Source: a virus | Taxonomy: Duplodnaviria > Caudoviricetes | DNA: 37,003 nt | Direction: 5' to 3' (one strand) | IMG/VR virus record: IMGVR_UViG_3300032253_000016 | Span: 1-37,003 of that record | In this document: positions 1 through 37,003 of the stretch, in pieces | Numbering within the stretch: the first letter of the stretch is position 1 | How the letters are laid out: the number at the start of each line of letters is the position of its first letter | Program-made: the position numbers and the translations under genes | Notes under the pieces: model-generated | Database searches by the model: none | What the model saw: only the letters and a program-made list of their open reading frames with translations | What the model was told of the DNA's origin: nothing

Positions 1-127
1 TGTCAACCGCCGCCGCTGCAAGAACAGCAGCCGCAAGGCCGGCGTTATGAGACTTATCTTTGTTTTTAGTACGCATATCATCGTCAGCAACAAATTCAAT
101 CAACACATCAGGTCGAGCTTGCTTTAA
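1..127. repeat. Terminal overlap with 36877-37003 (circular assembly signature)
   Basis: Positions 2-127 are identical to 36878-37003; position 1 (T) differs from 36877 (C). The primase ORF reads through the junction. Confidence 0.95.
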
Positions 128-952
128 ACGCAACACCAAACTGCGCACAGGAGGCGTAATATCTTTTTCTTTAATGAACGCTTGAGGATAACCATTGTAA
201 ATATCTTGGTCTGAACAAAGCACAATTTGTGATGAGGGATATTTCTTGTGAAGCGCCAACGCAACAGACATCAAGTTACCTGCATTAAAAGCAACAGCAG
301 TTGGCCATTTGGTAACCTCATGAATAGACGCCCCCGTCGCATAGCCTTCGGCGATAGCGATTAAAGCTGGATGTTCATTTTGAGGTAAACCAAGAAGATG
401 AAAATGACCACGCATTGCTCCATTGGTCATAAATATTTTATTGCCTTCGCCATCTATCCACTGCAACGTCCACAACTTACCATCAACATCACATGCAGGG
501 ACAACTACCTTACCCTTTGCAAACTTAATACCGTGTGGTTTAATTTTTTTAGTGAATAAATAATCAGACTTACCGCCATCAGGTAAGCTATCAAAAATTT
601 TCTTAGCTCTATCAGCGGTTTCCAAATGTAACTTTTCTTTTGCCTTCTTACCTTCTTCTGCTGCACGCTGAGCGCGTTGTCGAGCTTCTGTACGTTCTTT
701 GTCAGTAACCTCGGTGTCATCGTCCAATGTTAAACGTATCTCTTCACCGGTAAGCCAGTTAAACAACATTCCCAACACAACTACGCGTCCAGATGATAAT
801 GTCAGCTCACTCAAACAGTACGTGCCCGACTTCTTTGTTTTCTTACCGTTCGTTGCTTTAACGCTATGCCACTGGCCATCAAGCTCAATGTTGCCCTCAA
901 TAGTCAATCCCAATGCTTCAGCTTTTTTATAAACATCATCCAACGCATTCAT
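1..952 (-). CDS. Toprim-domain DNA primase (P4 alpha/TraC-like), N-terminal part; continues across the junction to 36851 (~325 aa total)
   Basis: Not in the ORF track because it crosses the window edge. Manual translation from ATG 952: MNALDDVYKKAEALGL...VVVPACDVDGKLWTLQWIDGEGNKIF...GHFHLLG...IAIAEGYATGASIHEVTKWPTAVAFNAGNL...FVADDD, which contains the classic EGYATG, AFxAGNL and DxD motifs. Confidence 0.9.
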   Translation of the reverse strand, partial: MNALDDVYKKAEALGLTIEGNIELDGQWHSVKATNGKKTKKSGTYCLSELTLSSGRVVVLGMLFNWLTGEEIRLTLDDDTEVTDKERTEARQRAQRAAEEGKKAKEKLHLETADRAKKIFDSLPDGGKSDYLFTKKIKPHGIKFAKGKVVVPACDVDGKLWTLQWIDGEGNKIFMTNGAMRGHFHLLGLPQNEHPALIAIAEGYATGASIHEVTKWPTAVAFNAGNLMSVALALHKKYPSSQIVLCSDQDIYNGYPQAFIKEKDITPPVRSLVLRLKQARPDVLIEFVADDDMRTKNKDKSHNAGLAAAVLAAAAVD

Positions 953-982
953 TACTTTATCCCTTGTCAATCAGCTTGCCTT

Positions 983-1144
983 TTAAGGAACAACTGGAAC
1001 ATCTTTCCATTCTGTCCATGTTGGTTTAACAGGTGTTGTAGTAGAACTATCAACGTGTACAGTCTTAGTTCTAAATTGCAAAATATTTTTTGTACCTGCT
1101 CTTTCGTTGTGTACTATTCTTTCTTTAAACCTTAATTCAAACAT
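983..1144 (-). CDS. Small phage hypothetical protein (53 aa)
   Basis: Manual translation MFELRFKERIVHNERAGTKNILQFRTKTVHVDSSTTTPVKPTWTEWKDVPVVP; RBS AAGGAG upstream; fills the gap between flanking minus-strand genes. Confidence 0.75.
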   Translation of the reverse strand: MFELRFKERIVHNERAGTKNILQFRTKTVHVDSSTTTPVKPTWTEWKDVPVVP

Positions 1145-1153
1145 TTTCTCTCC

Positions 1154-1753
1154 TTAAGATTTTTCTAAACGATCTTTTAACTCAACAACGACATTTGACA
1201 CTTTAGATTGAGAAGCAAGATAAACAGAAATCATTGCTTCAATAGCATCCAACGTTTCCTTACTTGTTTGAGAGTTATTTAATTGACCGTCATCAGAAAG
1301 ATCTACCGCCACAGCGCTATTCGCTTCAGCAAACTCTTTCAACATATTGCTGTAAACATCTGCATGGTTACTATGTCCATTTGGAACAGGGATCGCCATC
1401 CAACCATCATTACGTAATAACAGTCGGTCTAATTCCATTCCATGCTGTACACCATAAATATTTAAGGTATCGATAATCGGGCGAATAAAAACCAATGGTA
1501 AATATGTTGTGCCATCAATCGCGCGCCAAAATTTCTTATTGTTTGCATCAATTTTTGCTTTAGCCACCTTCAATTCATCACGGCGATGAGCCTCTTTAAA
1601 TTCAGGGACATCATCACCAGGAGGAACAGCCTCCAAAAATACGGATACAAAATGATTAGCAAAATCCTCTCGTGTAAAGGCTTTTTTGAATACAACCAAA
1701 TCATCGAGGTATTCACGAATAATGCGTTGCGGCAGCTGTCGGTCATCAGACAT
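1154..1753 (-). CDS. Hypothetical protein, CII-like position downstream of cro
   Basis: 199-aa ORF in the lambdoid cII position; helical C-terminus. Function inferred from synteny only. Confidence 0.5.
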   Translation of the reverse strand: MSDDRQLPQRIIREYLDDLVVFKKAFTREDFANHFVSVFLEAVPPGDDVPEFKEAHRRDELKVAKAKIDANNKKFWRAIDGTTYLPLVFIRPIIDTLNIYGVQHGMELDRLLLRNDGWMAIPVPNGHSNHADVYSNMLKEFAEANSAVAVDLSDDGQLNNSQTSKETLDAIEAMISVYLASQSKVSNVVVELKDRLEKS

Positions 1754-1865
1754 AGTTTTTACCTGTTAGTACTGTATTGTTTAAAAAAAGCGAAAAGGAA
1801 TATCCATATGGAAACTGGCACCGGAAAAATAAATAAAGAATTAATGAACAATTTAGAATTAAAAA

Positions 1866-2048
1866 TCATGCGGCAGACTCACCTTCTTGTTTTATTTTCT
1901 TCAGCCGATGCGCTGCGCCCGTCACCCTATCAATCGTTGCCTGTGGCAAATCATCAGGCCATTGATATACGGCGTGCCGAGTAATGCTAAGTGCATCTGC
2001 TAAATCTTTTGGAGCACCGAATAAATTTATTGCTTCATTTTTTGTCAT
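1866..2048 (-). CDS. cro: Cro-like HTH repressor (60 aa)
   Basis: MTKNEAINLFGAPKDLADALSITRHAVYQWPDDLP is a typical Cro HTH; divergent from cI; start reassigned to ATG 2048. Confidence 0.88.
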   Translation of the reverse strand: MTKNEAINLFGAPKDLADALSITRHAVYQWPDDLPQATIDRVTGAAHRLKKIKQEGESAA

Positions 2049-2055
2049 GCGAACT

Positions 2056-2084
2056 ATGGTAAGCATGTTTACCTGTGATGTCAA
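2056..2084 (-). promoter_or_regulatory. PR-like sigma70 promoter driving cro
   Basis: Minus strand TTGACA (2084-2079), 17 nt spacer, TACCAT (2061-2056); overlaps two operators. Confidence 0.75.
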
Positions 2085-2114
2085 CATACTTACTTAATTG
2101 TAAGTAAACTTACA
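2058..2114. promoter_or_regulatory. Three 16-bp operators (OR-like)
   Basis: GGTAAGCATGTTTACC (2058-2073), TGTCAACATACTTACT (2079-2094) and TGTAAGTAAACTTACA (2099-2114): imperfect palindromes at 20-21 bp spacing between cro and cI. Confidence 0.85.
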
Positions 2115-2117
2115 AAT

Positions 2118-2615
2118 ATGAAAACAACAAACTTTCTCGATGTTGGGGCGCGAATTAAAGAGCTCCGTTTAGCAAAAGGCTGGAGTCAAAACGACCTTGC
2201 TCTCAAAGTAGGTGTTCAGCGACCATCCGTATCACAATGGGAAAGTGGAGATACGCAAAATATTAAAAACAGTTATTTGATTGGGTTGAGCAACGCTTTT
2301 GACATTACTGTCGATGAGTTATTAACAGGAATCCCGCCTCTACAAGTCAACGAACCATCCCCCGCATATAAAACTAGCCCACTAAATAAAGAAACTATAA
2401 AAAACACGATCTCATTAATTAGATTTTTAGAAAATAAATTAGACGCATCTTTTGATCTTGATGAATGGACAGAATTATTTGGTCACTTTTATGCAGAATA
2501 TAACAGCGGACAAAAAAGAGGCGTTAAAGTCGATAAAGCCGATCTCGTTTTTGATTTTCACTCAATTATCAGCAATATAAAAAACACTAAATCAAAAACG
2601 ATAAAAGAAAAATAA
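2118..2615 (+). CDS. CI-like XRE-family repressor without a C-terminal S24 peptidase domain
   Basis: N-terminal GARIKELRLAKGWSQNDLALKVGVQRPSVSQWESG HTH, VNEPSPAY linker; divergent from cro. Confidence 0.88.
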   Translation: MKTTNFLDVGARIKELRLAKGWSQNDLALKVGVQRPSVSQWESGDTQNIKNSYLIGLSNAFDITVDELLTGIPPLQVNEPSPAYKTSPLNKETIKNTISLIRFLENKLDASFDLDEWTELFGHFYAEYNSGQKRGVKVDKADLVFDFHSIISNIKNTKSKTIKEK

Positions 2616-2642
2616 TTAATATCGCAAAAACTAGAGGGAATT

Positions 2643-3143
2643 ATGGCTATAACAAAGTGCAAAGAATGCAAAAAAGAAGTTTCATCAAGCGCGAAGGTTT
2701 GTCCACATTGTGGGATTAAAGATCCAGGAGTTGGTGCCAAAGAAGCTATATGGGGTTTTATTATAGTGTTAGTTATCACTGGTTTCATCTGGAGTTCATG
2801 CACACTAGATGACAGTGAAAACACAACAGCTAACACCCAAAAAACTAACTTTAAATACGTCTCAAAAAAACATTTCCCTAAAACTTGGCCTCTCACGGTT
2901 GATGGTGGCAGTATTCGTTGTGTTGGCTCATTTGATGCTGTTTTATTTTTAGCTAATAAAAAAACTTACGCACTAAATGGGGCTGGATATAATTACGCAG
3001 AAGAAAATGGTATATCTATAACAGAAATTAAAAATATATGGGCAGAGGACAAATCATTAAGCTTCATTAAAGGAAAAGACTTTACACCAAAAATGGATTT
3101 AAGCCCGCTTACAGATTTCGGGGTAACATTGTGTAAAACATGA
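2643..3143 (+). CDS. Zinc-ribbon + transmembrane + YebY/DUF2511-like periplasmic protein
   Basis: CKEC..CPHCG zinc ribbon, hydrophobic AIWGFIIVLVITGFIW segment, then WPLTVDGGSIRC...TYALNG resembling the YebY family. Confidence 0.7.
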   Translation: MAITKCKECKKEVSSSAKVCPHCGIKDPGVGAKEAIWGFIIVLVITGFIWSSCTLDDSENTTANTQKTNFKYVSKKHFPKTWPLTVDGGSIRCVGSFDAVLFLANKKTYALNGAGYNYAEENGISITEIKNIWAEDKSLSFIKGKDFTPKMDLSPLTDFGVTLCKT

Positions 3144-3166
3144 ATGACGGGGCAGAGGTGGTAATA

Positions 3167-3592
3167 TTAATTGCACCACCCTGCCCGCTTACTTTTCCCA
3201 TCATAAAATCTCGCGTACCCTACTTTAATTAATTCATCACCAAGATTTTTTCCATCCACATAAACATCTGCAACTAACCTAAAATACTTCCCACGAGTTA
3301 CATTTTTCAATTCAACAGCACCAGACTGAAGAAAATTAAACGTAAATAATCGAGCTTGTTTTGCTAACGCTTTTTCCTTTAAGCATTTACCTCGGATTTC
3401 TGGCGCATCAACTTTATTCACTCGGACCGGCATATTTAGTCCAGCAAAAGCTGGCCAGCCATCAATATTGACTCTAAAAGTATCTGCATCATAAACAGAA
3501 GCAATCTCCGTAACCAATACAACGCCATAATTCATCTTTGCCCCTACCGAAATAGAAGTAACCAGTAGCGCTAAGAATATAATATTTTTCAT
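3167..3592 (-). CDS. Secreted thermonuclease (SNase-like)
   Basis: Signal peptide, then VYDADTF, VRVNKVDAPE, GKYFRLVADVYVDG and L..G.A..YDG motifs. Confidence 0.9.
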   Translation of the reverse strand: MKNIIFLALLVTSISVGAKMNYGVVLVTEIASVYDADTFRVNIDGWPAFAGLNMPVRVNKVDAPEIRGKCLKEKALAKQARLFTFNFLQSGAVELKNVTRGKYFRLVADVYVDGKNLGDELIKVGYARFYDGKSKRAGWCN

Positions 3593-3648
3593 CTTTACCC
3601 TCTCCCCTTAAATTTTAGTCTCTTATTATATGCTTTTTTTATTTTTAA

Positions 3649-3695
3649 TGTAAGCATATTGACATATTATGTTGCGATATGTAAACATGCTTACC
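3649..3695 (+). promoter_or_regulatory. PL-like promoter region with two operators (OL-like)
   Basis: TGTAAGCATATTGACA (3649-3664, contains TTGACA) and TGTAAACATGCTTACC (3680-3695; its reverse complement matches 2058-2073 at 15/16), upstream of the rightward operon. Confidence 0.8.
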
Positions 3696-3728
3696 AGTTA
3701 AGAATAAAAGAGCAAAAAGGGGCGTCAA

Positions 3729-4109
3729 ATGAACCAAACAACAGCACAAACCGCTTCCCAAGAAGCTAATGAAGCAAGCGATACCGGTGATATTCACTTT
3801 TTAGCAGCGTGGATTCAAGCAGTCAATTTAATTGGACCTCGCTCCTTTGGCTGCATGGCTAGAACGCCCGACACCGCAACACATCCACATCAGCTAACCC
3901 CAAAGCTTGATGTGATAAGAAAATCTTTTCCAAATAAATCAAAACATGACGCCGTTTTTGTTGCAGCCGTTGCCAGTTTATACAACGCATCAGAAGGACA
4001 AAAGCTGCTTAATAAGGTGGGATGCAGTTTTGGAGATATGGCGCTTGTTCTTAAGCCTCAACAACGTGCCATCCTGTCGGACTTATTTCTTCATTATAGA
4101 GGGTGGTGA
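3729..4109 (+). CDS. Hypothetical protein, first gene of the rightward early operon
   Basis: 126-aa ORF with RBS AAGGGG; tightly packed with the next gene. Confidence 0.75.
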   Translation: MNQTTAQTASQEANEASDTGDIHFLAAWIQAVNLIGPRSFGCMARTPDTATHPHQLTPKLDVIRKSFPNKSKHDAVFVAAVASLYNASEGQKLLNKVGCSFGDMALVLKPQQRAILSDLFLHYRGW

Positions 4110-4110
4110 A

Positions 4111-4398
4111 ATGGAAGTTGAATGCTTAAAAGAAACTTTACTCGCTTTGGTTTGTAGTGAATGGCAAACAAGAACAGCTTCAATCTCACGCTATAACCAG
4201 GAAAGGAAATTAGGTTATTCATTTATGGTTAAAGATAAGCTTGATGGCTATCTATCGGCAATGGCCGCTATTGCATTGCTCATAGGTGACGAAGAATTAA
4301 GTGAAGACCTTCGTTGTTTAATTTTAACTCTAATTTACTTTGATTCTTCAACTCCTCTTTCTAAATTATCCGAGGCAAGGTCATGCCTAAAAATATAA
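4111..4398 (+). CDS. Hypothetical protein (95 aa)
   Basis: Start reassigned to ATG 4111 immediately after the previous stop, with GGGTGG RBS. Confidence 0.65.
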   Translation: MEVECLKETLLALVCSEWQTRTASISRYNQERKLGYSFMVKDKLDGYLSAMAAIALLIGDEELSEDLRCLILTLIYFDSSTPLSKLSEARSCLKI

Positions 4399-4622
4399 CC
4401 GTTTGTCGCTTTGAAAAAGCACAAAAAGAAGGGTGGATATCAATTGAAGGTACTTTTGCATGGGCATGGCGTGTTGATTTAGCTAACGATAACACCTTAG
4501 TAGGCGTATGTAACGGTAGGCGTAAACAAGCTGTAGATAAAGCAAGCGCAATGGCTAAAAAAACAAAAAGCCAACAGAGTTCTAATGCTTCTCGCTCAAA
4601 GCGGACACACTACCATGTGTAA
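4383..4622 (+). CDS. Hypothetical protein (79 aa)
   Basis: RBS GAGG/AAGG; overlaps neighbours in operon fashion. Confidence 0.65.
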   Translation: MPKNITVCRFEKAQKEGWISIEGTFAWAWRVDLANDNTLVGVCNGRRKQAVDKASAMAKKTKSQQSSNASRSKRTHYHV

Positions 4623-4827
4623 CAACGCCTTTGCTATTGATGGTAGAGGTGTTTTCACAACGCGCCCCTCCGTCAATGACGTTTATCTTTCACCAAGAAA
4701 AGAACAGGTCATCATTGCTGCCTCTTGGTGTAAAGGTGTTGTCCTTTTAGGCGGCAAAGCAATATCAACAGAGCAGTTTCAAAACTACATTTTCTATAAA
4801 AAAGGGGAACGGGATTATGGATGTTAA
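4615..4827 (+). CDS. Hypothetical protein (70 aa)
   Basis: Operon-style overlaps at both ends; start taken at ATG 4615. Confidence 0.55.
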   Translation: MCNNAFAIDGRGVFTTRPSVNDVYLSPRKEQVIIAASWCKGVVLLGGKAISTEQFQNYIFYKKGERDYGC

Positions 4828-5074
4828 TAAAAAGCCAACCTGGGCACACATATGCAGCGTACAGAATATACATATGAATATAGAGCTTGGAGAGGCATGT
4901 CAATTATGCGGTGCTCACTCATCAACTGAAACACGCTATTGCCAATGTTGTGGTTTGCTCACAGATCAACTCAAAGATGACTTATGCGCATCATGTAATA
5001 GTAAAACTATCACGTTAGGAAATGAAGCTGCTGATGTAAGCACAATACCTAACTATCACAACACAATTGCTTAG
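4817..5074 (+). CDS. Small Cys-rich zinc-finger protein
   Basis: HxC, CxxC, CxCC and CxxC motifs in 85 aa. Confidence 0.65.
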   Translation: MDVNKKPTWAHICSVQNIHMNIELGEACQLCGAHSSTETRYCQCCGLLTDQLKDDLCASCNSKTITLGNEAADVSTIPNYHNTIA

Positions 5075-5082
5075 GAGAAATC

Positions 5083-6804
5083 ATGCAACAAACAACTCAA
5101 AAAATCGAATTAGTGGAAGGACAAGTTAGCCAAATTCCTTTAGAACTCATCGACAGAGATGAAAATCAACCACGAACGCATTTCGATTCAGACTGGCTAA
5201 AAGAGCTGGGCGCAGACATTAAAAAAAATAGCGTACAACAACCTGTTACGTTGCGTCCTAATCCAAAGGCAACAGGTCGCTACATAATCGTTTATGGAGA
5301 AAACCGCGTTAACGCTAGTCGTCTCGTTAAAATGCCAACTGTTCCTGCACTGCTTTACAAAGGAAAAACAGAAGGAAAAACCGCAGACCTAGAACTACTA
5401 CTCAGCCAAGTAAAAGAAAATACTTTACGTAAAGAATTGAACGCAATGGACTGGGCACACTTATTTCATACCATGAATAAAGAACACGGTATGACACAAC
5501 CACAAATTGAAGCATCACTTAAAAAACATGGTGTGGGTAATTATGGACGCAGTTATATCTCCAACATCATCATGCTTCGCAAACTGCCTGATTGGGCGCA
5601 AGAAATGGTGCGCAATGAAACTATAACACCAGCACACGGTAAGTACTTATTACCGGCAATGGTCAGTGAAGAAGTCAGCGCAAATATTAAAACGAAATTT
5701 GAAAGTGACGAAAAATGGACGCCGACCGTACGTGAATTACAAAATGAAATATATATAAAATTTGTCCGTCAGCACGATGAAATTACGGGGTTCAAAACTA
5801 ACTTCGATTATAAAAAGAAGTGCATAGCTTCAGGTTGCAAAAACAATTGCAAAATTAGTGCTGATGAAACCAACGGAATTTTTTGTTTAGACAAAAAGTG
5901 CTACTCAAAACTTCAAGCTAAAGAAGAACAAAAACGACAAAAAGCAATTCAGCGACAAAAAGATAAAGAAGAAAACAAAGAACCTGTTGAAGTAAAAGCA
6001 GATAAAAAAAATCGTGTTGATACACGACAGCTTGAATTATGTCCTGAATATTTCCCTCTAGAAGATGCTGAATTCAATAAAACTGAATGTGAAAACTGTC
6101 CTCATAATCATATAGCAATATCAGAAGGACAATTCCAAGAAGACAATGACGTTATTGAGCAAAACGCATGCTTCAATGAACCTTGCTTTGATAAAAAGGA
6201 AGAACTGCACAGCCAGGCTACTCGAACCATTGAGCATCACATGCTTAAACAAGTTGTTAACATGTTAAAAGATGAACCTGCGTTAGCGTTGAGGGTTATG
6301 GCGTGGATTGCATCTGATTGTCCAGATGGAATAAGACAACAAAAAGATGATGAGTATATAAGCTTTGACGGTTCTCCATGTCCAGCTGATGAAGAGGACT
6401 TTGAAAAAATTCTTTTCAAACATCAATTGTTTTCAGTGTCACAATTTTTAACTGTGGATGAAAAAGCTATCCCAGATCTTCTTGAAGTCATAATTATCGA
6501 AAGCTGGCTAAGTCGTCAACTAATTGAAGTGCTATGGAAGCGGTTCAAATATGAAATAACTGACTTTAAATTAGATGTTGAATACATAAATACGCTTCGC
6601 GAAAAAGAGCTTCGCGCGCTAGTAGAAAACACCTCTGACCTCCCTCCTGCTGTCTTTGCCGATCTTAATACTGAAGGTACAAATGAAAATATTGATTCAT
6701 TACGTAAAAAAGTCATTAGTCATTTAAAGTTTTTTAAAGCGCCGGTTAATGATCTTCATCATGCTTATCAAACTATGACAAAAGAAGGAGAATCTAATGT
6801 TTAA
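5083..6804 (+). CDS. Large ParB/RepB/Spo0J-family protein with Cys-rich central domain
   Basis: N-terminal IPLELIDRDENQPRTHFD, QPVTLR, YIIVYGENR and EN..R..LN ParB motifs plus HTH; two Cys4 clusters downstream. Confidence 0.88.
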   Translation: MQQTTQKIELVEGQVSQIPLELIDRDENQPRTHFDSDWLKELGADIKKNSVQQPVTLRPNPKATGRYIIVYGENRVNASRLVKMPTVPALLYKGKTEGKTADLELLLSQVKENTLRKELNAMDWAHLFHTMNKEHGMTQPQIEASLKKHGVGNYGRSYISNIIMLRKLPDWAQEMVRNETITPAHGKYLLPAMVSEEVSANIKTKFESDEKWTPTVRELQNEIYIKFVRQHDEITGFKTNFDYKKKCIASGCKNNCKISADETNGIFCLDKKCYSKLQAKEEQKRQKAIQRQKDKEENKEPVEVKADKKNRVDTRQLELCPEYFPLEDAEFNKTECENCPHNHIAISEGQFQEDNDVIEQNACFNEPCFDKKEELHSQATRTIEHHMLKQVVNMLKDEPALALRVMAWIASDCPDGIRQQKDDEYISFDGSPCPADEEDFEKILFKHQLFSVSQFLTVDEKAIPDLLEVIIIESWLSRQLIEVLWKRFKYEITDFKLDVEYINTLREKELRALVENTSDLPPAVFADLNTEGTNENIDSLRKKVISHLKFFKAPVNDLHHAYQTMTKEGESNV

Positions 6805-7237
6805 ATTAAGCCACCGCTCAAAACGACGCCGCATTGGTGTTGACCTACGCCTGATTGAAATTAATGACTTAGCACTGCAAATATCCGTCATTGATTTTGG
6901 TATCCCCGAACACGGCGGTCTTCGTGATGCTGAAGAACAAAACCAGCTTTATTCAAATGGCTTTTCTAAAGCCGATGGATATATAAACCTAAGTCTTCAT
7001 CAGCCTGATGAAAATGGTTTCAGTCGTAGTTTAGATTTTTATGCTTATGTCAATGGAGCAGCGAGTTGGCAATCTCATCATCTTGCAATGGTCGCAGCGG
7101 CTCATTTACAAGCAGCCTCTATGTTGGGTTACGCCATTGAATGGGGTGGCTTCTGGAAACGTAAAACACCTAAATTTAAAAATGGCATCCCATATGGTTG
7201 GGACATGGCACACATCCAACTAGCAGAGGAGAACTAA
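6797..7237 (+). CDS. Endolysin, M15-family peptidase (L-Ala-D-Glu type)
   Basis: FKLS.RS, G.R..EEQ..LY, S.H, D, IEWGGFW and D.AHIQL zinc-peptidase motifs. Confidence 0.9.
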   Translation: MFKLSHRSKRRRIGVDLRLIEINDLALQISVIDFGIPEHGGLRDAEEQNQLYSNGFSKADGYINLSLHQPDENGFSRSLDFYAYVNGAASWQSHHLAMVAAAHLQAASMLGYAIEWGGFWKRKTPKFKNGIPYGWDMAHIQLAEEN

Positions 7238-7238
7238 A

Positions 7239-7808
7239 ATGGACTTCGGAAAATTATTTGATTCAATCAAAGGCCCACTATTAACCGCGGCATCAACATT
7301 AATACCAGGAGGTCCCTTAATTCTTGGAGCCGTTAACTCTATGTTGCCTGATGATGAAAAATTGCCAGAAACGGCAACCGGTAAAGATATCCGTAATGCG
7401 GTAGACAAGCTTAAGCCTAAACAGAGAATGGCATTAATGAGTAAAGAGCTAGATGTTGAAATCGAAGAAATAAAAGGTTGGGCATCCATACAAGCATCGC
7501 TCTCAGAGGCCGACAAAGCAGGCTCAAGCACACGACCAACTATTGCATTAATGATGGCGTGGTGTGTTGTTTTTGCAATCGTTGTTTTCATGGGAGCTTG
7601 GGTCACAGCAATAGTGATTGATGATGGTTTCTTAGTTGATTCATTAGGTGATTCATGGCCTTTATTTGCAACCGTTATCGGTACACCAACTTTGTTATTA
7701 CGCGCTTACTTTGGAATGCGCACAAAAGAAAAAACAACCCGCTATAACGCAGCATCAGGGCAACCAACAAGTGCAGTATCAAGCTTAATTAGCGCGTTCA
7801 GAAAGTAA
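7239..7808 (+). CDS. Holin-like membrane protein (3TM/GTA-holin-like)
   Basis: Directly after the endolysin; TRPTIA followed by hydrophobic helices and YFGMRTKEK. Confidence 0.75.
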   Translation: MDFGKLFDSIKGPLLTAASTLIPGGPLILGAVNSMLPDDEKLPETATGKDIRNAVDKLKPKQRMALMSKELDVEIEEIKGWASIQASLSEADKAGSSTRPTIALMMAWCVVFAIVVFMGAWVTAIVIDDGFLVDSLGDSWPLFATVIGTPTLLLRAYFGMRTKEKTTRYNAASGQPTSAVSSLISAFRK

Positions 7809-7839
7809 AATAATTAAATTAAATATTACGGCAATTAAA

Positions 7840-8064
7840 ATGACAATCCACCTTACAGAGCAAGAGTTATACGACATTACTCACAAAGTACGCTATCGTG
7901 CTCAATCAAAGGCGCTGGCACAAATGGGAATTGATTTTAAACTTCGCCCAGATGGGTCTATACTCGTCAGTAGGTCATGTTATGAATCTAGCATGGGTGG
8001 AAGTTCAACAACTAAAAAGGTATTGGCTGCGCCAGATTTCAGCTCATTATTGAATGTCTCCTAA
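7840..8064 (+). CDS. Putative excisionase (DUF4224-like)
   Basis: LTEQELYDIT...AQ..AL..MGI.F..RPDG...V and C-terminal PDFS; overlaps the integrase start. Confidence 0.85.
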   Translation: MTIHLTEQELYDITHKVRYRAQSKALAQMGIDFKLRPDGSILVSRSCYESSMGGSSTTKKVLAAPDFSSLLNVS

Positions 8065-9127
8065 AAAACGTAACAGTGAGAATACCCCATTACCAAAGCG
8101 GTGGCGATTAAAAAATGGCGCTTATCGTTACCGCGTCCCCCCTGGTTTAGAACATCTTTGGGACGGAAAAAAAGAATTTCGATTAGGTGCAACATTATCA
8201 GAAGCATATCGCACCTGGTCAGAACGACTTGAAACAACAGACCCAATTAATACTATCGATCAGTTGATGGATAGGTATATGCTCGAAGTTATCCCAGAAA
8301 AGGCTACCGGTTCACAAGAATCCAACTTACACAGTATTAAAAAGTTACGCCCTGTTTTTGGAAAAATGCCCCCCGCTCTTATCGAACCACAACACGCATA
8401 TAAATATCACGATATGGCCTCAAAGAAAAATGGTAAAACCGTGGCCAAGCATGACATTCAATTATTAAGACACTTACTAACAAAAGCAGTGGAATGGGGG
8501 GTGATAAAAACAAACCCGTTGCTCGGGCAAGTTCGTTTACCCGTTACGCTGCCACGAGATCGGTTTGTAGAAGATTGGGAAATAGAAGAAGCCTTATCGT
8601 TAACCCCTAAAATAAAGTCACGCGCAGTCACTCTCGCCAAATTATATGTGCGTTTCAAACTAATGACCGGCCTAAGAAGATGGGATATTTTAAAACTAAA
8701 AATATCCCAAATTAAAGATGATGGCATTCACGTTCAACCAACAAAAACAAAGAATACAACTGGCAAGCGTTTGATATTTGAATGGGATGAAGAAGGCGAA
8801 ATGCGCAATCTTATTGATGACATATTAAAGCTGCCCCCCCGCAGAATTGGTGATGTTTGTTTGTTTACAACGCGACAAGGAAAGTCATACATAAACAACC
8901 AGGGTAAAGCAAACGCATTCGATAGTTTGTGGCAGCGTTATATGAACAGGGTAATAGAACTCACAAATGTAGAAGATAAATTCCAAGAACGCGACCTGCG
9001 CGCTAAGGTTGCAAGCGACTCAGAAACCCTCCAAGAAGCCAGCGAACGGCTTGGTCACGGCACCACAGAAACCACGAACAAAGTTTATCGGCGCAAGCCT
9101 CTTCGCATAAAACCGCTCATAAAATAG
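8054..9127 (+). CDS. int: Tyrosine integrase
   Basis: Arm-binding N-terminus, TGLRRWD (Arg I), K, RDLRAK, LGH and VYRR catalytic motifs; adjacent to attP. Confidence 0.95.
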   Translation: MSPKKRNSENTPLPKRWRLKNGAYRYRVPPGLEHLWDGKKEFRLGATLSEAYRTWSERLETTDPINTIDQLMDRYMLEVIPEKATGSQESNLHSIKKLRPVFGKMPPALIEPQHAYKYHDMASKKNGKTVAKHDIQLLRHLLTKAVEWGVIKTNPLLGQVRLPVTLPRDRFVEDWEIEEALSLTPKIKSRAVTLAKLYVRFKLMTGLRRWDILKLKISQIKDDGIHVQPTKTKNTTGKRLIFEWDEEGEMRNLIDDILKLPPRRIGDVCLFTTRQGKSYINNQGKANAFDSLWQRYMNRVIELTNVEDKFQERDLRAKVASDSETLQEASERLGHGTTETTNKVYRRKPLRIKPLIK

Positions 9128-9178
9128 AGTAACTTTATAAAATCTATGGGACAAACCCCATTCTATGGGACAATGCAC

Positions 9179-9213
9179 AAAAAAGCAGCTACCGTGAACC
9201 ACGATAACTGCTT
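9179..9213 (-). terminator. Intrinsic terminator for the reconstituted host tRNA
   Basis: Minus strand AAGCAGTTATCGTG-GTT-CACGGTAGCTGC followed by a T-run; G-U pairs work only on the minus strand. Confidence 0.75.
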
Positions 9214-9230
9214 GATTTGACTTACTTATT

Positions 9231-9277
9231 TGGTGCGCCTGGCACGATTCGAACGTGCGACCGCTCGGTTCGTAGCC
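9231..9277 (-). other. attP core: 3' half of tRNA-Arg(ACG)
   Basis: Minus strand GGCTACGAACCGAGCGGTCGCACGTTCGAATCGTGCCAGGCGCACCA: anticodon loop ACG, T-arm GTTCGAATC, CCA end; no 5' half upstream. Confidence 0.92.
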
Positions 9278-9788
9278 CATTATTTTTCCTGTTGTTACTT
9301 GTTGATTTAACAGCTTTTTTATTAAAAATTTTGTCCCACAAAACCAGAAAATAAACGTTGTAAGCTGTTGATTTTATTAGATACGAATTATTCTATGGGA
9401 CATATTTTTACAGAGCTGTTATGGCTTCCCCAAGGGTAAGCATCGATAACCCTGCTATTACATTCATCCGCAATTTATTAATAAGTAAGGCCGCTTAAAA
9501 TCAGCTTTTACACCTACCCTAAAAAACATACGGGGCAATAGCAGCCTTTTTAAAATGATGAATCGTATATACTTTACCCTACACGTATATACTAAATCGG
9601 CTCAAAACGCCTTAAAATGCATTTAAATTGATTTTATCTGTATTTTTTCGCTATTTGGCCTTGTGCCAAATACAAAAATGAACCAAACTTGAAGCATTAC
9701 ATGAGTGGTCGCGTGATCACTTGCAGCATAGAAGGAAGTTGAAATGAGAAGGTAGGTAGGCTGATACAGCAGCCCTTGCCCAAGCAAT

Positions 9789-9817
9789 AAAAAAGGCGCT
9801 CCCACCAAGAACCGCCT
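9789..9817 (-). terminator. Intrinsic terminator (minus strand)
   Basis: Minus strand GGCGGTTCTT-GGT-GGGAGCGCC followed by TTTTTT. Confidence 0.6.
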
Positions 9818-9942
9818 TCCTTATTGGCCTGTATAGACCCTTGCTAAGGTTACCGAGGCTTTACCCTTGGCTACCGCACTAAAAAGTACACATGCATTAT
9901 TGCAGGTGTAACGCGGTCTGGCAAATTCGGCCTCTCAAAATT

Positions 9943-9967
9943 GGGGGTGGTTTTACCGCTCCCTTTC
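9943..9967 (+). terminator. Intrinsic terminator (plus strand)
   Basis: GGGGGTGG-TTTTA-CCGCTCCC (8 bp including 2 G-U) followed by TTTCTT. Confidence 0.55.
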
Positions 9968-10102
9968 TTACTTTACCCCCCCTTTATTTTAGGGTTTACC
10001 CTACATTATGACAATATATTTGCAGTTTTATTGTGTCTATTACTTCTATATAATTCGCACACATTTTAACCAACCAGAAAACTTCAGGTAAAATTTTAAG
10101 TC

Positions 10103-10792
10103 GTGGCAAAAAAAGACGATCAAATTCCCTTGATCGAAGAAAAACCAGAATCCAATCTATTTGGTGACTGTCTTAATGTATTGCTCGGTAAGGACGCTAA
10201 TTTAAGAAACAAACTGAAGGACAAAGGAATTGATAATGCAAAGATAACCAGGTGGACAAGCGGAACATCAAGCGTATCAGACGACGAGCTATTTCTGATC
10301 TCTGAAATTACAGGCATCAACCCGATAGAGTTAAGATTTGGAAAAAGAGCAGCATATAAATACGCGGAAAGCGTTATTACAAAAGATAGTATTGAATTAA
10401 TTTCACAATATCGTTCAAGTAGCGCGATACTTGAATGTATCTTAAGAATAATTGATAACGAGGTTTATGTAATAAAAAAAGGTAACGGTTTTGTTATGGC
10501 CTCTGAAACTGCATTAAAGCACTTGGGCCACTCAAAAAGCTCAATTAAAAAAGCAAATCCATACAAGGTGTTCCCTAGTATAGCTGACAGCTTTAAAGAA
10601 ATGGTCGATGATAAATTAGAAGAACACGGCGACACAACCAACTTACACTCAGAGCACATGCGTGATGATGGCTATTCATATTTTGTGAATTGCACACTAG
10701 AACTCGTAAAAACTAAAAATGATGGAGAATTTTTTATAGGAATTGGTCGCCACATTGATGGGTTACCAAAAGAAATTAAAGTAAAGGAGTGA
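10103..10792 (+). CDS. XRE-HTH + PAS/PAC domain transcription factor
   Basis: N-terminal GIDNAKITRWTSGTSSVSDDELFLISEITGINP HTH; C-terminal ILRIIDNEVYVI...FVMASETALKHLGHS...HMRDDGYSYFVNCTLELV...FIGIGRHI matches the PAS-PAC pattern. Confidence 0.8.
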   Translation: MAKKDDQIPLIEEKPESNLFGDCLNVLLGKDANLRNKLKDKGIDNAKITRWTSGTSSVSDDELFLISEITGINPIELRFGKRAAYKYAESVITKDSIELISQYRSSSAILECILRIIDNEVYVIKKGNGFVMASETALKHLGHSKSSIKKANPYKVFPSIADSFKEMVDDKLEEHGDTTNLHSEHMRDDGYSYFVNCTLELVKTKNDGEFFIGIGRHIDGLPKEIKVKE

Positions 10793-11043
10793 GATATTGA
10801 CTTTTTATATAACATAAAACTCATAAACCGACTAAATCTGCTGAAATATCATTTCAAAACCCCATCTTTTCATTTTAAAACATCACCTTTTTATTTCAAA
10901 CACAAGGTTTTGAAATACTTTTTAATATCATACTATTTCAGTTGTTTTTAAAATCTTATGCAATATTATAGATTTCCTCTGCAACTATTGGAATTGCAAT
11001 AATTAAAGATTGAGTTTAAAAACTATAAAACAGGGAAATAATT

Positions 11044-11253
11044 ATGGAAGATGTTATTAGTGAGCTAGTAGAAAAATACAAAAATAATAAACCAAGTAAA
11101 AACAATGAATCACCTAATATAATAATAACAATAAATATTTTTATTACGTTATTAATGCTTATATGGCTATATAACATTGATGCAGAACAGCAGCGTAGAA
11201 GCGTTCCAGTTTCTAAAATGGAACAGCTACTTTTGCCAAAGATACAAAGCTAA
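11044..11253 (+). CDS. Small single-pass membrane protein (69 aa)
   Basis: RBS AGGGA; hydrophobic IIITINIFITLLMLIWLY segment; followed by a terminator hairpin. Confidence 0.65.
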   Translation: MEDVISELVEKYKNNKPSKNNESPNIIITINIFITLLMLIWLYNIDAEQQRRSVPVSKMEQLLLPKIQS

Positions 11254-11284
11254 AAAGGAGGCTGTTTAAACAGCCGTCCTATTT
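11252..11284. terminator. Terminator between the moron and the end of the late operon
   Basis: AGGAGGCTG-TTTAAA-CAGCCGTCCT hairpin with an A-run on the left (U-tract for the minus strand), between convergent genes. Confidence 0.7.
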
Positions 11285-11286
11285 AC

Positions 11287-11742
11287 CTATGCTAATTTAG
11301 CTGGAAAAATTACGTCATCTGCAATTGTAATGCCATCTGCTTGCGCTGCGTTTTCTGCGTCACGCACTGAAGAAATCCAAGCATCTATATCTCTGGTTTG
11401 TTGTAATAAAGCCTGTTCATTTACATCCAAATTTATACCTTGCACAGCACTTTTATCAATTAAAGCGGTTGCAAGGCTTATCAGCTTACGTTGTTTGGTT
11501 TCACAGTAGGCGCTTAATATATAAGCATCAGCTTTTGATGTAATGTCTGCTTTACGTTTTTCTTCTTTATTAAAGGCATCCCTATCTACCTGCGTCATTT
11601 CATTGAAATGTGCTTCAACAGCTATTATATCTTCAGGGCTTAAGTCTTGATAAAAAGTTACCTTGTTGCCAGATGTTAAAACTTTATATTGCTTAAGGAA
11701 ATTCAAATCATAGCTTTGGTTTTCTGTTAATTCATAAGTCAT
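11287..11742 (-). CDS. Tail fibre assembly/chaperone-like protein
   Basis: Directly downstream of the tail fibre; C-terminal WI..VR...N...(F/W)P pattern. Confidence 0.6.
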   Translation of the reverse strand: MTYELTENQSYDLNFLKQYKVLTSGNKVTFYQDLSPEDIIAVEAHFNEMTQVDRDAFNKEEKRKADITSKADAYILSAYCETKQRKLISLATALIDKSAVQGINLDVNEQALLQQTRDIDAWISSVRDAENAAQADGITIADDVIFPAKLA

Positions 11743-14405
11743 TATGCAGACTCCACTGTAAAGTTTCGTTTATTTGTTTGTAAGGATAACGTCCCGCCAC
11801 CTGTTAAAAACATTACTTGATTAGAGTGAAGCCCAAAGGGAACTTGTACGCTTAAAAAGGAGGTGGTTTTCTTTTGGTAGTTCACTGTTTCACAATCAGC
11901 TTGTCCGCTCTGATATAGAACACCATCAATATTAAAGGGAAATATAACTCCAGCACCCAGAGTGTTACTTGCCCAAAAAACAGAAAAGTTCAACTTAATA
12001 GAGCTACCGAAGCAAAACGCGCTCATTTCAGCTATAGAAGATGCGGTAGGTACTGTGGTTGAAATGTTTTTTGTAATTCCGTTAGCTTTGATAAGCCGCT
12101 TAACGGGATTAATATAATTCTTATTTATCCCTGCTAAGGTCTTAACTGATTGAATTAAGCCTGAATTATATATCTTCGGTAACAAAGAAGACTTATCATC
12201 CGTCCAATAAGTCATTTCAGATAATTGCATGTTTGAGTATTCGGGAAAGTGTGCGCCTTCGTAGTATTTAAGGTAATGCCATTCAGCTGATGCGTTCTCT
12301 GTAGTTGTTGTGTTTTCGTCTCCGAAAAATATTTGATTAGTTGCCGTTGTATCTACCAACAATCCAGTACCATCAAATGCTAATTTTCCATTTATATAGA
12401 CATAATAATTTGAGCCTTTACCGACAAATCTAATAAACGTTTCTTTTGTAAAGTCATGTTGAAAAAATCCATCACTTGTTACACCGTACATATCACAGAA
12501 ATATTCAGAAATGAACATACGTATATATTTCGTACCATCTTTTATAGCAATTTGAGCTGCTGCACTTCCTGGATTATTCGTAGAATTTTTCAACTTAATC
12601 TTAGAATCAACAATCCACCCTGTAGCATTGTTTAAAGTTGTATTTTTAACATAGTAACCTGTCTCGGTTGTGGCATATCCTGCACCGTTCTGATAAAGAA
12701 TACCGTCATTAACAATAAATACGTTGGCTTCTGTTGCTGTTCCTGTAAACGTCCAACCATTAGACGAAGGTAAGCCAGACATATCTTCGTTACCTGTCCA
12801 CGCAGGCGCAATAGGAAAACCGCCACCAATAATAGTATGACCTTCTTCAAATGCTTTATCTAAAGTAATAGTTTCCGCAGTGACAGGGACTCCTTCGCTC
12901 ACACCATTGATATAGATTTTTAAGAAGTCAGCACCATCGCCTTCCGCTCGATAACCAACAGAGACAATATGATTCCCCGTTGAAATATCTGTTGTGCTCA
13001 TTACGGTATGTTTTGATTCGTTTTTTTCGTACAAGTCAACTTGTGCATAACCTGTTATTGCGCTACAACGAATAACAATGCGGTTTTTATCTGTGCCTAG
13101 CCCCGAATCATAAAAAGTTTTGTCTTTGTTCCACCCTGTACCCGCAAGATGAATCATGCCTCTTTTATGGTTCATAAAGGAGTTTTCTTTATAGAATCCG
13201 CCAGATTGATTTAAAGTAGCGCCCTCATAATGATTCAGCGCACCATCAAAGCCGGTTAACCCTGAGTTTAATATTTTTGTCATTGGCTCGATGATGAATA
13301 ATTGGCACCCAGCCTCTTGAGTCCAAACCGGTGTAGCATCTCCAGATATTCTGTTGCCATAAGGATAATCAGATGAACCTTTTGCCCACCTCCAGTGGTT
13401 AGCAGCATCTAACACCCCTGAGGACTTTAAGACAATATGGTACTGTGTGCCTCCAATACAGTTGGGCGCTGCTGCAAAAGTAAATTTAACCCATTCGCCG
13501 TCAGTATTTTCAGAATGAATATGACCTGCTTGTGCTATCGCGGCACCATTTGCAATTGCAACATCAGGATTACCAGCAGAATCATTATAGATGTATAGCT
13601 CAAGATTATTCGTAGGGTTACCTGCTTTATATATGTTTATCCAGATTGATTTAATATTAGTGGTTTGTCCTACCTTAAATCCATTTGCCTGGTAAGTGTT
13701 TGACAGAGCGTTACCAACATATCCAGCTGACCCGTCGCTTTTAATGTTTTGAGTCGCAACTTCACCCATAGTGCCATCAGGCATGCCCCCATATCCCATG
13801 CCGCCCCATTGTTGATTGAATGATGACGGGTAAACACCTTGTTCCTGTAATTCTTGCAGACCTTTTGATTTGTCTGGATGTATAAGCAAGGTTAGATCTC
13901 GACGAGACTGTTCAACGGATAGCTTTAAGTCGGTAAAATTTTTGTCAACATATTGTCTTGTTGATAACACAATTGAGGGATCAATTTTTAGTTCAACTGA
14001 GCTGGTATTACCGATTTCACTAATTGCACGAATATATAAATCACGGGCAGCACCTTCTGCTAAAGTTGGTTTATATGTTTGTGGGTATGCGCCAACCATA
14101 ATCATGTCGCCATCAACATCAAAAATACCCACTTCACGAATGTAATAACCAACAGGAATATTTTGTGGTATAACGGCTTCAACAACTAAGTAAGTTGCGT
14201 TATCAGGATCTTGATAAATTTGGTTAATCGCAACACGATCAACTTCATTATTTAATGCTGTCCAGTTTTGATCAGGAGCAACATAAGCTCCGCTGCCGTC
14301 ACCTACTGCTAGCTCTGTTAAATCTAACGATTGGCCAAGCGCCTCTTTATTTGTTTTTTTTGCCGCACCAACCGCTGTTAGCACCATGTAATAATTTTGT
14401 GGCAT
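11742..14405 (-). CDS. Tail fibre / receptor-binding protein (P2 gpH-like N-terminus)
   Basis: LTAVGAAK...LAVGDG...IREVGIFD...YKPTLAEG...IDPSIVLSTRQYVD collar domain, then beta-rich lectin-like domains. Confidence 0.92.
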   Translation of the reverse strand: MPQNYYMVLTAVGAAKKTNKEALGQSLDLTELAVGDGSGAYVAPDQNWTALNNEVDRVAINQIYQDPDNATYLVVEAVIPQNIPVGYYIREVGIFDVDGDMIMVGAYPQTYKPTLAEGAARDLYIRAISEIGNTSSVELKIDPSIVLSTRQYVDKNFTDLKLSVEQSRRDLTLLIHPDKSKGLQELQEQGVYPSSFNQQWGGMGYGGMPDGTMGEVATQNIKSDGSAGYVGNALSNTYQANGFKVGQTTNIKSIWINIYKAGNPTNNLELYIYNDSAGNPDVAIANGAAIAQAGHIHSENTDGEWVKFTFAAAPNCIGGTQYHIVLKSSGVLDAANHWRWAKGSSDYPYGNRISGDATPVWTQEAGCQLFIIEPMTKILNSGLTGFDGALNHYEGATLNQSGGFYKENSFMNHKRGMIHLAGTGWNKDKTFYDSGLGTDKNRIVIRCSAITGYAQVDLYEKNESKHTVMSTTDISTGNHIVSVGYRAEGDGADFLKIYINGVSEGVPVTAETITLDKAFEEGHTIIGGGFPIAPAWTGNEDMSGLPSSNGWTFTGTATEANVFIVNDGILYQNGAGYATTETGYYVKNTTLNNATGWIVDSKIKLKNSTNNPGSAAAQIAIKDGTKYIRMFISEYFCDMYGVTSDGFFQHDFTKETFIRFVGKGSNYYVYINGKLAFDGTGLLVDTTATNQIFFGDENTTTTENASAEWHYLKYYEGAHFPEYSNMQLSEMTYWTDDKSSLLPKIYNSGLIQSVKTLAGINKNYINPVKRLIKANGITKNISTTVPTASSIAEMSAFCFGSSIKLNFSVFWASNTLGAGVIFPFNIDGVLYQSGQADCETVNYQKKTTSFLSVQVPFGLHSNQVMFLTGGGTLSLQTNKRNFTVESA

Positions 14406-14413
14406 ATCTCCCC

Positions 14414-15028
14414 CTAGTTTGTTAGCGGATAAATTGTTGTTGTTTCAGCATCATAAATACATGTTGCATATAAACTCTGCATTAATTGTTCTAATTCAGT
14501 AATAATTAAAGGATAAAGCGTTGTTTCATCACCACTACACACCGTTGAACCATAGAAAATATTATTATTTTGAGTAATAGAAATATTAAACGAGTCTAAA
14601 TGTGATCTTGTATTTTTAGTTTGAGCAATAACTCTTTCTATACTTTCTTGCTCTTCCAGAGTTAAGCCGCGATCAAATAAATCAACCTTCAAACTAAATG
14701 TTCCGGGTGTTCCTGCATACTCAAACCACTCAGATATATTTACTCCGAGATTAAGTGAGTTAAGCGCATCTTTAACTGCTCCGGCTGTTCCTCGTTTACG
14801 ACGAATAGCGCGCATCGCTTTAATAGAGGAACGTTGCACAGGTTCAGACCATTTACTTGACCATTCGGGAACTTGTTCAGCCCAGGCTAACCAGGGAAGA
14901 AGTTCAACAGGGCAAGCATCTGCATTCCAAAGATGAGGCAACGCAGGAACATTACTAATTCGCGCCGCTGTCTTTGATAGATTGCGTTCTAACTCAGTAG
15001 CATTAGGCGGTAATAAATCGTTACTCAT
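14414..15028 (-). CDS. Tail protein I (P2 gpI-like)
   Basis: LLPPNATELER, LWNADACPVELLPWLAW, GTAGAV, EWFE and KNTRSHL motifs. Confidence 0.93.
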   Translation of the reverse strand: MSNDLLPPNATELERNLSKTAARISNVPALPHLWNADACPVELLPWLAWAEQVPEWSSKWSEPVQRSSIKAMRAIRRKRGTAGAVKDALNSLNLGVNISEWFEYAGTPGTFSLKVDLFDRGLTLEEQESIERVIAQTKNTRSHLDSFNISITQNNNIFYGSTVCSGDETTLYPLIITELEQLMQSLYATCIYDAETTTIYPLTN

Positions 15029-15917
15029 CTATACTTCCCACATCAACAGTAATACCAGAACAAAATCCCGCTTCATTATTATTACGAACTAGATTTGCAG
15101 TAAGATCTGTACTAACAGTGTTATTAAGTGTTACATCTTTAACTCCTTCCACTTTCAATGCGCTAGTAACGCCAACCACTGTAATATCGAAACCAAGCTT
15201 ATGATATTTGACCACCCATGCAGTCAAGCTGTCGAACGCTGCTAAACGTATTGTTTCCTGATCAAGTCCAGGATAAATAACAAGCGTTGCATTAATGGTA
15301 AAACTGGTAACAGTAGCCGCTTGTACGGTGACTTGATCGGTAAAAGGTCTTTTATCATCATTTAAAGCTACATCAACAATGCTTATCAAAGCAGCATCTG
15401 GTACACCATCACCCACATGAGACAGCACCGTAATGACTACCGAAACTGGAGCAGGGCTTGCAACATCAATATCTTTTACCGAACCATCAGCGCTCAATGC
15501 ATGATACTCATAAGCACTATCCGGTCCCGCTGTGCTGTAACCATCTGGTGAAATTAATAATCTATATCTATAAGCATCATCACTTTCATAAGTAGGAGCA
15601 ACAGGTGGAATTGCATTTTCATTTCCAGCATCAATCACTAAACGTTCCACCAAAAAATACGTTACCCCAATATGATCAAGATCTGCATTTTTTGCATGAG
15701 CCAAAAGCATTGACTTAGCGCGGTCATTATCACGTTGACGAAGCAGTAATTCACGATAGGCAACAACTTCTAATAATTTATAAGACGAATCAGAAGGAGG
15801 TAAATTAACCAGTTCAGGATCATACGTAGTTAAATTATCAAGTATTTCATTACGAATAGTCTCGAAACTAAGCTCATCAATAACACTTGGCGCAGGTAGT
15901 TTGGATAGGTCAATCAT
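15021..15917 (-). CDS. Baseplate J-like wedge protein
   Basis: IDLSKLPAPSVI, YRELLLRQR, ESDDAYR, STAGP..AYEYHALSA and RP.TD.V motifs. Confidence 0.95.
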   Translation of the reverse strand: MIDLSKLPAPSVIDELSFETIRNEILDNLTTYDPELVNLPPSDSSYKLLEVVAYRELLLRQRDNDRAKSMLLAHAKNADLDHIGVTYFLVERLVIDAGNENAIPPVAPTYESDDAYRYRLLISPDGYSTAGPDSAYEYHALSADGSVKDIDVASPAPVSVVITVLSHVGDGVPDAALISIVDVALNDDKRPFTDQVTVQAATVTSFTINATLVIYPGLDQETIRLAAFDSLTAWVVKYHKLGFDITVVGVTSALKVEGVKDVTLNNTVSTDLTANLVRNNNEAGFCSGITVDVGSIDE

Positions 15918-16255
15918 ATTCTTATCCCCTCAATTTTTAATAACTCACCTGTTGGCACATACACTCCCCACATATCAATATCTGCTTGCCCATCAACATT
16001 ACGTGTTGCATTAACTCTCATTAATTTAAAATCGGGCAGACCATTAATTGGATTAGCCACGGCTTTAGCCGTAGCTGCATAAACCTGAACTAACCAGCGC
16101 GCAGTCATAGGTTGGTCGATTAAGTCAAATAACTCAGAGCCATAACCTCGACGCATAACACGCGTACCGAGCGGCGTAGTCATCACATCGGTCAAACGTT
16201 GCTTTAACCACGCAACCCCTTCTATATGCTTTCCTGTTGTATTATTCATTGCCAT
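15914..16255 (-). CDS. Baseplate protein W / gp25-like
   Basis: MNNTTGK...L.Q...D...TPLGTRVMRRGYGS.LFDLIDQP; start 16255 in TGATG overlap. Confidence 0.92.
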   Translation of the reverse strand: MAMNNTTGKHIEGVAWLKQRLTDVMTTPLGTRVMRRGYGSELFDLIDQPMTARWLVQVYAATAKAVANPINGLPDFKLMRVNATRNVDGQADIDMWGVYVPTGELLKIEGIRI

Positions 16256-17226
16256 CAAACTGATTCCGCATCTACTGTACAACGATAACCTTTATCATCA
16301 ATAACATGGCTAACATCTAAAGTTGACCATTCACCATCAACACCATCACGCCACTCCTTCATTAATACTGAAGATTCAGCAACCAAATCACCGCGACCAG
16401 GTAACGTAAAATTAAGATCACCAGAAGTACGTTGTAATCTTTTATATTTAGCTTTGGCCGCTGCTTCTGCTTCAGCTTTTGTTGCCTTAGTTCCTTTAAC
16501 TTCATAAACAGGTGTTCCCTCACCTGCTAAAACATTAAGCGTTTTCGCCTCTTTAAAATCGTAATACTTAACCATTACAGCACCGTATTTTGAACGGTCA
16601 TTCCGAGTAACACCGCCCGTACTAATATCACCTGGTCTCAACGTAATAACAGGTAATGCTGCCTGAGTTTTAGCCGAAACTTTACCCGCTCGTGGCATAA
16701 ACAAAAGGTAGCCACCTGCAATTTTAAATGTAGCGCCATAGTCTTTCTTCAGACGTGTCAACAAATGCAAATCACTTTCAGATGTTTGGTCAATATGAAC
16801 AATGCTCTCACTCTCTAAATCAGGATGAATAAAAGCTTCATAATTATGATCAGCCGCAATTGTGTTAACAATATCGCCAAGCGTAACCTCATCCCATGAA
16901 CGAGAACGGGGAGCTTTAATTTCATCTTTAAAATTTGTCGCATGAGCTTTAATTGTCATAGTGCGCGGGACCAAACCGAAATCGACAAAATCGTAAACAA
17001 ACTTTCCTCTGTACGATAATTTTTTATTTTTATAGCCCATCCAAACTTCAAACTTTGTTCCCGTTATTGGTGTCTCAAGCAAACCATCGCGATCATCAAG
17101 CACCAACGACATTGAATCTGATTCTGTGTCAACTGAATCATTTATGCTAAGTGATATAAAACGATCACGAATACGCTTTGTAATATTTTTACCACCAACC
17201 ACTTTAATCATAAAATCTGGCGTCAC
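16255..17226 (-). CDS. Late control D-like baseplate hub protein
   Basis: SDS..LVLDDRDG, RSRSW, HIDQTSESDLHLLTRL and DGEW motifs. Confidence 0.92.
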   Translation of the reverse strand: MTPDFMIKVVGGKNITKRIRDRFISLSINDSVDTESDSMSLVLDDRDGLLETPITGTKFEVWMGYKNKKLSYRGKFVYDFVDFGLVPRTMTIKAHATNFKDEIKAPRSRSWDEVTLGDIVNTIAADHNYEAFIHPDLESESIVHIDQTSESDLHLLTRLKKDYGATFKIAGGYLLFMPRAGKVSAKTQAALPVITLRPGDISTGGVTRNDRSKYGAVMVKYYDFKEAKTLNVLAGEGTPVYEVKGTKATKAEAEAAAKAKYKRLQRTSGDLNFTLPGRGDLVAESSVLMKEWRDGVDGEWSTLDVSHVIDDKGYRCTVDAESV

Positions 17227-17250
17227 ATTAATAACCCTTTATAGCTAACA

Positions 17251-17463
17251 CTAAGACCACAAATTTACCTGCTCTGTATCTGTTTCATTGCCTGACACAT
17301 CTGGTAGCGTCACCAAAGTACCCACCGGTAATTCAACACCTAAAGCAGCTACACCAGGATTAGCAACCAACACTTGTTCGATTATTCCAGAACTTTGACC
17401 ATAATAGTGATGGCAAATTTCATCCAACATATCACCCTCTTTACAGCGGTATTGAACAGCCAT
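17251..17463 (-). CDS. Tail protein X (P2 gpX-like)
   Basis: GDMLDEICHHYYG...VLVANPG...LPVGT.V.LPD...VNLW. Confidence 0.93.
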   Translation of the reverse strand: MAVQYRCKEGDMLDEICHHYYGQSSGIIEQVLVANPGVAALGVELPVGTLVTLPDVSGNETDTEQVNLWS

Positions 17464-17465
17464 GA

Positions 17466-17963
17466 TTATCTAACCAAACTCGCCAACCCTTCAGGTTGAT
17501 CTTTTCCATAACGAGACAAGTTCATATTGAAAATTATTTTTCGTGGCGTACTATCAGAGTTAAGAATTGTTCGTACTTCTTCTACGCGCAAAATAGCCCA
17601 TTCGTCATAAACGATCCCTCTTCCATCCACCAGAATCATTGGTTTGCCCAAACCCGCTAATTCACGCATCGCTTGTACTTGACTAATTCCACCAGCATAC
17701 TCAGGATAAATAGTACCTTTCAGATCAATTGTCTCAGGCCCAATCCCTGTGTGTTGCAAAGAAGGACGGCGGCCAACCCGTGCTTGACTAGCCCAGCGAT
17801 ATTCAGCAGCATGAGTAAACGATTCAAAAGCAGCCGTATCTGTAGCAAACATAAACGGGCCCAACATCATCATTACGGGGCCTGAATGTTTTAGCTGCGT
17901 AGAAACAGCATCAATGCCCTCGCGAAGACGAGATAAATCAGTAAGCGAAGTAATAATAGACAT
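17466..17963 (-). CDS. Tail protein U (P2 gpU-like)
   Basis: MMMLGPFMF, YRWASQARVG, Q.TG.G...I.L.G and PRKI.F motifs. Confidence 0.9.
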   Translation of the reverse strand: MSIITSLTDLSRLREGIDAVSTQLKHSGPVMMMLGPFMFATDTAAFESFTHAAEYRWASQARVGRRPSLQHTGIGPETIDLKGTIYPEYAGGISQVQAMRELAGLGKPMILVDGRGIVYDEWAILRVEEVRTILNSDSTPRKIIFNMNLSRYGKDQPEGLASLVR

Positions 17964-20086
17964 TAATCCACCTCATCATGATCATAACCAAAATTATTTT
18001 TGGAGCCTCGACGAGCTGCCGCATTAAGCTTTTCAGCAGTTAATTCGGCTAAACGTTCTTCATTCATACCAGGAGCAGCTTGTACTGTGATAGGTGCTGA
18101 TATCTTTACTGAGGTTGCACTTTTATTATTTGCAGCCACAGGTGATGTAGCAATAATTGAAGACAAGGCAGCCGCTGTTGTTGCGTTACGCACACGTGAT
18201 AGTTTTCTATTACTACTGCCAGAACTTCCACCAGCATCATTAACCCAATCAGCCACAGTGCTACCAATAGAACGACCAAAATCAACAACAGCATTAAAAG
18301 GTGCACTGATTTTTTTCCAAACATCGCCGATCCAGGTAGCAAAGGATTGCCAGTAGGGTTTAACATCATCCCAGATAGTAAGGAAAAAACTTTTTACCGT
18401 ATCCCAGTTAGCCACAACAAGTCCCGCAGCTAAAGCAATGCCACCAATAATAAGACCGACAGGATTAGCCATCATAGCAACACCTATAACGCGAAAAGCA
18501 GTAGCAACTAAACCAAGCGTCCCTTTCAACATTCCAAAAACTTTGCCTAGCAACATTCCCGCATCAGTAAATAAAGTAAAGCCAAACTTACCTACAACAG
18601 TCGCAGCTTTAAGAGCAAATACACCTGCAACTACTGCCATGATTGTCTTCGCTAACTCTGGATTTTGCTGTATAGCTTTACCCACGGTTTGAGTTATACC
18701 AATCAAAGGATTTAATGCCTGATTTAATGCAGGTAACAAACTCCCCGCTAAAGTCATACCAACAAGACGAACATTATTACCAAATATTTTTAATTGACCA
18801 GGCGCACTTTCAACAAATTTTTCGTAAGATTTATTCACTACTCCTTTAGAACTATTGGCAACATCGTCTTGTGCTGCTCGCAATTTTCCCATTTGCTTCC
18901 CAAGAAGCGTTACCCCACGAATACCTTCTTCACCAAAGACTTTTTGTAGGTCATCAATCGTTTCTTGATCCATACCATCAAAACCACCAATCGATTCTGA
19001 CAAATTTTCCATAGTTGCAATAAAATCAAGTTGACCTTTTTCATTGCGCACCATTTCAAAGCCAAACTCTTGTGATGCCTTAGACATATTTCGCATAGTG
19101 GCAGCAAAAGCCGTTCCCGCCTGAGAACCTTGTAGTCCCGCACTATTCATTGCCCCCATAATAGTGACGCCTTGTGCAAGCTCCATGCTGTACTGTGCAA
19201 TGGTTGGAGTGGCGTATTTAAGTGATTCACCTAGTTGACCAAAATCACGAATCTGAAACTTAAATTGTGTTTTAGCAAGCAAGTCACCAATGCGCTCTAT
19301 CTTTTGTTGTGTGTTGCCTTCTAAACTATTTCCTAAATTATTAAATACCGTGGCTACCACTTCACCTACTTGCTCCGGTGCCCCCTTGGTGACCGTTGCA
19401 ACTTTGGCTACAATGCTCGAACCAACTCTTGCCGCTTCAGCCTCAAATCCAGCTGACGAAAGTGCGTACTGAATACCCAACATGTCTGTCTCATTTGTGA
19501 GACCTTTTCGTGCAAAAGCAACAGAATGTTTACGAGCCTTAACCAGGGCTTTACCAACATTATTAGAAATAATAACAGTGTCTAGCCGAGTGCTTGCCTC
19601 TTCAAAACCTAATGCCCCACTAAACTGACGTCCTATCGCATAAGCACCACCTATCAACCCAAGTGCCGAACCCTTGAGACTGCTACGAACTTGTTGATTA
19701 CGTTGCCGACGCTCAAGCCTAGCCATTTGTTTTTCAGAATGACTTACCGAACGGCTAAATATTTGGTATTTTCGTGCTGCGTCACCAATCTCAATGCCAT
19801 GTTTACCGGCACTAAGTGTTGCCTTCTTAAATTTTCGCTCTGTATCCGCTATTTTTTTATTAAGTTGCTCGCTACTTTCACCAGTTTTTGCCTGCTGAGC
19901 CTTGAGTTTTTCAAGGCGGCGTTTATACTTAAGTACATCACCAGAGAGCGCCTTTCCTAATCGCGCCTTTTTAAGAGATTGCCCGAGTTGTTGCGACTGC
20001 TGTTGAACTGTACGAAATGCACTACCAACACCAGCACCAACGCTGGCACCAATCACTAAACCAAGAGCAAGGGACTTTTCAGGCAT
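17963..20086 (-). CDS. Tail tape measure protein
   Basis: 707 aa, Ala/Gly-rich; GSQAGTA core, ANPVGL motif and aromatic periodic C-terminal repeats. Confidence 0.95.
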   Translation of the reverse strand: MPEKSLALGLVIGASVGAGVGSAFRTVQQQSQQLGQSLKKARLGKALSGDVLKYKRRLEKLKAQQAKTGESSEQLNKKIADTERKFKKATLSAGKHGIEIGDAARKYQIFSRSVSHSEKQMARLERRQRNQQVRSSLKGSALGLIGGAYAIGRQFSGALGFEEASTRLDTVIISNNVGKALVKARKHSVAFARKGLTNETDMLGIQYALSSAGFEAEAARVGSSIVAKVATVTKGAPEQVGEVVATVFNNLGNSLEGNTQQKIERIGDLLAKTQFKFQIRDFGQLGESLKYATPTIAQYSMELAQGVTIMGAMNSAGLQGSQAGTAFAATMRNMSKASQEFGFEMVRNEKGQLDFIATMENLSESIGGFDGMDQETIDDLQKVFGEEGIRGVTLLGKQMGKLRAAQDDVANSSKGVVNKSYEKFVESAPGQLKIFGNNVRLVGMTLAGSLLPALNQALNPLIGITQTVGKAIQQNPELAKTIMAVVAGVFALKAATVVGKFGFTLFTDAGMLLGKVFGMLKGTLGLVATAFRVIGVAMMANPVGLIIGGIALAAGLVVANWDTVKSFFLTIWDDVKPYWQSFATWIGDVWKKISAPFNAVVDFGRSIGSTVADWVNDAGGSSGSSNRKLSRVRNATTAAALSSIIATSPVAANNKSATSVKISAPITVQAAPGMNEERLAELTAEKLNAAARRGSKNNFGYDHDEVD

Positions 20087-20249
20087 GGCTTATTTACTCT
20101 TTACCGCTGTTTTTTTAATTGAACCGTTGTTCATGTCCGTTCCTTATTCTGATGGCCTAGATATCTCATTTGGTCACGCCTTACTTGCTGGTTTTGTCGC
20201 AGTGATAACTTCACTGCTTGTTGATTATCGTTCTGCTAATAAATATTAA
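20085..20249 (+). CDS. Unannotated antisense 54-aa membrane protein
   Basis: Manual translation MAYLLFTAVFLIEPLFMSVPYSDGLDISFGHALLAGFVAVITSLLVDYRSANKY; fills the gap between the E' stop and the TMP start exactly. Confidence 0.55.
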   Translation: MAYLLFTAVFLIEPLFMSVPYSDGLDISFGHALLAGFVAVITSLLVDYRSANKY

Positions 20250-20628
20250 GCACCATTAATCACTTTTAACAATCCTTCCGCTTCTTCAGCCCAACCCAGC
20301 AAATCATCCACGTCCATTTCTTCAAGCACTGGCAAGGGTTGATGAAAGACGTGCATCACCAACCCGCAAGCTGCCCTTACTTTGTGCCAGGGGACAAAAA
20401 ACCGGTATACGTTTCCTGTAGTTTTTGATAATCAAGCAAATCTAATTCATCAATAACCTTGGTATCAACGTCACAAAGATTCGCGAACAAAGTAATTTCC
20501 CGTCCTTCATCATTGGTGCCTGACTTATTAGCAGCTTTTTGATCAAGCACTTTGGGGCGACGCATATTAAGGCGTTCAATTTTTTCGCCATCAACTACAG
20601 CGGGATAATCTAATTTTATTTCACTCAT
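20246..20628 (-). CDS. Tail assembly chaperone E (20377-20628) and -1 frameshift product E+E'
   Basis: MRRPKVLD...LFANLC...DY..LQ; slippery GGTTTTTTG at ~20403-20395; the -1 frame reads VPWHKVRAACGLVMHVFHQPLPVLEEMDVDDLLGWAEEA to stop 20246, resembling P2 gpE'. Confidence 0.9.
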
Positions 20629-20663
20629 TGTTTATTACCTTTTTTTAAAATTTAATTTAATAA

Positions 20664-21167
20664 TTACAAACCAAGCGCTGTTCGTTGCTCGGCGAGTTGA
20701 TCATTACCATCAATAATACGTGTCATACCCTCAACATCAATTTCGTGAATAACATCTGAACCATGTGTTAGTTTGTAATATTTTAAAGCCACCATGCATT
20801 TAAGAGGTGCCTTATCACCTGGCTTCCAATTGCCATAATCAAGCTCTTTTAGTTTTCCTTTGAGATTAAATTTTACAGGTGTCGTCGTACCGTCTTCCGA
20901 TTCAAGTGCGCCACGGATAGTTAGTTCTGTACTGTTTCCTGCGGAAAGCCCGAAAAGTTTAAGAACTTCTTTATCAAAAGACAGCAAGGAAAAACCAAAC
21001 TCTAATTTTTCCATTCCTGTTTCAATTTCAATCGGAATATCCATGCCACCACCCCGATGCTCTTCAGTTTTTAGAGTGATTTTTGGTGGGTTTAATTCTT
21101 CAACCTTTCCTGCTTTGCCCCGTCCATCCACAAACAAGTTCATGTTTTTTAAAATATCAGTAACCAT
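20664..21167 (-). CDS. Major tail tube protein (P2 FII-like)
   Basis: LKNMNLFVDG, RGGGMD, YYKL and EID....IIDG.DQL..R.ALG motifs. Confidence 0.95.
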   Translation of the reverse strand: MVTDILKNMNLFVDGRGKAGKVEELNPPKITLKTEEHRGGGMDIPIEIETGMEKLEFGFSLLSFDKEVLKLFGLSAGNSTELTIRGALESEDGTTTPVKFNLKGKLKELDYGNWKPGDKAPLKCMVALKYYKLTHGSDVIHEIDVEGMTRIIDGNDQLAEQRTALGL

Positions 21168-21202
21168 TTTTTTCTCCTTGCTTCTTTTTAATAAGCTAAG
21201 TA

Positions 21203-22606
21203 TTAAAAGATTGATTCAATGTAATCGTTCACCATGTGAGAACGGAATGTGATTTTTTCTGCTGGTGATGGCGGTGTAAAATCAAAATCAAAATAAACTT
21301 TACCTGCTGCAATTTCTGTTGGCGTATTTAGTTCAGGGTCTACCCAACATTCACCACCAAGAATTGCGCCGATGTTCTTTAAATGACGAAGATATGCATT
21401 AACACCTTCCGTTACATCTTCTAAATATGTTTTTGTGATGTTTCGGTCAACTGCCCACATGTGTGCTTTGAGTAATGATTCATTAATCATGTCAGCGGTA
21501 CGCACGACAGAAAGGAACGCCCACTTCGGATCAGAACTACAAGTACGATTACCCCATATGCGATAACCTTCTTTACGAATAATTGTCGCTACTTCATTTT
21601 CATTAAGGTAGTTAGCGCGAGAATTAGGATCACCAAGTGTAAAATCGACAGCGCGATCAGTTCCAACAATGCCATACATTTCTCGGTTAGAGGGAGACCA
21701 CCAGAAACCACGTTCATTATCTGACTTAGCAATCAAACCACAAACACGTGCAGAAGCCGGTTGACTCACAGCACTATTGCTGTCGGTGTCCCAAACCTTA
21801 GTCGCGGGGTCAACAACATAAACACGACGACTGCCATAATCATTACGATAAGTAATCGCATCAGCATCATTTGTATTTGGCCCGTCAGCAATTATTGCTG
21901 AACGTAATTGATCAGCAATACCTAACATTTCAGCCACAACAGGGTTAACTAAACCGCCAGGGCGATCAGATGTATAACCAGGAGCACATAAAAGTTTAGG
22001 CGCAACATGCACAACCGACTCAGCAGCCAGTAATGCATGAACACCTGTGTAAGCACCAGTCCCTCCATCAACGCCACCAAGTACATCTGCGCTCGTGACT
22101 AATGATGCATCAGGGCGATCATATGCAATATTAAGCGTAGCACCCGCTGCAATACTACCTGTGCTGACGCGCGTAAATACACCTGTATCACTATCAAAGG
22201 TGTAATCGGTATCTATTACATATGTTGTAACATTATCTTCCGACTTAACAACTTCATTTAAAATATAATCGTGTGCAACTTCCAATGTATTTTTGGTTGC
22301 ATCAAGCGTATAAGCTGTTGAAGCAACCGCTGCCTTATGAGTAGCAGGGTCTAACACATTAATCACCACAACCACTGCACCAGCCATATCAAAAATTGCA
22401 TCAAGCGCATCAGGGATGGTGCCAATATCTAAACCAAATTGTTTAACCGCTTCTGTACGACTTCCAACGATTAATGTTGGAACATTAACAGGGCCTTTAG
22501 GTGCTGCACCGACTAAACCAATAACGCTAGAGCGAACAGTTTGAATTGGCCGTGCGCCTTCGTCGATCTCAACGACTTCGATTCCATGTAAGAATTGTTC
22601 GGGCAT
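21203..22606 (-). CDS. Tail sheath protein (P2 FI-like)
   Basis: FLHGIEVVEI, GFWWSPSN, LNENEVATII, WGNRT and P..PAE motifs. Confidence 0.96.
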   Translation of the reverse strand: MPEQFLHGIEVVEIDEGARPIQTVRSSVIGLVGAAPKGPVNVPTLIVGSRTEAVKQFGLDIGTIPDALDAIFDMAGAVVVVINVLDPATHKAAVASTAYTLDATKNTLEVAHDYILNEVVKSEDNVTTYVIDTDYTFDSDTGVFTRVSTGSIAAGATLNIAYDRPDASLVTSADVLGGVDGGTGAYTGVHALLAAESVVHVAPKLLCAPGYTSDRPGGLVNPVVAEMLGIADQLRSAIIADGPNTNDADAITYRNDYGSRRVYVVDPATKVWDTDSNSAVSQPASARVCGLIAKSDNERGFWWSPSNREMYGIVGTDRAVDFTLGDPNSRANYLNENEVATIIRKEGYRIWGNRTCSSDPKWAFLSVVRTADMINESLLKAHMWAVDRNITKTYLEDVTEGVNAYLRHLKNIGAILGGECWVDPELNTPTEIAAGKVYFDFDFTPPSPAEKITFRSHMVNDYIESIF

Positions 22607-22608
22607 GA

Positions 22609-22815
22609 TTATTTCGCTCCTTTGTCAGATTTATTTTTTGTTGTAGTCGGTTTAGTTTCATCAGGCTTACCAGTAGTTTTTTTAGACAAAACTATTTTTT
22701 TAGCAAGCACGTGATATTTCGCTTGCCGCTCAGTTAAATTCACCTTCCTGCCTTTGCGACACACTTCATCGTTAATATTTGTATCCACAAGAACGTCATA
22801 TTCTTCTTTTTGCAT
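22609..22815 (-). CDS. Hypothetical basic virion-associated protein (68 aa)
   Basis: Start ATG 22815 with GGGAG RBS; V.LTERQAKY motif; lies before the sheath gene. Confidence 0.65.
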   Translation of the reverse strand: MQKEEYDVLVDTNINDEVCRKGRKVNLTERQAKYHVLAKKIVLSKKTTGKPDETKPTTTKNKSDKGAK

Positions 22816-22831
22816 ATCAGTCTCCCGTGCT

Positions 22832-23041
22832 TTATTGCACCTTATAAGTTCCAGCAGAACTACCACCGGTAACGGGGACGTCTGCATTAGTTTGAATTTC
22901 TTCAATTATTCCTGCACATAACGCTGTTAGCATTGCATCACGATAAGCTGAAGGATCACCGCCACCATCAACCTGTACAGCAGGTACGGCATCCATTGCT
23001 GCTTTAACCTTTAGCATCATTGAATTTGAATCTAACGCCAT
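22832..23041 (-). CDS. Hypothetical protein downstream of the spike gene (69 aa)
   Basis: Starts immediately after the gpV stop; ends VTGGSSAGTYKV. Confidence 0.7.
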   Translation of the reverse strand: MALDSNSMMLKVKAAMDAVPAVQVDGGGDPSAYRDAMLTALCAGIIEEIQTNADVPVTGGSSAGTYKVQ

Positions 23042-23638
23042 TTACTTGCTCGCTTTAACTGTTGCAGAAATTTGTGGATGTGGCTGTCCCGTTATTGCAC
23101 ATCGACAATCTCCTTGAACAAGACCTTTAACTGCTCCACCGCCATCTAAACTAATGGTGTCTGCAATAACGCTGGCAGCACCACCCGCAGTTACATCAGC
23201 TTTTCCGCCAACAACAGCATCAAGATTTCCAGTTGTATTTAATGCAACATCACCACCATTGACTGTTATCGTCATCTTATGAGTCGTTTCGTTGTATTCA
23301 ACAAAAGAACCATCGCTATAATTTGTACGGCGTATTTTTGGATCTGCCGAAGGCGCAGGATGTGCGTTTGAATAGAGTGATGGTAATACCACTGCTTGCG
23401 CTGGGTCACCACAAGGCGATAACACCACAACTTGCTCACCCACCTCCGGTGCCCACCATTCAGTGCTTGCTCCAGCACGGCGTGTCAACCACGGCAACCA
23501 ACCTGTAGCGTTCCCACCAACTTCAACACGGATTAATGACTTTGGATAATCTGCTGAATGTACCGTGCCGAACTTAATTAAATTGAAAAGTCGGCGTTGT
23601 AACTCAACAATATCCAATTGTTGTTCGTTAGCGTTCAT
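23042..23638 (-). CDS. Baseplate assembly protein V (spike)
   Basis: TGWLPWLTRRAG...WWAPEVGEQVVVLSPCGD and C-terminal HxH-like metal site; start ATG 23638. Confidence 0.93.
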   Translation of the reverse strand: MNANEQQLDIVELQRRLFNLIKFGTVHSADYPKSLIRVEVGGNATGWLPWLTRRAGASTEWWAPEVGEQVVVLSPCGDPAQAVVLPSLYSNAHPAPSADPKIRRTNYSDGSFVEYNETTHKMTITVNGGDVALNTTGNLDAVVGGKADVTAGGAASVIADTISLDGGGAVKGLVQGDCRCAITGQPHPQISATVKASK

Positions 23639-23639
23639 C

Positions 23640-24137
23640 TTATGCATTAACCTGATTATGTGGTTCGTTATTAAATGAAACATAAAGTTCAGTCGGTAAA
23701 ACACCATCACCATCCCAAACTGACGTACCCACTCTAATGTCGTGATCCCATTCAACCGACCACACTTTGTAACCTTCTAATTCTTCTTTAAAATTATCTT
23801 CACCTACAAAATTAATTTTTGCAGCGCCGACCGGTTGACCAAAACGGCTGGCTTTATAAACAGCATGTGCCACGGTTATTGCAAGATTACGTACTTCTAA
23901 GTCTGCGTTATCTAAAATCGGATCATAAATACAATAAGCGCGCATCTTCACAGTTAAACAAAGCTGTTCTGTACCTTCATCTTTTGCAGGTTCAATAGAC
24001 GGGGCTGTTTCTAATAAAACACCTGGTAAGATAATTTTAGAATCGTGATCAAGATCAGGATACGCGGCACAAGATTGCAAGCCAGTAACATCCAGCAATA
24101 AACGTGCAGTAATTGCATTATGTAAATCAGTTAACAC
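23640..24137 (-). CDS. Tail completion/terminator-like protein
   Basis: LHNAI..., GTEQL, VWSVEW and GTSVW motifs; position between gpZ-like and gpV genes. Confidence 0.7.
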   Translation of the reverse strand: MLTDLHNAITARLLLDVTGLQSCAAYPDLDHDSKIILPGVLLETAPSIEPAKDEGTEQLCLTVKMRAYCIYDPILDNADLEVRNLAITVAHAVYKASRFGQPVGAAKINFVGEDNFKEELEGYKVWSVEWDHDIRVGTSVWDGDGVLPTELYVSFNNEPHNQVNA

Positions 24138-24669
24138 TTTTCATTACCTTATTAATTTCATAGTTAACTTCCTGTTCCATTAACACTAAAAAACGATCTT
24201 CAATCTTAAGATCCATTTCACGATAAACTTTGCTTGCTTGCTCGCTTATATCCAATTGTTGCTCATCAATCTTCAGTCTGGCTTTTCCCCGACGTTTAAA
24301 AACACCTTTATGACCAGATGGCATTGTTGCGACAAAACTTCCTGGGAAGCGGTGTCTACCCACTGTTACACCCGCGCGTGTTTGTTGTGGATTTCCTAAC
24401 ATGCTGGCACGAATTTTAAATAACCCCATCCAAACTTTTGCTTTTAAGGCACGAGGATCATCACGATAAATACGCAAACGTTTCTTAAAAAATTTAGCAG
24501 CAACTTTTGTTTCTTTACTTAATGCGCGGCTAAATTGAGTATTGACCCACTTTGCAGTTTTATACACTGTGCGATAAGCGGCCGCATGAATGCGTTCATC
24601 AGCTATACCAAGCGCACCAACCATATTTGCGTAATCTTGCTTATCAAAATCTAAAGTGATATCAATCAT
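24127..24669 (-). CDS. Minor tail protein Z-like
   Basis: Basic protein with GVTVGRHRFPGSFVATMPSGHKGVFKRRGKARL motif. Confidence 0.82.
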   Translation of the reverse strand: MIDITLDFDKQDYANMVGALGIADERIHAAAYRTVYKTAKWVNTQFSRALSKETKVAAKFFKKRLRIYRDDPRALKAKVWMGLFKIRASMLGNPQQTRAGVTVGRHRFPGSFVATMPSGHKGVFKRRGKARLKIDEQQLDISEQASKVYREMDLKIEDRFLVLMEQEVNYEINKVMKSVN

Positions 24670-24670
24670 T

Positions 24671-24976
24671 TTAAATGCCTATGAATTTCATAAGGACAGC
24701 ACCAACAATTAAGAACACACTGCGCTCAAATAACTTATCCATAAAGCCAACAGATTTTTTTGTACCAGGTGCAGCAACCTCTAACACCCTAATACGTTTT
24801 TCATGATCTTCTACCTCGCGACCAATACGTCCCACGGCATCACTTTGTCGTTTAATATCACCATCCAGACGAATCAAGTCATGCAAAGCCTTAGTGAGTT
24901 CTTTAATGTCTGAACGCACACCAGAAAACTGGTTACTAAAATCTTTTTTAAGTTGTTCAATTTCGGTGTCGCTCAT
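24671..24976 (-). CDS. Coiled-coil protein with C-terminal TM helix (possible holin-like)
   Basis: DHEKRIRVLE coiled coil followed by SVFLIVGAVLMKFIGI. Confidence 0.55.
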   Translation of the reverse strand: MSDTEIEQLKKDFSNQFSGVRSDIKELTKALHDLIRLDGDIKRQSDAVGRIGREVEDHEKRIRVLEVAAPGTKKSVGFMDKLFERSVFLIVGAVLMKFIGI

Positions 24977-25272
24977 TTTGGCCTCAATACTAAAGTGGTC
25001 ATACCTGAACCATCTGGTTTTGGTGCTTTAACGACATCATAATTTTTATCGTTAAAATCTAAAACGCTGCCCTTTACGGCAGTAGCCAAGACAGCGTCTT
25101 GTGCTGTAAAGGTTGGTTCACGAAGACCAGTACGCAAAGTACCAATCTCCGGTTGCAACCAGGGCGCATCAAACTTGCCGCGTACAAGATTGCCATCCAA
25201 CAAAGCATCATCACCTACTGCACTCAGGATGGCGGTATCATATGCTGCAAAGTCTTTTTCAAATGAGCCCAT
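24973..25272 (-). CDS. Head-tail joining protein (lambda gpFII-like)
   Basis: C-terminal Y.V....PDGSGMTTLVL motif; position after capsid-associated genes. Confidence 0.8.
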   Translation of the reverse strand: MGSFEKDFAAYDTAILSAVGDDALLDGNLVRGKFDAPWLQPEIGTLRTGLREPTFTAQDAVLATAVKGSVLDFNDKNYDVVKAPKPDGSGMTTLVLRPK

Positions 25273-25284
25273 CGTTTATTATCT

Positions 25285-25653
25285 TTAACTATATTTCTTT
25301 TCGCCAACCATGCTGATTGCACGTTCAAATGTTGGTCCTGTTCCAGCCACTGCATCAACACCGCGTACAAACTTTTTCAAACCATCAGCACTAACAGTAA
25401 TACTTTCAAATGCAGGGCCTGCATTAGTCACTTGTGTGAAAGAACCATTAGGCACATCGATATAGGTAACATCATCATCACTGTGTTGTAGTTTCGCATC
25501 CAGGGTGGCATCAGCCGCATTACCCGCCGAACTATCCAGAGTGAATTTAACATCACCTTCAAAGTCACTAATATCTTTACCTGCACCATTAGCACTAGCA
25601 GTTACACGAAGTGCAGCAAGAACAGATAACACAACTAAATTTTTCATTTTCAT
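25285..25653 (-). CDS. Putative capsid decoration protein
   Basis: beta-rich, LQHSDD...Y.DV and KKFVR motif; follows the capsid gene. Confidence 0.55.
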   Translation of the reverse strand: MKMKNLVVLSVLAALRVTASANGAGKDISDFEGDVKFTLDSSAGNAADATLDAKLQHSDDDVTYIDVPNGSFTQVTNAGPAFESITVSADGLKKFVRGVDAVAGTGPTFERAISMVGEKKYS

Positions 25654-25720
25654 GGCTTGTTCCTCATTTTATAAATTACAATGTCAGTCATTTTTTAATA
25701 ACTAACTGCTTACAAGAAAA

Positions 25721-25993
25721 TTATTTCTTGCCTTTGTTTTCTTTTTCGGCTTCCTTCTGAGCGGCTTTTTCTTTTTCTGCACGTTCAGCTTGAGCTTTTT
25801 TATATTCAGTTAAACGTTGTTTTGTTTGCTCATCACTAGCCGCTTTCGCACGAGGACGAGACATATTCAACAAAGTCTTGGCGTTGTCAGTACTGATGTC
25901 TTCCGGCACCAATAGTACTTTTCCTTTTTTCACTGGATTACCCATTACGGTAGTGCCAATAACGATAATCAAAGCGCGAATTTTATCTGACAT
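25721..25993 (-). CDS. Hypothetical protein after the capsid gene (90 aa)
   Basis: GGGAG RBS; charged C-terminus. Confidence 0.65.
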   Translation of the reverse strand: MSDKIRALIIVIGTTVMGNPVKKGKVLLVPEDISTDNAKTLLNMSRPRAKAASDEQTKQRLTEYKKAQAERAEKEKAAQKEAEKENKGKK

Positions 25994-26007
25994 AATTTTT
26001 CTCCCTT

Positions 26008-26032
26008 GGCACGCCTATGCTTTAGGCGTGCC
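26008..26032. terminator. Stable hairpin after the capsid gene
   Basis: GGCACGCCTA-TGCTT-TAGGCGTGCC, a perfect 10-bp stem. No U-tract on the minus strand, so it may stabilise mRNA rather than terminate. Confidence 0.55.
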
Positions 26033-26039
26033 GTATTAG

Positions 26040-27950
26040 TTATGAGTTAATGCAGAATGACTCAGAATGTCCGATAGCAACATCGGCATCCTGGAACACG
26101 CGTAACACTAAACCACCCGAACTAGCTTTCGCCGCAGTGTCTGGGTTAACGTCAAGTACGCCCCACATACCAATCATTAAGTCTTGCCAGTTACCAAACG
26201 CCATTTCGTTTGCAGCTAATTGGCTGGTAACAGAAAGCGGATGACCGTTAGCCTCGTTGTTGTCCCCCATTAAGAACATACCGCTACCTGCATCTTTTGG
26301 CGTGGTCTTCAAGTTGCCTCGAACACCTGCTGTCGTGACGTAAGCGAGTTTGCCTTGTAGCGCATCATCTGCCGCTACCGCCGTTTCAAAACCAACAAGT
26401 TCAGACCATGTTGGCTTACCTGCTGTCGCGATAGCTTGTGTGTTGATGCCGGTTAAATTAAAGATACCGTGAGGTTGATTATTTGTTCCTGTACCTTTCA
26501 ACGCACCGATATCCAGCGCTAAAGCAGCACCGCGAAGCAATGAGTTTTGTACTAAGCTTTCAACACTTAAGCTAGATTGTTTAAGCAAGCGTCGAGACAT
26601 AGGAACAGCACCAGCCAGTGTCTTTGGTGACATCTTGATTGTGCCAAAGCTACCTTCGCTATCTGGCACATCATCATCATCATCTAACCAATGAAATGTT
26701 GGCGTTAATAGTTCTCGTGGAATTTCAAGATTGCCCATAAGGCCGTCAATGACAGTTGCACCTAAACCCATCACCACTGAATTAGGGCGAAGAGCCTCGA
26801 TGAACATGCCTTCCATGTGTTCCGTTGCAATTAAATCAGCAGCATTGCCTGAGTTAAGAGCACGTGCATGCATCATGTTCAATTGTTGCATTTGCATTTG
26901 GCGAGAAGCGCTAACCATAATGTCTAGCGGTACAAAGAAACCTTTTGCATCACGATCTAATCGTTCAGAAATTTCGCGAGAGCACTCCATTTCAAATGCA
27001 GCTTCCTTTTGCATGTAAGAGTTATCGCCTTCTTTAGCCGCGACCACTGCACGAATAGCTTTAAACAAACTATAGCTACGTGTTTCTTTATCAGACAAAC
27101 CAAGGTCAGCAGCTGCTTCACCTGTACCAGCACGACCTTCATCCACTAAGTTATCTAAAATAGCTTTGCGGAATTCATCAGGTGAGTTGCCATTTTTAAT
27201 ATGAACATCGGCTAAACCGCGCGCACCATGATCAGCAAAACGCTCAGCCATAGACATAATGTCAGCAACACGAGTTCGTTCTGCTTCCCGAGCAGCGTTT
27301 CGCACTTCTTCTACTTTAACCGTTGGAGCAGTAGACGTTGTTTCTGCTGCACGGGTTGTTGATTCCGTGCCGCCTTTATTTTTATCTTTTTCAGACATAG
27401 TTCTTTCCTCAATTTCAATATCAAAATTAAAGGTGGCGGCACGACCGACACCCACGGTTGTATCAGCCGGTATAGGTAACAGGCTAATTTCATACGGTTC
27501 CCAATCAACAGCTCGATATATATCAGTACTATCATCACTGCTTTCCTCAAGAACCACTTTATGGACACGATAACCAACAGAGACATGCACCAACACGCCA
27601 TCTAAAACATCGCGAAATTTTTCATCGGCTAAAGTGGAATTTCCAAAACGAACGAGTGCGGTGCCTCGACGATTTTCAATTTTTACATTTTCGATTACAC
27701 CAATATGTTGTCCCCAGTCATGGAGGAATAACAAAGGTCCGCTATTACGCAACCGCTCTAAACGAACAGAGTCAGGAGAGTGATCAAGTATTTCAATGCC
27801 ATATCCATATCGATGCCATCCTTCAACCTCATCAGTCTCAGAAGAAAATGACAGTTCTACAGTGCGATCTTCCTCATTAACTGACTCACGTTTTAATAAA
27901 AAATTACGCTGAAATAATTCTTTGCTATTAATCGTTTTATTTTTTGACAT
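26040..27950 (-). CDS. Prohead protease-major capsid fusion (HK97 fold)
   Basis: N-terminal ELSFSSE, PLLFLHD, VSVGY and WEPYEISLLPIPAD protease motifs; C-terminal SPKT.AG...SRRLLKQS, G.G....P.GI and FGNW capsid motifs; start ATG 27950. Confidence 0.95.
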   Translation of the reverse strand: MSKNKTINSKELFQRNFLLKRESVNEEDRTVELSFSSETDEVEGWHRYGYGIEILDHSPDSVRLERLRNSGPLLFLHDWGQHIGVIENVKIENRRGTALVRFGNSTLADEKFRDVLDGVLVHVSVGYRVHKVVLEESSDDSTDIYRAVDWEPYEISLLPIPADTTVGVGRAATFNFDIEIEERTMSEKDKNKGGTESTTRAAETTSTAPTVKVEEVRNAAREAERTRVADIMSMAERFADHGARGLADVHIKNGNSPDEFRKAILDNLVDEGRAGTGEAAADLGLSDKETRSYSLFKAIRAVVAAKEGDNSYMQKEAAFEMECSREISERLDRDAKGFFVPLDIMVSASRQMQMQQLNMMHARALNSGNAADLIATEHMEGMFIEALRPNSVVMGLGATVIDGLMGNLEIPRELLTPTFHWLDDDDDVPDSEGSFGTIKMSPKTLAGAVPMSRRLLKQSSLSVESLVQNSLLRGAALALDIGALKGTGTNNQPHGIFNLTGINTQAIATAGKPTWSELVGFETAVAADDALQGKLAYVTTAGVRGNLKTTPKDAGSGMFLMGDNNEANGHPLSVTSQLAANEMAFGNWQDLMIGMWGVLDVNPDTAAKASSGGLVLRVFQDADVAIGHSESFCINS

Positions 27951-29502
27951 CAGACTCATCCTCTTCATTCTTTTTTGCGTTAGTCGTTGCCTTTGGCACA
28001 ATCGGTAACGTTATTTTTTTGTCTTCTAACATTTGTTGAAATTCTGCGATTTCATCTAGCAACTCGTCGATATCTACGCCCAAGGTGTCAGCTGCACGTT
28101 GCGGTGATGTCAAGCCAGCATTAATTGCCATGACAGTTGCTTGAATGTCTTTAAGTGGATCAACCCACGCCCAACGACGACCTTTCCAGTGGTGTTCACT
28201 GAATCTTTCTAATGCAATATCTTGAGGTAAGTTGTCACCAACACGACCATTAAGAACGGCCATGTTTAACCAACGCATAAAGATGACTTCTAATACGCCA
28301 GCGGCAAAGCTATCTTGCTTTACTTTCCAGCTTTCACGTTCTTCTAACGAACCAGAACGAATAGAAGAAAAACTAACCGACTCTAAATCACCCGTTAACG
28401 AGTGATAAGAAACATCTAGCCCCATCGCAATATCATGTTGATTAACTTTTAAAAAAGAGCCGTAAGCTTCATGAGGATACTTTGGGTCAAAGCCTGTAAA
28501 GCCATAACCTTCAGGCAGCATACCGATTGTGCCGGGATCAAACTCTTCAATAAGATCGGTATCATCACCTTCGCCCTCTTGATTATCAGCAACTGCATGA
28601 GCATTACCATCTGGGCTAGTATAAAAACCCATTTTACTTGCACCGGCGCGAGCCGCGACAATTGCCGCTTCTTGATATTCTTCAATATGATTCATTGTTA
28701 ACATCGCGCTACACATCCAGGTAGCAGCACGCAATTGTTCTGGTCGCTCTGAATTGAACCAATGAATTAAATTCTCAGCAGGAACACGCTCATGTTTTTC
28801 ATCGTGATTTATAAGCCCATCACGCTTACCACGTTTCAACCAATACGCTACAGGTCTATTTGCTTGATTCAGCTCAACACCTAATCGAACACGATTACCA
28901 TTTTTTAAATCTTCATTTAAGCGATGGTCAAGACGAGCAGGATCTAACAGCTCAACAACGAAACCCCAGGGGTTTCTTCGCGAAGGTTTAACATCATGCA
29001 TGCGTATTAAGCATTCACCATCACGGGCAGCTGTACGAATAGAAATACGTTCTATTTCTTTAAACGAATGACGCCCGCTAATTTCACAAACACCACGCTT
29101 CGCCCATTTTTTGAATTCGCTTTCAGTTTGTTTATTTCCTTTAGAATCTAATTTTCCATTTTTCTGTTTGCCTTTAACTTGCAAGTTAAAACCATCAGGA
29201 CCAACAATATGAATTTCATTTAAACGAAGGAAGCGGCGAGCAAGGTTACTGTTCTGTTCTTGTGAACGAGCACGAGCGCGTAATATATGAAGTTGAGTTT
29301 TTAGTTCTTGATTAATATCACCGCCAGCAGATAACCAGTCAGCAGTTAAGCGATCTCTATTTGCTGCTTTGAATGCGCGCTTAACTAAACGATGAGGTAA
29401 AGAGTAACGTAAATTACGAGGAGTCGAAGCCACCTTAACAACTTCTTGCTTGGAAGAATTATAAAATGGATTTCTAAGTTTAAGCATTGCATGATTATGC
29501 AA
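27937..29502 (-). CDS. Portal protein, lambda family
   Basis: LRARAR, RDGEC, RLGVELN...RPVAYW, RPEQLR, FSSIRSG.LEER and WAWVDPLKD motifs; start may be ATG 29487. Confidence 0.95.
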   Translation of the reverse strand: MHNHAMLKLRNPFYNSSKQEVVKVASTPRNLRYSLPHRLVKRAFKAANRDRLTADWLSAGGDINQELKTQLHILRARARSQEQNSNLARRFLRLNEIHIVGPDGFNLQVKGKQKNGKLDSKGNKQTESEFKKWAKRGVCEISGRHSFKEIERISIRTAARDGECLIRMHDVKPSRRNPWGFVVELLDPARLDHRLNEDLKNGNRVRLGVELNQANRPVAYWLKRGKRDGLINHDEKHERVPAENLIHWFNSERPEQLRAATWMCSAMLTMNHIEEYQEAAIVAARAGASKMGFYTSPDGNAHAVADNQEGEGDDTDLIEEFDPGTIGMLPEGYGFTGFDPKYPHEAYGSFLKVNQHDIAMGLDVSYHSLTGDLESVSFSSIRSGSLEERESWKVKQDSFAAGVLEVIFMRWLNMAVLNGRVGDNLPQDIALERFSEHHWKGRRWAWVDPLKDIQATVMAINAGLTSPQRAADTLGVDIDELLDEIAEFQQMLEDKKITLPIVPKATTNAKKNEEDESDVKK

Positions 29503-29551
29503 TAGCTATTTGAGACGGTTATATCACTTTTTAAAAAATATTTTTAATAAA

Positions 29552-29612
29552 ACATAACAGTCGCATAAGTCAGACCTCGCTATGCTCGGCTACTTATGAC
29601 TTGGTGTTATAA
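29552..29612 (+). repeat. attC-like site 1
   Basis: ACATAAC agtcg CATAAGT c AG a CC...GG CT ACTTATG acttggt GTTATAA. Confidence 0.78.
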
Positions 29613-29813
29613 GTCACTCGTTATCTTGAAAGTAAACGGCTCATTTGGTTTTTCGTGTTCGCGTATCGCGGCGTCTAGCTCTCGTAAATCTTCAATAATT
29701 TGTGACTCAGCAAATTTTTCTAGGCTTACAAAATAGTTTTTGTTTTTTGTTGAGTCGTTTCCGGTAACTATGTAGCCGTTGTCAATTCGCTCTATTGTTA
29801 CATCAATATTCAT
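29607..29813 (-). CDS. Cassette A hypothetical protein (68 aa)
   Basis: GGAGG RBS; I.IERIDNGYIV motif common in small phage proteins; stop TAA lies within R' of attC1. Confidence 0.8.
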   Translation of the reverse strand: MNIDVTIERIDNGYIVTGNDSTKNKNYFVSLEKFAESQIIEDLRELDAAIREHEKPNEPFTFKITSDL

Positions 29814-29833
29814 CTTGCCTCCGTGGTAACGCC

Positions 29834-29896
29834 TTATAACAAGGCGTTTAAAAATCGGACGCGATAAAGCCGCGCCGTTTAACTAAAACGTTATGT
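29834..29896 (+). repeat. attC-like site 2
   Basis: TTATAAC aaggc GTTTAAA aat CGG A CGCG ataaagc CGCG CCG TTTAAC taaaac GTTATGT; extra T in L'' and extra A in GGAC. Confidence 0.9.
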
Positions 29897-30175
29897 GTCC
29901 TTATGCTGATATAAAACACTTCCATCAACATTAAATATTTTCATTTTCCAATACGGGTGGCAGTTACGAACGCGGCCATCTGAATTAAACTTTACGTTTA
30001 AGTTTGCCGAACCATTGCCGCCAAAAACAACACCTTCTTCTTCGTCAACAGTGCATCGAGTTCCTTTTTTAATTTTCGGCAACCCTCTGTACTCGCATAC
30101 ATCATTAATTGCTGTTTGTGTGTTAGCCACTTTAATCTCCCGCAACGCTACGCGATGCTGTTCGTGTTCACGCAC
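29891..30175 (-). CDS. Cassette B hypothetical protein (94 aa)
   Basis: YRGLP..KKG.R....G.V...L.V.F......HP.W pattern seen in small phage proteins; stop within R' of attC2. Confidence 0.75.
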   Translation of the reverse strand: MREHEQHRVALREIKVANTQTAINDVCEYRGLPKIKKGTRCTVDEEEGVVFGGNGSANLNVKFNSDGRVRNCHPYWKMKIFNVDGSVLYQHKDT

Positions 30176-30209
30176 AAGCTGTCGCTAGTGCTTGGTTAAA
30201 ACTAAAACC

Positions 30210-30267
30210 ACATAACAAAACGCTCAAGAAATGGACGGCTTCGCCGCCACTTAGCTTTGCGTTATAA
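30210..30267 (+). repeat. attC-like site 3
   Basis: ACATAAC aaaac GCTCAAG aaa TGG A CGGC ttc GCCG CCA CTTAGC tttgc GTTATAA; canonical extra C in L'' and extra A. Confidence 0.92.
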
Positions 30268-30365
30268 CTCTTACCAGCAAAGCCGCAATAAAGCGGCTTA
30301 CCGGAAGTTGTCAACCTCTAAGGGCGTTACCCCTGCGTTATCATTTTCTTATCCTCTTGTATGAG

Positions 30366-30425
30366 TTAAAAAAATATTACGTCTTACTTCTTACACCCAA
30401 AAACCCCAATTAAGGGGCGTTATGC
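30366..30425 (+). repeat. Decayed attC-like site 4
   Basis: Intact right end CCCCAATTAAGGGGC-GTTATGC; left end GAGTTAAAAA versus expected GAGTTATAAC at the right spacing (60 bp); inner arms no longer pair. Confidence 0.45.
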
Positions 30426-30716
30426 ACCACATCCACATGGTGATCTTCCTACACCAACATCTACAAACCCTGTTCCGTGACAGTTTTCGCATGAGTCAAC
30501 CCACGCTTCAATTTCACGCCATGTCGATTCATACATAGGCCAATCTTTTTCTACAACAACACACTCAACCTCTGATTTTGCGCCTGTATCAATGTCGGGT
30601 TGTTTTGCGATTGACAGAGCTATAACAATATTTTCTAACTCTTCTTTCGCTTCATCGGTTAAATATTTTTCAATATCTTTACGCTTTAAAACTAAATATC
30701 TATTTTCTCTTTGCAT
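30420..30716 (-). CDS. Cassette D hypothetical protein (98 aa) with C-terminal zinc finger
   Basis: MQRENRYLVLKRKD...CVVVEKDWPMYE..W plus CENCHGTG...CGC; ATG 30716 lies in R'' of attC5 and the stop in R' of attC4. Confidence 0.8.
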   Translation of the reverse strand: MQRENRYLVLKRKDIEKYLTDEAKEELENIVIALSIAKQPDIDTGAKSEVECVVVEKDWPMYESTWREIEAWVDSCENCHGTGFVDVGVGRSPCGCGA

Positions 30717-30771
30717 AAAAAGCCCCTCTAGTTGATTTCTCAGTCGCAACAACTGAGCTTATGAGTTATGT
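30713..30771 (+). repeat. attC-like site 5 (R'' core mutated)
   Basis: GCATAAa aagcc cCTC T AGTTG ... CAACT GAG cttatga GTTATGT; TAAC has become TAAA. Confidence 0.68.
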
Positions 30772-31080
30772 GTGTGTTTTCTCGATTAATATAAAAGATA
30801 AATCAAGATAACTTTTACCGCTTAAGCTCATTGTCCATACCTGCCGATTATGTAGGCGCATTGTTGGACCATCACCAATAAGCTTTAAAGCAAATTTACT
30901 GAGTATCGACTCTATTACATCAAAAGGTGTATCTGGTTGATCGATCCAAGGAACACATATCAAGTCAAAGTCACTCGCCATTGAACCATGAACAGCCATT
31001 GCGTAACCGTGCAATCTGGCAATCTCTGCAAGCTTTGGATACATACTGCAATATAAAGGCGCATAATTAGCTTCTTTCAC
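30766..31080 (-). CDS. Minimal nucleotidyltransferase-like protein
   Basis: GYAMAVHGSMASDFDLICVPW matches the GSx(n)DxD polymerase-beta superfamily motif; GTG start in TAGTG overlap; stop in R' of attC5. Confidence 0.6.
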   Translation of the reverse strand: MKEANYAPLYCSMYPKLAEIARLHGYAMAVHGSMASDFDLICVPWIDQPDTPFDVIESILSKFALKLIGDGPTMRLHNRQVWTMSLSGKSYLDLSFILIEKTHT

Positions 31081-31388
31081 TAAACCCAGTACCATGTTTC
31101 ACGTTCTTCGATCTGAATAATGGTTCTTTCGTGCACGTGATACATCTTTGCTATAGCACACCGCGACAATTCTTTTTTTTCAATATGTGCTTTAATTTCC
31201 TTAACGCTTTTCGTAGTTAGTTTCGCCTGTGGTTTTGGCGCTCGAACACGATGCGTATTCATTGCGCGAAAAAATGTGGCACGAGATACATCAGCTAATC
31301 TTGCCGCCACAGTTCTGTTTAATGTAGCTATATCAAGATACATCATGACTTCACCTTTACTTAAAGCAACTTGTCCAGCAACAGGCAT
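31080..31388 (-). CDS. Double-HTH DNA-binding protein
   Basis: NRTVAARLADVSRATFFR (Fis-like HTH) and AKLT...IAKMYHVHERTI..I..R..W (second HTH). Confidence 0.72.
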   Translation of the reverse strand: MPVAGQVALSKGEVMMYLDIATLNRTVAARLADVSRATFFRAMNTHRVRAPKPQAKLTTKSVKEIKAHIEKKELSRCAIAKMYHVHERTIIQIEERETWYWV

Positions 31389-31597
31389 TAGAATCTCCTC
31401 GTTGTTATATCTGATGGGCTTATGTGATCGTTAATGTCGTAAACAGTGTCTTGCCAATAAAACAATATTTCATCACCATCAATACCGCCTAAAGTTACGC
31501 ATACATAAGACGACCCTGTGTCATAAACGCCAGGAGGTATTTCCCCTTTCATGATTTTATCTTCAAGCGCTCTTTCGATAATCTGGCAGGCATTCAT
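31388..31597 (-). CDS. Hypothetical protein (69 aa)
   Basis: TAATG overlaps with both neighbours. Confidence 0.6.
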   Translation of the reverse strand: MNACQIIERALEDKIMKGEIPPGVYDTGSSYVCVTLGGIDGDEILFYWQDTVYDINDHISPSDITTRRF

Positions 31598-32142
31598 TAT
31601 CTGAATCTCACTTTAACGCTGCGTGGCACGCGATCACCACGTTTAATGGCTGCTTGACGATCTTCGGTCGCTACTTCTGATTTATATTTATCACGCGCCA
31701 TAATTAACTGCTCTGGTTTACGCTCGATGGTTCGATCTCCAAAAGTACCTCGTATCATATCCAAGTCAGCTTTTGTTGCTCGATTTTCTAGAGCAGCTTC
31801 TAATGCTTCTAACATTTTGCGAGCGTGGCTACGTCCATCGTAAGGTGTTCCCTTGGATGGATCAGGCGTTATGATGATGACGCCTTGATTAATCACTTTA
31901 CGTTCATTGGCTGTGTTGGTTACATAAGCTGTCCAATCATATCGGCCTGGAATCCAAGCGGTTGTAACCGACGCTAATAAATTAACAGCATGGTCATCAT
32001 CACTGGCAGACGCATCAAAGTTATAAGCATTTGCTGCATTAAATAATGCGTAATGTAATGTCCATACACTTGCTGGATAATCAGGCAATGTAGCTGTCCA
32101 TTCAGCATTATCACCAACGGCTATTTTTTTTGGTTCACTCAT
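31597..32142 (-). CDS. Head completion / head-tail adaptor protein (gpW-like C-terminus)
   Basis: Follows TerL; DGRSHARKMLEALEA.LE.RA...I.R.....L...RD.YK.EV...V.VRF. Confidence 0.75.
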   Translation of the reverse strand: MSEPKKIAVGDNAEWTATLPDYPASVWTLHYALFNAANAYNFDASASDDDHAVNLLASVTTAWIPGRYDWTAYVTNTANERKVINQGVIIITPDPSKGTPYDGRSHARKMLEALEAALENRATKADLDMIRGTFGDRTIERKPEQLIMARDKYKSEVATEDRQAAIKRGDRVPRSVKVRFR

Positions 32143-34157
32143 TATCTGTTTCCCCCAACGAAACTACCCTTACCACGTTTCTTTCGTGACTTAGGTTTTG
32201 ATTTAGATTGATGTTGTTGCTTTTGTGGTGCATTGATGACTTCTGACTTATCAACTTCTTTTTCTACTTCATCATTTTCTGACTCAGGTGATGAGTCAGC
32301 AAACAAATCTTTAATTACAGGTTGTATCTTGGCTTCAATTTTTTCCCAATCCCTGTCACGTAACATATGCACGCGGACAGCTGGATGACATGCCGCTGCA
32401 AACCCATACACAGTGCAATCAAGCACTTCGTTTCTTATGCTTCTTGGTTTAACCCATTTTTGTTGTGTGGTGTCATAACGCTCAGATGTTAGCTGTATAA
32501 AAAATTCATCTGTCATATCTGAAGGGAAATTGATTCTATACTCAGCAGGTTCAGCATCCGAGTCGGCGTTGAGCTTTGCAAAGATGGCACCTTTAGCTGT
32601 GTCCGTTCCTATATTCCAAAGATCAACACCTGCGCGAATAGTTTTACCACGAACATCAACATCTTTTGCTGACGGTCGTGTTGCAATAATAGGTTTGTTT
32701 TTAAATGAAGAACCTTTCATGGCCAGCACTCGACGATGCTTGCGCGTACGTGCATAGTTGTAAGCCATATGTGTATAGTGGCCGCCTGTATCTAACCCCG
32801 TGGACAACACTTGCATATCAACACCAAACTGATTTTGATATACAACATCTAAAACTTTTTCACCAATAATTTTCCAATCACTTTCAAGGCCAGGATTAAC
32901 GGGGACTTCAAAGTAATCTATTGCCCACATTTTTTCGTTACGTCCCCACCCCCATATAACAACAGCAAAGCGATCATCTTGAACATCGACACCAGCAGTA
33001 AGCATGAGGCAGCCAACAGGAATGGTACGGCTAATGTACAAACCTTTTCTTGCTGCAACATCTTTCCAATCAACACGGCCGCTCTCATCCTTGTACGTTT
33101 CAGCCATTATTGTATTAATATAAGTTTTTTCTTTTTCAGGTTTTTGTTTTGCTTTTAACCTTAACCCTGCAATATCTGCCCATGAATAACCTAAACCAAC
33201 TGGGGCATAATAACTTGGTAAATGAAAACCAGGCACTTCGCTATCTGGGTTATGCGCTATCCATTCGCCGTCATCTAGCATCTTGGTTTTATGATGCTCT
33301 TCAAACGTATGACCTTGCTCACACAAGTAAGTACCATCATCAGTTAGATTTTCGTCTCGCAATATTTGTTTGTGTTGGCAGATAGGACAAGCAACATAGT
33401 AGTGACGTTGATCGGATAACTCGTATTCTTCTGCTATGACTGATTCGTCTTCGGTTGTTGGTGTTGATGTTAAAAGTTCTTTGCGACGAGGAAATGAAGA
33501 TGTACGACGACTAGCAATATCAACGGGATGACCTTCTCCATCAACATCATGAGGATAGCGATCTACTTCATCAAGAAATAAACGACGTACAGGCATTGAA
33601 GATAAAGAAGCAGCACTATTAGAACCTGCAATAACAATAAAACCACCAGGGAACTCTTTCATCGTGGTTGTATTCCCGCTATCACGACTACGAGCAGGTT
33701 TAATTTTATCTTGTAATTCAGGTGTTAAAGTAATCATTGGGTTAAGGCGTTGGCGTGTCCAACGTTTGCCCATTTCAACTGTTGGTTGTACAACCATCAT
33801 CGATGATGGTGACTGGTGTATTGATGAGCCCACCCAGTTGTTACCCGTTTCTGTTTTTCCAGTTTGTGTTCCAAAAATCATCACTACACGTTTGCAAGGA
33901 TGTTCATCACTTAACACTTGCATAGGTTCGCGTAAGTAAGGTGTTCTATCTGTTCTCCACTGCCCGTGCTCTGAAGAACTTTCACGAGGCAAGATACGAT
34001 GTTTATCTGCCCACTCATCAACGGGAATAGGCTCAGGAATTCTCCAACCATCTGCCCATGCTTTAGCAAACACATTACCGCCGTCAGCAACCGAATAAAT
34101 TTCATGCGCTTCTTGAGAAGCAACTTGTTCTGTCGCTTGTGCAGCGGAGCTATTCAT
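32142..34157 (-). CDS. Terminase large subunit, lambda gpA family
   Basis: GQWRTDRTPYLREPM, QTGKTE (Walker A), LFLDEVD (Walker B), TSTPT, LTAGVDVQDDR and RNEVLDC motifs; start ATG 34157. Confidence 0.97.
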   Translation of the reverse strand: MNSSAAQATEQVASQEAHEIYSVADGGNVFAKAWADGWRIPEPIPVDEWADKHRILPRESSSEHGQWRTDRTPYLREPMQVLSDEHPCKRVVMIFGTQTGKTETGNNWVGSSIHQSPSSMMVVQPTVEMGKRWTRQRLNPMITLTPELQDKIKPARSRDSGNTTTMKEFPGGFIVIAGSNSAASLSSMPVRRLFLDEVDRYPHDVDGEGHPVDIASRRTSSFPRRKELLTSTPTTEDESVIAEEYELSDQRHYYVACPICQHKQILRDENLTDDGTYLCEQGHTFEEHHKTKMLDDGEWIAHNPDSEVPGFHLPSYYAPVGLGYSWADIAGLRLKAKQKPEKEKTYINTIMAETYKDESGRVDWKDVAARKGLYISRTIPVGCLMLTAGVDVQDDRFAVVIWGWGRNEKMWAIDYFEVPVNPGLESDWKIIGEKVLDVVYQNQFGVDMQVLSTGLDTGGHYTHMAYNYARTRKHRRVLAMKGSSFKNKPIIATRPSAKDVDVRGKTIRAGVDLWNIGTDTAKGAIFAKLNADSDAEPAEYRINFPSDMTDEFFIQLTSERYDTTQQKWVKPRSIRNEVLDCTVYGFAAACHPAVRVHMLRDRDWEKIEAKIQPVIKDLFADSSPESENDEVEKEVDKSEVINAPQKQQHQSKSKPKSRKKRGKGSFVGGNR

Positions 34158-34656
34158 TAAACATTGCCTCCGCTTCATCTGCTAACTTGTTTGCAACCAA
34201 ACGAATTTCTTTACTTAATGTTTCATGAATTTTTGCCGCGTCAGTTTCAACAGCTAACAATGTTGATAAACGATCTGGTATAGCTAATAAAGACTCTAGT
34301 GCTTGTCGTGACAAAGTAAATGCTGCCATCGCAGTAAGATCTTTTTCAATTAAGCGTCCAGCCATCTTTTCAACTTCTAATGCATTCTTAGCTGTCTTTG
34401 TTATTGTTTCACTAATTCTTGCGTCCAATAGCGTTTTATCTTTATTTGCCGAAGGCTTTTGTTCACGACCACTTCTATCACCTCCTCTAGTTGGATCAAG
34501 TAAAGAATCTAAAGAAGCCTCAGACTTAGCAACATCAACACGGCCATCACTGTTGAACACTAATAAATCTTTTTGTTTGTATTCAGTTACGGTTGCTCGC
34601 GACACGCCACGGAACCGTGCGAACTCAGCTTGTGACATATATTTCTTTCTAGACAT
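34150..34656 (-). CDS. Terminase small subunit
   Basis: N-terminal MSQAEFARFRGVSRATV HTH, coiled coil and L.AIPDRL motif; start ATG 34656. Confidence 0.9.
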   Translation of the reverse strand: MSRKKYMSQAEFARFRGVSRATVTEYKQKDLLVFNSDGRVDVAKSEASLDSLLDPTRGGDRSGREQKPSANKDKTLLDARISETITKTAKNALEVEKMAGRLIEKDLTAMAAFTLSRQALESLLAIPDRLSTLLAVETDAAKIHETLSKEIRLVANKLADEAEAMFNE

Positions 34657-35143
34657 TAAGATCACCTTGACCACTTGAACATTGACCTGATGATTCCAAT
34701 GTGTCCGATGTGTAAGGCAAACTTGAAACCCTATCACTAGCGAAATTCCGCGCGTCGTCTGCCCGTTGGGCTTGTATGGCTGGAAGTACCTTGGACTTTT
34801 GTAAGGCAGTTAGACTGTCTGGATTAACAATAACTTGTTCAAGCTCTTGCTCATTTAGTGACTGCATTAAGTCATGACCAACATCGGCAAGACGTTGACC
34901 ACCTGCTTTTGCATAAGCAGCACGGCGAAGTGGTAACAGAGCTAAGTGTTGCTCACAAACTAAGTTCGCATTATCGCGAGCAGTTTCCATACTTGCCCGC
35001 TCACTTGTTGCTGTGAATGAACCCAGTACGTGATTTAAAAACATAGCAATATACGTATAACTATCGTTGTCTTTGGTTACGTTAACGCCATAACCTTGAA
35101 CCGTTGTTTTACTATGAACGCTTTCTCTAACCCAAATTAACAT
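34649..35143 (-). CDS. Hypothetical protein spanning the cos site
   Basis: Open frame between the origin and terS; start taken at ATG 35143 because the upstream extension is iteron DNA. Confidence 0.45.
   Translation of the reverse strand: MLIWVRESVHSKTTVQGYGVNVTKDNDSYTYIAMFLNHVLGSFTATSERASMETARDNANLVCEQHLALLPLRRAAYAKAGGQRLADVGHDLMQSLNEQELEQVIVNPDSLTALQKSKVLPAIQAQRADDARNFASDRVSSLPYTSDTLESSGQCSSGQGDLNV
34738..34791 (-). other. Lambda-like cos site (cosQ-cosN)
   Basis: Minus strand AGGTACTTCC...ACGGGCAGACGACGCGCGGAATTTCGCTA aligns with lambda GGGTCCTTTCC...ACGGGGCGGCGACCTCGCGGGTTTTCGCTA (recalled), just upstream of terS. Confidence 0.8.
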
Positions 35144-35153
35144 TGAGTTGACT

Positions 35154-35380
35154 TGTGACGCCTGTGACGCCCTAGTGTTTGAGGGTGTCACAGCCCTAAC
35201 CCCCTGATTATTAATATATATATCTGTTGTGACATAGGTGACACCCACATCCCCGTGCGCGCGTGCGCGTGCGCGTGCCCGTACGTATAGGGCGTCACAG
35301 GTGTCACGGCGTCACAAGCCTTGCTAGCACTGGCTCTACGCTGTGACGCCCAAAAATTGACCGGTGTCACAGGCGTCACA
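35154..35380. repeat. Putative replication origin: ~11 TGTGACRCC iterons in both orientations
   Basis: Copies at 35154, 35163, 35228, 35237 and 35342 (forward) and 35184, 35291, 35300, 35308, 35363 and 35372 (reverse), with an AT-rich patch and a (GTGCGC)n tract; directly downstream of the helicase gene. Confidence 0.78.
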
Positions 35381-36818
35381 AAGGCACCTCATTTAGTTCT
35401 TTTTCAACGTCATCAGAGACCCAAACGCGAATTTGTCTTTCTTTTCCGTTTTTACCTGGTACTCGTTCTCGTTTATTGCGCCAACCTAAGCTGCGCATAA
35501 TCGGTCCTAAACGGTTCATGTGAGCCTGCTGTTGGTGGGCGGAATCAAGCCCAATACAGTCTTCTAGAATTTCAGTTGTCGTGAGCCACGGCTTACTTTG
35601 TTCGTCCAGCCACGGTGCAAGTTTGTCTTCCCAAGGGTCACGTTGTAATCGAGAATCCTGCACTTCGGTTACGGTAAGCCACTCTTCTTCATCTTCAGGC
35701 GTCTCGCGTGAAACCCACCATCGATATCCCTTGTTATAAAGATGAGTCGCTTCTGCCCAAAGTTGGTCACGGTTATCATGAACCCACTGAGCATTTACGA
35801 CGGTACAATACAGCGGCCAAAACCTCCGGTTACCCGTGTAATCTCTCAAGTAAACATCTTGGTTCGTGCTTGCCCAGAAAACAGTTTGCCGTGGATGGTC
35901 TTGCGCAACACGACCATAAGCCGGTCTAAATCGGTCAATTTGTTGTGAGAAAAAATGCTTTAAAGCCGTAACCTCAGCCTTATGAAAAGCATCAAGTTCT
36001 GCAATTTCCAAACCCCATTTACCTTGTATAACCATGTAGGCATCTTTATCACCAATAGGTAAAGGTGCATCAGTAAACCATTCACCAAACAAGCGTTTAA
36101 TCGTTGTACTCTTACCCTTGCCCTGCTCTCCTTCAAGAATCATCACGTTATCCATCTTGCAACCTGGTTGCATCACGCGAGCAACAGCGCCGACTAAAAC
36201 CTTCGGTCCCACGATTCTTAGATACTCTTCCGAGTCGGTGGATTTAAACGCCTGGTTCAACCAAGTACTGAGACGGTGGACTCCGTCCCACTTTAATTTA
36301 TTAAGATATTCGCGCACGGGATGAAAAGATCGCTTACGAGCAACAACCGATAACGCATCAGCAATATCAGAATGCGAAGGAGTAAAACCATATTTATAAG
36401 ACATCCAAATACGCAATGCAGCCGCATCAGAATCATTCCATTCGCCCAACTCTGAGTGCTTTAATGGAGATTCACTACGTTTAATAATGCTATAACTAAA
36501 TTCACAAAAACCCAGCACACCACGCCAACCAGGATCATTATTCAAAGCTAACTCAACGTTTCTAACTGATGCCTTATACTGGCCGTACTGGTTTTTTTCA
36601 AAAAAACGCTCCCATTCATCAGGCTCTTTTTCTTCCATGTTCGGAGGCATTTCAGTTATAGGTGGCGGTTCATTGTTCGACTCAAGGTTTTCCTCTTCAT
36701 TTTCAGAGCGTGCGTGCGCTCTTCTTAACATAGTCAAATCTTTATCAAGATGATGCGCAAGATGTTCTTTGCCATATAACTTAACCTGATCATTAAAATC
36801 TGTAGGGCCTTTGCTCAC
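35376..36818 (-). CDS. VirE/VapE-family P-loop helicase
   Basis: FHPVREYL..LKWDG..RL, PGCKMD, EGEQGKGKST (Walker A), IAELD, YLRD.TGNRRFWP and RDQLWAEA motifs. Confidence 0.93.
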   Translation of the reverse strand: MSKGPTDFNDQVKLYGKEHLAHHLDKDLTMLRRAHARSENEEENLESNNEPPPITEMPPNMEEKEPDEWERFFEKNQYGQYKASVRNVELALNNDPGWRGVLGFCEFSYSIIKRSESPLKHSELGEWNDSDAAALRIWMSYKYGFTPSHSDIADALSVVARKRSFHPVREYLNKLKWDGVHRLSTWLNQAFKSTDSEEYLRIVGPKVLVGAVARVMQPGCKMDNVMILEGEQGKGKSTTIKRLFGEWFTDAPLPIGDKDAYMVIQGKWGLEIAELDAFHKAEVTALKHFFSQQIDRFRPAYGRVAQDHPRQTVFWASTNQDVYLRDYTGNRRFWPLYCTVVNAQWVHDNRDQLWAEATHLYNKGYRWWVSRETPEDEEEWLTVTEVQDSRLQRDPWEDKLAPWLDEQSKPWLTTTEILEDCIGLDSAHQQQAHMNRLGPIMRSLGWRNKRERVPGKNGKERQIRVWVSDDVEKELNEVPL

Positions 36819-36850
36819 TATACTTCTTCCCTTATCTTTTTATTATTCTG

Positions 36851-37003
36851 TTAAAAATTGGGTGCTAACACTTCACCGTCAACCGCCGCCGCTGCAAGAA
36901 CAGCAGCCGCAAGGCCGGCGTTATGAGACTTATCTTTGTTTTTAGTACGCATATCATCGTCAGCAACAAATTCAATCAACACATCAGGTCGAGCTTGCTT
37001 TAA
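36851..37003 (-). CDS. C-terminal end of the Toprim primase (wraps from 952)
   Basis: ...LKQARPDVLIEFVADDDMRTKNKDKSHNAGLAAAVLAAAAVDGEVLAPNF, stop at 36853-36851. Confidence 0.88.
   Translation of the reverse strand, partial: LKQARPDVLIEFVADDDMRTKNKDKSHNAGLAAAVLAAAAVDGEVLAPNF

Follow-up and report, generated by a model that had tools for sequence, protein, structure and literature searches.

The temperate myophage whose 37,003-bp sequence is analysed here (the window) carries, between head genes and its portal gene, a small array of integron cassettes that is devoid of an integrase gene and in which the cargo genes are inverted relative to their attC sites. Sequence comparison lends good support to the view that an integron integrase, acting in trans, moved these cassettes, whereas for the more specific proposal, that the array was built in place by such an enzyme and that the enzyme was most likely encoded by a prophage, for example the one on contig G001, we see about an even chance. 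The sites of the array comprise two canonical attC sites (B and C), one atypical site (A), one decayed site (E) and one remnant (D).

The integrase and repressor genes of the phage are on the plus strand, and the terminase, head-tail joining, portal, capsid and tail genes on the minus strand. The head-tail joining gene (31597..32142, minus strand; phrog_5774) is followed by a 69-aa gene, a conserved 102-aa HTH gene (31080..31388, minus), a 109-aa gene that ends in R' of site E (30766..31095, minus; phrog_35913), the array, and a portal gene of the lambda family (27937..29487, minus; PF05136, phrog_21). In relatives the HTH gene forms the upstream boundary of a variable interval that is bounded downstream by the portal gene. 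No attC belonging to the 109-aa gene itself was found, the covariance model described below giving no match to its right. The tyrosine integrase (8054..9127, plus) is 63% identical to the prophage integrase of G001, matches no NCBIfam family, including TIGR02249, and lacks similarity to IntI, in agreement with the initial annotation, which had seen no IntI-type insertion in it. A 45-bp attachment core (9231..9275, plus) corresponds to the 3' part of tRNA-Arg ACG and is identical to two copies in G001. The window contains no DNA or protein match to the intI or attI region of G001 and is thus, unlike G001, no complete integron. Rfam and ARAGORN gave no matches over the window, and a repeat finder reported no family owing to the high divergence among the sites. 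Over the entire window the minus strand is rich in G, which may indicate that the bottom strand is the lagging-strand template, an arrangement linked to higher excision (PMC8946536, accessible text), but coding bias is a confounding factor, and we take the observation as no more than a lead.

Bare TAAC..GTTA cores are weak evidence when taken alone (30 in the window vs 21 ± 5 expected), and a scanner that scores pairing did not discriminate, with 8 window matches vs 6.6 per shuffle. The scanner was therefore used only for collecting training sites, and a covariance model of the attC bottom strand (R1) was built from 24 sites, all from outside the window: nine from published phage and prophage arrays, three from the relative L004 and 12 from viral contigs. 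A rebuilt model (R2) was trained on many of the sites at cargo-homologue loci, so that its scores there are not independent. Over 37 kb, R1 gave significant matches to sites B and C only, in both cases with the bottom strand on the window minus strand. Site B (29833..29897, top strand plus) obtained 33.8 bits with R1 (E 7.4e-5) and 35.9 bits with R2, and site C (30209..30268, top strand plus) 28.9 bits (E 7.7e-4) and 33.5 bits, with a fold z of -3.2; on the plus strand R2 matched a 20-nt fragment at B with 8.5 bits and C with 7.3 bits. Both sites possess the R'' (TAAC) and R' (GTT) cores, the 5-6-nt spacers, the paired L boxes and a length within the range of about 57-141 bp by which attC sites were defined, and their L'' bulge and second bulge again assign the bottom strand to the window minus strand. 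Since these two significant sites are 313 bp apart and no intI is nearby, the array has the composition of a CALIN (at least two clustered attC sites), although the stricter default site count of IntegronFinder might not be reached.

The other three sites are less regular. Site A (29551..29613, plus) is an attC-like hairpin (z -1.4) with both cores present, a deviating spacer register and no L'' bulge in the canonical place; its R2 score of 11.8 bits is not significant (E = 2.1 over the window), and among viral contigs its motif is present in this phage only. Its G|TT at 29606 nevertheless is the left crossover of cassette B. Site E (30712..30772, plus), aligned to intact sites in L040 and L084, has a 13-bp loop deletion and an R'' changed from TAAC to TAAA; it scores 9-11 bits in the model, which is not significant, and is classified as a decayed attC because it shares 20 identical bp with an intact G001 site. 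Site D (30360-30426) has no attC-like fold (z +0.7) and gives no covariance-model match even at E 10, and it retains R' plus a terminator-like hairpin on the minus strand (30403-30418). It belongs to a gene-less unit of 158 bp (30262..30419) that ends at the R' core at 30419 and in which no R'' was found; a second TAAC..GTTA hairpin in this unit (30265-30329, z -2.2) may be its real attC remnant. Hence, of the three intact and two decayed sites described in the initial annotation, B and C stand as canonical and E as decayed; the model check proposed there is significant for B and C and not for A, D and E, A being atypical and D without attC fold or match. Contigs from a further run, X5, are about 90% similar to parts of the 158-bp unit (window 30275-30351 and 30394-30420) and have the terminator-like block in a different order; the unit may be a mobile regulatory module.

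The crossover G's are located at 29606, 29890, 30261, 30419 and 30765 and delimit units of 284, 371, 158 and 346 bp, exactly as originally proposed. The claim that each R'' complements the R' of the previous site rather than its own holds as well: the pairing with the previous R' is 8/8 for B, 8/8 for C and 7/8 for E, vs 6/8, 5/8 and 5/8 with the own R'. If the array consisted of terminators or chance palindromes next to ordinary morons, one would expect the terminator-like character that three of the sites or hairpins show on the minus strand, and cores by themselves are common; the significant model matches and the pairing with the previous R' are not accounted for in this way.

Cassette B (29607..29890, plus) contains a 68-aa gene (29607..29813, minus) for a phage-type hypothetical protein without Pfam, PHROG or PADLOC match; its stop codon TAA lies inside R' of site A. 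The 78-aa gene of cassette C (unit 29891-30261; gene 29891..30127, minus; weak matches to phrog_6245 and phrog_2730) stops inside R' of site B, and the 98-aa gene of cassette E, the 346-bp unit, (30420..30716, minus; phrog_7810) has its start codon ATG within R'' of site E and its stop within R' at 30419. A close homologue of the 98-aa protein begins with V-M-Q and the window version with F-M-Q, which would fit an original GTT in R'' of site E. None of the cargo proteins has a Pfam or PADLOC match, and matches in the Atlas are to unnamed clusters only; the cargo is composed of small phage-type proteins.

Thus each of the three cargo genes is encoded by the attC bottom strand and has its stop codon in R'. 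Bacterial cassettes show the opposite arrangement, and the initial annotation overlooked this point. The location of the ORF on the attC top strand, where it is read from Pc, is a typical but not obligatory trait of cassettes, and it is found in none of the three. The longest plus-strand ORFs in the cassettes encode only 36, 57 and 38 aa, and the minus-strand proteins have 16-37 database matches each. In bacterial integrons, recombination of the bottom strand places the gene under Pc (PMC5027507), so that the window array has the mirror layout. The polarity given by the model is anchored by forward arrays: TJE1, M16-3 and the Vibrio sites of L037, the latter mostly outside the training set, were scored on their bottom strands. 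Among 47 loci searched, mostly loci of cargo homologues, 44 of 46 model matches, in nine loci, were on the coding strand of the homologue; many of the 46 are training sites, the seven in L050 (all on the coding strand) are outside the R2 training set, and L048 was left out (30 of 31 loci searched). Recombination of the top strand (R'') of attC is a known route to a backwards cassette (Nivina et al. 2016, PMC5027507). As the source of the inversion it was rejected by reasoning, since it flips gene and attC together and would not produce genes opposed to the bulges of their own attC, as in the window.

Homologues of the 68-aa gene are bounded by inverted attC sites at both of the two other loci where they occur (at L041 on one side only), those of the 98-aa gene at 3 of 31 loci and those of the 78-aa gene at 4 of 13; at the other 28 of 31 and 9 of 13 loci there is no adjacent attC and the homologues are ordinary phage genes. 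One copy of the 68-aa gene, at locus L040 on contig G001, is identical to that of the window. The identity extends over 243 bp from the crossover G (29606-29848), with no matching base to its left, and the neighbours of cassette B differ on both sides, so that the same unit is found among different neighbours and is cut at G|TT. Yet G001 is a different phage, its portal protein being 36% and its terminase 28% identical to those of the window. The bodies are identical, whereas the attC sites paired with cassette B show 10 differences in a stretch of 41 bp, among which one compensatory pair was recognised by eye. These two sites are still each other's closest, with 39/49 identical interior positions vs 37/52 for the next. 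Identical bodies with 10 attC differences are not explained by a single clean excision and insertion from today's G001; probably, the attC interior was exchanged with that of a sister site, by an R'' cut or by gene conversion. A blastn search of the array against the phage collection gave chance-level matches only. A 45,060-bp contig in the protein index encodes all three cargo proteins or their 90% cluster mates and could be a longer or variant form of the window phage.

The sequencing runs X1-X4 may be the source of the window DNA and are not independent of its sequence. Both the window phage and G001 are present in X3 and X4, and in each of these the 243-bp body is one common contig, with a depth of 164 (X3) and 129 (X4) vs 76 and 46 for the window phage and 31-43 and 56-59 for G001, which is somewhat above the sum of both phages. 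The body is thus a branch point in two assembly graphs, as would be seen if the shared cassette were an assembly chimera. Against this, the flank depths in X4 pair up (46/47 and 56/59), and in X1, a run almost devoid of G001, positions 28900-30261 are covered by a single contig without any difference, from which it follows that the window arrangement is not chimeric. The explanation by terminators, chance palindromes or a chimera is largely refuted and, in our judgement, very improbable. The depth at the B-C junction in X3 is 98 vs 76, and this extra depth on cassettes B and C suggests a third carrier, which could be the true donor.

The same runs bear on present activity. For the array of the window, no joint that skips a cassette and no circle junction of 29890 with 29607 was detected in the contigs of the four runs, which drop rare variants; neither the predicted excision products nor the ongoing gain, loss and shuffling of genes claimed earlier for this phage is thus seen. 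A joint of 29853 to 29606 was rejected as a circle, as it equals the upstream attC of G001. At the crossover, one X1 contig lacks exactly 295 bp of the G001 array, corresponding to one cassette (depth 3, one contig), which is a weak indication of cassette excision in G001. Another contig, from X3, follows site B and departs from the window sequence after 29894, at the crossover, and one contig of low depth departs after 29611.

The IntI protein of G001 matches TIGR02249 with 423 bits (cut-off 265) and, by reading, has all catalytic residues. Its gene is located in the early operon, between an antirepressor and a methyltransferase-integrase block, and is divergent from the attC top strand; it is followed by an attI-like G|TT, identified by position only, and by six inverted cassettes, in all of which 7-8 of 8 positions pair between R'' and the previous R'. 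Compared with the IntI proteins of the phage collection, the enzyme reaches at most 46% identity. IntI-like proteins are also encoded on further viral contigs, namely L098:4878-5963 (48% identical to that of G001), which has no attC match, and KX853513 (40%). G001 ends in a full tRNA-Arg(ACG), and copies of the att core (L088-L090) are found at 81-125, 5375-5419 and 42446-42522; the two internal copies equal the 45-bp core of the window, and the tRNA copy differs by one base. The three copies imply that multiple elements stack at the tRNA-Arg site. A 5.3-kb island with its own integrase is present in tandem with the IntI prophage at this one tRNA. From the att core we infer a shared host of the window phage and G001; a search for it by tRNA gave a best match of 94% among 400 genomes scored, with one genome left unscored. 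Because G001 combines an IntI gene and six inverted cassettes with the same att core and presence in the same runs, the best candidate for the enzyme is phage-encoded rather than host-encoded.

The initial annotation had proposed that a host integron integrase acts in trans. Movement in trans is borne out by the exact G|TT breakpoint relative to G001 and by cargo homologues in attC-bounded cassettes elsewhere; a host origin of the enzyme is not, as the only IntI tied to the cassette pool is encoded by a prophage with the same att core. That the array was built by a chromosomal IntI of the host is nevertheless consistent with several observations. Phage attC sites recombine with the bacterial IntI1 in 5 of 6 cases (PMC9892861, accessible part), an attC similar to site C is found on contigs with a depth of up to 282, and a loose end after 30265 resembles the start of a forward, bacterial-type cassette; furthermore, a gammaproteobacterial genome with a remnant of this phage clade (G006), one of two genomes compared, has two IntI proteins over the cut-off, and L004 carries forward defence-type cassettes directly after the HTH gene. 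However, no host IntI is linked to the window phage, and its three cargo cassettes are all inverted and phage-type, like those of G001 and unlike the forward defence cassettes of L004. We consider a host enzyme unlikely.

The HTH gene is found in seven distinct relatives, and the interval that follows it is different in all seven. In L029 the portal gene comes directly after the HTH gene, in L002 a methyltransferase gene, in L005 two genes, in L023 a promoter and a gene before the contig ends, and in L026/L028 the tail genes of a remnant. L032 has one gene between GTTAGC and GCTAAC, which form a perfect hairpin (z -4.2); the hairpin is symmetric and its model score is not significant, so that no polarity can be assigned. 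L004 contains four forward cassettes with defence-type cargo and its contig ends before any portal gene. Thus attC-type sites occur at the locus in two of the seven relatives (L004 and L032). The proposed hotspot is partly supported in that the interval varies in every relative, but the relatives are too distant (portal at best 78% identical) for mapping of breakpoints, and in the collections searched no close relative with different content at the locus was found. A G|TT at 29518 was rejected as an unproven left boundary of the array, since L002, a relative devoid of attC, has the same stretch conserved before its portal gene. Immediately in front of the portal gene, a short motif is common, in a weak alignment, to window 29490-29525, L002:4380-4410 and L032:2745-2770; it may be a portal promoter, which would explain a tolerance of insertions upstream of the portal gene. 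The segment L004:7214-11391 (G003) encodes a terminase, a head-tail protein and the HTH protein, followed by the forward cassettes, of which the cargo includes a DRT8-like reverse transcriptase, an FRG/PDC-S15-like protein and a CapP/ImmA-like peptidase. The L026/L028 remnant (G006) consists of a truncated head-tail gene, the HTH gene and tail genes without head genes, adjoins an adenylate kinase gene in a gammaproteobacterial genome, and looks like a domesticated tail cluster.

It is also conceivable that a block of the array of an IntI phage was captured once, by homologous or illegitimate recombination, after shuffling in the donor, and that it is now a decaying relic. Such an event would agree with the lack of an attI, with the atypical or decayed state of sites A, D and E, with the lack of excision joints in the four runs, with the non-cassette genes that occupy the interval in four of the seven relatives (L002, L005, L023 and L026/L028), and with the raised B-C junction depth in X3, as if this junction were present elsewhere too. 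On the other hand, cassette B is 100% identical to its G001 copy while E is decayed, which means that the units differ in age; the youngest unit is at the end where IntI inserts and has an exact G|TT boundary; and L004 and L032 independently have attC-type sites at the same spot. We therefore rate a single capture as rather unlikely.

Stepwise construction by an IntI in trans, the preferred explanation, could have proceeded as follows. In a doubly infected or doubly lysogenic cell, the IntI of G001 would excise a cassette as a circle by attC x attC recombination, and the circle would then be inserted at a folded attC of the window phage; the direction of transfer and the sharing of one host cell are what we infer from the comparison. 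Because no attI was found, the founding cassette may have entered at a genomic G|TT in an attG-type event. Incoming cassettes would be added on the portal side of the array, in keeping with the age gradient, in which B is identical to the donor copy, C is intact, and D and E are decayed. Transcription of the inverted genes is predicted to come from read-through of the terminase/head operon, which would make a Pc promoter dispensable, with the R boxes supplying stop codons and, for the cargo of E, the start codon. In this inverted layout, the strand that recombines would also be the one not used as template in transcription. Two or three of the five sites are atypical or decayed, which counts against an active array, and activity at present is disfavoured by the lack of an attI, the lack of skip or circle joints in four runs and the decay at the distal end.

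On a broader scale, prophage-encoded IntI enzymes could circulate mirror-image cassettes among unrelated phages of one host, with integrase-less phages as freeloaders and with attC interiors being swapped between gene bodies; such a phage-run integron network is a tentative and rather doubtful extrapolation. The storage of anti-phage genes is one of the tasks attributed to integrons, which are regarded as devices of bacteria. In the present case, phages appear to be the beneficiaries of integron chemistry, the cassettes being fitted to phage operons, and this chemistry would offer a site-specific route to phage mosaicism. One community provides a testable set, in which an IntI and its attI-like site are joined by a second phage with the identical cassette and by a common attachment site, so that phage-to-phage transfer of cassettes in trans can be tested directly. 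That a gene body is unchanged while its attC has been swapped is relevant to the unsettled origin of cassettes and, if true, the exchange of attC interiors would be a visible step in the making of new cassettes.

Clusters of attC sites without integrase are already known from phages, so that the array is less novel than the initial annotation suggests; phage CALINs were published by Qi, Rajabal, Ghaly, Tetu and Gillings (2023; PMC9892861). Like the window array, these combine small phage genes with two or more attC sites in 3 kb and contain no intI; the sites, of 57-65 bp, have the same architecture as those validated with IntI1. In the accessible text of that paper there is no mention of the polarity of ORFs relative to attC, of a phage-encoded IntI that acts on a second phage, or of two phages with an identical cassette. 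With the covariance model, TJE1 and M16-3 are forward and ctTUS972 and PH101 inverted, and no match was found in the first 40 kb each of NC_025466 and HQ632860; for PH101 attC1, validated with IntI1, the bottom strand given in Table S3 of Qi et al. is the PH101 coding strand. The attC sites of PH101 (L101:25919-27987) are inside longer duplicated non-coding modules, again with the bottom strand as coding strand. Systematic inversion of cassettes or phage-to-phage transfer by a phage IntI was not described in the openly accessible literature covered; the accessible parts of PMC4889954 and PMC8876359 mention neither inverted phage cassettes nor transfer by a phage IntI. Inverted polarity was thus not found in print, though two of the phages of Qi et al. 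show it.

Regarding mechanism, Loot et al. (bioRxiv 10.1101/2022.09.11.507474) report that IntI can insert cassettes at genomic sites outside attI, termed attG, and propose that small CALINs originate in this way. Insertion at attG fits a founding event in the window array as well as the single unit in L032, but the described attG sites and SALINs concern bacterial chromosomes and forward cassettes. The R'' cut known from Nivina et al. (PMC5027507) could also account for the swapped attC interior of cassette B. Complete integrons occur in the Shewanella prophage M16-3 and in Vibrio phage Va_90-11-286_p16, both temperate (PMC9892861). G001 resembles these as a prophage with a row of cassettes, an attI-like site and an IntI gene that diverges from the attC top strand. 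Their arrays are forward and are described, in the accessible text, as captured from or close to chromosomal integrons, whereas in G001 the intI gene is part of the phage early operon and the cassettes are inverted.

Follow-up and report, generated by a model that had tools for sequence, protein, structure and literature searches.

The window, i.e. the whole stretch of 37,003 bases that was analyzed, is the record of a whole virus, which gene annotation describes as a temperate, contractile-tailed phage. Its plus strand carries the repressor, excisionase, and integrase genes, and its minus strand those for replication, terminase, head, and tail. An endolysin and a possible holin (6797-7808) are found in the plus-strand operon directly before xis and int, and a PAS-domain regulator (10103-10792) follows int. 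The cassette cluster that concerns us is bordered on its left by the portal gene (27937..29502, minus strand; PHROG 21, E 3.5e-92) and on the other side by the head-tail joining and HTH genes. The conserved HTH gene (31080..31388, minus strand) marks a variable slot before the portal gene; it is also present in 3 relatives, each with different DNA behind it, i.e. a methyltransferase-like ORF, read by eye, in L002, plain ORFs in L005, and an ordinary sense array in L004 (G004). The latter array (L004:6866-11635) comes right after the same HTH gene and encodes FRG, reverse transcriptase, and IrrE/M78 peptidase proteins, a cargo suggestive of defence; its contig stops short of the portal gene and may be a prophage edge. 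An imperfect direct repeat of roughly 45 bases lies ahead of the portal gene of the other relative (L005:7610-7740).

Five attC sites had been proposed in this slot, and 2 of these are sound. attC2 (29834-29896; 34.5 bits; crossover 29890|29891) and attC3 (30210-30267; 36.1 bits; crossover 30261|30262) are intact and have their top strand on the plus strand, with L boxes that pair at 6/6 positions plus an unpaired base, within a R''(RYYYAAC)-L''-L'-R'(GTTRRRY) hairpin. In 500 dinucleotide shuffles of 28501-32000, a same-strand pair of sites never appeared (0/500) and a single site appeared 9 times. Two others are present in altered form. Specifically, attC1 (29552..29612, plus strand; R' crossover G|TT at 29606|29607) is an atypical or decayed hairpin with both R boxes and an irregular L box, while attC5 (30713..30771, plus strand; crossover 30765|30766) is decayed, being a damaged copy of a site that is intact in 5 other phage contigs, with a 13-base loop deletion and a change of AAC to AAA. 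The remaining "attC4" (30395-30425; 3.9 bits) is no attC and was discarded; it looks like a terminator common to another phage. A generic repeat finder missed the attC sites, and an Rfam search returned no relevant family. An A+T-rich segment of 41 bp (29518..29558, plus strand) runs from GTTATAT to ACATAAC, with ends matching at 6/7 positions, and could be an ORF-less mini-cassette or the native portal leader; it is not a proven insertion point, because the sequence flanking the AAC on either side also occurs in relatives.

With neither an IntI nor an attI-like motif near the array, the window is not a complete integron; it has at least 2 attC on one strand within 4 kb without intI, which is the definition of a CALIN given in the passages of PMC4889954 available to us. 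The phage's own integrase (8054..9127, plus strand; excisionase in front) was considered as the acting enzyme and rejected, as it has no NCBIfam (TIGR02249) match and no alignment to the IntI of the related viral contig G001; it is a bystander and not an IntI. attC2 belongs to the same family as the site behind a sense ORF in L004, and sites near-identical to attC3 occur on other contigs of the same sequencing runs. Some of these attC3-like sites adjoin antisense starts and one precedes a sense ORF that has an RBS, which may point to a site family common to sense and inverted cassettes.

ORFs A, B, D, and E all run on the minus strand in the same direction as the head and tail genes, as the preliminary description reported, and their 4 stop codons are indeed the TAA that reads as G|TTA on the plus strand (G at 29606, 29890, 30419, and 30765). 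Cassette A (29607-29890) carries ORF A (29607-29813; 68 aa), which has its own RBS, ACGGAGG, in the cassette body. Cassette B (29891-30261) carries ORF B (29891-30175), likely starting from a GTG at 30130 with the RBS GGGAG, also within the cassette body. Segment C (30262..30419) is a phage intergenic module that contains neither an ORF nor an attC; its minus strand has a terminator-like hairpin (30418-30403), and its homologue is an intergenic sequence in Paraglaciecola JLT virus 2. The exact match to that virus, an identity of 27 bases, ends at 30420, at the G|T where cassette D starts, as would be expected had D inserted at a secondary G|TT site; we regard such an insertion as likely. An ORF-less module with 2 hairpins is common to 30262-30420 in the window and L022:3890-4027 (Paraglaciecola Antarctic JLT virus 2). 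Cassette D (30420-30765) carries ORF D (30420-30716; 98 aa) and ends in GTTATGC and GCATAAA. ORF E (30766-31095) has its stop in the R' of attC5 and no attC at its 5' end, the covariance model finding no site in 30772-31400; its start is likely a GTG that overlaps the HTH stop. The 7-mers at the cassette ends are complementary at 7/7 positions in A and B and at 6/7 in D. All 3 cassette ORFs (3/3) are antisense to attC, i.e. none has the co-orientation typical of integron cassettes.

The cargo resembles phage proteins, as was first suspected. ORF D matches PHROG 7810 (E 1.3e-17), ORF E matches PHROG 35913 from residue 6 onward (E 6.9e-31) and has relatives in 30 phage records, and ORF B has weak matches to PHROG 6245 and 2730 and relatives in 3 phage records. 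ORF A has 16 relatives, none with a functional name. Searches of Pfam and NCBIfam returned no match for A, B, D, or E, and the ESM Atlas no usable match for A or D.

We consider it probable that the integron cassettes in the window form a short cluster, partly decayed and lacking an integrase of its own, with genes opposite to attC, likely filled by an IntI acting in trans and likely read with the terminase-to-portal message. A scan for sigma-70 promoters returned 2 sites, both on the plus strand and fewer than expected by chance. Terminator-like hairpins on the minus strand number 4, against 1.8 +/- 1.4 expected, and they could cut read-through, which counts against this explanation. In attC2 and attC3, the central hairpin (29858-29876 and 30234-30250, respectively), when taken on the minus strand, precedes a T run and also scores as terminator-like, and these reversed hairpins could tune expression along the array.

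The orientation of the genes relative to the sites depends on the polarity of attC, which was originally assigned to the plus strand from the extrahelical bases. This assignment holds for attC2 and attC3, where both the model bits and an unpaired base on the plus-strand left arm agree, and the covariance model lists no minus-strand match at either site. It does not extend to attC1, which the model cannot orient (6.1 bits on plus and 7.5 on minus), although its nearest sites among 340 lean to the plus strand (score 47 vs 40.5); attC5 scores 8.6 bits on plus and 2.5 on minus. The polarity rule is based on the unpaired L-box base, and it returns the strand expected from the position of intI in bacterial arrays, as well as that of aadA1 of R100. 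The 40 bacterial attC sites behind the model (39 of genome loci and aadA1) were themselves chosen with this rule, so that the model is not fully independent of it. Folding both strands, which had been proposed as a way to find the recombining one, does not separate them (energy differences ≤0.7 kcal/mol), and neither do G:T count and skew. The canonical fold is a minority state on the bottom strand of attC2 and attC3 (pair probabilities of 0.04-0.25 vs 0.62-1.0 for aadA1), which also counts against the explanation we favor.

The similar folding energies and the slightly higher minus-strand score of attC1 could be taken to mean that the orientation is in fact ordinary, i.e. that the plus strand recombines, or that a phage IntI prefers the other strand, so that each gene travels with the site behind it. 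Some attC do recombine on the top strand at a low rate, according to the portions of PMC5027507 available to us. The scores of attC2 and attC3 favor the plus-strand polarity nonetheless, and sites of the same polarity in Pseudoalteromonas phage H101 recombined better on the bottom strand with IntI1, as stated in the accessible text of PMC9892861. Furthermore, the cassette adjoining intI in G001 has an attC at its 5' end only, and R' breakpoints are found in 2 shared cassettes and 1 deletion. For example, the window and G001 have 234 identical bases, which extend from the 29606|29607 crossover at the R' of attC1 across the gene and into the left arm of attC2, and the two diverge immediately on the attC1 side. 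Another cassette is shared by L302 and G001 from AAC to AAC, with the upstream attC included, and one contig (depth 3.3) skips L030 3095 to 3391, i.e. a gene and the attC in front of it. These 3 cases have breakpoints at R' and as such fit the ordinary bottom-strand reaction (PMC5027507, passages available). The compared sequences show that the mobile unit is a gene plus the attC in front of it, and recombination likely proceeds by the ordinary bottom strand, in this case the coding strand. An ordinary orientation is, in our view, extremely improbable.

Relatives of the cassette genes also bear on whether the cluster is, or recently was, mobile. Flanking of homologues by attC in other phages, an open question in the preliminary description, is found for close homologues of A and D, in inverted arrays, and not for distant homologues of B, D, and E (0 attC matches in 6 such loci among 12), which counts against our explanation. 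G001 has an identical copy of ORF A and G002 a homologue with 68% identity, and ORF D has a homologue with 79% identity in G003 (L028), all within inverted arrays in which small genes are separated by antisense attC sites. G002 is a 75-kb phage with 2 separate inverted arrays (21840-24268 and 37130-39136) and no IntI match. Four more phage contigs have inverted arrays without an IntI match, 2 of which are at least 98% complete. G001 shares its head module with the window phage (major head protein 41% identical), and both occur in the same microbial mat metagenome samples, where the contig with cassette A collapses to the summed depth of the 2 phages (164 vs 76 and 129 vs 46 in 2 runs), indicating that they co-occur. 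These runs, none of those listed being an RNA data set, may also be where the window DNA itself came from. A joint across 29152-30791 in the run contigs was set aside as unreliable.

Alternatively, the block may have been acquired from another phage in a single homologous or illegitimate recombination event, and be a dead relic with inert sites and perhaps silent genes. Two of the 4 sites are decayed, the array lacks an IntI and a nearby attI-like motif, segment C and gene E are ordinary phage sequence, and no excised form is seen among the contigs of 4 runs, where none skips cassette A or B; this last result also counts against our own explanation. A single transfer is difficult to reconcile with cassette A, whose base-identical copy in G001 has different neighbors on both sides; its neighbors differ among the window, G001, and G002, with G|TT breakpoints. 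The homologue of D in L028 likewise has other neighbors. In addition, attC2 and attC3 are intact, and A, B, and D are open and equipped with an RBS. We judge the relic unlikely. The same cassette also sets a limit on the preferred reading of a cluster filled by IntI in trans. Specifically, the attC2 copies (29607-29896 in the window, L030:2420-2707) differ at about 10 positions, some of them compensatory, and the body is identical, so plain cassette transfer is not an explanation, and this counts against that reading. This pattern suggests that gene bodies can swap between attC sites of one family.

To place the window in a wider context, we compared the longest ORF on each strand between neighboring attC sites near IntI-like genes. 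In viral contigs, 39 intervals were antisense, 15 sense, and 36 unclear (from 35 of 80 loci, these being the 80 most similar to the G001 IntI among 553 matches; 45/80 loci had no cassette interval, 36/90 intervals were unclear, and 2 loci were duplicates). By contrast, the corresponding numbers were 2, 42, and 12 in bacterial genomes (17/80 loci) and 0, 30, and 7 in metagenome contigs (12/80 loci), in scans that each covered 1/64 of the collection. Counted by locus majority, viral loci were 20 antisense, 5 sense, and 10 tied, and nonviral loci 0 antisense, 26 sense, and 3 tied, bearing in mind that cassettes are not independent and that many of the weaker genome loci are not IntI. Matches to PHROG at E 1e-5 were found for 20/70 antisense and 0/64 sense ORFs in 74 viral intervals, the antisense matches including some intervals called sense by length. 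A distinct, phage-associated class of inverted cassettes, as first proposed from the window, is therefore borne out by the survey: the class is real, and the window is a small, partly decayed example of it. Inverted cargo with a function is mostly linked to DNA modification or anti-restriction (L061, L065, L068, L070, L075, L083, L119, L126, L128, and L031), and includes methyltransferases, PAPS-reductase-like, radical SAM, Mom-like, and Lar-like proteins, an exonuclease, and a DHH phosphoesterase.

Two further traits that had been attributed to this class are not specific to it. A stop codon in the R box mirrors the ordinary case, as it is present in 23/39 inverted viral cassettes and 28/72 sense cassettes from bacteria and metagenomes, and because cassette ends are inverted repeats, a TAAC stop is expected in either orientation. 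A start codon and RBS embedded in attC were proposed for the cassettes as a whole; this stands for D, where the ATG lies within GCATAAA (30713-30719) and the RBS AGAGGGG 6 nt upstream in the attC5 arm, and not for A, B, or E. Among clear inverted cassettes, a start in R'' occurs in 1/35, and is a trait of the attC5 family rather than of the class. In this family, GGAG and ATG are built into the site, and the start lies in R'' in 3 of 4 contigs among those listed, plus G001.

The initial account, confined to the window, missed the IntI and attI platform that is present in related phages. G001 encodes a true IntI (422.8 bits vs a cut-off of 265) directly behind its array, with 6 attC sites upstream of intI. 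The array is located in the early operon after the repressor, and is followed by intI, a methyltransferase, and the phage integrase on the same strand. Among the same best 80 of 553 viral loci, 171 of 174 attC model matches lie on the strand opposite to intI, which indicates that the platform is regular and that the genes are turned. A motif, TAACAGRKATT..CGC, is conserved just before intI in G001 and 4 other viral loci, and is a candidate for the compact attI of one group of phage IntI. It was noted in L049, L059, L068, L070, and L075, about 50 bases before intI, and the attI-like AAC lies about 45 nt from the intI start in L049, L068, and L075. A LexA-type box is found in 0/19 inverted loci compared with 9/22 nonviral sense loci, by a pattern that is valid for some proteobacteria only. 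The short gap, together with the absence of a LexA-type box, suggests that the phage message covering the cassettes also includes intI. A quick IntI tree (51 rows from 240 loci) has 2 all-viral groups of 9 rows each (SH-aLRT 99 and 97) and other viral rows scattered, and the 10 label changes needed do not support a single origin. IntI-like genes without a clear upstream array occur in L046 and Virus Rctr41k; the latter has 1 or 2 long attC-like sites downstream of its IntI-like gene (L291:8415-9434), on the strand opposite to the genes.

What sets the polarity was previously sought in the strand that is single-stranded during phage replication. One displaced strand fails as a cause, because the attC top strand is opposite to the late genes in the window but coincides with their strand in G001 and L004. 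A related proposal is that replication acts through the fork, with the recombining strand on the lagging template and genes running with the fork, so that cassettes shuffle more. Bottom strands on the lagging template recombine more, and 25/30 chromosomal integrons avoid that arrangement, according to the accessible passages of PMC5371416; two-way replication starting at the replication genes would place the window array and the G001 array alike on the lagging template. The polarity of L004 is opposite in the same slot, however. As the cause of the polarity, this is very improbable; it could act beside the explanation we prefer, and a lagging-strand effect of two-way replication may add to the polarity. 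What the window, G001, and L004 have in common is that genes follow the local operon whatever the direction of attC.

The preferred explanation, a partly decayed cluster filled from elsewhere, can be set out as follows. An IntI provided in trans by a G001-like phage or by the host would insert cassettes at attC or at secondary G|TT sites, and cassettes would thus enter integrase-less phages during coinfection or lysogeny. Selection would then keep those that face along the resident operon, the reversed genes being read within the terminase-to-portal message, and later decay of sites (attC1 and attC5) would fix genes such as D and perhaps E. A tie between the window and a complete, IntI-bearing copy of the system in G001 is shown by the identical cassette. 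In complete phage integrons, transcription of the early operon would pass across the cassettes and on into intI, with any new cassette added at the end farthest from the promoter; an array placed in this way would need no Pc. From their orientation, reversed cassettes are predicted to be silent behind a host Pc.

A broader reading is that phages run an integron system of their own, with their own IntI lineages, compact attI, operon transcription, and traded reversed cassettes that are silent behind a host Pc, in which insertion at stop codons gives birth to cassettes and bodies swap. IntI targets GTT, the complement of a TAAC stop, so that insertion at phage stops would make new cassettes; gene E, with its stop in R' and no second site, and cassette A, with the same body and another attC, would be snapshots of cassette birth. 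Taken jointly, these propositions are possible and we hold them as rather doubtful.

Integrons are regarded as bacterial devices whose design makes genes face away from the integrase, and several have reportedly been described of late as anti-phage libraries (bioRxiv 2024.07.02.601686). If our reading is true, phages would also have in them a means for the modular swap of accessory, possibly counter-defence genes (e.g. methyltransferases and Mom-like, Lar-like, and PAPS-reductase-like genes). To our knowledge, how integron cassettes arise is still open, and reversed-cassette phage integrons offer a testable route to their origin. Tests are at hand, given that the cultured phage H101 already shows the layout.

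Compared with classical integrons (class 1 and Vibrio chromosomal), the phage arrays have the same attC anatomy and families, the same 7-base end repeats, and the same G|TT crossover, and the true IntI of the relatives is likewise divergent from the direction of attC. They differ in that genes are antisense, the attC comes before the gene, the array points into intI, the cargo is phage-like, and the 19 inverted loci have no LexA-type box by the pattern used; the window, in addition, is without IntI. Inverted-integrase integrons (PMC4889954, passages available) resemble the phage arrays in that the cassette genes share a strand with intI. In those integrons, it is intI that is flipped and found on the attC strand, whereas here the genes are flipped and intI keeps its regular relation to attC. 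SALINs, small CALINs, and attG (bioRxiv 2022.09.11.507474) resemble the window in that cassettes are found at GWT sites outside a platform and in that hairpin loss can fix a gene. Those systems are from bacterial chromosomes, with assays in E. coli and V. cholerae, and the passages available mention no reversed genes or phage targets. Our literature search, which lay mostly outside subscription journals, returned no description of reversed cassettes in phage integrons.

The closest precedent is provided by attC clusters without IntI in phages, which IntI1 recombines on the bottom strand (Qi et al. 2023; PMC9892861, accessible text). Two sites of phage H101 were assayed in that work. We find that H101 (L290; KR534323.1, 75919-77987) has 4 attC with the top strand on plus and all 15 annotated genes of the region on minus, a layout like that of the window. 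The accessible text describes the TJE1 and PH101 cassettes as "oriented in the same direction", as is usual for arrays in bacteria, and contains no mention of genes opposite to attC; the figures and Dryad file of that paper could show the H101 arrangement. In phage TJE1, sites and genes do agree, i.e. its cassettes are sense, which counts against our explanation. Lastly, the complete integrons in the available text of Qi et al. (2023) are captured host or class 1 integrons, whereas the arrays described here point to a phage-linked IntI platform and a shared pool of phage cassettes.
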